Part shown: one piece after another, positions 1-42,650 of the stretch
Numbering within the stretch: the stretch's first letter is position 1
Layout of the letters: the number at the start of each line of letters is the position of its first letter
Assembly: GCA_038227875.1 (NCBI GenBank)
Contig: JBBRPR010000068.1
Coordinates: 1 to 42,650 of the forward strand
Direction: 5' to 3'
DNA length: 42,650 nt
From: Planctomycetota bacterium
GTDB lineage: Bacteria > Planctomycetota > SZUA-567 > H5-PLA8
The notes under the pieces: model-generated
Seen by the model: the letters and a program-made list of their open reading frames with translations, nothing else
Told to the model about the DNA's origin: nothing
The model's database searches: none
Position numbers and translations under genes: made by a program

Positions 1-2
1 AA

Positions 3-512
3 ACGTGTCTCCCGCTGCCTGCGGCCCCATCCTGCCAACCTCTTCCACTATCTCGTCACTTTCCATTTTCATCGCTCCCATACCTTTCTTCATCGGCACG
101 GGACGCTCTTCAATTTTCAACAATCAGTGGGACGCTTCCGAGTCTTCTTGTCGTAGAAGATGAAACGGACGCTCGTGACCTTATCGCTTTTGCATTGCGG
201 CAAGCCGGTGCGCAAGTAAAGGCGACAGCATCAGTTCAAGAGGCACTCGAAAGCTTTTGCGAAAAAAAGCCCGACGCGATTGTCTCAGACCTTGGGATGC
301 CCGTTGAAGATGGTTTTGTTCTCATTCGGAAGGTTCGAGAACTTGAAGCCAAAAATGGAACGCGCACGCCCGCTATTGCATTGACCGCTTATGCGCAAGA
401 CGTTGACCGCGTTCGATGTTTGGCATCCGGCTTCAACATGCACATTCCAAAACCAATTGACCCCAATGCACTTGTCTTGGCAGTGTCGAACCTTCTGGAA
501 CTGCCTTTGTGA
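3..512 (+). CDS. C-terminal part of a hybrid sensor kinase / response-regulator receiver domain (5'-truncated by the window)
   Basis: Frame is open from position 3. Receiver motifs LLVVEDE, IVSDLGMP (phospho-Asp), IALTA and HIPKP. Confidence 0.85.
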   Translation, partial: TCLPLPAAPSCQPLPLSRHFPFSSLPYLSSSARDALQFSTISGTLPSLLVVEDETDARDLIAFALRQAGAQVKATASVQEALESFCEKKPDAIVSDLGMPVEDGFVLIRKVRELEAKNGTRTPAIALTAYAQDVDRVRCLASGFNMHIPKPIDPNALVLAVSNLLELPL

Positions 513-537
513 ATACTCAGAAAGTTGCTGTCTACCC

Positions 538-1473
538 CTACGTTTTCGGCACCTTCACTTTCGCAAATGCTTCGTTAACTCCGCGCCGCACTCGATTCAA
601 ATATTTTTGTGTCGTGCCCAACCCGCTGTGACCGAGCGCCAGCCGAATCGCTTCAACCGATGCTCCCTGTGAGTCCGCTTCACAGGCAAAGTAATGCCGC
701 AGCGAATGGGGACTGCATCCTTCGGCCAAACCCGCTTTTTTCGCCAGTTTCTTGAATCGCTCGTAAGTGCTGGAAACGCTCAAGCGCCGGTCAGTAGCCA
801 TCGCATTGATGGGCTTTGCGCGAGCCATTGCGATAAACAGCGGCGCGGTTTCATTCAATTCATCCGTGCGCCGTGAAAGATAGCTCAGCACCACAGCCCA
901 TACATCCGGCGAAACGTGGACTTCGCGCTCTTTCTGCCCCTTTCCCGTCACATGAAGCGCCTTCCAATCCTTTTCGTCCGCCTCACGCACGTCGCCCACC
1001 GAAAGCCCACAGATTTCCGAAATGCGTAATCCTGTAGCGGCCATCAGCAAGAACATCGCCCGGTCCCGCAACTGAGCCATTGAATGCCCGCCAGCCTTCT
1101 CAAAGAGCGCCTTAATCCCTTCCGGCGTCAGACCACGGGGTTTTCCGGCTGGCGGGACTGGCGGCACGTCCACAAATTGCAGCGGGTCTTCTTTGAGTTC
1201 CCGCTCCCGGACAAGGAAGTTGAAAAAAGCCTTAACGATGACAACCTTACGATGGATGGTCGCGGGCTTGAGATTTTGGCGGCGACATGATTCAATGTAC
1301 CCGCGCAAATCGCTCGCAGTGACGTTGTGCGTGGGTTTATTGACCCATTGCAGGAAGATTCGCAACTCGCTGGAATAGACCCGCTGAGTGCCCGCAGGAC
1401 GCCCAAGAATGAACGATGCAACCAGCGCGTCATCGTTGCGGGTCTTCTGGATAATGCGGAGTGCGGCGCTCAT
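538..1473 (-). CDS. XerC/XerD-like tyrosine recombinase
   Basis: N-terminal SAM-like core-binding region. Full catalytic set: TGLRISE (R), GKGQKER (K), HSLRH, LGH, TTQKY (Y). Confidence 0.95.
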   Translation of the reverse strand: MSAALRIIQKTRNDDALVASFILGRPAGTQRVYSSELRIFLQWVNKPTHNVTASDLRGYIESCRRQNLKPATIHRKVVIVKAFFNFLVRERELKEDPLQFVDVPPVPPAGKPRGLTPEGIKALFEKAGGHSMAQLRDRAMFLLMAATGLRISEICGLSVGDVREADEKDWKALHVTGKGQKEREVHVSPDVWAVVLSYLSRRTDELNETAPLFIAMARAKPINAMATDRRLSVSSTYERFKKLAKKAGLAEGCSPHSLRHYFACEADSQGASVEAIRLALGHSGLGTTQKYLNRVRRGVNEAFAKVKVPKT

Positions 1474-2513
1474 GACAGTGTTCTCCCGGAAACCTTCAAT
1501 CCGTGGTGATTCCGCAAATGTTCAATTCCGTTGCGCGTCAAGACTCGCCCGCGCCCGGTTTTCACAATCAAGCCACGGTGCATCAAGAATGGCTCGACAG
1601 TTTCTTCAAGCGCCCTTTGGTCTTCGCCCACCAGCGATGCCAGCGTGTTCAAACCGACCGGCTGGCCAAGATTGTTGGAAAGCAGTTTCAGCACTTCAAC
1701 ATCGAGCCGCGCCAGTCCGATTGGGTCGATGCACAAAGATTCGAATGCGGCCTCACAAATGGCTGTGCTCACCGTGGTCTTGTTCTTGCCGATGGAGATG
1801 TCACGCACTTGCTCACACAGCGCCACAATTTTGCGCGGCACTCCACGGCCACGCGATGCAATGAGCGCTGCCTGTTTGTTCCCGCACTTGAGGCTGAACT
1901 TTTCGAGAACTTGCCGAGCAATCTTCGCGGAGTCATTTTGGTCGTATGGTTCCAGCCGGAGATTCAGTCGCAGCCGGTCCCGAAGCGATGTCGTCAAATC
2001 GCCCGGACGGTTGCTGGCCATCACAAGCGTAAAGCAGGGAACCCATTCGCGTGTAGGAGTCATCATGCCGGTGATTGGGTTGCGGATGATGGATTCAAGC
2101 ACCCGGTCTTCAACCGCGCCGTACAGCAATTCTTGGCTATGGCGCGGGAGCCGGTGCGCTTCATCGACCAGTAGCACCGTGGGCTTTGTGGCACCGACTA
2201 CGTTCCCCTTGCCATCGTACCCGTGGTCATCCAGTTTCGAGAGAAGCCCTTTAACATCGGAAGAATTATCCAGCGCTTCTGCCGTCGTAGACACAAAACC
2301 AATGCCCATTTCAATAGCAATGAGCCGAGCGAGCGATGTCTTGCCGAGTCCAGCAGCGCCCGTAAGCAATGTATGTGGGAATGGCGCGTTGCGTTTATGG
2401 GATGCAGCCGCCGTAGTCCGAATCAATTCCTTCAAATGATTTTGGCCGACGAATTCCGATAGTGTTTCCGGTCGGATGCCATTCAGGGTTTCGTTTGAAT
2501 CGAGCGTGCTCAT
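1470..2513 (-). CDS. ruvB: Divergent RuvB-like Holliday-junction branch-migration AAA+ ATPase
   Basis: IRP..L.EFVGQ, Walker A GAAGLGKT, Walker B LLVDEAHRL, SLRDR, RGVPR and a C-terminal winged helix (PVGLNTLA...VEPFL...TGRGR). Its stop overlaps the recombinase ATG (ATGA). Confidence 0.9.
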   Translation of the reverse strand: MSTLDSNETLNGIRPETLSEFVGQNHLKELIRTTAAASHKRNAPFPHTLLTGAAGLGKTSLARLIAIEMGIGFVSTTAEALDNSSDVKGLLSKLDDHGYDGKGNVVGATKPTVLLVDEAHRLPRHSQELLYGAVEDRVLESIIRNPITGMMTPTREWVPCFTLVMASNRPGDLTTSLRDRLRLNLRLEPYDQNDSAKIARQVLEKFSLKCGNKQAALIASRGRGVPRKIVALCEQVRDISIGKNKTTVSTAICEAAFESLCIDPIGLARLDVEVLKLLSNNLGQPVGLNTLASLVGEDQRALEETVEPFLMHRGLIVKTGRGRVLTRNGIEHLRNHHGLKVSGRTLS

Positions 2514-2674
2514 TTCAAAAGCCTTTCATTAAAAAGTCACACTTTTAACAACGTTTGAGGTCGGTGATTTGCCAAATAATTTCGAGAAATATCGAAGCGA
2601 AAATAAATTGCTGAATTGTTTGGAATCCGGCGCACTTGCCGCGTTAATTAAAATGTACATTCAGGAGAGAGAGC

Positions 2675-3265
2675 GTGGATACCAATGGAAAAATACAGGA
2701 ATCCGTACTGGATGACTGGCTCCGACAAGGTAAGGAGTTGGTCATGTCCACAATGAAGAGGCTTCGAATCCAGCGTGACCTATGCCCACTCATGTCGAGT
2801 GATTCAGACCGCGCCAAGTTGCTCCCCAAGTTTGCGGAATTGAACACCGACATTGACCGGCGCTGCGAAGCAATGCGCAAACTGGAAAATGAACATTTCG
2901 GCTGCTCCGCCATATTGGGGCGGGAAGCTGAACGGAACTCGGTATATGTTGCCTGTGTGCTGTTGGCGTTCGCTCGCTTGAATGACTCGCTGGACAGTGA
3001 ATGCCATCTGATTTCGAACATCATGCAGATGGTCGGCACGGACCCATGTGATGCGCTCGTGGTAAGAGACGCATTCAGAACCCAAGGCGCGCTCTATGAA
3101 CACGTGGAAATTTCGGACGCTTCGGCGATTGACCATGCACACGCGCAGATTTCGGAGGTGGCGCTCAATAAAGTGCTCGGACGTGATTCCACGCCGTATG
3201 AGGAGTACCTGCACGTGAAGAACATCATGGAAGTGGTTTCGGAGAGGACAAAGACGCGGCGATGA
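2675..3265 (+). CDS. Hypothetical protein
   Basis: 196-aa ORF with AGGAG upstream of a GTG start; no recognised motif. Confidence 0.65.
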   Translation: MDTNGKIQESVLDDWLRQGKELVMSTMKRLRIQRDLCPLMSSDSDRAKLLPKFAELNTDIDRRCEAMRKLENEHFGCSAILGREAERNSVYVACVLLAFARLNDSLDSECHLISNIMQMVGTDPCDALVVRDAFRTQGALYEHVEISDASAIDHAHAQISEVALNKVLGRDSTPYEEYLHVKNIMEVVSERTKTRR

Positions 3266-3489
3266 AGTGACTTGCGACGGTCGCCACAGGATACGACGAC
3301 AATCCCCCTTTTTGCAAATGACCAAGTCATAAAAGCTGAACGTGTGTTCGTGAATTATTTTTTGGAAATGGTATTTGGTTTTGCGGGTTCAAGGAATTCA
3401 ATGTCGTATTAAATTTTGAATACGATGGGAGATTTCACGTTTGGCTGTTCGGTAAATCTCGGATTTCGAGTTTTTTAAAAGGGTATTTT

Positions 3490-3789
3490 TCACGATAACC
3501 TGCGCAGTTTTTTGAGAGGCGTGGGCTGGAAATTATGGTCACGCTCTATCGGCAGACCGCACACCACGGTTTCTTCCAGTTCCTCAAGGGAGAAATATCC
3601 AAGCTCTTCTTCTTGGCATTGAACCAGCCCGAAAAATATTTTTGTTGTCGGATTATACTCCGTGGCGTAGGCAGTGTAATTCGAGAGCGGATGGAAATAC
3701 TTCACGTAAGCGATTGCTTCGTCGCCTTTACCGTCCTGCGAATACAACGGCGGTAAGCGCTCTTGGTCAGCTTTGGTTAGCAGGTTCAT
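3490..3789 (-). CDS. DUF2958-family protein (mobile-element associated)
   Basis: LPPLYSQD...VKYFHP...ATEY...FFGLV...ELGYFSLEELE...LPIERD pattern; GGAGA RBS. Confidence 0.85.
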   Translation of the reverse strand: MNLLTKADQERLPPLYSQDGKGDEAIAYVKYFHPLSNYTAYATEYNPTTKIFFGLVQCQEEELGYFSLEELEETVVCGLPIERDHNFQPTPLKKLRRLS

Positions 3790-3940
3790 GGTATCAGTCT
3801 CCGTTGGTCCAAAATAATTAACGCAGAGCTACTCCTGCTTTCTAAGAAATTCCCGTATAAAATTCAGGCGACTCGGACTGTCGAGTTCCTTCCGTGACGT
3901 GCCCGTTGTTTTACTTAGTGCGCGTGATATAATCGGATTC

Positions 3941-4576
3941 ATGGCTGACCCTGATACCGCACATTTAATCAGCGACTACAACATCCAACTCTGGATGATG
4001 ATTTCAAATTGCGTAATGGCACTAGCAACCGTTGTACTTGGTATCTTTTCCATATTATTTGTGCGCAAGCAGAATGCGATTCTCGGCAACCAAACAGCGA
4101 CCATGAGCAAGCAAAATGAAATTATTGCAAATCAGGTCGATGTTGAAAGCAACACTTTAAAACTTGAGTTATATGATAAGCGTTTCGATGTGTTCGCGTC
4201 GGTAATGGACATGCTTGTAAACTTGCCTTTAGTCGAAGACGACAATGTTGATGACAAAATTTTTAATCAGTTTGAGGCGAGTGTCCTACACGGACAGCTA
4301 ATGCTTTCTAAGGATGTGTGGGAATACGTGCTCCAAGTTCAATTCAAGGTCAAGGAGTATGTAGACCTGTATTGTGCATACACGCAAATTGGCTGTACTG
4401 GTACACCAATGGGAATAAGACAGGGTAGACGCTTGAAAGGCGAAGGGGAGACTGCAAAACACAAAGAGTTAGTAGAATGGTTTAGAAGTCAGCCGAAAAT
4501 TGCACTTGAAAAATTTAGGAAGGACTTAGACCTAACGAATATTATGGATGCTTCAACACGTGGCGTCAAGATTTGA
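3941..4576 (+). CDS. Hypothetical protein with N-terminal TM helix followed by a coiled-coil-like segment
   Basis: Hydrophobic stretch ISNCVMALATVVLGIFSILFV, then a Q/N-rich heptad region and KLELYDKRF; AT-rich coding. Start at ATG 3941 is a guess. Confidence 0.7.
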   Translation: MADPDTAHLISDYNIQLWMMISNCVMALATVVLGIFSILFVRKQNAILGNQTATMSKQNEIIANQVDVESNTLKLELYDKRFDVFASVMDMLVNLPLVEDDNVDDKIFNQFEASVLHGQLMLSKDVWEYVLQVQFKVKEYVDLYCAYTQIGCTGTPMGIRQGRRLKGEGETAKHKELVEWFRSQPKIALEKFRKDLDLTNIMDASTRGVKI

Positions 4577-4652
4577 AGATAAATCGCAAATCGAGCACTT
4601 TCCCACTTCATGCTTACTCATACGCGCCAGAATCACCAGCATGAATAGCGGT

Positions 4653-5930
4653 TTAACCAGCGTGAACTACCGGCAATTCAGACCACCGCGTAGTGAACCG
4701 GGGTGACCTGCACAGGAACTTGGTCTTCCAAGTTTGTCGAAACCCCGTCGCAGCATAATGAATAGTTCCGGCTCCCATGTTCGCGTTAAGACTGTCCATC
4801 GCTGCCGATAATTTACCATCCCGTTCCCGGTTTCGTTCGTCAAAAAGATTGGCTTGGGCGCGGTTCGCCGGTACAAGCTCGTTCAGCAACACTCCCGCCT
4901 TTGAATATCGGTAGCCCTCACGAAAAATTGTATCCAGCCCTTGCAAAGCGTATCGAATCAACTCGCTCGTGTCAGCGGTCTGCACAGGAAGCACAATATT
5001 TACCGCGTTGCTGTACTGCGGTTCATCCTTCCTGAAATGGTTGGTGTGGACGAAGACGGTCAAGTAGCTTGCCGCCAAGCCGGAACGCCGCGCTTTTTCC
5101 GCTGCGCGACTGCAATACGATGCCACAGCTTCTTGCATTTCGGCCAGCGTTTCAATGGGGCGGGAGAATCCACGCGATACACAGATGTTCTTTTTGTGCG
5201 GTGGATGCAGGTCCAACGAGATACAGGGCGTGCCGCGAAGCTCAAGGACCGTGCGCACTACCACGATGCCGAAACGCGCTTTGAGCCAGCGTACATCCGC
5301 GCCACGTAGGTCCAGCGCAGTGAGGATTCCGCGAGCCTTGAGGACGCGGCTTATCCCCGGCCCGATGCCCCACACGTCTTCCACGGCAATCCGGGAGAGA
5401 AGCGAATCCCGCTCTGAATCTGGCAGCACCGTAAGGTCCAGCACGCCATTGGTTGAGAACTTCTTGGCGGCGCGATTGGCGAGCTTTGCGAGTGTCTTCG
5501 TTCCCGCGATGCCAACAGATACGGGAATTCCGGTGCATCTTTTCACTGTGGCCCGGACGTGCTTGGCATAATCGGTCAAATTGCGTTCGCCAAGGTCCGC
5601 CAAATTCAAAAAAGCTTCGTCGATGCTGTAGACTTCCATTTCCGGCGCGCATTGCCGAAGCGTCTCCATGACCCGCCGCGACATATCTCCATACAGTGCG
5701 TAGTTCGAAGAGTACATCTGGACGCCGTGGGTCTTTATCACGTCCTTTATTTCAAAGACGGGGACGCCCATTGCGATTCCAAGGGCTTTGGCTTCCGGGG
5801 AACGTGAAACAACGCAGCCGTCGTTATTTGACATGACGATAACCGGCTTGCCTTCGAGCTTCGGGTTGAATACCCGCTCACAGGAGACGTAGAAATTATT
5901 GCAATCCACCAGAGCGTAAGTCGGTGACAT
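4653..5930 (-). CDS. umuC: Y-family DNA polymerase V catalytic subunit
   Basis: [37 protein letters not shown] and C-terminal [12 protein letters not shown]. Confidence 0.96.
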
Positions 5931-5935
5931 GGTTT

Positions 5936-6364
5936 TCAGACCGGATGAATGACGTTTGTGACAACGCCCCAAATCGCGACATCGGTTTCGTCATAAATAT
6001 TCAAGGGCGCGTAATCAGGGTTATCGGATTCCAGCGAAACAACGTTCCCGCGCTTGTGGAGCCGCTTCACGGCCAGTTCGCCGTCAATGACCGCGACGAC
6101 GACGCTTCCATGAACAGCTTCCTTGGCGCGGTCTACGACCAGCAAGTCGCCGGAATGAATATGTCCTATCATCGAGTCGCCGGAAGCCCGCACGAAGAAT
6201 GTTGCGGCGGGATGTTTGATAAGATGTTCGTTCAAGTCCAGCGAGCGTTCAATGTAATCGTCGGCGGGCGAAGGGAAGCCAGCGGGAATTGGAGCCGCAA
6301 ACAGGGGACGCCAACAGCGGCTTGCAGTCTTGGCCGGATGGATGCTCTCCGTGTGTGTTGGCAT
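5936..6364 (-). CDS. umuD: DNA polymerase V accessory subunit (S24 autopeptidase)
   Basis: AGFPSPA cleavage site, GDSM catalytic Ser, VKRL catalytic Lys; directly upstream of umuC. Confidence 0.95.
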
Positions 6365-6570
6365 GTTTTTCCCCCGGACGCCCCAACTACCAATTAGATG
6401 TTTATTAGGGCGCAGGAAGTAGGTCAAGTCAGCTAATAAAACATTGTCCGTTCAACGCGCTGAGCAGTGCTCTTTTAGAGCATAGGTCTTCCAGATGAGG
6501 CGGACGAAAACCCATTTTAATGTGTAACATTTGTGTAACGTATGAAAAATGTTCATAGGTGCGAAAGTGT

Positions 6571-6607
6571 TTACGAAAGCATTGCTCTACCGCTGAGCTA
6601 AGATGGC
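6571..6607 (-). tRNA. 5' half of tRNA-Thr(CGT), truncated after the anticodon loop (att junction)
   Basis: Minus strand reads GCCATCT TA GCTC AGCGGTA GAGC A ATGCT TT-CGT-AA. The expected AGCAT stem strand, T-arm and AGATGGC do not follow. Confidence 0.88.
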
Positions 6608-6642
6608 GAGGAGGAAACTCCGTGCGGGATGCTTCGTCGAAG

Positions 6643-6670
6643 ATTATGCAGAAACCGATTCCACTTTCAA
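6643..6670 (-). promoter_or_regulatory. Sigma70-like promoter of the tRNA-Thr
   Basis: TTGAAA-16 bp-CATAAT on the minus strand, ~35 nt upstream of tRNA G1. Confidence 0.6.
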
Positions 6671-6731
6671 GCGCGTTGCACAAACTCTCTACTTTCTCGC
6701 TGTAATTTTTTTTCGACGCTGTTCTCTCCCT

Positions 6732-8720
6732 TCACTTTTCTGTCGGCACCACAATGCCGCGCATGATCAGGTTTTGGCAGAAGATGAAGACCAGCAGCGT
6801 CGGCACGGCTGCGATCACCAGCGCAGCGAAGACCACAGCGGGATGAACCTGGCTCTGCAGCTGGTACAGCCACACCATCAGTGTCCACATGCGCTGATCG
6901 GGAATGATAATCAGCGCGACCATGAACGCGCTGTACGCGCCGTTGAAGGCGTCGAGCGCGGTGACGGCGAGAATTGGCTTCGACAGCGCCATCGTGAATG
7001 TCCAGAATTTCGTCCATTCACTTGCTCCATCAATCTCGGCGGCTTCGTACAGTTCCTGTGGAAGGCTGTCGAAAAATCCTTTCAGCAGGAAAATGGAGAA
7101 GCCGTTGGCCATGCTCGGGAGCACCAGCGCGGCGAACGTGTTGAGCAGGCTGACGTGAATGTCGCCGACGAGCACCGGCACAATCCATAATCCGGCCACC
7201 ATCGCGACGCCTAGTGAGATCAGTGCGCGAATCGTATCCTGCATCTGGGCCTTCACTTTTCCCAGGATGATCCAGGCGATCACAAAGGCGATTGTGCCAC
7301 CCACGAGTGCGGCGACGGGAAAACTGCGCTTCAGCAAAAAGCCGGGGATCATCGTCACTTCGCCGGGGAAAGCCATCGTCGCCATGCAGAACAACAACAC
7401 GGAGTAGGTGCTCGGTGGTTTAAAGCGGCTGAGGCTGTATGCGGCAAGCGGGTTGACGATCAGCGACGTCAGGATCGCCAGCGCGCAGTAGATAAACGTG
7501 TTCCAGACACCATCGCCATGCATGACGACGTACTCCAGAACGTGCTTGTAATTCCGCGTCGAGAATTCCCAGCGCAGGTCCTTGTGGTTGACCTGCGTGT
7601 CGTGATAGTCGGCTTCGTACGTGGGCAACGGAATTGGCGGAACTTTGTCGAGCGCGATGCCACGCTTGGCGGAGACGAATTCTTCGAAGGCCTGGCGCGA
7701 TCCATAGACCTCCAGCGCCCCAGTGGGGCATTGGTCACTGCGCAGAAAGCCTTCCCAATCGACTTGCGAGAGCCTGTCGCCCGGGGCGATGTGGGGGAAG
7801 GGGAGGTCATTGAAACTGGCGTAACTGGTTTTGAATTTGGCGTTGAACTGCGCGATGTTTTCATAGCGCGACGAAATGAACGTGCGGTATGTGGCTGCTT
7901 GCGATTCGTCGATGCGAATGGCATCGAGCGAAAGCTGCTCTCGGACGAACTTATCCCAGTCCTCCCGTGTCAGTCCCGACGCGGGTGCACGGCGCGTCAG
8001 CAGAATTTCGTTGTAGCTGCCATATGCGGAACCGTGTTTCTTGTTGTACTCTCCAATGTTCTCCGTGTAGGTGGGCATCAAAAAACTTTTGGTGAAGCGA
8101 CCGTCAAAATTGATGATGGCCCGGTCTTCAATCGGACGTGTCTGCGCGAAAGTCAGGAACGCCTGAACCAGAGGATTGTCCTGATTCGAAAAGCGGAACG
8201 GGTTGGGCATCGGCGGCGGGCGGACGTCGTTCCATGATTTCACCGGCAGCTTCATTTCTGTCGCGAACGCGTCGAGATTGCCCTTGTACTTTTCCTGCAT
8301 GTACGCGCGAAAGATACGTGCATTGGCCTGCAGGAACTGACCGGTGTTTGTATGCCCCAGCCACCACCAGTGGCAATCCTTGCGCCATTCCAGGAAGTCG
8401 TCGAGGTACTCGGACTGTTTTGTCGGCGCGGGAATCTTGTCCCAGATGCCGACGCGTTGTCCCCACTGAATTTCCGCCTGATCCAGCGAACCGTTGTACT
8501 TGGACTCCGCGTACTTCTGAAACAGCGGCAGTTCCTCAAACCAGTATGGTGGATAGGCGGTCATGTCGTTGCAGTCGGCGGCGCTCTTGACCGAACCGGT
8601 GAGCATCAGGATCAGGGGGTAAATCATCGACGCCGCGCCGATCAACAGCACGACAAAGAGCGTGCCATAGACGGCGCGCACCCGTATGCTCTTGGATCCG
8701 ACGTGACTGATGATCGGCAT
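6732..8720 (-). CDS. Carbohydrate ABC transporter permease (MalG-type) with a large periplasmic insertion
   Basis: EAA motif LPQELYEAAEIDGASEW, AAYSLSRF and multiple TM helices; start at MPIISH after a GAGG RBS. Confidence 0.9.
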   Translation of the reverse strand: MPIISHVGSKSIRVRAVYGTLFVVLLIGAASMIYPLILMLTGSVKSAADCNDMTAYPPYWFEELPLFQKYAESKYNGSLDQAEIQWGQRVGIWDKIPAPTKQSEYLDDFLEWRKDCHWWWLGHTNTGQFLQANARIFRAYMQEKYKGNLDAFATEMKLPVKSWNDVRPPPMPNPFRFSNQDNPLVQAFLTFAQTRPIEDRAIINFDGRFTKSFLMPTYTENIGEYNKKHGSAYGSYNEILLTRRAPASGLTREDWDKFVREQLSLDAIRIDESQAATYRTFISSRYENIAQFNAKFKTSYASFNDLPFPHIAPGDRLSQVDWEGFLRSDQCPTGALEVYGSRQAFEEFVSAKRGIALDKVPPIPLPTYEADYHDTQVNHKDLRWEFSTRNYKHVLEYVVMHGDGVWNTFIYCALAILTSLIVNPLAAYSLSRFKPPSTYSVLLFCMATMAFPGEVTMIPGFLLKRSFPVAALVGGTIAFVIAWIILGKVKAQMQDTIRALISLGVAMVAGLWIVPVLVGDIHVSLLNTFAALVLPSMANGFSIFLLKGFFDSLPQELYEAAEIDGASEWTKFWTFTMALSKPILAVTALDAFNGAYSAFMVALIIIPDQRMWTLMVWLYQLQSQVHPAVVFAALVIAAVPTLLVFIFCQNLIMRGIVVPTEK

Positions 8721-8728
8721 GAAATCCT

Positions 8729-11341
8729 CTAGACCTTTTCCGTCGACTTGAATTCCATGTTGCGCAATCGCTTCAACTGGATCACGGTGAATCCGATTAA
8801 CATCGACCCCAGGATCCACGCCATCGCCGTCGCCGGCCCGAAGCGCAAGTATGCGAACGACTCCCAATAGATGTGAAGGCCCACGACTTCCGTCTGCCCG
8901 TTGGGCGTGTACGGTCCGCCGCCGGTCATAACGAGAATATTCTGCCCGCCGCTTTTCATCCCGCCGATCAACGCGCCGATGAAATTGATCGTGATTAACG
9001 CCCGGATACTCGGCAGTGCCACGTAGAAAATCTTTTTTGTCACGCCGGCGCCATCAATGTCGGCGGCTTCGTAAATCTCTTCGGGAATCGTCTTCAGCGC
9101 GGCGAGGTAGATTAGGCAACCCGGACCCATCCCGGCCCAGATCGTCGGCAACAGGCAACAGATCAGCGCCGCCTGGGGCGACGTCAGCCATGCGGTGTGG
9201 TGCTCGGGAACATGCAAGCCCGGAATGTAGTTGATGACTTTGACGCAGAAGTTGACCAGCTGATTCAACGTGCCTTCAGGCGAATAGAAATTCTTCCACA
9301 GGAACATCACGACAACACCAGAGAGCACCGCGGGCAGGTAGTAGATGGTGCGGAAGAGCGTTTTGCCCTTCGGCACTTCGCTGAGCAAAAATGCCAGGGC
9401 AATGGGCGCGCAGAAGCCGAAGATCATCGACAGGAACGCGTACTGCAGCGAGACCCACATTGCGTACCAGAATTCCTGGTCGAAGAGCACGCTGGCGAAA
9501 TTCTCCAAGCCGACCCAATCACTGAAGCCGCGGACATTATAATTCTGGAAGGCCATTACCGTGCCGCGCGCCAGCGGATAATAATCCCACATGGCGATCG
9601 AGATCATCGCCGGAAACAGGCAGATGTACGCCCATTTGTGCTGCTTGATTTTCCAGCCGCCAGGTGCGGTGACGCCTTTCTGCGCAAACGTTGAGAACAC
9701 ATTCCAGAACGTCAGCGAAAAGATGATCAGAATTCCGACGGCGACCAGCAGCGCGATCGTATGCCGGAACGAACGCACTTCCGGCGGAAGTATGTTGAGC
9801 ATCTTCTCGTTGCCGTATGCGACGCGCGCTTTCAGAATCTCGCGGATCGCGTTTTTCGCCGCGACGGCATCACCGCGCTCGATCGCTTCGGTGATGGTGC
9901 TGTCGGTGCGGATCTGGTCGATTGCCTTCGATGCGTATTTGTATACCTGCTGCGTGTTTTCGCCGTACGGCTCGGGCACGCCCAGCGAGACGATCCGGTG
10001 GTACTCTTCTTCCCAGCCTTGCGGAACCTGCGGGACGAATTCCGGATAGCCGGCCGAGCGGAGCAGAGACGGATGCACGAACTGGCCGAGTCCATTCTCG
10101 ACAAACACGCGCGCGCGGATCTGCTGCGCTTCCGGACAATTGTAAAACAGAATGTATTCCCAAGCCGCGTCGCGCTTGACCGGATCGTTTTCCAGGCCCG
10201 CATAGATTCCGGTCATCGACGCATTGAATTCGCCGGCGCTCTGCCCACCCGGTCCCGACGGCGGCGGTCCGAAGCCGTTCGAAGCCGGATCCTTCTTCGA
10301 GAACTGCGTCGATGAGAGGTAATTGTATTCCATGGCAATGCGCAGAGTGGACGTGGATTCATCGCCAAGATAGACGACGCCAGTAAAGTGGCCATACTTG
10401 TTGTCGAACGGTTCCAGAAATAACCGCGCGACGAAATAGTACGCTTCGACGGCGTTTTCAGAATCGAACGCGCAACGCCAGTGACCCTTCTCGTCCTGCT
10501 CCACCAGGCGCCCACCATACGAGTACAGAATATTCAGCGTGCTCCACCCGATTTCACCCAGGTTGAGCGTCAGACCGTACCGGTCCTCTTTCGGGTTGGT
10601 GGTCTTTTTCGCCCAATCGAACATTTCGTCGAGCGTCTTGGGGGCATGGGCTGGCAGACCGGCGTCGTAGAACAAATCCTTGCGGTAAAACAGAGCCATT
10701 ACTTCCGGCGACTGCGGAAAAAACCAGGTGTGCTGATGTTCTTCGACCGGCGCGCCGCCCCAAGCCTTCACGTGCGGACAGTCCTTGCCGTACGGACAGC
10801 GGCGGCGCATCACTTCCCAGCATTGCGGCGTGACACGCTCGCTCAGCGCGGACTCGTAATTCTTGCCCTTTTTCAGCGCCTCCAGATATTCGGGAAACGG
10901 CATCAGGTAGCTGTCTTTGATTTCCACACCCGCGGTCTTCTCAACATACTTGTCGAGGGGGTACAGAAATTTGTTGGCGATGTACGTCGCCGATTGGCGC
11001 AGATTGACGTACATGACTTCCTGCGGAATGTTTCCCGCGATCTGCATCAATGGAACGATGTCCATCGACCGGCCGGGAATTTCCAGGCCCGTCGGTGAGA
11101 TCGGATAAATGTTGGGGAAATGTTTGCGGAACGCCGCCAGAATTTCCAACTGCGCCAATCGTCCCGGATCGGACCCGGCATTGTCGGGTACGCCCCACGC
11201 GCGCAGTACCAGGGGTTGCGTCTGTGTTTGTTCTGGTGCGGTCTCGCCAGCGTTAATCGGGACCTGTGAAGTGGCTCCTACGACTGCAATAATCGTAATA
11301 CACTTTTGTATAAGTCTTTTGTATAGAAACGACTCCACCAT
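8729..11341 (-). CDS. Fusion of carbohydrate solute-binding protein and MalF-type ABC permease
   Basis: Binding-protein motifs LFYRKDLF..AGL and FDSE.AVEA. Permease motifs VGLENF, LFRTIYYLPAV and IYEAADIDGA. Start after an AGGGG RBS. Confidence 0.9.
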   Translation of the reverse strand: MVESFLYKRLIQKCITIIAVVGATSQVPINAGETAPEQTQTQPLVLRAWGVPDNAGSDPGRLAQLEILAAFRKHFPNIYPISPTGLEIPGRSMDIVPLMQIAGNIPQEVMYVNLRQSATYIANKFLYPLDKYVEKTAGVEIKDSYLMPFPEYLEALKKGKNYESALSERVTPQCWEVMRRRCPYGKDCPHVKAWGGAPVEEHQHTWFFPQSPEVMALFYRKDLFYDAGLPAHAPKTLDEMFDWAKKTTNPKEDRYGLTLNLGEIGWSTLNILYSYGGRLVEQDEKGHWRCAFDSENAVEAYYFVARLFLEPFDNKYGHFTGVVYLGDESTSTLRIAMEYNYLSSTQFSKKDPASNGFGPPPSGPGGQSAGEFNASMTGIYAGLENDPVKRDAAWEYILFYNCPEAQQIRARVFVENGLGQFVHPSLLRSAGYPEFVPQVPQGWEEEYHRIVSLGVPEPYGENTQQVYKYASKAIDQIRTDSTITEAIERGDAVAAKNAIREILKARVAYGNEKMLNILPPEVRSFRHTIALLVAVGILIIFSLTFWNVFSTFAQKGVTAPGGWKIKQHKWAYICLFPAMISIAMWDYYPLARGTVMAFQNYNVRGFSDWVGLENFASVLFDQEFWYAMWVSLQYAFLSMIFGFCAPIALAFLLSEVPKGKTLFRTIYYLPAVLSGVVVMFLWKNFYSPEGTLNQLVNFCVKVINYIPGLHVPEHHTAWLTSPQAALICCLLPTIWAGMGPGCLIYLAALKTIPEEIYEAADIDGAGVTKKIFYVALPSIRALITINFIGALIGGMKSGGQNILVMTGGGPYTPNGQTEVVGLHIYWESFAYLRFGPATAMAWILGSMLIGFTVIQLKRLRNMEFKSTEKV

Positions 11342-11469
11342 CAATCCCCTTCGACGACTACTTCTATTCCAGACCGTTAGTGAGGACAACTTTCTAACCG
11401 CGAATTTTCGATTTTCGAGGATCGAATTGAACTTTCGAGAGGGCGGGTGCTGTGGCCATACCAGTTTCT

Positions 11470-11495
11470 CCCTTAGTGACTCGAGTCACTAAGGG
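11470..11495. repeat. 26-bp perfect palindrome overlapping the peptidase stop codon
   Basis: CCCTTAGTGACTCGAGTCACTAAGGG. Confidence 0.85.
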
Positions 11496-13438
11496 GTCGA
11501 TCGTTCCTCTTTCCATTCCAGCAATCCGTGCTTTGCCATGTAGCGGAAATGTTCCGCAAGCAACTCCGATAAATCGCGACCGTGTTCGTAGGCGACACGC
11601 CGCAGAATTTCGGCCACCGTCAATTCGCCGCGCGCCCAGAACATCGCGCACTGCAACGGAGCATTCCAGGTGGGCGACCCAGCCCCGGGCAGTGATCGTT
11701 GCTTCAATCCTTCGTACGAAGGAGTTCCGATGAATTTCTTGCGTGGGCGCAGCTTCGCGATGTCGGAAATCCCGCGCACCGGCTTCAATTCACCCGGTGC
11801 GCAACCCGCGAGCGACTTCAGATGCTGCTGCTCCAATTTCACGCGGTTGCGCGCATGCCCGATCAGGCGATTGAGCTCCATATCTGCATCGTGCTGTTCG
11901 GACTTTGGGATAAGCATCAACGCGGCTCGCAACGTCCGGCTGCAGATCAGCAGGATGTAATCGAGATGGTCGAAGGCTTTGGCGAGTACCTGCGGTTTGT
12001 TTGCTGATTTTTCGCGAAGTTGGACTGCATAAGTGCTGGTGGTCGCATCGATGCGCTTGCCGTACTCCCGCAACGTATGATCGGCCAGAAACAGAATCTC
12101 CTCCGCACCCGCGCTGGCCAGGAAATGCAGGTAGGTCGCCGAGATCACCGCGAAGGCATGGAGTGTCGGCCCGTGAATGGTGTCTAGCGTGTCGGCCGAA
12201 GTGTGCCAGAAGCGATCCTGGCTGTCGACGTACGCGCACGGCACTCCGATATCCGGATCGTTGTAGGCGTTGTCCGTGAGCGCGAAGGCCATGTCGCGGC
12301 GCGTCTTGGCAAACGGCAGCGTTTTATGCAGCCAGGAATCCATCAGCATGCCAATCAACGTATCGATCACTGAAGCCGAAGCATCCGCGCAACGGTGCTG
12401 GCGGAAAATCGCCGTCGCCGATTCCTGGTAGCGTCCGACCGTGTCCCAATTCAGCGCCGCGACGAGGCGCAGCATGATTTCCGGATTTTTCGCCGCGTAG
12501 CCGATCGTGCCGTAGCATTCGTTGGTGAGCACTCCGCGCACGCCGCGTTTCAGAGGTGGCAGCGCCTTGAGTTTGCTCGAGGACTTGATCGCGCGCAGCG
12601 ATTCGAGAATCACCGCACAGCCCGAGGCGTTGTCGTTGGCGCCCTGTTCCATCGCGTGGCCGATCGCCAGGATCTCGTCCTTGCCACTCCCGGGAATGAA
12701 CCCGGAGACAATTGGCAGCGTGCCTTCAAAGTAGCGCGACGCCACTGTCATCTTCAACGTCACGCGCCCGTGCTTCAGCAGCGCATCGAGTTCCGCGCCA
12801 GTGGTCCCGCTGATCGCCATGCCCGGCAGCGGTGTGTCGTCAGCGTGAAACGCCCAGCCTGTCGGATTGTCGGACCATCCGTTGAACCAGAACGTGGCCT
12901 CGGGCAGTAATTCCCGGTTGCGGCAGTAACTGGTCACGACTGCCAGTGCGCCGGCCTTCACCAGGATGGCTTTGAATTCCATCGGATGTGACGGCGTGTA
13001 GACGATCTTGTTCTTCACCGCGCTTAATTTTTTGCGCAGCTCTTTCCTGTCTTCGATCCGCACCACGTCCGCCGTGATTCCCTCGGGAGGCGTCGGACCG
13101 CACCACATGATCGTGTGCGTCGGCCGGTCCTTGCGATCGGCGATGACGCGATTTTTCACGCGCGGCGAAACAATCTCGAGCGTGGCTGATGTACAGTCCC
13201 ACGCCAGCGGCATTTTCCAATCGCCGTACATGGTTTTGCCGTCAGCGGGGAGATGGCAAATCTCGCCTTCAATGCCCCAGTTTTGAATTTTCGAGCGCAC
13301 AATCTCCGCGGTCCTGGCAAACGCCGGATAGGTGAATTGGCGATCGTTCTTCCAGATCGTGCCGACTAGATCGACGAGACTCTTTTCGGAGACGAGTTTG
13401 GCGAAAGCTTTCAAGCGTGCTTGTAAATCGACGGCCAT
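11489..13438 (-). CDS. M28-family metallo-aminopeptidase with PA domain (DUF4910-like)
   Basis: GH...GANDNASG, NECYG and FWHTSADT metal-ligand pattern; start MAVDL after an AGGAG RBS. Confidence 0.82.
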   Translation of the reverse strand: MAVDLQARLKAFAKLVSEKSLVDLVGTIWKNDRQFTYPAFARTAEIVRSKIQNWGIEGEICHLPADGKTMYGDWKMPLAWDCTSATLEIVSPRVKNRVIADRKDRPTHTIMWCGPTPPEGITADVVRIEDRKELRKKLSAVKNKIVYTPSHPMEFKAILVKAGALAVVTSYCRNRELLPEATFWFNGWSDNPTGWAFHADDTPLPGMAISGTTGAELDALLKHGRVTLKMTVASRYFEGTLPIVSGFIPGSGKDEILAIGHAMEQGANDNASGCAVILESLRAIKSSSKLKALPPLKRGVRGVLTNECYGTIGYAAKNPEIMLRLVAALNWDTVGRYQESATAIFRQHRCADASASVIDTLIGMLMDSWLHKTLPFAKTRRDMAFALTDNAYNDPDIGVPCAYVDSQDRFWHTSADTLDTIHGPTLHAFAVISATYLHFLASAGAEEILFLADHTLREYGKRIDATTSTYAVQLREKSANKPQVLAKAFDHLDYILLICSRTLRAALMLIPKSEQHDADMELNRLIGHARNRVKLEQQHLKSLAGCAPGELKPVRGISDIAKLRPRKKFIGTPSYEGLKQRSLPGAGSPTWNAPLQCAMFWARGELTVAEILRRVAYEHGRDLSELLAEHFRYMAKHGLLEWKEERSTP

Positions 13439-13506
13439 GGACTCTCCTGGTGAATTCTTCACCGCCACAATAGGGGAAGTCTGGATTTTTGTGTAGTGAA
13501 AGCGAA

Positions 13507-14883
13507 TCAATCTCGAGTCTGTGCATTTTCTGCGCAAACGTTCACGAAAGATTCCGCCACCGCCGGATTGGACGCCCAGTGCGCGTGAACATAAGAGGCG
13601 AGTACATTTGTAAATGCGCCGCGATAACCCTCTGCTTGCGAGCGCCCCGAGTAGACATCCGTCACCGTATAAGAACACCGCGGATTCTCGACGAGCAACC
13701 GCGGCTCGGAGTAGCGGAACTGCTGCCCTCGAAAGCGGATCTTCGCCGGCCCCAGCACCGTCGGTTCCTGCGTCTCCACGTCGACGTACCCAATCGCTTG
13801 CAGTCGTTCTGACATCACCGTATCGACCGGAATGAGCCCAGCCATTTCGTGCCGTTTTCCATCGAGCGTCAGAATCGCCGCCGCCAGATACATCAGCCCA
13901 CCGCATTCCGCGTAAATGGGCTTTCCGTTCGAAGCGAACGCGCGAACTGCCGAGCGCATCCCCGAATTCTCCGCCAGTTCCGCCGCGTAAACTTCCGGAT
14001 AGCCGCCACCAAAATACAGCCCATCCACATCCGGAAGTTCGGAATCCGTAAGCGGCGAAAAGCGCACCAATGCTGCTCCGAGCCGTTCGAGTCGGCGCAG
14101 ATTGTCCTCATAGTAAAAATGCAACGCCCGGTCGAACGCGATGCCGATCCGGCATCGACGTGGAATCGCAGGCGCCTCTGTCGGGGGAACGGGAAGCGCA
14201 CTCGCCGAGTGCGCAATCGCCAGTACCGCATCGAGATCAAACCACTCGCGGGCCATCTCGCCCCACTGGTGGAGCAATGCATCAGGCACCGTCTCGCGGC
14301 TGGCCGTGACCAACCCGAGATGCCGTTCGGGAAACGCAAGCTCCGCGCGCCGCGGAAATCCGCCAACGATAGGGAAGGGGGCCGTTGCCAGACCGAGCAA
14401 TTCCAGATGCCCCTTGCCGCCGATACCGTTGGCAATTAGCCCCGCGAGTTTCACGTCCGCGTCAAACGTCCGGAACCCGTGCGCCACCGCGGCTATCGAG
14501 CGTGCCATCGCCGACGCATCCAGCGCGAGCAAGACTGGCGCACCAAGCCACTTGGCGATCTGCGCCGTCGAGCCCTCATCGCTGGTCGCCGACGCGCCGT
14601 CGAACAGCCCCATCATTCCTTCAATAATCGCAACATCCGCGCCGCGCGCCCCATGAGCAAACGTCGCCAACACCCCGTCGCGCCCCATCAGCCACGAATC
14701 GAGATTGTGTGAAGCACTCCCCGCCGCGCGCGCATGGTAAGTCGGATCGAGATAATCCGGCCCGCACTTAAACGCGGCCACCTTCAGCCCACGCGCGCGC
14801 AGCGCCACAATCAGCGCCACCACCGACGTGGTCTTGCCCGACCCGCTCGATAAACCACCGATGACGATGCGGGGAATGTTCAC
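13507..14883 (-). CDS. cbiA: Cobyrinate a,c-diamide synthase
   Basis: SGSGKTT, FKCGPDYLDP, IEGMMGLFDG, ERHLGL, GGGYPE, YAECGGLMYL, ASYVHAH. Start is approximate. Confidence 0.93.
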   Translation of the reverse strand: MNIPRIVIGGLSSGSGKTTSVVALIVALRARGLKVAAFKCGPDYLDPTYHARAAGSASHNLDSWLMGRDGVLATFAHGARGADVAIIEGMMGLFDGASATSDEGSTAQIAKWLGAPVLLALDASAMARSIAAVAHGFRTFDADVKLAGLIANGIGGKGHLELLGLATAPFPIVGGFPRRAELAFPERHLGLVTASRETVPDALLHQWGEMAREWFDLDAVLAIAHSASALPVPPTEAPAIPRRCRIGIAFDRALHFYYEDNLRRLERLGAALVRFSPLTDSELPDVDGLYFGGGYPEVYAAELAENSGMRSAVRAFASNGKPIYAECGGLMYLAAAILTLDGKRHEMAGLIPVDTVMSERLQAIGYVDVETQEPTVLGPAKIRFRGQQFRYSEPRLLVENPRCSYTVTDVYSGRSQAEGYRGAFTNVLASYVHAHWASNPAVAESFVNVCAENAQTRD

Positions 14884-14893
14884 GCGCCGCTCG

Positions 14894-15889
14894 TCACTCC
14901 ACTCCCGCAATCAACTTCGCCGCGAACTTGGTCGTCTCGCTTTTTCCCGCCGCGATGTGGATTACCCCGTGGCCGTCTTCGATGGCCTTCGGCAGTCCCG
15001 TGAACGGCTCCAGTGCCAGGACGTACGCGCGACCCCACCACGGCGACTTGAGTTGATTGCAATTTTCGTACAGCCAGCAGTACGGAAACTGTGTGGCGTC
15101 CCAGCTCAGTTCAAAGGCGAGTTTCCAGGTCGGGCTTACGACGCGGAATTTGCCTTCCGTGAAATCGGTGATGAAGACCATCTTGCCCGTGTTGCTTTTG
15201 GGCGCGCCCACTTTCCGCAGATCCACACCGTCCTTGTTCGTCGGCCAGCGCATGCGGATGATCGGATCGTCGCGGTCATCAAAGTAGCTCGTCGCCGGAA
15301 CTTCGATGTAGGTTTTCTCGTCCACGAACGGCGCGCCGAAAATTGGATGCTGCCCCCACATCACCGTCAGGTCCACGCCGCCGAGATTCGTGGCTGTCTC
15401 TTCGAGGTACAGCGTCGGATCGTTCTTCTTCAGCGAGAACGTTTTGGTCAGTTTCCACGGCGTGCGAATGGTGTGGCAGGTCATCGTTACCGAGCAGGAA
15501 TCGTCGTCTTCGTGCGTCGCATTCAGCTCAAACGGCAGACCCCACACTTCGCCGTGAAAGCCAATCTTCGCGCCTTCCTGAGTGACCGGCACCGAGCCAC
15601 TCGGAAAACATTCGTACCAGCCACCGGGGTGGTGATCGAAGATCGGGTGCTGTTCGTAACTGCTGAGCTGAAACGTGCCGAGGGGCCGCAGTCCATTCGG
15701 ATTTTTATACAGCACGTCCAGATCAAGCGGCTTGTATTGAATTTCGGAGATGACCGCGCCGCGCCCGACATTGATGACCACGCGCAGAAATTCATTCTCC
15801 AGCGCAATCACTTCACTGCCGTAAAGCTGATACCCCTTCAGGACTCGAGGACCATGACACTTGGGCGACTGGACGTTCTCGTACTTCAT
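14894..15889 (-). CDS. Galactose-mutarotase-like / aldose 1-epimerase family protein (DUF4432-like)
   Basis: LENEFLRV, GGWYECFP, FHGE, MWGQHP, LALEP. Confidence 0.8.
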   Translation of the reverse strand: MKYENVQSPKCHGPRVLKGYQLYGSEVIALENEFLRVVINVGRGAVISEIQYKPLDLDVLYKNPNGLRPLGTFQLSSYEQHPIFDHHPGGWYECFPSGSVPVTQEGAKIGFHGEVWGLPFELNATHEDDDSCSVTMTCHTIRTPWKLTKTFSLKKNDPTLYLEETATNLGGVDLTVMWGQHPIFGAPFVDEKTYIEVPATSYFDDRDDPIIRMRWPTNKDGVDLRKVGAPKSNTGKMVFITDFTEGKFRVVSPTWKLAFELSWDATQFPYCWLYENCNQLKSPWWGRAYVLALEPFTGLPKAIEDGHGVIHIAAGKSETTKFAAKLIAGVE

Positions 15890-15907
15890 GAAGATCTCCG
15901 GGACGGT

Positions 15908-16026
15908 AGTTTTGAGTGATCAGTTTTGAGTTTTTAGTTATGTTGCCAGCCAGTGACGAATTCAAAACCAAAAACGTATGGCCCGGTTGGCTCTCAATCA
16001 AAACTCAAAACTAACAACTCAAAACT
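15908..16026. repeat. ~27-bp imperfect inverted repeat built from TTTTGAG/CTCAAAA units
   Basis: AGTTTTGAGTGATCAGTTTTGAGTTTT (15908-15934) versus AAAACTCAAAACTAACAACTCAAAACT (16000-16026); 3 mismatches. Confidence 0.85.
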
Positions 16027-16064
16027 CCTTCGTGCCACCCGCGCTCGGATGGACGTTAGTAAAG

Positions 16065-16521
16065 TGCGGGACGTCGGTAAGCCGGCTTCTGTTCAGTAGG
16101 CTTCAATCTGCGTGTTGGACACGCAAACGAAACCTACCGGACGGCCATTTATCTAGGACCACCGTTGCCGGTGGCCTCCAGCGCCCTACCCGCGAATTCA
16201 AACGGCGCGAACCGCGCCTCTCCGCCTATTCGGGCTTGCTCCGGGCTCAGGTTTGCCGTGCCCCCGGCATTGCTGCCGGAGCGGTGGGCTCTTACCCCGC
16301 CGTTTCACCCTTACCACACGCGGCTGATTGCTCAGCGCGCGTGGCGGTTTATTTTCTGTGGCACTGTCTCTGAAGTTCGACGCCCAAACTGCGGCGTCTC
16401 CTCCGATGGGCGTTACCCATGGCCCTGTCCTATGGAGGCCGGACTTTCCTCGGCGGAGGCTGTTGCGGTGGTCCGAAGGCCATCGCACAGGTAGTCCGCC
16501 GCGGCCGTCCGACGCCCCGCA
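16065..16521 (-). ncRNA. rnpB: RNase P RNA (bacterial type A)
   Basis: Minus strand has GAGGAAAGTCCGG, CAGTGCCACAGAAAA, GGGTGAAACGG..GGTAAGAGCCCACC and ACAGAAGCCGGCTTA; P1 pairing GCGGGGCGTCGG/CCGACGTCCCGC. Confidence 0.97.
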
Positions 16522-16574
16522 TGTGAGATGATAGCCGAATGACCGTGGACCCGCAACGTGACAAGGTCGAAGCA

Positions 16575-17462
16575 CTATCCGCGCTGGACTGCGCGATGCA
16601 TCTGCTGCCGGTACGCCTTCGGGTTTAGTCCTTCCACCCGGCGAAAGCACGCGCTGAAATACTGACTGTTGCCGAAGCCCGTCTGGATGGCAATTTCCGT
16701 GAGGCTTCGCGGCGTAGTAGTCAGCAGTTTCTTGGCCAGTTCCACCCGCGCCCGCACGACGTAGTCCTTGGGCGTGAGCCCGCATTGCTGCTTGAATTGC
16801 CGATTGAGATACGACGCGCTGACGTGCAGCGCCCGAGCGACTTCATGGATCCGCGGCTGTTCGAGCGGATCGGCCGTCAATCGCCGCATCGCCTCGGCGA
16901 TCAACGGAGACACATCCCCGTCGCGGGCGGGAGTTTCGAAACAGCGGAGCACCTCTACCAGTAGTCCGGTCAGCAGTGCACGCGCCGCCGTCGTTTGCAG
17001 AGGCAAGGGACGCGGACTGCGCAGCAGCTCCAATAACGCTTCAAATCCAAAGACAACGGCCGGTGAAACGCCGCAGGTGCGGCGGGTGATGCGGCTAAAC
17101 GCCTGGCACAGCATCCGGGCTTCTGAAATCGGAAGTTCCAGAACCGTCCGGCCCCCGATTTTCCCGCTTTGGGGCAGTCGCACGTTGATCCAATAAAAGC
17201 GCGAGGGATGCAACTTCTCGCCGGCTGCTGAATGGACCAGGCCCGGCGGCGTGAGCGACATCTCCTGCCCGCGCACGCCAAAGATCGTACCGTTGCTTTC
17301 CTGCCAGTAGACGCGTCCGCGCTCGAGGTAAACAATTTCGAACGCATCGTGAACGTGCGCGTCGAGAATCATGCTCTTACGCTTGCTCTGGAATCCCGCG
17401 TAGGCCAGTTCCGGCAATCGCGGGATGCTGCCGTCGGGATAAACTTCGCGGGTTTCAGCCAT
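16575..17462 (-). CDS. AraC-family transcriptional regulator (cupin + HTH)
   Basis: HVHDAFEI cupin; SYLNRQFK...G.TP and IA..TGF.NSQYFS..FRR double HTH. Confidence 0.93.
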   Translation of the reverse strand: MAETREVYPDGSIPRLPELAYAGFQSKRKSMILDAHVHDAFEIVYLERGRVYWQESNGTIFGVRGQEMSLTPPGLVHSAAGEKLHPSRFYWINVRLPQSGKIGGRTVLELPISEARMLCQAFSRITRRTCGVSPAVVFGFEALLELLRSPRPLPLQTTAARALLTGLLVEVLRCFETPARDGDVSPLIAEAMRRLTADPLEQPRIHEVARALHVSASYLNRQFKQQCGLTPKDYVVRARVELAKKLLTTTPRSLTEIAIQTGFGNSQYFSACFRRVEGLNPKAYRQQMHRAVQRG

Positions 17463-17592
17463 GAGTGTTCACCGGTGCGGATTTATGAAATTGAGTCAGC
17501 GCAGTCTACGAAATTTCTTCTCGCTCGTCCGGTGTAAAGTCTCCATGCAACCCACGCGTTCGCATTCACGCGTGCCGCAAAAGGAGCGTTCC

Positions 17593-19641
17593 ATGATCGG
17601 TTCCACAAAAACGCAGTTCGTGTTGCTCGTCGCGGTTGCTCTCGTTCCCACCGTTTTGGTTCATGCTGGAGAGAATAGCACCCAAGTGGCCGGCTGGCTG
17701 CGCGATGGCCGGAACACCTATGCGGAAACCACTCCGCCGGTCACGTGGAAGCACGTCGACAAGACCATGCTCAACCTGGCTTGTCAGGCTAAAAAGCCAG
17801 CCGCTGGCGCGACAGGAATTCCCCTGATGCCGAATGCCGCGATTCCGGAGTGGCTCGTGTTGGGGCCAATTCCAGCGACAGACCTGAAAACGGAGTTCCC
17901 GCAAGAATTCGTCCCCAAGGAAAACGAACTGGATCCGGACGATGTCGAAAAAACGGGCGCCTTGACGTGGAAGGCGATGCCATCCGACGGCCACATCCTG
18001 AATTGCTTCGGTCCGATTTTCGACGTCGACAAGGCTCAGATTTTTTTCGTCTGTACGCATCTGTTCAGTCCCGACGCGCGAACAATCAACCTGCGGCTGC
18101 GCGGGGACTACACGGGTCCGGGATTCATGTCCAAGGTCTGGTTGAACGGAAATAGCGTGAAAGACATGAATGTGCCGCTGGCGAAGGGCTGGAACCGGTT
18201 GTTGATTAAATTCACCAAGGCTGCGCAAAAGACCTTCATGTTTCAAACCACGCTGCAGCCCGCCCGGGAAGCGGCCCACGACTACGACAATAAAAACATG
18301 CGCTGGATCAGGCCGCTACCGTTCAGTTCTTCGTCACCGATTGTCCTTGGCGACAAGGTGTTCGTCACCATCGATCCGCACTACCTGGTATGCCTGGACC
18401 GCCACGATGGAAAATTCCTCTGGATGCGGCCGAACGGCTACTACGAATCCGCCAGCGAGGACGAGAAAAATGCGCATCCCGAATTTGCGGAGATGGCGCC
18501 GCTGGCCCGGCGTCTCGACGAACTCATTGAATTGCTCTATTTCAATTCCAAGCCGGCTCCATTGGGTAAGGAATTGGCCGATCTGAAAAAGGAGATCGCC
18601 GAAGTACAAGGCAAACTAAAAGTTCTTGCACTAAAAGTTGATCCCGTCCGCTACAAAGCCACGACCGAACAGGACGGCGGCTACTCCGGAGCGACGCCGT
18701 GTTCCGACGGCAAGTTCGTGTACGTCTGGATGGCCACCGGAGTGACGGCGTGCTACGACCTGAGCGGCAACCGCAAGTGGATCCGCGTCGACAACGCCGG
18801 ATGGTATCATCACGGATACGGCTGCTCGCCGTTGCTGGCGGACGGAAAACTAATCGTCTACATGCAGCATATTCTCGGCATCGACTGCGCCACCGGCCAT
18901 CTCGACTGGACCTTCAAGCGCGATCTTAAAAATGGACTTCAGTACAATTCGCCGGCCATTGGAAAAATCGGCGCTACCTCGGTCGTGGTAGCGAACTGGG
19001 GCAATGCCGTTCTCCGTGTTTCGGATGGCAAGGTGCTATTCGAAGGTCCGTATTCCCTGGATATGACCGCACCCACTCCCGTGATGGCCGATGGTATTGC
19101 CTACTTGTTGCCGCATGCAGCGCCCATGAAGCGCCTGCAGTTCCCTAGCGACGTGTCGGGTGACAGCATCTCCGCGACGAATCTTTCGCCCATTGAGATG
19201 AACCCCATGCAATTTGCCCCGTTCCATATGGGCCGGCATTGTTACACCGCCACTCCGCTGATCTTGAACGGGCTGATGTACTGCCTTGACATCGAAGGTG
19301 ATCTGACTGTGATCGACACTCAGGCGGGAAAGGTCGTCTACCAGAAGCGACTGGATCTCGACGTTCTGTTCATGCACCTGACCTACATCCTGATGGGCGG
19401 AGATCACGTCAGCATCACCGCCGCGGGGAAGTATATTTACATTTTTGGTAATACCGGAACCGCGATCGTTTTAGAACCCGGCCGCGAATACAAAGAGGTC
19501 GCGCGCAATTACATGAAGCACTTGACCTTGATCAACGACTGGAACACGCGCTACGAATCCTTTTGCGTCGTGCCTGTTTTCGACGGCAGCGAGATGTTCC
19601 TGCGCGGCGAAGAAAATCTCTACTGTATCAGTGAAAAGTGA
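17593..19641 (+). CDS. Secreted PQQ-like (BamB-type) beta-propeller protein
   Basis: Signal peptide after an AAGGAG RBS; repeats SSPIV.GDKVFV, CLD..DGK.LW, TP.SDGK.VY; ends LYCI. Confidence 0.85.
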   Translation: MIGSTKTQFVLLVAVALVPTVLVHAGENSTQVAGWLRDGRNTYAETTPPVTWKHVDKTMLNLACQAKKPAAGATGIPLMPNAAIPEWLVLGPIPATDLKTEFPQEFVPKENELDPDDVEKTGALTWKAMPSDGHILNCFGPIFDVDKAQIFFVCTHLFSPDARTINLRLRGDYTGPGFMSKVWLNGNSVKDMNVPLAKGWNRLLIKFTKAAQKTFMFQTTLQPAREAAHDYDNKNMRWIRPLPFSSSSPIVLGDKVFVTIDPHYLVCLDRHDGKFLWMRPNGYYESASEDEKNAHPEFAEMAPLARRLDELIELLYFNSKPAPLGKELADLKKEIAEVQGKLKVLALKVDPVRYKATTEQDGGYSGATPCSDGKFVYVWMATGVTACYDLSGNRKWIRVDNAGWYHHGYGCSPLLADGKLIVYMQHILGIDCATGHLDWTFKRDLKNGLQYNSPAIGKIGATSVVVANWGNAVLRVSDGKVLFEGPYSLDMTAPTPVMADGIAYLLPHAAPMKRLQFPSDVSGDSISATNLSPIEMNPMQFAPFHMGRHCYTATPLILNGLMYCLDIEGDLTVIDTQAGKVVYQKRLDLDVLFMHLTYILMGGDHVSITAAGKYIYIFGNTGTAIVLEPGREYKEVARNYMKHLTLINDWNTRYESFCVVPVFDGSEMFLRGEENLYCISEK

Positions 19642-19742
19642 ACGTGACCGGCGCTGCTTTATGGCGCTGGCACCCTGTGGTTGCGAATTGCCCCGCTTCC
19701 AATTAGAAACTGGGGCTCATTTGAAACCATTGGAGACGCGAC

Positions 19743-20609
19743 GTGCAGTTAGACGAGAGCATTACACGCATTGCCATTCCCAGCAAAGGCCGCCTGCAGG
19801 AGCCCAGCGAGAGTCTGCTGCGCGCCGCGGGGATCAAATACCGCAAGCGCGACCGCTCGCTCTTCGCGCATGTTGATGGCCTGAAGGCCGTGATCCTCTT
19901 TGTCCGCCCGGACGACATCCCGCTGCTCGTCGCCGAAGGCGCCGCGGACATGGGCATGGTGGGCCAGGATCTGATTTACGAAAACCGCTGCACCGGCCGC
20001 GTCGAGAGTAAACTGGAACTCGGCTATGGCCACTGCCGGCTCGCCGTCGCCGCCCGGACCAACGGGCCCAAGACCGTTGCCGCGCTGAAAAACAAAAAGA
20101 TCGCCGCCTCGATGGCCTACTCCGCGAGCGAATTCTTCAAGAAGAAGAAGATCAACGTCAACCTGCTGGAAGTCACAGGCTCCGTGGAAATCATGGTGGC
20201 TCTGGGTCTCGCCGATGCCATCGTCGATCTCGTCGAATCCGGCGACACGCTCCGCGACAACGGGCTGGATGTGATCGAAGTCATTGCGCAGTCACAGGCA
20301 GTGCTGATTCAAGCCAAAAAGCCGCGCGATCCCAAACTCTGCACGCTGATTGTACGGCGCCTGCAAGGAGTGCTCACCGCGCAGCAGTACACGCTGCTGG
20401 AATACAACATCGCGCGCGCGAAGTTGAAGGAAGCCGAAGCGCTCACGCCCGGATTCGATTCGCCGACCATCAGCGACTTGGAAGACCCGAAGTGGGTCGC
20501 GGTAAAGGTGATGGTGCCGAAGAAGAAGTCGATCGAGATCATCGACAAACTCGAAGCCCTCGGCGCTTCCGCGATTCTCGAAACGCCAATTCTCAACTGC
20601 CGCCTTTAA
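19743..20609 (+). CDS. hisG: ATP phosphoribosyltransferase (long form)
   Basis: IAIPSKGRL, RPDDIP, GSVE...LGLADAIVDLVESG.TL..NGL and C-terminal regulatory domain. Confidence 0.96.
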   Translation: MQLDESITRIAIPSKGRLQEPSESLLRAAGIKYRKRDRSLFAHVDGLKAVILFVRPDDIPLLVAEGAADMGMVGQDLIYENRCTGRVESKLELGYGHCRLAVAARTNGPKTVAALKNKKIAASMAYSASEFFKKKKINVNLLEVTGSVEIMVALGLADAIVDLVESGDTLRDNGLDVIEVIAQSQAVLIQAKKPRDPKLCTLIVRRLQGVLTAQQYTLLEYNIARAKLKEAEALTPGFDSPTISDLEDPKWVAVKVMVPKKKSIEIIDKLEALGASAILETPILNCRL

Positions 20610-20616
20610 TTCGATA

Positions 20617-20636
20617 ACCGGGCGTCCCTGCCCGGT
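20617..20636. terminator. Hairpin after hisG (possible terminator or REP-like unit)
   Basis: ACCGGGC-GTCCCT-GCCCGGT; no clear U-tract. Confidence 0.4.
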
Positions 20637-20662
20637 AGTTCCTGATCGGGAGTCGCCACGAC

Positions 20663-20845
20663 ATGGTTACGCGCTCCGACGTTCTGGAAAAATTCTTCGG
20701 CCGCCGCTTCGTTTCGTGCTTGGGCTGGAGCATCCTGTTGTTCTTCGCGCTGGTCGCTGGCCTACTCGCGTATTCCTATTACAGGACGGATAAGTCGACG
20801 GGGCCGGAACAACGCAACACAACGCCACCTCCGGCCCACGGTTGA
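20663..20845 (+). CDS. Small single-pass membrane protein
   Basis: GGGAG upstream; one hydrophobic helix WSILLFFALVAGLLAYSYY. Confidence 0.5.
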   Translation: MVTRSDVLEKFFGRRFVSCLGWSILLFFALVAGLLAYSYYRTDKSTGPEQRNTTPPPAHG

Positions 20846-20921
20846 TTATCGGTTCGCAGGACCTTGTCGGAAATTTACGACAAGGTCCCCGCATTCATTT
20901 CGATTGCCCTTCCGCGTGCGT

Positions 20922-20942
20922 TTTTGAATTTTGAATTTTGAA
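20922..20942. repeat. Heptamer tandem repeat (TTTTGAA)x3
   Basis: Read directly from the sequence. Confidence 0.8.
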
Positions 20943-20949
20943 TTGTCGT

Positions 20950-21678
20950 TCACGCTTTCAACTCCCTTCCGCTGCGCACGCCACGCACCATGAACGCCGC
21001 CGTCGCAAAGTCGTAGCGCAGATCGTCCTGGCTCGCGTCGCGGTACGTACTGATCAGTGCCCAGCGGTCCTTACCGCTTGTGTTGGCGAACGACGCATGC
21101 AGCGTCAGGTCGTGAAAGAACACCGCCGTTCCCTTGCGCGCTGGCACCACGACGGCCTTGCTCTCGTCGATATCCTCAGGACGCAACCGATTGGTGAAGC
21201 CGACCCCTTCGACATCCTTCCCGCCGTGACTGACCAGCGATTTGTGAGAACCGGGAATGAATTTCAGGCAGCCGTTCTCTGGCGTGGCGTCGTCGAGTGC
21301 GATCCAGACGGAATATTTGTTCGCGCCTTTCCAATAGGTGTAATCCTGATGCCACGGCGATCCGAAATCGACGCCCGCCGACTTGTAGACAATCTTGTCG
21401 CTCCAGAATTCAATGTTCGGTCCGTAGATCTCTTCCCAGACGTTCGCGATGCGCGCGTCACCATTGAGCGCCTTGAAATACGCACTCTTGATGGTCAGCC
21501 CGACATACACGCCATTGTCGCGGCTGTCGCTTTTGGCCAGGCGTTCGGATTTGACTTCGTCGAGTACCCGGCGGACTTCTGCCTTGGCCTGGGTCATTTC
21601 GTCGGCTGAAAACAGGTCCTCGACCACCACGTAACCATTGCGCGCGAACTGGGCACCGATCTTCGTTTCGACCAGCAT
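20950..21678 (-). CDS. Phytanoyl-CoA dioxygenase (PhyH) family Fe(II)/2OG oxygenase
   Basis: PWHQD, VWIALDDA..ENGCL.FIPGSH, H..TLHAS..N.S...R; GGAGG RBS. Confidence 0.93.
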   Translation of the reverse strand: MLVETKIGAQFARNGYVVVEDLFSADEMTQAKAEVRRVLDEVKSERLAKSDSRDNGVYVGLTIKSAYFKALNGDARIANVWEEIYGPNIEFWSDKIVYKSAGVDFGSPWHQDYTYWKGANKYSVWIALDDATPENGCLKFIPGSHKSLVSHGGKDVEGVGFTNRLRPEDIDESKAVVVPARKGTAVFFHDLTLHASFANTSGKDRWALISTYRDASQDDLRYDFATAAFMVRGVRSGRELKA

Positions 21679-21713
21679 CTGAAGCATCCTCCGTAACGTT
21701 CGAGTCATCTGCG

Positions 21714-21731
21714 AGTGGGAACGTTCCCACT
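21714..21731. promoter_or_regulatory. LacI-type operator upstream of the phyH-like gene
   Basis: Perfect palindrome AGTGGGAACGTTCCCACT with a central CG. Confidence 0.85.
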
Positions 21732-21756
21732 TCGGGTTAAAAAAAAAATACTGCTG

Positions 21757-22794
21757 CTACCGTTTAAACATCTCCGTGGATCCGCGCACCCGCAACTCCC
21801 CACGAATGTCCCGGTCGATGCGATGCTGCCGATCGCCGGAGAGCACGCGGTCCAATTCCTCCACCGCCGCTTCGCCCATCTCGTAGGTCGGCTGAGCATA
21901 AGCCGTGCAGGGCGGGTCCATGTGCGACGCCGTTCCCAGGTCGTCAAATGTGGCTACGGCCACCTGGCTGCCGATGGTCAACCCCGTTGCTCGGATCTCC
22001 CGGTACGCGCTCATCGCGCCGGCTTCGTGGCTCATCAGGAACGCATCAGGTGGCGTGCGTGAAAGCGCCTCGCGCAACACCGCGTCGACTGCCGCACCGC
22101 TTCCGAATTGGGACCCGCAATGCAACTCCAGCTTTTTCGGCGACTGTCCCAAGTCCTTCCACGCCGCACGCACGCCCTCCCCGAACGGTCCGTACTCCGC
22201 CGAAAGCCAATCGAACGCCACGATGCTCCGGCAGCCGGTCTGAAAAAGATGCGTAGTCAGCGTTCGCCCAGCGTGAATGAAGTCCGTCCAGCAATGCGGG
22301 TCTTTCGGTCGCGAGACATTGCGCCAGTTGACGCCCACCCACGGAATCTCGTAGCGGTCGAGCAGTTCCAGCGTGGCTGGCGCCACGGAGCCCGTAAACA
22401 GAAATCCGCCGATGGATTTTTCCATCGCCAGGCGGCGCAGCTCAGACGGGTCGTTCAAATCCGCGAAGAAAATCTGGAGATCGTAATTGAGCCGCTGCGC
22501 GCCGCGCGCCAGTCCTTCGAGCTTCTCCGACCCGATCGCATGACTGATCACGCCGCGCGTTGCTCCGCGTGGAAAAACCGCTGCCAGCAGCCGGTTGCCG
22601 CCCTGCCGCAACGACCGCGCCGACGTATTAACGCGATAGCGAAGTGCCGAAGCCGCCGCCAGCACCTTATCGCGCGTTTTCCCGCTAGCCGCCCCATTGC
22701 CCGAAAGCACGCGCGCCGTGGTCGACTTACTGACCCCCGCCTTGCGGGCAACATCGAGAATGTTCGCGAGATTCTTCTGCTTCACCCGATCCAC
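21757..22794 (-). CDS. LacI-family transcriptional regulator
   Basis: ILDVARKAGVSKSTTARVL HTH, YRVN..ARSL hinge, TFDD and QP..EMG..A. Confidence 0.95.
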   Translation of the reverse strand: MDRVKQKNLANILDVARKAGVSKSTTARVLSGNGAASGKTRDKVLAAASALRYRVNTSARSLRQGGNRLLAAVFPRGATRGVISHAIGSEKLEGLARGAQRLNYDLQIFFADLNDPSELRRLAMEKSIGGFLFTGSVAPATLELLDRYEIPWVGVNWRNVSRPKDPHCWTDFIHAGRTLTTHLFQTGCRSIVAFDWLSAEYGPFGEGVRAAWKDLGQSPKKLELHCGSQFGSGAAVDAVLREALSRTPPDAFLMSHEAGAMSAYREIRATGLTIGSQVAVATFDDLGTASHMDPPCTAYAQPTYEMGEAAVEELDRVLSGDRQHRIDRDIRGELRVRGSTEMFKR

Positions 22795-22799
22795 TCCAA

Positions 22800-22815
22800 A
22801 GTGGGAACGTTCCCA
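22800..22815. promoter_or_regulatory. LacI-type autoregulatory operator
   Basis: AGTGGGAACGTTCCCA, identical to the 21714 site, just before the regulator start; TTGACT -35-like hexamer on the minus strand at 22838-22843. Confidence 0.85.
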
Positions 22816-22880
22816 ATATTAATCAACATCGCCTGCGAGTCAATACTTTTCCAAGAGCTCTTCACAACAAATTCGTAGCT

Positions 22881-22909
22881 GTTCTTTGCGTTTTAGTGGC
22901 TTTGCGTGA
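22881..22909. repeat. Copy of a dispersed REP-like repeat (same family as 29424-29609)
   Basis: GTTCTTTGCGTTTTAGTGGCTTTGCGTGA resembles GTTCTTTGCGACTTAGCGGCTTTGCGTGA. Confidence 0.75.
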
Positions 22910-22919
22910 ATAAAAAACC

Positions 22920-23681
22920 TCAGCCACAGGCTTGGACCAGCGCCGCGAAGATCGCCTTATGCTGCGATTCCGCCGATTGTCGCTCCGGGTGCCACTGAAC
23001 CCCGAGCAGAAACCGGTCCGGCTTTGCAAGTTCGATCGCCTCAATCACGCCATCTGGCGACCAGGCCGTGGGAATCAGCCCCTTGCCGACGCGATCCGGC
23101 TGGACTGCCTGATGATGGTAGGAATTGGTCATGATTTTTTCCGCGCCGGCGATTTTCGCAAGGAGACAGCCCTTGTTCACCCGAATTTCATGCCGGTACA
23201 CGTTGCCCGCTTCCGCCGTCCCGGTGCGCTGGCTGTCGGAGTGGAGCAGGGTGCTCGCATGTTTGGCGTCTGCCTTCCATTCCGTCTTCAAATCCTGAAC
23301 CAGCGCGCCGCCGAGAGCGATGTTGATCAACTGATGCCCGCCGCAAATCCCCAACACCGGCTTGCGCGTCTTCTCCAGAATCGCCTCCGCCAGCCACAGA
23401 TCGAACGCATGTCGTCGCGGATGCATCAGTTCATCGGCTGGCTGCGAATGTCCGCCGTAGTGCGCCGGATCATAATCAGGCCCGCCCACGAGCAGAAATC
23501 CATCGAACATCTTCAACACCGCATCGAGCATCGAACGATCCGTGTACGGCGGAATGATCACCGGCACGCCGCCGTTCTCCGCGATGGCATCGATGTATTT
23601 GAAATGACAGATCGCCTTCGCCTTCAGCGGATCGTCCATGTCCATGGTGGAGGTGTTCAGGCCGATCAGAGGACGGGGCAT
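22920..23681 (-). CDS. Gamma-glutamyl-gamma-aminobutyrate hydrolase family (peptidase C26, PuuD-like)
   Basis: RPLIG, GG.D.DP..YG, PVLGICGGHQ, NSYHHQAV, GVQWHPE. Confidence 0.93.
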   Translation of the reverse strand: MPRPLIGLNTSTMDMDDPLKAKAICHFKYIDAIAENGGVPVIIPPYTDRSMLDAVLKMFDGFLLVGGPDYDPAHYGGHSQPADELMHPRRHAFDLWLAEAILEKTRKPVLGICGGHQLINIALGGALVQDLKTEWKADAKHASTLLHSDSQRTGTAEAGNVYRHEIRVNKGCLLAKIAGAEKIMTNSYHHQAVQPDRVGKGLIPTAWSPDGVIEAIELAKPDRFLLGVQWHPERQSAESQHKAIFAALVQACG

Positions 23682-23713
23682 CCAGAATCTCCTAGCTCTA
23701 TCTCGCTATTGAA

Positions 23714-23960
23714 TCAGATTGAACTCGGCGGCACGGCCATCTTATCAATTACCGCTTTCTTGAACCACGTTGGCACGATGGCGGACTTGAGGCCAGTCAA
23801 TCGGCCATCCAAAAATTCTGCGAGCCACGTGTGGCCCTGTTGGTGCAATGAATTATCAAAAATAAATGCGCGGTCTGAATTCCGAGACCGGCTTAAGGGT
23901 ACTCTTTCCAGAGCCATTCGGACCGGCGAACATGCGCATTCGTGCGGGCAAAGCATTCAC
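23714..23960 (-). pseudogene. Internally deleted zeta-toxin-like P-loop kinase
   Basis: GTG at 23960 gives MNALPARMRMFAGPNGSGKSTLK (Walker A) and stops soon after. The family C-terminus DRAFIFDNS...WLAEF.DG...VPTWF follows in another frame. Confidence 0.75.
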
Positions 23961-24193
23961 CGAAGAGTCGACAGAGTATCTAGCGGGATGGAAATCCAAG
24001 GTTCAATGCGCTTCACAAGTCTCTGAGTGCCGTCAGGAAAGACTTCGTAGATGGCATCGCCGATTGTTTCATAAACACTCAGGCCGGCGTCAAGCGCCCG
24101 TTGCCGCGCACTATTAAACGCTTCTTCAACGAGAGTTGGAAACAAGTTTTCCAATGCCTCAATTTCTTTATCGTCGTCGTTCAAATCGGCCAT
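23957..24193 (-). CDS. Small acidic protein, probable partner/antitoxin of the zeta-like toxin
   Basis: AF..A...AL.AGLSV.....AIYEVFPDG....VK.I pattern; GTGA overlap with the downstream P-loop ORF. Confidence 0.7.
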   Translation of the reverse strand: MADLNDDDKEIEALENLFPTLVEEAFNSARQRALDAGLSVYETIGDAIYEVFPDGTQRLVKRIEPWISIPLDTLSTLR

Positions 24194-24257
24194 GAGCATA
24201 CCATCCTTTCGCTCTTATATTACGTTCCGCAACGACGGAGAGCAACGCCTACTTTCC

Positions 24258-25871
24258 TCATCCCGCATGCCGCAGCACGCGTCCCGCGCGCGTGGCCAGC
24301 ACGGTGCCTTCCTGCACCGCCAGCTTGCCGTTCACGTACACGCGGTCGATGCCCGTCGGAAAACGGTTGGCGTCCGCGAATGTTGCTTCGTCGCGGACGG
24401 TCTGCGCGTCGAAGAGCACCAGATCAGCGTACGCGCCCGGGCGGATCACGCCGCGGTTTGCGATGTGGAACGTCTCGGCCGGCAGCGAGGTCATGCGCCG
24501 GATCGCCTCTTCCAGGCTCATGATCTTTTTCTCGCGGACGTACCGTGCGAGCATCCGCGGAAAGGTGCCGAACGTGCGCGGGTGCGGCGCGGCCACCCGC
24601 GTCGGGCCGGTGATGTTCCGCGCCGTCGCGTCGCTGGCCACCATCACGAAGTCCCAGGAGAGAATCGTCTCCAGATTCTCTTCGCACATCGTCGCGAAAA
24701 TCGCCGACGTCCGCAGTTCGTCTTCGATGCAGATCCGCCGGAAGGCTTCGAACGGTGTCACGCGCCAGTCCGCGGAGATGTCGGCGATCGTCCGTCCGGC
24801 GACTTCCGAGCGCAGATGTTCGGCCGTTACACCGGCAACCTGAATTCGCGACCAGAAATCCGGCTCCGGATTCTTCGCGAGGATCTCCGCCTCCAACTTC
24901 GCGCAGATGGCGTCATCGCGCAGCCGTTTGAGCTCCTCCGCATTCCCGCCGACGTACGCCCACTGCGGCAGGATTCCGTCGAGGCCCGTCGAGCTGGCTG
25001 TGTACGGATAACGGTCGGCGAAGACGTCAAGCCCTTCGGTACGCGCGCCGAGCAGCGTCTGTTCCAGAAATTTGATCTTGTGCCAGTTGCGTTGGTGCGC
25101 CGTCTTTAAATGCGAGATCTGTGTGCGTGCGCCGCTTTCTTTGCAGACACGCAGCGTTTCACAGATCGACGCTTCCAGTTCGTCGGATTCACTGCGCATG
25201 TGGCTGGTGTAGAGCGCATTCTTTTCTGCGCAGAGCTGCGCCAGTTCCACGATCTCGTCGTGCTTGGCGTAGCAGCCCGGCGGATAGACCAGCCCCGTTG
25301 ATAAACCGAAGCAGCCGGCGTCGAGCGCATCTTCGAGCAGGTGGCGCATCAACTTCTTGCCTTCGACGCCCAGCGGATTGTCGCTGTAACCATTGACCGC
25401 CGCGCGCAACGCGCCGTGGCCTTGGAGAAATCCGCGATTGATGCTGCACTGCGTTTTTTCGAGCGTGGCGAAGTATTCGGTGGCGCTGCTCCAATTGAGC
25501 ACTGTCGGTTGCCAGCCGTATTCGTCGCGCGCTTCCTTTTCGAAGCGGGTGCGCAGGGCGCCCAGAAGAGGGAAGGGGGTAAGCCCGCAGTTGCCGGAGA
25601 TCTCCGTCGTCACGCCTTCGACGACTTTGCCGGCCGCGCTGTTATCCGCAAGCGGTTCGAGCTCGCCGTGCGCGTGAATATCCACAAACCCGGGCGCCAG
25701 AACCTTGCCCGCCGCGTTGATGCGCTGCGCGCCGTTCTTGAATCCGTCAGTGAAGTGCTCGGCGACCGCGACAATCCGGTCGCCTGCAACAGCGACCTGC
25801 GCGATGCGCGCGGACTTGCCTGTGCCGTCGATGACCGAAGCGTTTTCGAAAACCAGATCGATGGAACTCAT
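24258..25871 (-). CDS. N-acyl-D-amino-acid deacylase (amidohydrolase)
   Basis: APGFVDIHAH, GNCG, GLSTGL.Y.PG, SHMRSE, ISHLK, HPRTFGTF.R, G.IRPGAYADLV.FD. Confidence 0.94.
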   Translation of the reverse strand: MSSIDLVFENASVIDGTGKSARIAQVAVAGDRIVAVAEHFTDGFKNGAQRINAAGKVLAPGFVDIHAHGELEPLADNSAAGKVVEGVTTEISGNCGLTPFPLLGALRTRFEKEARDEYGWQPTVLNWSSATEYFATLEKTQCSINRGFLQGHGALRAAVNGYSDNPLGVEGKKLMRHLLEDALDAGCFGLSTGLVYPPGCYAKHDEIVELAQLCAEKNALYTSHMRSESDELEASICETLRVCKESGARTQISHLKTAHQRNWHKIKFLEQTLLGARTEGLDVFADRYPYTASSTGLDGILPQWAYVGGNAEELKRLRDDAICAKLEAEILAKNPEPDFWSRIQVAGVTAEHLRSEVAGRTIADISADWRVTPFEAFRRICIEDELRTSAIFATMCEENLETILSWDFVMVASDATARNITGPTRVAAPHPRTFGTFPRMLARYVREKKIMSLEEAIRRMTSLPAETFHIANRGVIRPGAYADLVLFDAQTVRDEATFADANRFPTGIDRVYVNGKLAVQEGTVLATRAGRVLRHAG

Positions 25872-26029
25872 GCGAGGCTTCCTTACGTAATTCCCCCAAA
25901 TGGGTATCGGTTTTTTGGGATTTGCTCGGTAGGGTTTTCCGGCACTGTTTTTCTGAAGTGTCGCCGTTTCGGCCGCGGTCAAATTTGCCCGCGTCATAGA
26001 CAGTGAAGTAGTACCGAAATGTTGGGTTT

Positions 26030-26059
26030 TAACCACCGCGCCAATTGGCGCGGTGGTTA
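26030..26059. terminator. 30-bp perfect palindrome downstream of rluD (probable terminator)
   Basis: TAACCACCGCGCCAATTGGCGCGGTGGTTA. Confidence 0.6.
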
Positions 26060-26072
26060 GAAGTCACCAAAA

Positions 26073-27086
26073 TCAGCGTGTACCGCGTAGCTCGCGCAGC
26101 GCCATCGCCATGTCTTCCGGGATCGGAGCGTCGAATGACCTCGGTTCGCCGGTGACCGGGTGCTGGAACGACAGCGTTTTCGCGTGGAGCGCATGGCGGT
26201 GCAGACCGAACTTCACGAATTCAGATTCCTTGCCATAAAGCGGGTCGGCCAGAATCGGGTAGCCGGACTTCGCCAGATGCACGCGGATCTGGTGCGTGCG
26301 GCCGGTCCGCGGATGAGCTTCGACGTAAAAGTACGGACCTTTGAAACGTTCCAGCACGGTGAAGTGCGTGTACGCCTCGCGCCCTTCGTCGGGGTTGCGC
26401 ATGATCGTCATTTCGGTCCGGTACGTGGCGTGCCGCCCGATGCGCCCTTCGCAGACGAATTCGTTCTGGAGCGGGTTGCCGTGGCAAAGCGCGATGTATT
26501 CTTTCTTCACCGTGCGGTTGGCAAACTGATCGGCCAGTCCGCGGTGCGCCGTGTCGTGCTTGGCCGCCACCAGGCATCCCGACGTGTCCTTATCCAGACG
26601 ATGAACGATGCCGGGGCGGATCTTCCCGTTGATCGTCGACAGATCCTTGCAGTGAAACAGCAGCGCGTTGACCAGCGCGCCGGACGTGTGCCCGGAACTG
26701 GGATGCGTCACCATGCCCGGCGGCTTGTTGACTACGATGATGTGTGAGTCTTCAAAAATGACGCTCAGCGGAATGTCTTCCGGCTTCGCTTCGATCGCTT
26801 CCGGTTCCGGCAAGTTCACGGCGACGCGTTCGCCGCCCTTCGCGTTGCCGCTGGCTTTGACGGCCTTGCCTTCGACCAGGATCGCGCCGTCTTTCAGCAG
26901 GCGCGCCGCGTACGTCCGCGAAATTCGCGGCACGACGCTGGCGATCGCGACATCAAAGCGCGCTCCAGCCTGTTCGGCAGGAATCACGACTTCGAAATGC
27001 AGCGGTTCGTCTTCGGGAGTGACTGGGCCAGCAACAAGATCGGAATCTGGATCAGGCTCGGTCGGAGCCGGAGGAGTGTCAGGCAT
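26073..27086 (-). CDS. rluD: 23S rRNA pseudouridine synthase (RluA/RluD family, S4 domain)
   Basis: VNKPPGMVTHP, RPGIVHRLDKDTSG, TGRTHQIRVH, LHA..L.F.HP. Confidence 0.93.
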   Translation of the reverse strand: MPDTPPAPTEPDPDSDLVAGPVTPEDEPLHFEVVIPAEQAGARFDVAIASVVPRISRTYAARLLKDGAILVEGKAVKASGNAKGGERVAVNLPEPEAIEAKPEDIPLSVIFEDSHIIVVNKPPGMVTHPSSGHTSGALVNALLFHCKDLSTINGKIRPGIVHRLDKDTSGCLVAAKHDTAHRGLADQFANRTVKKEYIALCHGNPLQNEFVCEGRIGRHATYRTEMTIMRNPDEGREAYTHFTVLERFKGPYFYVEAHPRTGRTHQIRVHLAKSGYPILADPLYGKESEFVKFGLHRHALHAKTLSFQHPVTGEPRSFDAPIPEDMAMALRELRGTR

Positions 27087-27095
27087 CGAGGGTTT

Positions 27096-28253
27096 TCAAT
27101 CGGCCATGCGTACGCCGGCGGGCGGCGCACTGCCGGCCTGACAGCGAGGGCAGTTGCAGAAGGCCGGGCGGCCTTCTTTCAGCATCTTCTGGATCTGTGA
27201 AAATGAAAGGTGCCCGCTGGTGTTAGCGGGCACTGAAGGATCGTTCTCGGGATTCGGCAGCTGAATGCTGCCGTCTTTCTTCGCTTCGTCTTTCTTGATG
27301 TCCGGCTTTTTCTCGTCAGTCTTCTTCTCGTCGGGTTTCTTGTCTTCTGTTTTCTTCGCGTCAGCCGGAGCTTTCGCGTCGTCTTTCTTTTCCGCGTCGG
27401 TCTTGCGGTCGCCTGGAGGAGGCGTCGGCGCGGGCGGCGCCTTTTCAGGCGGCACCTTGCCGTCCGGCAGCGCCTTGCCCGGCTTGTCGATGATCGCCTT
27501 GATGAATTCCGCTTCGCCGCGCCAGCCCTGCGAATCTTCCTTCTTTTCGCCGACGTTGCGGAGCGCTTCGCCCAGCTGTGTGCGCGCTTCCTTGCGGTCG
27601 GGTTCCGGATCTTCCTTCTTCTCAGCCTTGGCCAGCGAGCGCAGCCAGTATTCGCGGCCGAGCTGCGCGACCATCGGATTGTAGAGGTAATGCTTTTCGA
27701 TATCGGGCTGAGCCAACGCGTCTTTCAGCAGCTTGATCGCCGCGTCGTAATTGGCGGTCTGTGCGTAGCAGGCGGCAGCGGCACGCGTCGCGGCCGGCCC
27801 GAACGTTTCGTTGCTCTTGAACGGCTCGTTGGTCGCGACCAGTTCATACAGCTTGGTGGCCTTGTCGAGCGCTTCGGTGCGTTCTTCGCGCGCCTTCTTC
27901 GGATTCACGGCCTGTTCGAAATAAATGTTGCCCAGTTCCATCAGGATGTACGCGTGTGCGGGTGTGCCGGCCACTTTCGGCGCGATTGTTTCAAGCGCCT
28001 GGATGCGGTCGTTGGTCTTGGTCTTATCCTTGGTCGCGGTATAGACCTCGTCCCAATTTTGGCGGAGCTCTTCGGTGCGGCGCTGCTGTCCGACATAAAC
28101 CACGCCGATGACCACCAATCCGACGGCTCCCGCAATGACACAGGCGAGAACGATCCACTTGGCCCAGCGCGATATTTCTTCAACGTTCAATCCTGATGGA
28201 TTGCTCGTCTCCGGCGGTGTAGCTAAAGGTCGAGTGACAGTAGGTGCAGCCAT
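27096..28253 (-). CDS. Membrane-anchored TPR-like protein with Lys/Asp-rich tail
   Basis: One N-terminal TM, helical repeats, KKxDE repeats and a terminal CNCPRC. Confidence 0.75.
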   Translation of the reverse strand: MAAPTVTRPLATPPETSNPSGLNVEEISRWAKWIVLACVIAGAVGLVVIGVVYVGQQRRTEELRQNWDEVYTATKDKTKTNDRIQALETIAPKVAGTPAHAYILMELGNIYFEQAVNPKKAREERTEALDKATKLYELVATNEPFKSNETFGPAATRAAAACYAQTANYDAAIKLLKDALAQPDIEKHYLYNPMVAQLGREYWLRSLAKAEKKEDPEPDRKEARTQLGEALRNVGEKKEDSQGWRGEAEFIKAIIDKPGKALPDGKVPPEKAPPAPTPPPGDRKTDAEKKDDAKAPADAKKTEDKKPDEKKTDEKKPDIKKDEAKKDGSIQLPNPENDPSVPANTSGHLSFSQIQKMLKEGRPAFCNCPRCQAGSAPPAGVRMAD

Positions 28254-28463
28254 TGTGTCCGCTTTCAACTCCGAAGAAAATGCTGCCGTCCCGCTATGCG
28301 CATGCAAAGCGTTGACAGAGGCTCACTTCAGCAGAGTATTAGGGAGTGTCCCGAATGTCAAGGAATGTCGCGCGCGAGCCGGGCTTTCCGCGAAGGATTT
28401 GAGCTCGCCTGGTGCTCTGGGTATAGTGCAACCAGAGAGCCTCTCTAATAAGGGATGATTACG

Positions 28464-29405
28464 ATGGCGCGACCTGTGGTGATTGGACTTGTTAATGGAC
28501 CCATGGACATCGTTCCGGTGGCGCAGCGGCGCGCGGAACTCCTCGGACACATCGCCGACGCCGGTGCATCCGGCTGCCAGATCGTGATGCTGCCGGAGTT
28601 TGCTGACCACCATCGCACCCGGGAAAGTCTCGCGGCCCACCCCAAGGGTCCGGAAGAAGTCCGCAAGCAGCTCGGCTTCAAGCTCGATTCGCCGTGGCTC
28701 AAGGAAGTCTCCGCGCTGGCGAAGAAGTTCAAGATGGTCGTCATTCCCAACGTGATGCTGCATCTCGACAACCTCTGGCGGAATTCCTGCGTCGTCTATG
28801 GTCCGGAAGGCACGGTCCTTGGCCACTACAACAAAGCCCACACCGCGCCGGGTGAATGCAATTACTTCGAACCGGGAAATGTGATCGAACCCGTTGAGAC
28901 GCCGTTCGGCCGTTTGGGGTTGCTGATCTGTTACGACATCAATTTCATCGAAACGACGCGCTGCCACGAGTTGAAAGGCGCCGACATCCTGTTGTGGACG
29001 ACGATGCGCCAGGCCGAGAACGAAGACGGCTTGTATCGCGCCGGTCTGGCTGCGCGGAGCATCATCCATGGCTTGCCGTTGGGCGTCTCGACATACGTCA
29101 ATGAAGGCCAGGTGATGGCGCGCAATCCGATGTCGAGCATTCTCTACAATTGCTTCGGGCAGGTGATCGCCGGCGGTCGTTCAACACCGGGTGTCGTGCG
29201 CGGCGTGGTCGATCTCGACGAAAGTCCGCTCGAACGCCGAACGTGGAGCAAACCCGAGTGGGTCGACAGCCCGTCCTACCTGCGCCGGCAGCGCCGCCCG
29301 GATCTCTACGATGTTCTGGTGAAACCACTGAGCGAAGCCGATCGGAATCTCGACAACGAACCGACGGCCCGCCCGGCGCTCCCCGACCAGCGCGGCGACG
29401 ATTGA
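28464..29405 (+). CDS. Carbon-nitrogen hydrolase (nitrilase superfamily)
   Basis: Catalytic E-K-C in LPEF, YNKAH and ICYD; RRPDLY tail. Confidence 0.92.
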   Translation: MARPVVIGLVNGPMDIVPVAQRRAELLGHIADAGASGCQIVMLPEFADHHRTRESLAAHPKGPEEVRKQLGFKLDSPWLKEVSALAKKFKMVVIPNVMLHLDNLWRNSCVVYGPEGTVLGHYNKAHTAPGECNYFEPGNVIEPVETPFGRLGLLICYDINFIETTRCHELKGADILLWTTMRQAENEDGLYRAGLAARSIIHGLPLGVSTYVNEGQVMARNPMSSILYNCFGQVIAGGRSTPGVVRGVVDLDESPLERRTWSKPEWVDSPSYLRRQRRPDLYDVLVKPLSEADRNLDNEPTARPALPDQRGDD

Positions 29406-29423
29406 TTGAGAAGGCATTTCTAA

Positions 29424-29609
29424 ATCTCACGCAAAGCCGCGAAGCCGCAAAGAACGGCAACTACAAACGGCTTGGTTAGATTCTGCACGTCGGTAAGCGC
29501 AACGAACAACGCAATTGCTTCCGAAAAGACAGTCGGATGCCTTTGAGCGCCTCTCATTTTTTACGCAGTTCTTGGCCGTTCTTTGCGACTTAGCGGCTTT
29601 GCGTGAGAT
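29424..29609. repeat. 35-bp inverted repeat pair (REP/MITE-like) between convergent genes
   Basis: ATCTCACGCAAAGCCGCGAAGCCGCAAAGAACGGC (29424-29458) versus the reverse complement of 29575-29609; 2 mismatches. Confidence 0.88.
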
Positions 29610-29616
29610 AAAAAAG

Positions 29617-30981
29617 CTACGCCCGATTCAACTCGTCAATCAACAACCGGAATCGCCCGTAGTTCCGCCGGTTAAAGTGGAACGCGATGCGCGGCAACTC
29701 GAGCAGCTCGTTCTCCGCGACTTCTTCCGGCAGAGGTTCGGTGGCGAAGATTGTTTTGTTCGTGGCCTTGGTGTCGATCAGCGCGGAGGCGAACCGCTCG
29801 TTCAGCATTTCCAGCGTGCCTTTCGGCAGTGGCGTGAGCATCCGGATGACCAGCGTGTCCTTGACGTAGCGGCTGGAATGGTAGCGCTTGTAGAACTGCA
29901 CCACTTCATTGGCGGCCCATTCGACGTCGTCGGTGATCTTGAACAGATGCATGTCGTCTTCGCTGATCAATTTGTTGGCCAGCAGATGGTTGACGACATA
30001 GTCGGCCCACTCGCGCCAGTAATGGCCGTTGGGTTTGTCGATGAACACGATGGGGATGATCGCGGCCTTGCCGGTCTGGATCAGCGTCAGCGTTTCGAAG
30101 CATTCGTCGTGCGTGCCGAAGCCGCCGGGAAAGAGTGCAATCGCGGAGGCTTCTTTGACGAAGCAGAGTTTGCGCGTGAAGAAGTAGCGGAAGTTGATCA
30201 GCTTCTTGTCGCCTTCAATGTACGGATTGGCGCTCTGCTCGAACGGCAGTTTGATGTTCACGCCGAAACTGTAGTCGCGACCCGCGCCGCCCTGAGCTGC
30301 CTCCATGATTCCCGCGCCGGCGCCGGTGATCACCATGAACTGGTGGCGCACCATTGCCTCGGTGAACTGCTTCGCCTGGAGGTATTCCGGGGCATCCGCC
30401 GGTGTGCGCGCCGAGCCGAAGACCGTGATCTTGCGTCGGTCGTGGAACGGGCGGAAAATGTTGAATGCGTAGCGCAGTTCGCGCAGCGTCGCGGCGAGAA
30501 TTTTCAGTTCGCCGCGCGTCGATCCGTCGCGGACCATGCGCAACGCCGTCATCATGATGTCGCCGATCAGGTCCTGATCGGGATGTTCGCCCTGCAATGA
30601 AATCAATTCCTGCACGCGCTCTTCCAGTTGCATGATCGGCGGCGCGGGACTGGTGAGCTTCACTATTTTGTTGGGTATGCGCGGGGGCCTTGAGCGCCCC
30701 TTCTTTCCCGCGGTGGCGGCGATCAGCTGTTGCTGCGTCGGCGGAGGCGCGGTGGGCGTTACTGTTTCCGGCCGCAACGGCAGCGAGGAGATATCCGCAT
30801 GCGCTTCGTCGCCGTGCGGTCCGGCTGTACTGGCGTTCGGTCCGGATCCCATCGCGCCCGGCGAGGTGCCGCCGGTGGGTGCGAGCGTGATCGACTCCGG
30901 CTTCTTCTCGTCCGGTTTGTCTGGCTTCGGTGGAATTGTGCGGGTGGTGTGCTTGTTGCTTCGCTTCGAGGTATTCGCCAC
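29617..30981 (-). CDS. LOG-family (TIGR00730-like) nucleotide-binding protein with long N-terminal low-complexity extension
   Basis: VFGSART, ITGAG.GIMEA, LPFEQ..N, FRYFFTRK, PGGFGT.DE. Start is uncertain. Confidence 0.9.
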   Translation of the reverse strand: MANTSKRSNKHTTRTIPPKPDKPDEKKPESITLAPTGGTSPGAMGSGPNASTAGPHGDEAHADISSLPLRPETVTPTAPPPTQQQLIAATAGKKGRSRPPRIPNKIVKLTSPAPPIMQLEERVQELISLQGEHPDQDLIGDIMMTALRMVRDGSTRGELKILAATLRELRYAFNIFRPFHDRRKITVFGSARTPADAPEYLQAKQFTEAMVRHQFMVITGAGAGIMEAAQGGAGRDYSFGVNIKLPFEQSANPYIEGDKKLINFRYFFTRKLCFVKEASAIALFPGGFGTHDECFETLTLIQTGKAAIIPIVFIDKPNGHYWREWADYVVNHLLANKLISEDDMHLFKITDDVEWAANEVVQFYKRYHSSRYVKDTLVIRMLTPLPKGTLEMLNERFASALIDTKATNKTIFATEPLPEEVAENELLELPRIAFHFNRRNYGRFRLLIDELNRA

Positions 30982-31091
30982 TTTATCTTGGATTTCCTAT
31001 AGTCTGAAAAAATTCATGCTTCACGTTCAACACAGTACCACTTCGTATTTCGACGAGTCAAAACCTCGATGTTAAAATGCCGGCATGCTCC

Positions 31092-31496
31092 TCAACCTGT
31101 GACCGACGAAGCACGGTTGAGCACCTTGTCTTCCACAAAGATGGGCACGGTTGTGCGGACTGCCAGCGCGATCGCATCAGAAGGCCGGGAGTCGATATCG
31201 ATGATTTCGTCGCCGCGACGGATTTCCAGGATGGCAAAGTAGGTGTCGTCACGAAGATCGTTGACGACGATGCGCGAGAGTTTTCCGCCCATTTGTTCGA
31301 TGATGTTGTGGAGGAGATCGTGGGTCAAAGGGCGGGGGACTTGCGCGTCTTTTAATTTCCGGTCGATCGCCATGGCTTCGTTGTAGCCAATGAAGATCGG
31401 AAAATACCGGTCGCCGCCACGTTCGCGCAACACAATTACTTGTGTGGGTGAACCTTCGGTGATGATGACTTGGAAGAGTTCGACCTCAATGAGCAT
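31092..31496 (-). CDS. Bifunctional nuclease family protein (DUF151)
   Basis: FPIFIG..EA.AI, PRPLTHDL, DSRPSDAIALA.R. Confidence 0.94.
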   Translation of the reverse strand: MLIEVELFQVIITEGSPTQVIVLRERGGDRYFPIFIGYNEAMAIDRKLKDAQVPRPLTHDLLHNIIEQMGGKLSRIVVNDLRDDTYFAILEIRRGDEIIDIDSRPSDAIALAVRTTVPIFVEDKVLNRASSVTG

Positions 31497-31632
31497 AACG
31501 CGCGCCCCGTGAGTGGCAAAATTGCCATCCGTGCTAACACTAGCTCGAAAGTGAGGATATGTCAACACTTGCGATAATTTGAAGCAGCTATTTTTGAACG
31601 TTGTGCGCGGAAGTTAAACGCACACGCGCACT

Positions 31633-32694
31633 TCACTGTGCGCCGCGCGAAATCCGCACCAGATTGTCCAACGCACCTCTCGCACGACCTTCGTCGATGC
31701 TCTTCTGCGCGAGCAAAATGCCTTCGCGCCATTCGTCCGCCTTACCGGCGACCAACGCAGCGGCGGCGGCGTTGAGGACCACGATGTCGCGCGGTGCGCC
31801 GCGCTGGCCATCGAGCACCGAGCGGATCATCGAAGCGCTTTCGTGCGGATTACTGACATAGAGCGCGGCTTGCGCTGCGCGGGGGATGCCAAACTTTTCC
31901 GGATCGACCGTGCTGATCGTGACCGCACCGCGCAGCAGGCGGGCCACGGTAGTCGGACCGAACGTGGAAAATTCGTCGAGGTAACCGCCTTGCGCCTGCC
32001 GCAGGTGGCCGCCTCCGTCGTAACAGGCGCCGCAGACGACCATCGCACTGACGCTGCCGAGATTGCGCAGTACTTCCGCAAACGTCTCGCACAACGTCGG
32101 ATCGAAAACGCCGAGCAGCTGATAGGGGCTGTTGGCCGGATTGGAGAGCGGACCGAGCAGATTGAAGACGGTCCGCACGCCCAGTTCCCGCCGCACGGGA
32201 GCGACGTGCTTCATGCCGGGATGATGGTTCTGCGCGAACATGAAGCCGATGCCCGCCGACGAGACACAGCGCGAAATACACGCGGCATCGGCATCGGTGT
32301 TGACGCCCAATTCGTGGAGTACGTCGGCCGACCCCGTCTTGCTGCTCGCGGAACGTCCCCCATGCTTGGCGACCGGGATGCCCATGCCGGCGACCACCAG
32401 GGCCGTCGCCGTGGAAATATTGAACGTGCTGCTGCCGTCGCCACCCGTTCCGCAGGTATCGAGCGTCTCCGGTGGCACGGTAACGGGCACCGCCGCGGCG
32501 CGCATCACCGACGCAAACGCGGTGAGCTCATCGACCGTTTCCCCCTTCATGCGCAGCGCGACGGCGATCGCCGCCAGCGTCGCCGGCGGAATCTGGCCGG
32601 CGATAATCGACTGCATCAGCGCCGTGGCTTCCGTTGGTTTCAGATCGCGGCGAGCCAGGAGCGAAGATAATACATCTGCCCCGTTGATATTCAT
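31633..32694 (-). CDS. trpD: Anthranilate phosphoribosyltransferase
   Basis: KGET..E, DTCGTGGDG..TFNIST, KHGGRS.SS..GSADVL, RTVFNLLGPL.NP. Confidence 0.96.
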   Translation of the reverse strand: MNINGADVLSSLLARRDLKPTEATALMQSIIAGQIPPATLAAIAVALRMKGETVDELTAFASVMRAAAVPVTVPPETLDTCGTGGDGSSTFNISTATALVVAGMGIPVAKHGGRSASSKTGSADVLHELGVNTDADAACISRCVSSAGIGFMFAQNHHPGMKHVAPVRRELGVRTVFNLLGPLSNPANSPYQLLGVFDPTLCETFAEVLRNLGSVSAMVVCGACYDGGGHLRQAQGGYLDEFSTFGPTTVARLLRGAVTISTVDPEKFGIPRAAQAALYVSNPHESASMIRSVLDGQRGAPRDIVVLNAAAAALVAGKADEWREGILLAQKSIDEGRARGALDNLVRISRGAQ

Positions 32695-32698
32695 GATT

Positions 32699-33349
32699 TT
32701 AGACTCCCTTGGTTTCCGGAGCCCAGATAAATTTATGCATCTGCAACTGGAACCGCACAGGAAGTTGGTCGGCGAGAATCCAGTCGACTACATCCACAGG
32801 TTTCACTTTACCAAATGCGACGGAAAACAGCACAGAATTCGCGCGTTCGGCCAGTTTATGTTCGCGGACCTGCTGCCGGGCCCACTCGTAGTCGCCACGG
32901 CTGGCGAGGACGAATTTCACCTCGTCGCGGGAGTTTAATTGCGCGATGTTTTCAAGCCGGTTGCGCCGGGATTCGCCGGAGTCCGGGCACTTCAAATCCA
33001 TGATCCGGATCACGCCCGCCGGAAGCACCTCGATCGGCCGCTCACCCGACGTTTCGATCAGCACGGTGTACCCGAGTTTCAGCAACCGACCGCACAGTTC
33101 CGGAACCGCCGGCTGCAGCAGCGGCTCGCCGCCGGTCAATTCCACAAGCTGGGGAGACAGCTCCCCGACGCGGGCGAGGATGGCGTCGAGCGACATCCAT
33201 TCGCCGCCGTAAAAGCTGTACGCGCTATCGCACCACGAACAGCGCAAGTTGCAGCCGGTGGTGCGGACAAACGTGCACGGCAGCCCGGCCCAGGTCGACT
33301 CGCCTTGGACGGACGCGTAGATTTCAGTGATCTTGATGCGTTCGCTCAC
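32699..33349 (-). CDS. queE: 7-carboxy-7-deazaguanine synthase (radical SAM)
   Basis: EIY.S.QGE, FVR..GCNLRCSWCD, TGGEPLLQ, QMHK.IW. Confidence 0.92.
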   Translation of the reverse strand: MSERIKITEIYASVQGESTWAGLPCTFVRTTGCNLRCSWCDSAYSFYGGEWMSLDAILARVGELSPQLVELTGGEPLLQPAVPELCGRLLKLGYTVLIETSGERPIEVLPAGVIRIMDLKCPDSGESRRNRLENIAQLNSRDEVKFVLASRGDYEWARQQVREHKLAERANSVLFSVAFGKVKPVDVVDWILADQLPVRFQLQMHKFIWAPETKGV

Positions 33350-33494
33350 GACGTTAGTCTTAGCCGTTCGAGCGACGACAATCAATCGCTGCGCGGACTT
33401 CGCGCCGTTTGTGCTGTGACTTTTCGATTGATGCACGGTCCTTTCCGTCCACAATGATCAGATCGCACACGACCCAAGCTCCAGGAGCACGACC

Positions 33495-34193
33495 ATGCCG
33501 CATCCCTATGCCCGCCATATCTTCCGTTCCGAACTGCTCGCGCCGTTCTGTGAACGTTTGAAGCGCAAGGAACACTCGCTGATCCTGGCGCTCGGCGATT
33601 CGAACACGTGTAACACGACCTTTACGCAAGGCGCCAAGCAGTGGCCCGAGCTCCTGCATTCGGAACTGCGCGACCATTTCGGCACGCAAGCCGTGTTGCT
33701 GGTGAACTCCGGTGTCTCCGGCGATTGCAGCAAGATGGTGCTGGAGCGCTTCGAAACCACCGCGCTCCGCTTTCAACCAAATCTGACGATTCTCTGTCTG
33801 GGCCCCAACGACCGGCGGCTGACCGAAGCCGAATTCCGCGCGAACATGACGGAAATCATCGAGCGCCTGCAGGCGGCCGGGAGTCTCGTGCTACTCCGCA
33901 CGCCGACGCCAATCATGGAATTCAAACCCGAACCCAAGCACCTCTGGCGCGGCGATGACGATCTGCGCGCGCGCATCGCAATCATCTGCGAATTGGCCGA
34001 TCGCCGCGGCCTGCCCTTCGTGGATACTTACGCGCAGTGGTGGGCGCGCGAAGAATCCGGCTTCGTTCCAGTCGGAGCGCTGATGTCCGACGCGGTCCAC
34101 ACCAACGCGCTGGGCCACCAGGAAGTCTGCCGCGGCCTGCTCCCCGCTTTCGGCGCGCCCACCGAATTCGCGTGGGAAAGCACCGCACCGTGA
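33495..34193 (+). CDS. SGNH/GDSL hydrolase
   Basis: LGDSNT, NSGVSG, G.ND, D.VH.N..GH; AGGAG RBS. Confidence 0.92.
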   Translation: MPHPYARHIFRSELLAPFCERLKRKEHSLILALGDSNTCNTTFTQGAKQWPELLHSELRDHFGTQAVLLVNSGVSGDCSKMVLERFETTALRFQPNLTILCLGPNDRRLTEAEFRANMTEIIERLQAAGSLVLLRTPTPIMEFKPEPKHLWRGDDDLRARIAIICELADRRGLPFVDTYAQWWAREESGFVPVGALMSDAVHTNALGHQEVCRGLLPAFGAPTEFAWESTAP

Positions 34194-34202
34194 GTGCGAC
34201 GA

Positions 34203-36254
34203 TTAGTTCGATTTGGGCGATGCTGCAGTGAGGCGGCGATAAAAGATCAGCGCCGAACCCTTTGCTGGCAGCGCGACAGACAGACCTGTCTCCATTAGTT
34301 CCCGTCCCGTAAGCCTCGACGGTTCGGGCTTGTCGGAGTCGGTCATTTCATACGTCGCCGACGGATCCAGGCCGCGCAACTTGAGATGCAATTCCACTTC
34401 CTTTGCATCTTGTCGGCGGAAAGCCATGACATACCCCGTACCCTCTTCGGGCCGATTGAATTCCCAGGCGATCCACTGATCGGTCTGCAGGCTGTACGGT
34501 GTAAGCGGAAAGTAATCGCCATAGAGCATCAGTGGAGCGAGTTTCCGGCAGTCAGCATACGCCTTTTTCTGTATCTCTTTGTTGTTCGGCTCCAAGCCCC
34601 CCATGCCGAAGCCCGGAAGCAGGAAGCTGCGGTACGAGTACGCATCGTACAGTCCAATGCCGGTGCCTTGAAACGGTAGCCAGAAGGATAGCCCATACGT
34701 ATGGCCCTGGTTCCCCTCCACGACGCCCTTCATGTCGCCGATTTGGAAGTCGCTGCGCAGCAGCGGCACGGCACGTCGCATCGATTCGAGATCGTTGCGA
34801 CGGCCACCGGACGCGCAGGAGTCGATATGCAAGTCCGGATTGCGGCGCCGCAGTTCGTCCCAGAATGCAAGATGTCCCTGCACGAACAGGTTTTCCGCGA
34901 CGCCCTCGCGATCAGCCGGTTCGCCATGCCGCCACGCCGGCAGCGGGCCGCCACCGTTCATGTCTTCGCGGTACCAGTCGATCCCCTGCGACTTGATCAT
35001 GCCGTCGACGTGGTCGATCAGCCACTTTAGCGCGCTTGGGTTCCCCAGGTTGAGCAACGCTCCGTGCGATGTTCCCGGCAGCAGCCATTCGGTGTGCTTA
35101 CCCAGAAATGAATTGGGATTGCCGACGCGTTCGGGTTCAAACCAGAGTACGAATTTCATCTCGTGAGCGTGGATCCAATCGGTGAACGGTCTGAAACCCT
35201 TCGGGTATTTCGTCGCATCGATCTCCCACGTACCGGTGTTCAACCACGCGTCGTTGCCTGTGTAGGGTCCTTCCGTGTTCGGATACCACGTCGTTCCGCC
35301 CGCACCGGCGTCGCGCCAGCAGACATCGGGCTTGATTCCTGCCTCGAGGAAGCCTTTGACCGCCTCGATGCTCGCTTCAGCTCCGTCGGTCTGGATCTGC
35401 ATGACCGGTTGCTGTGGCACTCCGTTCACGCGCGGAAGATTGTGTTCAATGTACCAGCGCCGCCACAGGTTCTGCGCGAGCGTGACGTCGCTTCCCTTCC
35501 AGTAGAGCAGGGTGATCAGCGGGGTGCGAATCTCCTCGCCGGGTTTGAGCACCAAATGAGTGTGCTCCTGCCCCGCGCGGATGCGCAGCGCCTTTCCAGC
35601 GTCGCGCTCAAACAACGAGCGCCACTGACCTGGCCAGCCGATGGCAAGTATCATCCCGCCGCCAGGAAACTGGAGATTGTAGTAAGGCCAGCCAGACTTC
35701 CCGTCGCACGATTTGCCGCTTTGCGCGTCCGGCGAACGACGTTCCACGAGATTGGGCGCCAGGATGAGCTGGTAGGGCGCGTAACTCTCCGCCGCGCACC
35801 AATCGCCGTTGATTCCGTTGAGCTGGAACTCGCCGCCGTCGCTGCGTTCCATGCGCGTGTCCAAGCCTTCGACGTCGCTGAGCATCGGCGTATTCTGCTT
35901 GCTCGTGTTCTTGAACCAGACCGTCCATTCGACGGCCGGAAAATCGGAATACACGACGGAAACGCAACGCACTTCCAGACCTGACTTCTCATCCGTCCAC
36001 GTCACCCCATTTTCTATGCGTGTTGCATCGAGCTCCTTCTTTGTGATCTTGCGAGTCCATGTGGGCAACAGCACGGTCGACGGTTGCCCGTCGTACACAA
36101 AGGAGAAGGGTTGCGGCAGGTTTTCCGAGAGGAGATTTAGATTCTTTAATGGGGCCGCGTCTCCAACATCGTTTGGCAAAGCATCGGACGCGCGTGCGGT
36201 TGCATTCATGATAAACACCCCTGCAATCAGCAAAGAAATACACCTTGTTTTCAT
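34203..36254 (-). CDS. Secreted alpha-galactosidase (GH36-like)
   Basis: Signal peptide; LWFEPERV, YREDMN (nucleophile), IDSCASGGRRND, RSD and C-terminal LRGLDP.ATY. Confidence 0.88.
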   Translation of the reverse strand: MKTRCISLLIAGVFIMNATARASDALPNDVGDAAPLKNLNLLSENLPQPFSFVYDGQPSTVLLPTWTRKITKKELDATRIENGVTWTDEKSGLEVRCVSVVYSDFPAVEWTVWFKNTSKQNTPMLSDVEGLDTRMERSDGGEFQLNGINGDWCAAESYAPYQLILAPNLVERRSPDAQSGKSCDGKSGWPYYNLQFPGGGMILAIGWPGQWRSLFERDAGKALRIRAGQEHTHLVLKPGEEIRTPLITLLYWKGSDVTLAQNLWRRWYIEHNLPRVNGVPQQPVMQIQTDGAEASIEAVKGFLEAGIKPDVCWRDAGAGGTTWYPNTEGPYTGNDAWLNTGTWEIDATKYPKGFRPFTDWIHAHEMKFVLWFEPERVGNPNSFLGKHTEWLLPGTSHGALLNLGNPSALKWLIDHVDGMIKSQGIDWYREDMNGGGPLPAWRHGEPADREGVAENLFVQGHLAFWDELRRRNPDLHIDSCASGGRRNDLESMRRAVPLLRSDFQIGDMKGVVEGNQGHTYGLSFWLPFQGTGIGLYDAYSYRSFLLPGFGMGGLEPNNKEIQKKAYADCRKLAPLMLYGDYFPLTPYSLQTDQWIAWEFNRPEEGTGYVMAFRRQDAKEVELHLKLRGLDPSATYEMTDSDKPEPSRLTGRELMETGLSVALPAKGSALIFYRRLTAASPKSN

Positions 36255-36432
36255 TGACGAACTCTCTCTTTTTTCCGGGAACCTGAACGTGCAGAAGCAG
36301 CGGGTTCAATGTGTTTACGGAGCATCCGATCCGCCATGACCAATCGTTCGGCGATGATGAGATCATTAACGCACGAGGCGGCCCTGCTCGCCAATTTCTA
36401 TCGGGCGAGGTCCGGACCAACAAGCACAATGT

Positions 36433-36534
36433 CTGAACCAATCTGACTACACTCTGACAAAATATTTCTAACTTTTTCGTGTCAGGCCTCTCGTGACTGG
36501 TGTATTGTAGTCAGATCGGATGAGATTGGTTCAG
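36433..36534. promoter_or_regulatory. Nested inverted repeats in the divergent promoter region (candidate GntR operators)
   Basis: CTGAACCAATCT/AGATTGGTTCAG, ATCTGACTACA/TGTAGTCAGAT and CTGACA/TGTCAG. Confidence 0.6.
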
Positions 36535-36542
36535 GGGCGATT

Positions 36543-37625
36543 ATGATTTCGGAAAAGCTTGATACTCGCGGCACCAGCGAAATGATCTCTCGGGTGCGCT
36601 CGGCGATCCGCGAAGGGCGCTATCCCAGCGGGCGATTTCTGCCCAGCGTGCGGCAACTCGCGGCGGAATATGCGATGTCGCCGGAGACGGTGCGCCGGGG
36701 TCTGGTGCGGCTGAGCGAAGAAGGGTTGCTGGAGATCCGGCCGCGGCGGGGATTTCTGGTGCGGCAGGAAACGCGCGACGCGGCGCATCTCCCCGTGGCG
36801 TATGTCACCGAATACAACCGCGACTTGAGCGACGCGCAGCCCGTAAACTGGGCCATCGATCGGGCGCTGACGGCCGAGGCCGGCGAACAGGGCCGGGGTA
36901 TGCTCGGCGTTCATGCCGCCAGCCTGGACACGACGAAGCTCAAGGAGCAACTCGGTGCCGCGCGCGCGTGGGGCTTGGTGCTCGATACGCTGGATGCCTC
37001 GCTGGTCGGCACGGTTCGCCAGACCGGGCTGCCGGTGGTGATGATCAATTCCTGGCTTGAGGGATCCGATTTCAATGTCGTGCTGCAGGATAATTTTCTC
37101 GGAGGATTCCTCGTGGCGCGGCACCTGGTGGAGAGCGGTGCGAAGCGGATCGCGTGGATCAATCCTGTCGGTAGGTATTGTCACAGCCGGGAACGCTTCG
37201 CGGGTGCGGTGGCCGGGCTGGCAAGCTGCGGGCGCACGTTCGATCCGAACCTGATTTTCGACACCGATGCCGATTCGCTCAGCGACGAGAAAGCTGCGAC
37301 TCTGCTGGCGCTCCTGCGCAGCACGGAGCGGCCCGACGGTGCGATGATTTTCTGGCGGGACATTGCGCGCACGAGCCGCAGACTCATTGCTGAAGCCGGG
37401 CTGAAGATCGGCGTGAATCTGAACGTGGTGGGTTGGACAGTGGATGAACTATACGAGCGTGAACACGTGGTGCTTTACGAAGGAATAGAAACGCCGCCGG
37501 CGATCACCTGGAAGGCACGCAGCATGGCGCACGAAGCGCTGCGGCTGCTGAACGAACTACGGACCGATCCGCTTTCCGAACAGCGCCGCGTGCTCGTACC
37601 GACGCGTGTGCGGTTGCGCGGGTAG
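36543..37625 (+). CDS. GntR-HTH + LacI-type sensor domain regulator (AraR-like)
   Basis: G.FLPSVRQLA..Y.MS.ETVRR.L..L..EG HTH; DNFLGG..VARHL..G.KRIA sensor domain. Confidence 0.9.
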   Translation: MISEKLDTRGTSEMISRVRSAIREGRYPSGRFLPSVRQLAAEYAMSPETVRRGLVRLSEEGLLEIRPRRGFLVRQETRDAAHLPVAYVTEYNRDLSDAQPVNWAIDRALTAEAGEQGRGMLGVHAASLDTTKLKEQLGAARAWGLVLDTLDASLVGTVRQTGLPVVMINSWLEGSDFNVVLQDNFLGGFLVARHLVESGAKRIAWINPVGRYCHSRERFAGAVAGLASCGRTFDPNLIFDTDADSLSDEKAATLLALLRSTERPDGAMIFWRDIARTSRRLIAEAGLKIGVNLNVVGWTVDELYEREHVVLYEGIETPPAITWKARSMAHEALRLLNELRTDPLSEQRRVLVPTRVRLRG

Positions 37626-37679
37626 TTGATGCGTTGGCGGTGAAGCCGCCAGCTTAAAAATTCAATCGAGGATGAGAAC

Positions 37680-40538
37680 ATGAGATCTGCGCTTACCGCA
37701 GTGACGGTGTGGTGCTCTGTCCTGATTTTCAGCGCGAGTATGGCTTTTGCCGCGGACGACGCGCAGGCCCTGCTTGAAAAGATGCAGGTCAAGGGCGGAC
37801 TGTGTCTGGTCGTCGGCGCCAAAGACACGGCGCTGGCGAAATCCCTGGCGGCGAACAGCACGCTGTTTGTCCAAGTGTTGCAGCCCGATTCGAAGTTGTC
37901 GATGCAATGGGGGAGGGACTGTGCACGGTCGGATTTTCAGGATCGCGAGAAGATTGGCATTCGCAACGCGGCGTTCGATCCAGAACATTACGGCTCGGAT
38001 CTCTTCAACCTGATCGTGGTCGAAGATTCCGCAGCGCTGGGAAAAGCGAAACCGGCGGAGCTTGTGCGCCTGCTCACGCCCGATGGCGTCGCGGCGTTCA
38101 AAAACGCGCCGGCGGAGTTCGCCAAAGTGATCGCGGGGCTTGGCTGTGAGACGCTGAGCGCCGGCGCGTACGCAACGGCTTTCCGCAAACCGGTGAAACC
38201 GGCGGAGTGGAAAATCTGCGACAGCTTCAAATGGCGCGCGGGGCCGCGGGCGCAGCTGAGCAGTGGCTGGGCCTCGGTCCTGGCAGCAGATGGGAAATTT
38301 TTCCACCGCGAGCGCATGGAAATTCCCGGCACGCTGACCGAAAGCAGTTCGCAACTCTTTGCGCGCGATGTGAACAACGGCCGGGTGTTGTGGTCGGTCG
38401 AAGAAGACAAGTGGCGCGATCCCCGTCCGCTGGCGGCGGCGCACGGACGGGTCTACACCCCGCTGGGCGAAAAGCTGGTCTGCCTCGACGGGGCGACCGG
38501 CAAACAGCTCTTTGAGATTCTGCCGGGGGGACTCGGTTCGCGCTGGAGCCTGACGCGTCTGGAGATCGTGGAAGATCTCTTGCTGGCCCAGGGCGAAATT
38601 GGTTTTCACGCCTTTTCGCTCAGCGACGGCAAGGAACTCTGGAAGATGGGCGTGGACCGATGGCTTTACAGCCAGGGAAAATTGATCACGGATCTGCGCG
38701 GACAGATCACGGCGCGCAGTCTGAAAGATCCGTCGAAAATATTCTGGCAGGTCAAAGTGGAGAAAGATTACGGCATCTTCGATTCGGAAAAGTATCTGCA
38801 TGTTTTACAGACTGAATTCGGCAATGTTCCCGCTGCGATCGCGACGCTGGATATGAACACCGGCGCGACGGTCTGGACCTACACCGCCGAAGCGCAGTTC
38901 AAAAAAGGCCGCACATACAAATTTGTACCGATGGGCGACAAGCTTTATTCGCTGGCCTACGCCAACTATGAGAACAAGGCGCAGGATTTGTGGATGACGC
39001 GGCTGGACATAAACACGGGAAAAGTGGAGGCGGAGGACTGCGGTCCGAAGGGCGCCGATCCGTTTAATATGTGCGCGCCGTGGGTGCATCGCGCGGGAAA
39101 GTACCTGGTCTACTTTTTCAGCGTGTGGGTCGATCCGCAGGACAATTCGCGCGTGTTCAAGTACCTGGCGCATCCGTCGTGCGCAATCGGGACGGTTTTT
39201 TCCGAGGGCATGATGTTCAATATTCCCAGCCGCAAAGCGGGTGCGCTGCAGGGAATTTCGGCGATGGCTCCGGCGGATCTTGAGTTCAACCAGGATCCGG
39301 GCGGAAAGGTGCTCACCAAGTACGGCGAGGCGCACCTCGGCGCCGATGTGAAGGACGACGAATGGCCGATGTTCCGCGCGAATCCCGAGCGTGGAAACGC
39401 GAGCAGCGTGAAACTTGGCGACAAGCCCGTCAAACTCTGGGAGGCGCAAGTCGGCCTGGGCGGTCGAAGCTTCGGAGTCATGAGCAGTGAGCGTACCGGA
39501 CTGACGCAAGCGGTTTGCGCGAACGGAGTGGCGATTGTCTCCGATATCGACGCGCACCGCATCGTGGCGCTCGACGCCGCGACGGGAAAGCAGAAGTGGG
39601 TTTTCGCGGTCGGTGCGCGCGTGGATTACCCGCCGTCGCTCTACAAAGGGCTCTGCATTTTCGCGGCGCGCGATGGCTGGGTGCATTGCTTGAACGCGGC
39701 CGATGGCACGCCGGTCTGGAAACTGCTGATTTCGCCGCGTGAGCGGCTGATCGGCGGCCAGGAGAAACTGGAATCACAGTGGCCGATGGTCTCCGATGTG
39801 CTCATCGCCGGTGGCGTGTGCTACACGTCGGCGGGCTTGAGCTTCGACAATCTCGGCGGCGTGCGCGCGGTGGCCTTCAAGCCGGAAACAGGCGACGTGA
39901 TCTGGAGCCAGACGTATTACGAAGAGAAGCATCAGGGCTACGGCAGCGGACCGATGGCCAACATGTTTACGGCACTGGCGGGCCCCAAGGGATTGGTGGT
40001 GGCCATGGGCGACCGGCCGGTGGACGTCGCGACTGGAAAGTTGCTGCCTGGAAATATCAAAGGCACTCTCTGCATTCCCGACGATTTCATTGCTGGTGAC
40101 GTGAGCATTCCGCGCAACGAAGAAGACCGTGCCGCGGTCGGGATTACGGATGGCCGAATCTGGGGCAAGACCGTCGCATTCGACAAGGAACTCAGTGTCG
40201 CCTACACGAATGCCTATGGCGGTGAAACCTGGGAATTCAAAGGGAAGGTCTCGCTGCTGGCCAGGAAGACGCCGGGCAAGACGAACCTCTGGGAGAACAC
40301 CGAGGCGGACCTGACCGTGGGCGACATCATGCTGACGCCGCAGTTCGCCTACTGCGTGGGCCATTATCAGCGCGCGAAGTAGAATCCGGAACTGCTCGTG
40401 GTTTCGCGTGAGGACGGAAAAGTCGTGAACGCGATTGCCGTCGATGGATTTCCAAGCTTCTTCGGCATGTCCGCGGCCGGCAACAAGCTCTTTGTGGCGA
40501 CGCGGGATGGCAAGCTGATTTGTTATCAGGGCAAGTGA
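37680..40538 (+). pseudogene. Large secreted protein (methyltransferase-like N-domain + PQQ beta-propellers) with an in-frame TAG at 40380-40382
   Basis: The frame continues after the TAG as NPELLVVSREDGKV...LFVATRDGKLICYQGK*, a typical terminal propeller blade. Confidence 0.75.
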
Positions 40539-40568
40539 AGCAGACAGGGCGATTTCATTTGGAGCGTT

Positions 40569-42513
40569 GTGATGACCAGAATTCTTGCGGTGCTGATTGT
40601 TCTTCTCTCCAGAATTATCAGTGCCGCTGAGTCGACTGCACCGCCGACGTTCACTCAACCCCCGAGCGCGATCAAGACGGGTGAGACGATCAAGGTGGCC
40701 TTCGCGGTCTCGCAGAAGACGGACGTGGAAGTGGCGGTGCTCAATGCCGCCGGCGAAGTCGTCAGACACCTGGCGGCGGGCGTGGTCGGAGGAGAGGCCG
40801 CACCTCCAGCCCCACTGAAAGCCGGACTTGAGCAGAACGTGGAATGGGACGGCAAGGATGATTACGGACAGGCAGTTGCCAACGCGAGCAGTTGTTCCTG
40901 TCGCGTTCGGGCAGGAATGGGCGTGAAGCTTGAGAAGATTGTCGGCGGCGATCCTTATGCGTTCTGGTCGAACCAGAGCGCCACAGTTCAGGATCACGCC
41001 CAATGGAAGGTGACGGGCATTGAAGCGAAATCCGACGGCAGCGTGTATGTGATCGGCTCCGAGACGTCGTTCGGTCTGCCGGTGCTGCGTGCCTACGATG
41101 CCCGCGGCAACTACCTGCGAACTGTTTTCCCGCCCTCGGCGGGCAAGTCTGCCGAAGACGTCAAGGGATGGGGCGTCAACCTGCGCGCCGATGGCACGTT
41201 TGCTCTGGGAACCAGTTACGGCTGGAACACGCGTCTCTCGAATTGGGGACTGATGAGCGGCGGCCTGGACTACGGCAGCATCTGGTGCGCGCATCTGATT
41301 CCATCGCCGGACAAGAACGTACTGCAGGTGGCACCGCCCTTCGAGGGCGCCGAAGGAAACCGGGAGATGACGGTCGGCACAGACGGCTCGATGCGGGAAT
41401 TCAAGCCCGGCCCGGTGCTCGCTGGAGAACCTCTCCCCAAGCAGGACTTCTTCAACGCGTGGTTTGCCGCGCTATCTTCCGACGGGAAGAGCCTGTTCAT
41501 CAGCGGTCTCGGCACCATCGTGAACGGATTCTGGCGGGACGGACAGGTCTGGAAGGTCGATCTTGCCACGCGGGTTCCGACCCCTTTCTTTTCACTGAGT
41601 GATGAAGAGCGGAAGGATCGCACCGCGATCGGCAATGGCACGGGCGCTCCCTATACCGCGTTCCACGGCGTTGCGGTGGACGCCGATGGACGCGTGTTTG
41701 TCTGCGACCGGCAGTTGAAGCGTATCGCCGTAGTTGACAAGGATGGAAAGTTGATCCGTTCAATCCCGGTGGAATTCCCTGACGCGGTCGCCGTGAGTCC
41801 GAAGTCGAAAGCGCTCTACGTCACGACGCGCTGGACCAAATGGGGTGCGAATGGCGAATTGAAACTGCTCAAATTCAACGATTGGTCCAAGGACGAAGCA
41901 CCGGCTGTCACGATTTCGCTGCATCAGGCTCTGGGCCTGCATAAGGCGTTGTCGCATCTGGCCGTGGTTGAGGATAAGGGGGACGTCCTGGTCTGGGTCG
42001 CCTATACGATGCTGCCTGTCCGCATCTACAAGGATACGGGGACTGGATTGGAACTGTTTAAGGATTTCTACGAGGCTGGTCCGAAGCAGCGCGCGCTGGA
42101 TCTGCAGCACATGGAGGTGGACCGGAAGACCGGCGACGCCTATATCGCCGATTCGCAAGGCTTCTTGTTTCGTATCCGGGACTGGACGAATCCTCAGTTC
42201 GAGCCCTGCCTGATCAATGCCAAGACCCGGATCGGCGCTTCGAGCATCGCCATCGATTCACGCAGCCGGCAACTCTATACCAAGTTCCACTACAAGCCGA
42301 TGGTGCGCCGCTGGAACATGGACGGGGAGTTCTTCACTCCCGCGACCGATGCCGGCGCCAGTAACACTTCATCAACATCGGGCGGTAACGAATTCACCAC
42401 GGCAGGCGAGTCCGTCAATAGTGTGCCGGTAAGCCTTGCAAACGGTGTCGTGCCGCCCATCACCTGTTCCTGGGTGTTCACGGGACTATGGGAACGCGGT
42501 ATGGCCGCTGCCC
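40569..42513 (+). CDS. Secreted Ig(FlgD-like)/NHL beta-propeller protein, probably truncated at ~42513
   Basis: Signal peptide; VVRHLAAG...WDGKDD.G; GVAVDADGRVFVCD NHL repeats. The sequence loses its repeat character after ERGMAAA. Confidence 0.75.
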
Positions 42514-42650
42514 TCTGTGCCAATATGAGTGAGACACTTGCCCCCTGTAAGTTTAGAGTCGAGGGCGAGAAGGAAATCACTCCATGTCCAAAGCACGGAC
42601 AACTGTTGTTTCAATGCTGTCTGGCGGCATGACTCGTGAGGGGATCGAGC
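42514..42650 (+). mobile_element. Possible left end of an insertion sequence with a new ORF start at 42584
   Basis: Abrupt break in the host reading frame, a terminus-like TGTGCCAATATGAGTGAGACACTT, and AAGGA RBS + ATG (MSKARTTVVSMLSGGMTREGIE...) running off the window. Confidence 0.4.

Follow-up and report, generated by a model that had tools for sequence, protein, structure and literature searches.

In the usual view, tyrosine recombinases work without any energy source; the exception known to us is XerD, whose activity is turned on by the FtsK motor. The RuvB motor is, to our knowledge, thought to act solely through RuvA. CTnDOT excision by the tyrosine recombinase IntDOT is assisted by Exc, which is related to topoisomerase III. 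The window described here, by which we mean the whole analyzed stretch of 42,650 nucleotides from a Planctomycetota bacterium, carries a cassette (type A) in which a RuvB-like ATPase gene runs into the gene of an Xer-like tyrosine recombinase. As in FtsK-activated XerD at dif and the single-recombinase Xer systems (XerS, XerH, and XerA), a simple Xer-type recombinase is accompanied by a double-strand DNA motor, which would here be hexameric as well, and FtsK-XerD may by analogy be the nearest model for the action of the cassette. However, the motor of the cassette is of the AAA+ RuvB type and lies in the recombinase operon, whereas FtsK has a RecA fold; Xer acts at the chromosome terminus, whereas the cassette is found on islands and no dif-like site was found for its recombinase. 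CTnDOT likewise joins a tyrosine recombinase of a mobile element to a recruited DNA-processing enzyme of housekeeping origin, but the helper of the cassette is a different enzyme with no sequence relation, and no sign was found that the cassette pair excises anything. The features of the window are as follows.

1..139, no strand: end of a multicopy, assembly-breaking repeat (matched at 98 to 100% identity where about 18 further contigs end)
141-512, after the repeat: receiver-domain ORF without a start codon (ORF and Pfam)
538..1473, minus strand: Xer-like tyrosine recombinase (type A), 311 aa (ORF listing and Pfam)
1470..1473, minus strand: ATGA stop/start overlap from the RuvB-like gene to the recombinase gene (direct reading of bases)
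1470..2513, minus strand: RuvB-like AAA+ ATPase (type A), 347 aa (ORF listing and Pfam)
2514..2674, no strand: AT-richer intergenic region 5′ of the cassette, presumed promoter location (sequence)
2675..4576, no strand: low-GC stretch with a 196-aa hypothetical protein (plus), DUF2958 (minus), and a 225-aa hypothetical protein (plus)
4653..6427, minus strand: umuD-umuC-like pair (S24 peptidase and Y-family polymerase), island cargo (Pfam)
6522..6539, minus strand: GTTACACAAATGTTACAC repeat flanking the att core toward the island (whole-genome motif search)
6570..6607, minus strand: positions 1-38 of tRNA-Thr(CGT), att-type direct-repeat core and one island end (100% identity)

The two genes and their products

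The plus strand reads tcat at 1470-1473, which on the minus strand is an ATGA containing both the ATG start and the TGA stop; this direct reading confirmed the two adjacent, overlapping ORFs that an earlier note on this DNA had described. The same 4-nt overlap was present in L023, L024, and L025, which brings the total to four of the six type A loci including the window, and the two genes are predicted to be co-transcribed and translationally coupled. The intergenic region upstream showed neither overall conservation nor a conserved site when aligned with the other cassette loci, and a simple sigma-70 scan listed no promoter site there. For the window, L023, and L024, dN/dS was 0.09 to 0.10 for the RuvB-like gene and 0.06 to 0.075 for the recombinase gene, and both genes are thus under purifying selection.

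The RuvB-like protein matched all three RuvB domains in Pfam (RuvB_N, 1.6e-33; AAA_lid_4, 2.9e-07; RuvB_C, 8.9e-21), which correspond to the large ATPase, small lid, and winged-helix head of RuvB. The earlier description of a full-length RuvB homolog calls for a qualification: the scores of 252.9 (cut-off, 282) and 225.6 (cut-off, 299.05) lie under both RuvB equivalog thresholds of NCBIfam (NF000868 and TIGR00635). The canonical ruvB of the host genome, on contig C26, scored 414.6 bits against the cut-off of 299.05 and has ruvA close by on the same contig. Neither ruvA nor ruvC is present in the window, as the note had stated, and their sole matches in the genome are on C26 and C27, the only ruvA copy being that on C26. 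The host hence has a separate canonical ruvABC, the copy in the window is not its only ruvB, and no cognate ruvA lies elsewhere in the element.

The AF2 model of the RuvB-like protein (pLDDT, 87.5) gave RuvB structures as its top Foldseek matches (TM, 0.77 to 0.85; E, 3.9e-30); identity to solved RuvB structures was 30 to 35%. The presensor-1 hairpin and the winged-helix head are seen in the model, the hairpin with a sequence that differs from that of RuvB. Alignment to solved RuvB located the Walker A and B motifs, the signature E-D, the arginine finger, and the sensor 2 arginine, and G55, G57, K58, D117, E118, E135, R178, R180, and R227 were invariant in 32 clade members; the roles of the motif residues in RuvB were taken from PMC9477746. 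The same paper assigns the surface of RuvB that binds RuvA domain III to helix alpha3 and the presensor-1 hairpin. A 14-residue insertion specific to the clade (about residues 96-111, between the helix at 84-91 and the Walker B strand at 112-117) follows and adjoins helix alpha3 in the alignment and the AF2 model. With the insertion at this position and no ruvA in the element, a partner other than RuvA is plausible for the ATPase. Compared to RuvB of RuvAB(C) (PDB 7pbl, 6blb, and 1ixs), the protein shares the three-domain build and the ATPase motifs but differs in its sub-cut-off scores, its separate clade, and the insertion by alpha3, and its gene has no ruvA neighbor, is coupled to a tyrosine recombinase, and is rare and patchy. 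No fusion of a RuvB-like protein to a recombinase or to RuvA was found among 20 proteins scanned (mostly long forms), and a one-to-one complex prediction of the RuvB-like protein and the recombinase from 32-row alignments of each gave a score of 0.00, which is no evidence either way.

The assignment of the second gene to the XerC/D-like tyrosine recombinases was borne out by Pfam matches to Phage_integrase (PF00589; 9.5e-29, 100.8 bits) and to the SAM-like N domain SAM_1 (PF02899). The protein shows the two-domain fold of the superfamily and its catalytic residues R-K-H-R-H/W-Y: R150, K178, R259, and Y291 were invariant in 32 clade members, and H256 and H282 were at least 90% conserved. Its closest PDB matches were 4a8e (XerC-like) and 1a0p (XerD). 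The scores for XerC (TIGR02224; 166.3, cut-off 335.15) and XerD (TIGR02225; 160.8, cut-off 329.6), like those for XerS and XerA, remained far under the thresholds. There is no second Xer-like gene beside the recombinase gene; the adjoining gene is the RuvB-like one. Because of the low dN/dS, the invariant ATPase motifs, and the invariant catalytic residues of the recombinase, both genes look functional, and the divergent RuvB-type ATPase and the Xer-like recombinase are both predicted to be catalytically intact.

Conservation and distribution of the pairing

The recombinase gene directly follows the RuvB-like gene in all five other type A loci with readable DNA, over an identity span of 48 to 88% (six loci including the window; L023 and L026 share a metagenome, and G006 belongs to the same bacterial family as the window). 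About 30 more members of the clade are found on ENA or Logan contigs as long as 101 kb. No further gene is common to all loci, and the neighbors differ in every locus. DNA homology between loci is limited to window positions 533-2515 and stops 2 to 5 bases from the ORF ends. The RuvB-like proteins, for which the note had proposed a tree, form a clade of their own; it comprises 39 clusters at 52 to 84% identity, followed by a drop to about 41%, and the recombinase clade comprises 32 clusters at 47 to 90%, followed by a drop to about 30%. The identities of the two proteins correlated with an r of 0.95 (n = 16 pairs, mostly matched only through equal size of the longest contig, which applies to 15 cluster pairs), and this comparison supports divergence of the two proteins in step. 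On the sequence evidence, the RuvB-like gene and the recombinase gene are inherited as a unit.

The cassette is rare and patchy; a sample of 401 genomes from the phylum contained two carriers. Where a source gives clade members a name, they are called RuvB and XerD. In L025 the RuvB-like gene is frameshifted, and G003:C621 is a remnant without a recombinase. The host genome holds two diverged copies, one on C68 and a fragment on C88 (58% identity over 81 aa). Viral contigs gave no cassette match; in plasmids and phages, identity was at most 37% among the matches listed, the annotated ones being named ruvB, and was below 60% in all records. A pattern search of genome contigs returned one unrelated match (27%) adjoining a Mu-transposase fragment. 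No published description of a RuvB-like motor paired with a recombinase was found. One candidate precedent, the rulB paper (PMC4542609), was rejected since its "ruvB" is a misprint for rulB.

A second arrangement, type B, was found in G013 (two contigs) and G016. Here, a RuvB-like gene 30% identical to that of type A shares a 4-nt overlap with the gene of a different tyrosine recombinase (about 500 aa), and the two genes stand in the opposite order to type A. Type B pairs sit at contig ends in several copies. As types A and B are not grouped together in the tree, a single recombinase-linked RuvB lineage is not supported. A distant RuvB-like paralog on G013:C312 has no adjoining recombinase as far as the contig extends. 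Type B was present in none of the 401 genomes of the phylum sample, a count of little weight since both known type B genomes lie outside that sample.

Island context and search for recombination sites

The note had placed the pair in a tRNA-bounded island. ARAGORN found no tRNA gene in the 42,650 bases, and Rfam found nothing in 1-9000; the boundary is the 38-nt piece of tRNA-Thr, which is 100% identical to the beginning of the gene on C11 (G000:C11:13695-13766), with one more upstream base matching. Contigs from two sequencing runs diverge at this piece into a complete tRNA-like sequence (assembled contigs only; the joints listed have short sides of 20 to 56 letters and are single contigs). 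One island end was thus recovered, whereas no intact tRNA is present and the other side is hidden by the repeat at 1-139; the window holds one island end only, and the other end is inferred from C11. Genome-wide, the GTTACACAAATGTTACAC motif occurs only at 6522..6539 and at C11:13639, between the gene of a 548-aa integrase and tRNA-Thr. C11 also carries a type I restriction-modification (R-M) system. The umuD-umuC-like pair is absent from the other cassette loci. Of the three small genes in the low-GC stretch, none matched PADLOC or PHROGs, and only that of the 196-aa protein has a relative, a weak one in L023 (29% identity). This protein was considered as a substitute for RuvA and rejected, as it belongs to no family, gave nothing above 0.85 and no lead in the Atlas, and occurs in one other locus only. 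Synteny gave no empty site, the neighboring ABC-transporter gene having no close ortholog in 16 family genomes.

The island of the relative in G006 is fully delimited. It is bounded by a 44-nt direct repeat (positions 1-40 of tRNA-Arg and 4 upstream bases) about 44.6 kb apart, and its own 513-aa integrase gene (L098:4932-6473) lies beside the tRNA-Arg gene (L098:4763-4839); it thus has the tRNA-part repeat at both ends and the integrase by the tRNA that characterize tRNA-integrated islands. No synteny with the G006 stretch was found in two genomes of the same genus. The island is probably a replicon because it carries a PriCT-2 primase. Since the cassette lies deep inside this 44.6-kb island with its own large integrase, about 32 kb from the tRNA end, it is probably not the integration module of the island. 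The idea that the pair integrates or excises the tRNA island is therefore not supported, nor does the host genome support it, where the tRNA-Thr att fragment and the site by the C11 integrase have the same flanking repeat motif. The carrier islands thus fit tRNA-integrated islands with large tyrosine integrases (G006, 44-nt repeat; window and C11, 38-nt tRNA-Thr repeat), whereas the cassette differs from an edge integrase. Based on G006, the C88 copy, and the C11 link, the cassette is an internal module of large tRNA-inserted islands that have their own, different integrase.

The surroundings of the cassette yielded neither terminal nor att-like repeats and no conserved ends. Flank alignments of the cassette loci showed no conservation, and k-mers shared by the flanks did not exceed shuffled controls. 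Pairwise short BLAST of the flanks recovered only a shared gene in L023 and L024 and one 21-nt motif in L023 and L025, which neither the window nor any other locus contains. Repeats in window positions 1-9000 gave nothing convincing around the cassette, and no tRNA was found within 8 kb of the cassette in L023, L024, L025, L026, and L048.

Possible roles of the cassette

The conserved pairing, the parallel divergence, the separate ruvABC, and the clade of its own favor the part of the earlier proposal that saw a dedicated recombinase-plus-motor system. We tentatively read the two genes, with a little less than even confidence, as one conserved, horizontally moving recombination cassette in which a private motor serves the recombinase. 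The ATPase would be a ring-forming double-strand DNA motor, like RuvB, and would serve the recombinase, not RuvA. It would push the Holliday junction made by the recombinase or remodel the recombinase-DNA complex and so make the reaction one-way, which would resemble FtsK acting on XerD. In an island that replicates and can be excised, the pair would most likely resolve multimers or rearrange an internal site, not insert the island. A more specific version is possible but doubtful: the recombinase may replace RuvA, with the junction-bound tetramer loading the private RuvB-like ring onto the Holliday junction arms, and ATP-driven branch migration would then allow directional or mismatch-tolerant recombination.

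It is unlikely that the cassette is the integration/excision module of a small element of its own, nested in or tandem with the larger islands, with the motor as a directionality or excision helper. The flanks, which differ on both sides in every locus, the two diverged copies in the host genome, the several type B pairs at contig ends, like repeated mobile DNA, and an HTH_17 (excisionase-type) protein after the G006 recombinase would fit such an element, whereas the missing ends and repeats, the missing tRNA in the five loci, and homology that stops so close to the ORF ends do not. The ATPase might instead act away from Holliday junctions, as a regulatory or target-choosing AAA+ partner or as the replication helicase or initiator of an integrative plasmid-like element. 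AAA+ partners of transposases (MuB, TnsC, and IstB) are a well-known pattern, the G006 island carries its primase, and PHROGs gave weak ATPase matches to a clamp loader and to the phage "DNA transposition protein" family phrog_296 (E, 4e-4). We nevertheless consider this quite unlikely: the ATPase retains the three RuvB domains, with the DNA-binding winged-helix head and the presensor-1 hairpin, and its model superposes on RuvB at the TM values given above; no origin-binding domain was found in the ATPase; and the constant link is to the recombinase only, not to a primase.

Neighbors of the cassettes resemble defense genes (TIR, Schlafen/AlbA_2, Z1, STAND NTPase, SUKH immunity protein, PD-(D/E)XK, and, on C11, the R-M system), and the pair could be defense-island cargo directed at invading DNA instead of serving the DNA of the island. 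These neighbors vary between all loci, however, and PADLOC-DB v2 gave no match for the recombinase and only weak P-loop matches for the ATPase (best, IetA, E 4.4e-5), none reaching a defense model. We know of no defense system built on an Xer-like recombinase and RuvB, and we regard this explanation as improbable. That spare housekeeping ruvB and xerD paralogs, as which clade members are annotated, lie side by side by chance is barely credible and disfavored, given adjacency in five of five other loci over the identity span above, a cassette in so few genomes of the phylum, two proteins under the equivalog cut-offs, and RuvB-like and recombinase clades that match one to one.

Our results suggest a rare conserved cassette in islands of uncultured bacteria that provides a recombinase with its own private motor. 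Should it work as proposed, one recombinase and one ATPase would constitute a possible compact tool. The class of motor-coupled tyrosine recombinases may have more than one origin (types A and B). If true, the coupling of a recombinase to a RuvB-type motor of its own would represent a new way to power or direct site-specific recombination and a natural example of RuvB acting without RuvA.

Two coupled genes and their predicted products

The cassette comprises two genes, whose junction, as described in the earlier note, was read directly in the sequence:

1470..2513, minus strand: RuvB-like protein, ORF of 347 aa
538..1473, minus strand: Xer-like tyrosine recombinase, ORF of 311 aa
1470-1473, minus strand: ATGA stop/start overlap of the two genes (tcat on the plus strand)

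The first product had been called a full-length RuvB homolog. This holds for its architecture, as all three RuvB domains are present (RuvB_N, 1.6e-33; AAA_lid_4, 2.9e-07; RuvB_C, 8.9e-21); however, both NCBI equivalog cut-offs for RuvB were missed (252.9 versus 282 and 225.6 versus 299.05). The recombinase contains both the SAM-like and the catalytic tyrosine recombinase domain and scored below the NCBI equivalog cut-offs for XerC (166.3 versus 335.15) and XerD (160.8 versus 329.6). The absence of ruvA and ruvC from the window was confirmed, and the host genome (G000; 9.34 Mb, 176 contigs, of which the window is C68; 88% complete) possesses a separate canonical set, with ruvB (414.6 bits) near ruvA on contig C26 and ruvC on C27. 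Since the canonical ruvB lies elsewhere, the gene of the window is a second, divergent RuvB of this genome.

Judging by their sequences, both proteins look intact, one as a RuvB-type ATPase and the other as a Xer-like recombinase. Among 32 members of the RuvB-like clade, R14, G55, G57, K58 (Walker A), D117, E118 (Walker B), E135, R178, R180 and R227 are invariant. Aligned to solved RuvB, these residues correspond to the N-terminal arginine, the Walker motifs, the signature E-D, the arginine finger and the sensor 2 arginine (motif names follow the RuvAB cryo-EM paper, PMC9477746). In the clade alignment of the recombinase, R150, K178, R259 and Y291 never vary, and conservation is at least 90% for both H256 and H282. 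An AlphaFold2 model of the RuvB-like protein (mean pLDDT, 87.5; pTM, 0.78) matched RuvB structures with TM scores of 0.77-0.85 and included a presensor-1 hairpin (strands 138-144 and 151-157), the sequence of which differs from that of ordinary RuvB. A 14-residue insertion of the clade (approximately residues 96-111; block-mean pLDDT, 85-87) separates helix 84-91 from the Walker B strand. From the order of elements, helix 84-91 would be alpha3 in the helix numbering of PMC9477746, and that paper describes RuvA domain III as binding a hydrophobic surface of alpha3 and the presensor-1 hairpin. The insertion and the altered hairpin are compatible with a changed partner, without proving it.

Conservation and rarity of the pair

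We compared the five other loci of type A (the cassette of the window and its relatives) with readable DNA, namely, four metagenome contigs (L023-L026) and the locus of the relative G006 (L048). In 5/5, the RuvB-like gene is directly followed by a gene for a member of the recombinase clade; the pairing is conserved in these loci.

Identity of type-A proteins to those of the window
L023: recombinase 88%, RuvB-like 84%
L024: recombinase 88%, RuvB-like 84%
L026: recombinase 74%, RuvB-like 63%
L025: recombinase 71%, RuvB-like 64%
L048 (G006): recombinase 48%, RuvB-like 49%

The 4-nt overlap of the window recurs in L023, L024 and L025. L026 carries a 145-aa ORF of no known family (656-1093) between the two genes, with a 4-nt overlap with each, and the ORFs of L048 as listed overlap by 17 nt, the true start being uncertain. 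When the window is compared with L023, nucleotide homology is confined to 533-2515, with unrelated flanks on both sides, and an all-against-all ORF comparison detected no further gene common to all type-A loci. Across the window, L023 and L024, the RuvB-like gene had a dN/dS of 0.09-0.10 and the recombinase gene one of 0.06-0.075. There were two exceptions: the RuvB-like gene of L025 is broken across two reading frames, and contig C621 of G003 carries a broken remnant without a recombinase.

Searches of 5.8 billion protein clusters delineated both clades. The RuvB-like protein had 39 relatives (52-84% identity, 285-647 bits), followed by a drop to ordinary RuvB (approximately 41%, 211 bits), and the recombinase had 32 (47-90%, 239-614 bits), followed by a drop to XerD-like proteins (approximately 30%, 124 bits). 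In 15 cluster pairs across the two lists, the longest contigs were identical in size, which suggests that the same contigs carry both proteins; 3 of these pairs are loci whose DNA was examined directly. Identities of the two proteins to those of the window correlated at r = 0.95 (15 pairs plus G006), a value whose p-value means little because the pairs are kin to one another. A quick maximum-likelihood tree placed 33 sequences of type A on one side of a single long branch (SH-aLRT, 99) and 21 of ordinary RuvB, the host's own included, on the other. The pairing is real, beyond chance, and at the sequence level the two genes are conserved, co-inherited and translationally coupled.

The clade is rare. 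When 1.84 billion cluster representatives (50% identity) were scanned exhaustively with HMMER, the clade was represented by a single full-length sequence at 60% and by several fragments; one intermediate (P0241) followed at 46%, below which lay a continuum at 29-40%. A clade member was present in 1 of the 40 nearest relatives (G006), a count that includes G017 with a match at the level of ordinary RuvB only. Two of 401 sampled genomes of the phylum, G000 included, exceeded 450 bits, with the next best at 252. Domains specific to planctomycetes, seen in a member of the family, fit the placement of G000 in Planctomycetota. Viral contigs contained no clade member, and the matching plasmid (61) and phage (34) records were all below 60% identity, with at most 37% among the matches listed. 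The HMMER matches P0327, P0341, P0260 and P0359 comprised RuvB with a C-terminal phage XkdF-type serine protease domain and intein-interrupted RuvB genes.

A second, distant kind of pair (type B) was found in relatives of one genus. Three RuvB-like genes, approximately 30% identical to that of the window and encoding 310-aa products (L095, G013:C222; L096, G013:C463; L097, G016:C508), each overlap by 4 nt with an upstream tyrosine recombinase gene, the reverse of the type-A order. This recombinase (approximately 500 aa; Phage_integrase, 2.6e-9) is unrelated to that of type A outside the catalytic domain; a P-loop protein and a DUF2201 (VWA-like/metallopeptidase) protein are encoded downstream. 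The copies share 89% identity and each is located at the end of a contig; they therefore represent one multicopy element rather than three independent cases. For a fourth distant paralog (G013:C312), no recombinase is in view on the contig. Type A (P0241 included; support, 99) and type B (support, 100) did not join each other in a 42-sequence tree, but long branches make their placement unsure.

Carrier islands

The clearest carrier case is G006. Its sole integrase of a family typified by a 548-aa protein (513 aa in G006) lies 92 bases from tRNA-Arg(TCG), and a perfect 44-nt repeat (tRNA-Arg positions 1-40 plus 4 upstream bases) is found approximately 44.6 kb away. The island also encodes a PriCT-2 primase and many defence-like proteins (ResIII, Schlafen/AlbA_2, Z1, UvrD-like and TIR). 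The cassette lies within this island, with approximately 32 kb between it and the tRNA end and approximately 11 kb between it and the far repeat. The tRNA islands that carry the pair have another integrase, at their edge, and the cassette is an internal module. The proposal that it integrates or excises the island is unsupported.

In the window, ARAGORN detected no intact tRNA and Rfam gave no match in 1-9000. Contigs of two sequencing runs aligned to the window had tRNA-like loose ends at 6570, where the following features were located:

6570-6607, minus strand: tRNA-Thr(CGT) fragment, positions 1-38, 100% identical to the gene at C11:13695-13766
6522-6539: motif GTTACACAAATGTTACAC, on the island side of the fragment

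Hence, of the tRNA-bounded island described earlier, one end would be marked by a 38-nt fragment, and an intact tRNA is missing. The only other copy of GTTACACAAATGTTACAC in the genome is at C11:13639, between tRNA-Thr and the 548-aa integrase-like gene, which begins 145 bases from the tRNA and is followed by a type I restriction-modification system. We infer that an island inserted in tRNA-Thr has one end in the window, running leftwards from 6569, and the other in C11, up to 13694, the two contigs being unjoined. A sigma-70-like site on the far side (6670-6643, minus strand) is directed at the fragment. The integrase family (approximately 500-550 aa) has six copies in G000 (C11, C59, C31, C73, C88 and C36), five of them beside tRNA genes. 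On C88, next to tRNA-Leu, a second type-A recombinase (58% identity over the last 81 residues) lies 1.1 kb from one of these integrases and runs off the contig end. The core repeated in C11 and in G006 corresponds to the 5' part of the tRNA, which is not the usual side for an island to insert.

Window positions 1-139 form a repeat that recurs, at 98-100% identity, at the ends of approximately 18 other G000 contigs. It is probably the end of an insertion sequence present in many copies, at which the assembly breaks. The adjacent receiver-domain ORF (141-512) lacks a start codon. Elsewhere in the window, a 35-nt stretch of tRNA-Lys(CTT) (positions 31-65; gene on C24) occurs as two inverted copies, 29424-29458 and 29575-29609 (97% and 91%). 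The copies are spaced by 117 bases and are flanked by a CN-hydrolase gene and a LOG-family gene; ARAGORN calls no tRNA there. In an 886-aa ORF (8729-11389), a solute-binding domain and an ABC permease domain are combined; this ORF overlaps an adjacent 711-aa permease ORF, neither having a close ortholog in 16 family genomes. On C7, a 13-kb island (60501-73572; L091) is bounded by the intact tRNA-Thr(TGT) gene and by a 40-nt fragment from the 5' part of that gene. With genes for a large terminase and a PriCT-2/AAA_25 primase-helicase, it resembles a phage satellite.

A candidate role for the pair

Full-text searches of the open-access literature found no account of coupling between a RuvB-like protein and a tyrosine recombinase. 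Jumbo-phage RuvC has no RuvB-like ATPase coupled to it (PMC7824862), and an archaeal plasmid ATPase bears only weak similarity to RuvB (PMC2926602). A term search of PMC8138268 gave zero occurrences of RuvB, ATPase or helicase, and PMC6563490 contained nothing bearing on such coupling. The 'ruvB' in PMC4542609 was rejected as a misprint for rulB.

Flank alignments, shared k-mers and short BLAST searches of the flanks revealed no recombination site in support of multimer resolution or rearrangement. A 21-nt motif in a short hairpin-like context (20/21 identical) is common to L023:10776-10796 and L025:11210-11230, approximately 0.8-1.3 kb past the recombinase gene, and is absent from the window and the other loci.

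The nearest working model for an ATPase and recombinase pair is XerD with FtsK. The ATPase would serve the recombinase, and its target would be the junction or synapse formed by that enzyme. The G006 island resembles an excisable replicon, and for this reason multimer resolution or internal rearrangement is favoured over island integration. On the comparative evidence, the best reading of the pair is that the RuvB-like protein may constitute a private motor for the recombinase.

Follow-up and report, generated by a model that had tools for sequence, protein, structure and literature searches.

A displaced tRNA-Thr(CGT) 5' half in a Planctomycetota genome and the probable 5'-replacing island at its junction

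Positions 6571-6607 of a contig from a Planctomycetota genome very probably hold the 5' half of a host tRNA-Thr(CGT) gene that was pushed aside by a 5'-replacing island, with the gene rebuilt at the island's other end, on contig C11. The window analysed here is the entire 42,650-bp contig C68, from contig base 1, of assembly G000 (9.34 Mb, 176 contigs). Both junctions can be read in sequence, the rebuilt tRNA gene is intact, and the same geometry occurs with the same integrase family elsewhere.

Results

A truncated tRNA-Thr(CGT) gene in the window

The displaced half of the host gene (6571..6607, minus strand) is 37 nt long and covers tRNA position 1 through the last base of the anticodon loop. 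Read from 6607 to 6571, it is GCCATCT TA GCTC AGCGGTA GAGC A ATGCT TTCGTAA, comprising the acceptor strand, the D arm, the 5' strand of the anticodon stem and the 7-nt loop with the anticodon CGT; the ACACT that stands directly after the loop in the window is unable to pair with ATGCT. ARAGORN, the check that a preliminary description of this DNA had proposed for the contig, returned no tRNA in the window, and Rfam returned none at the gathering score. Since a relaxed Rfam search reached 13.7 bits over 6510-6607 against a cut-off of 29, and ARAGORN returned nothing, no whole gene is concealed in that interval. The single Rfam match at the gathering score in the whole window was a bacterial RNase P RNA class A (16062-16520, minus strand; 268 bits, full Rfam model).

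The fragment matches the start of an intact tRNA-Thr(CGT) gene on C11 over 38-39 nt at 100% identity (blastn E ~1e-11 in the 9.3-Mb genome; blastn-short match q1-38), and its tRNA likeness is therefore not a matter of chance. The preliminary description had recognized an intact 5' half ending at the 7-nt loop TTCGTAA; direct reading of the sequence and the C11 alignment bear this out and place it on the minus strand. Its suggested search to the left of the window has no sequence to work on, C68 beginning at window position 1.

A rebuilt gene and a divergent integrase on contig C11

ARAGORN counted 81 tRNAs in the whole genome, among them the intact 72-nt tRNA-Thr(CGT) at C11:13695-13766 (Rfam 72 bits, model positions 1-71 of 71), the sole Rfam match over C11:11400-14100. 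Alignment of the two contigs gave a 39-nt block of 100% identity, window 6570-6608 corresponding to C11:13732-13694, which extends from one base before tRNA position 1 to one base past TTCGTAA. The two junction copies, which sit on different contigs, are identical at 39 of 39 positions. An identity that starts at the mature 5' end exceeds what recombination would need and suggests that the copy has been kept to make a working tRNA.

Upstream of the rebuilt tRNA and divergent from it lies a tyrosine integrase gene (C11:11903-13549, minus strand), whose start is 145 nt away and whose product is one open frame of 548 aa. The protein scores marginally against Phage_integrase PF00589 (27.3 bits, cut-off 27.1) and more clearly against the phrog_1 integrase (E 2.5e-17), and a PDB sequence search at E <= 0.01 returned no relative. 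In an alignment of 11 family members, R341 of the GPRxSE motif is present in 10 of 11, and K378 (GTKTG), R502 (EWRH) and Y534 (RHY) are invariant; catalytic roles were assigned to these four residues by motif order, and the usual His positions are non-canonical (MGN). Past the integrase, C11 carries the type I restriction-modification genes hsdM and hsdS, then a DUF2513 gene, then hsdR. The GC content is 0.45-0.52 over C11:1-13500 and 0.59-0.67 beyond the tRNA, with a genome mean of 0.596. The 115 nt just past the integrase stop (L001, C11: 11619-11732) are 83% identical to C54:31542-31655, in an element whose integrase is unrelated to that of C11 by BLAST.

Junction repeats and the site of crossover

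Two direct GTTACACA repeats, 3 nt apart, occupy 6521..6539 on the minus strand of the window and are putative arm-type integrase sites of the P' arm. These copies (6521-6528 and 6532-6539) are the only two in the 42.6-kb window and stand 31-49 nt behind the loop. The word GTTACAC has five copies across 20 kb of C11, all within 13591-13656, and two of these copies form the same GTTACACA-3 nt-GTTACACA pair as in the window. The GTTACAC(A) repeats have the appearance of arm-type sites for the integrase, one set on each arm of a single attachment site, and their presence beside both junctions is the main sequence evidence that the C68 and C11 junctions belong together. We infer on this ground that the two contigs carry two ends of one element and, with it, their order on one molecule.

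Between the repeats and the loop, a palindrome TATGAACATTTTTCATA (6541-6557, minus strand) overlaps a CCTATGAA motif at 6552-6559. YCTATGRA-like words were seen by eye, without statistics, 10-20 nt behind the crossover in the window (6552-6559) and at five of six junctions read in relatives; the word was noted at L043-L046 and L048, and some integrase-side arms have it as well. An accessory protein may bind there.

The anticodon loop TTCGTAA (6571..6577, minus strand) lies at the 3' edge of the identity block and is the presumed 7-nt strand-exchange region. By ARAGORN count, 5' fragments in the integrase family end at tRNA positions 38-46 and 3' fragments begin at positions 26-33, so that the anticodon loop is the sole stretch common to the 5'-type and 3'-type identity blocks, and the crossover is placed there accordingly. 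The crossover at the loop claimed in the preliminary description fits these data: the block ends one base past TTCGTAA and the fragment ends in the family agree.

Cargo of the island and its assembly limits

The first element gene behind the junction is umuD-like (5936..6427, minus strand; Peptidase_S24, PF00717, E 3.7e-31) and starts 144 nt past the tRNA fragment, in the direction of the orphaned promoter. It is adjacent to an umuC-like Y-family polymerase gene (4653..5972, minus strand; IMS, IMS_C and DUF4113, PF00817, PF11799 and PF13438; E 5.1e-40), the pair of S24 peptidase and Y-family polymerase genes that defines a UmuDC translesion module. The cargo stretch that follows (2675..4576) holds two functionally unassigned ORFs on the plus strand (3899-4576 and 2675-3265) and a DUF2958 gene between them (3490-3789, minus strand); the ORF at 2675-3265 is 40% identical to a gene in another 5'-replacing element (C54:14643-15197). 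GC content over 2500-5000 of the window is 0.45-0.51, in a genome of 0.596.

A RuvB-like AAA ATPase gene (1470-2513, minus strand) is paired with a gene for a Xer-like tyrosine recombinase (538-1473, minus strand). A pair 48-49% identical to these occurs in a 44.6-kb element of G006 (L025 12053-14072) that has the same integrase family in another genus, and the pair may be a conserved cargo or maintenance module. Judged by low GC and by homologues inside other such elements, window positions 1-6570 are cargo-like. Across the junction, upstream of the tRNA promoter, lies the host flank, with an ABC-transporter permease gene (6732..8867, minus strand; GC 0.55-0.58).

Contig C68 breaks in a multi-copy, IS-like repeat end (1..139). 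Sixteen other contigs carry its first 117-141 nt at one of their ends or within ~40 nt of it. C11 starts in a different repeat, and its initial 117-147 nt are found again at nine places in eight contigs; the two repeat ends measure about 139-141 nt and show that IS-like copies are numerous in the genome. No linkage of C68 to C11 through contig-end overlaps was found, both ends lying in multi-copy repeats. Because both contigs start in such repeats, the assembly gives neither the central part of the element nor its full length nor the physical join between C68 and C11.

Promoter searches before the orphaned half and the rebuilt gene

The host-side promoter claimed in the preliminary description holds as a sequence pattern: a sigma-70-like site, TTGAAA-16-CATAAT (6643..6670, minus strand), matches at 10 of 12 positions, 35 nt upstream of tRNA position 1, and is the sole promoter-like site that a scan of 6300-6800 reported. 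Now orphaned, it aims at the truncated half and onward into the element, with umuD 144 nt further on. No terminator-like hairpin was found on its strand over 6300-6800, and read-through into umuD is possible.

A promoter scan of C11:13450-13950, around the rebuilt gene, gave no site, with the proviso that a consensus scan could miss a weak or different promoter; the best site scored by hand upstream of the gene matches 7 of 12. Among rebuilt genes, one of 11 examined has a site of at least 9/12. Ten displaced 5' halves were also scored, three of them at 9-10/12 (C68, C7 and G012) and seven at 6-8. The preliminary description had considered a tRNA rebuilt at the far end under an element promoter, of which the rebuilding stands and the promoter was not seen. 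Expression of the rebuilt tRNA is suggested by its conservation, and the lack of a sigma-70-like site before the gene would count against it. The sequence GC[AT]TAAACC[AT]T, ~20 nt before tRNA position 1, is common to L001 13660-13694 and L002 16466-16500; standing upstream of two rebuilt tRNAs with different integrase families, it may be a weak -10-like element or may be chance.

Contig C25 of G000 (for example 21449-21727) carries an array of 30 of the genome's 81 tRNA genes, including short (69-73 nt) Thr(cgt), Thr(ggt) and Thr(tgt) genes. The array could provide a backup where islands rebuild the chromosomal gene of a tRNA.

A model for integration

Given an intact C11 gene with an identical 5' half, an integrase upstream of it, arm repeats and low GC, we regard the 5'-replacement geometry, one of two alternatives offered in the preliminary description, as well supported. 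An integrative island would have recombined with the host tRNA-Thr(CGT) gene inside the anticodon loop, displacing the host 5' half together with its promoter, and its attachment site would carry tRNA positions 1-38 in place of the usual 3' part. The predicted order, in the direction of the tRNA, is host promoter, host 5' half, island, island-borne 5' half joined to the host 3' half, and host DNA. The island would run from its integrase-distal end in the window, position 6570 down to 1 (umuDC onward), through unassembled DNA, to C11:1-13694 (type I restriction-modification and integrase), and fusion of the host 3' half to the island 5' half would have produced the intact gene at C11:13695-13766. 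The 548-aa integrase is expected to bind the GTTACAC(A) repeats in both arms and to exchange strands in TTCGTAA. The rebuilt tRNA would then rely for its transcription on the 145 nt of island DNA that separate it from the integrase gene, while the strong host tRNA promoter would read towards umuDC; excision would restore the original gene.

The other alternative in the preliminary description, a true inactivation tolerated by wobble reading through tRNA-Thr(UGU), is neither needed nor supported.

Empty sites, circles and bridging contigs

Protein searches with both host flanks across 30 relatives recovered matches at family level only (32-58% identity) and no shared neighbourhood; in one of five relatives alone this tRNA stands at most 5 kb from the M48 peptidase homologue, in a different orientation. 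The comparison with empty-site genomes proposed in the preliminary description was run and came up empty-handed among the genomes of these 30 relatives, which are related at family level only and have no conserved synteny. A 24-nt word across the host flank and the tRNA start had no match in metagenome contigs, relatives of the C11 integrase were not confirmed in metagenome and viral contigs, and no circular junction was found in metagenome scans.

None of the Logan contigs compared with the window holds 31 letters on both sides of 6570/6571, the nearest (5759-6599) reaching 29 nt past the junction. The contigs of run X1, which may be the source sample, cover 5759-6599 and 6579-7560, leaving 6570 unbridged by the 31-letter rule; loose ends at 6570 carry eight letters of the start of the 3' half, which may stem simply from the C11 gene. 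Run X2 contains a relative with nine differences over a 701-nt piece (~98.7% identity). Its pieces fall between 6578 and 11662, with none on 1-6000, and this missing cover carries no weight.

Alternative readings of the two junctions

The alternative that survives best keeps the same geometry and treats the island as a fossil, fixed in place with excision lost and the split permanent, which we consider rather unlikely. Repeats (IS-like) have inserted into the element at least twice, at the contig breaks, neither a circle nor an empty site was found, and the analogous element on C7, described below, has an integrase split over two frames. The C11 integrase, however, is an unbroken frame that retains R341, K378, R502 and Y534, the junction copies have not diverged, and arm repeats persist on both sides; we would place the island, on this evidence, among elements that are still mobile.

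Far less probable is a true split without repair, by which the window 5' half and a 3' half on contig C135 would be the ends of an insertion into a second gene copy, sharing only the loop, and the intact C11 gene would be a separate copy. C135:3760-3801 does carry TTCGTAA and a 3' half identical to the C11 gene at 42 of 42 nt, with non-tRNA DNA before it and host-like FGE-sulfatase genes after it. It has no GTTACAC beside the fragment, however, and shows AGCACAA words on both sides (3700, 3954 and 3965) that match GAGCACAA repeats downstream of the C11 gene; conserved blocks are common to the ~175 nt behind the C135 and C11 3' halves, whereas the window repeats match those beside the C11 integrase. 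Genome G012, too, has 5' and 3' fragments of one tRNA, and there the 5'-side element is contiguous. We take C135 for the relic or site of another element, of the classical kind, that used this tRNA, and not for the partner of the window. The C135 loop and 3' half (L003 3584-3975) adjoin an IS-end remnant and an IS21 element with istA/istB (232-2470). The (G)AGCACAA repeats and the blocks are common to C135 and the DNA downstream of the C11 gene (L001 13767-13940), and mobile DNA may lie on either side of the rebuilt gene.

An assembly chimera at ~6570, formed through the 39-nt repeat shared with C11, is the least credible reading: the junction is unbridged in Logan contigs and the repeat is found on C11 and, slightly diverged, twice on C7, but contigs share 139-141-nt ends that imply a word size of ~141, well above 39 nt, so that real reads must presumably span the repeat, and the anatomy of the window junction (loop, YCTATGRA word, paired repeats) is that of contiguous junctions elsewhere.

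Other 5'-replacing elements in the same genome

The 5'-replacement geometry favoured for the window is complete on a single contig at C7, with an integrase different from that of C11. Here a 40-nt 5' fragment of tRNA-Thr(UGU) (C7:60502-60541) stands behind a TTGATG-16-CATAAT promoter, and the intact tRNA-Thr(UGU) (C7:73499-73572) lies on the same strand 13 kb downstream; the two ends share 40 nt, and CCGCCTCACA repeat pairs occur at both ends of the element. The intervening 13 kb (L002 of C7:57000-76000, 3502-16572) is phage- or satellite-like, with terminase, portal, primase-helicase and HTH genes and an integrase split over two frames (L002 15296-16396 and 15993-16478).

Two further cases involve tRNA-Pro(GGG), whose 5' fragment (positions 1-47) and intact gene are both on C54, 20 kb apart (C54:13170-33363), and tRNA-Ser(CGA), whose 5' fragment (positions 1-41) is divided from its partner over two contigs (C95:18916-20641 with C52:3817-3906). 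A second tyrosine integrase family serves both sites, and its two members are 31% identical (PF00589 31.4 bits for that of C54). In this second family the integrase gene follows the truncated fragment at ~105 nt and with the same orientation, which aims the orphaned host tRNA promoter at the integrase gene.

Both geometries in one integrase family

A sample of 401 genomes of the phylum contained the C11 integrase family in seven, each of which belongs to family f1, like the window, and the species collection contained it at 15 loci, all titled Planctomycetota MAGs. With each locus counted once, 19 loci have a tRNA next to the integrase start; outside these, seven have no tRNA in the fetched flank and one is ambiguous (L042). 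The tRNA 5' end faces the integrase in 10 of the 19 (L004, L008-L013, L015, L020 and L029) and the 3' end in the other nine (L005, L006, L014, L017, L032, L033, L035, and C88 and C36 of G000). The closest relative of the C11 integrase, L029 at 39% identity, is also divergent beside a tRNA-Thr(CGT).

Displaced 5' fragments were searched for in whole genomes for nine of the ten 5'-type loci and, for L029, in its 16-kb locus. Seven of the nine genome-wide searches recovered a 5' fragment, 98-100% identical. In four cases it lies on the contig and strand of the intact gene, upstream of it and with the integrase between: G009:C52 (ending at position 41, 5.8 kb from the intact gene), G012:C46 (position 42, 16.5 kb), G006:C2 (position 40, 44.6 kb) and G014:C2 (position 46, 71 kb). 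The remaining three are on a contig different from that of the intact gene and end at position 38 (C68 of G000, the window), 39 (G001:C33) and 43 (G009:C1). No 5' fragment was found genome-wide for the tRNA-Thr(UGU) on C3 of G014 or the tRNA-Leu(CAA) on C59 of G000, each with a divergent integrase, or within the 16-kb L029 locus. For three relatives, 40 kb on the integrase side contained no fragment; the whole-genome searches located two, at the 44.6 and 71 kb given above, and none for the third. Three classical members in G000 have 3' fragments that begin at positions 26-30, and one in G012 begins at 33. Inspection by eye showed that the elements with a displaced 5' fragment each bear their own short repeats at both ends.

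A tree of 23 integrase sequences of at least 300 aa (mafft and FastTree, LG+gamma, midpoint root), from which six duplicate loci and three short pieces were left out, shows the two geometries interleaved. L029 (5', Thr) and L032 (3', Gln) group together with a support of 0.96. The sister of the 5' Leu(CAA) pair is a clade of 3' Leu members (0.90), and within a clade supported at 0.93 L004 lies with two members of the 3' type; support is lacking at several deeper nodes. On this tree the geometry appears to have changed more than once within the family.

Discussion

The integrase of this island resembles what the 2002 classification of Williams reportedly treats as classical anticodon-loop tRNA integrases, in that it is a tyrosine integrase with a 7-nt loop crossover, the stem as inverted repeat and arm repeats on both sides. 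The target is also the tRNA species used by phage P22, which integrates in the tRNA-Thr(CGU) gene thrW. The difference lies in the half that is carried: classical elements bring a 3' part and leave the promoter-proximal copy whole, whereas the present island brings the 5' part, and the truncated copy is the promoter-proximal one.

In their account of thaumarchaeal elements, Krupovic et al. (2019, PMC6563490) call the 5'-distal tRNA region 'considerably less frequent' as a target, cite Zhao and Williams 2002 and archaeal cases for its use, count one of 39 tRNA-targeting thaumarchaeal elements on the 5' side and give CalSub-E1 in tRNA-Ser as an archaeal 5'-distal example. The locus described here shares the 5'-side recombination of archaeal elements of the CalSub-E1 type, but it has a bacterial host and belongs to a family in which this geometry, at 10 of 19 loci, is not a rare exception. 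The element of Zhao and Williams is said to lie in reversed orientation and to recombine with the 5' rather than the 3' region of the tRNA. It would share this 5' use, while the present case concerns a Planctomycetota MAG and an integrase of ~500-550 aa found only in that phylum. The 5'-replacing geometry is thus already known and rare, and this locus is one more case of it; we found no description, in the literature searched, of so high a 5' frequency or of repeated switching in one Planctomycetota integrase family.

The method described in the Phage_Finder paper looks for a replaced 3' end. Island and prophage finders commonly assume a displaced 3' piece and could mis-map or miss islands of the 5' type, which make up about half of one integrase family in this lineage.

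The locus bears on two further questions, how an island supplies transcription for an essential-type gene that it rebuilds and whether a captured tRNA promoter drives island genes, and a family with both geometries side by side provides material for finding what sets the orientation of site-specific integration. We tentatively propose, at somewhat short of even confidence, that an integrase family restricted to Planctomycetota has repeatedly changed which half of its target tRNA, 3' or 5', it carries, with the symmetric anticodon stem-loop as the pivot, and that the 5' type makes the tRNA dependent on the island and turns the host promoter onto island genes. If this is true, about half of the members would make a host tRNA gene transcriptionally dependent on the island, the orphaned strong promoter would drive umuDC here and the integrase gene itself in the second integrase family of G000, and integration would rewire the expression of both the tRNA and the island.
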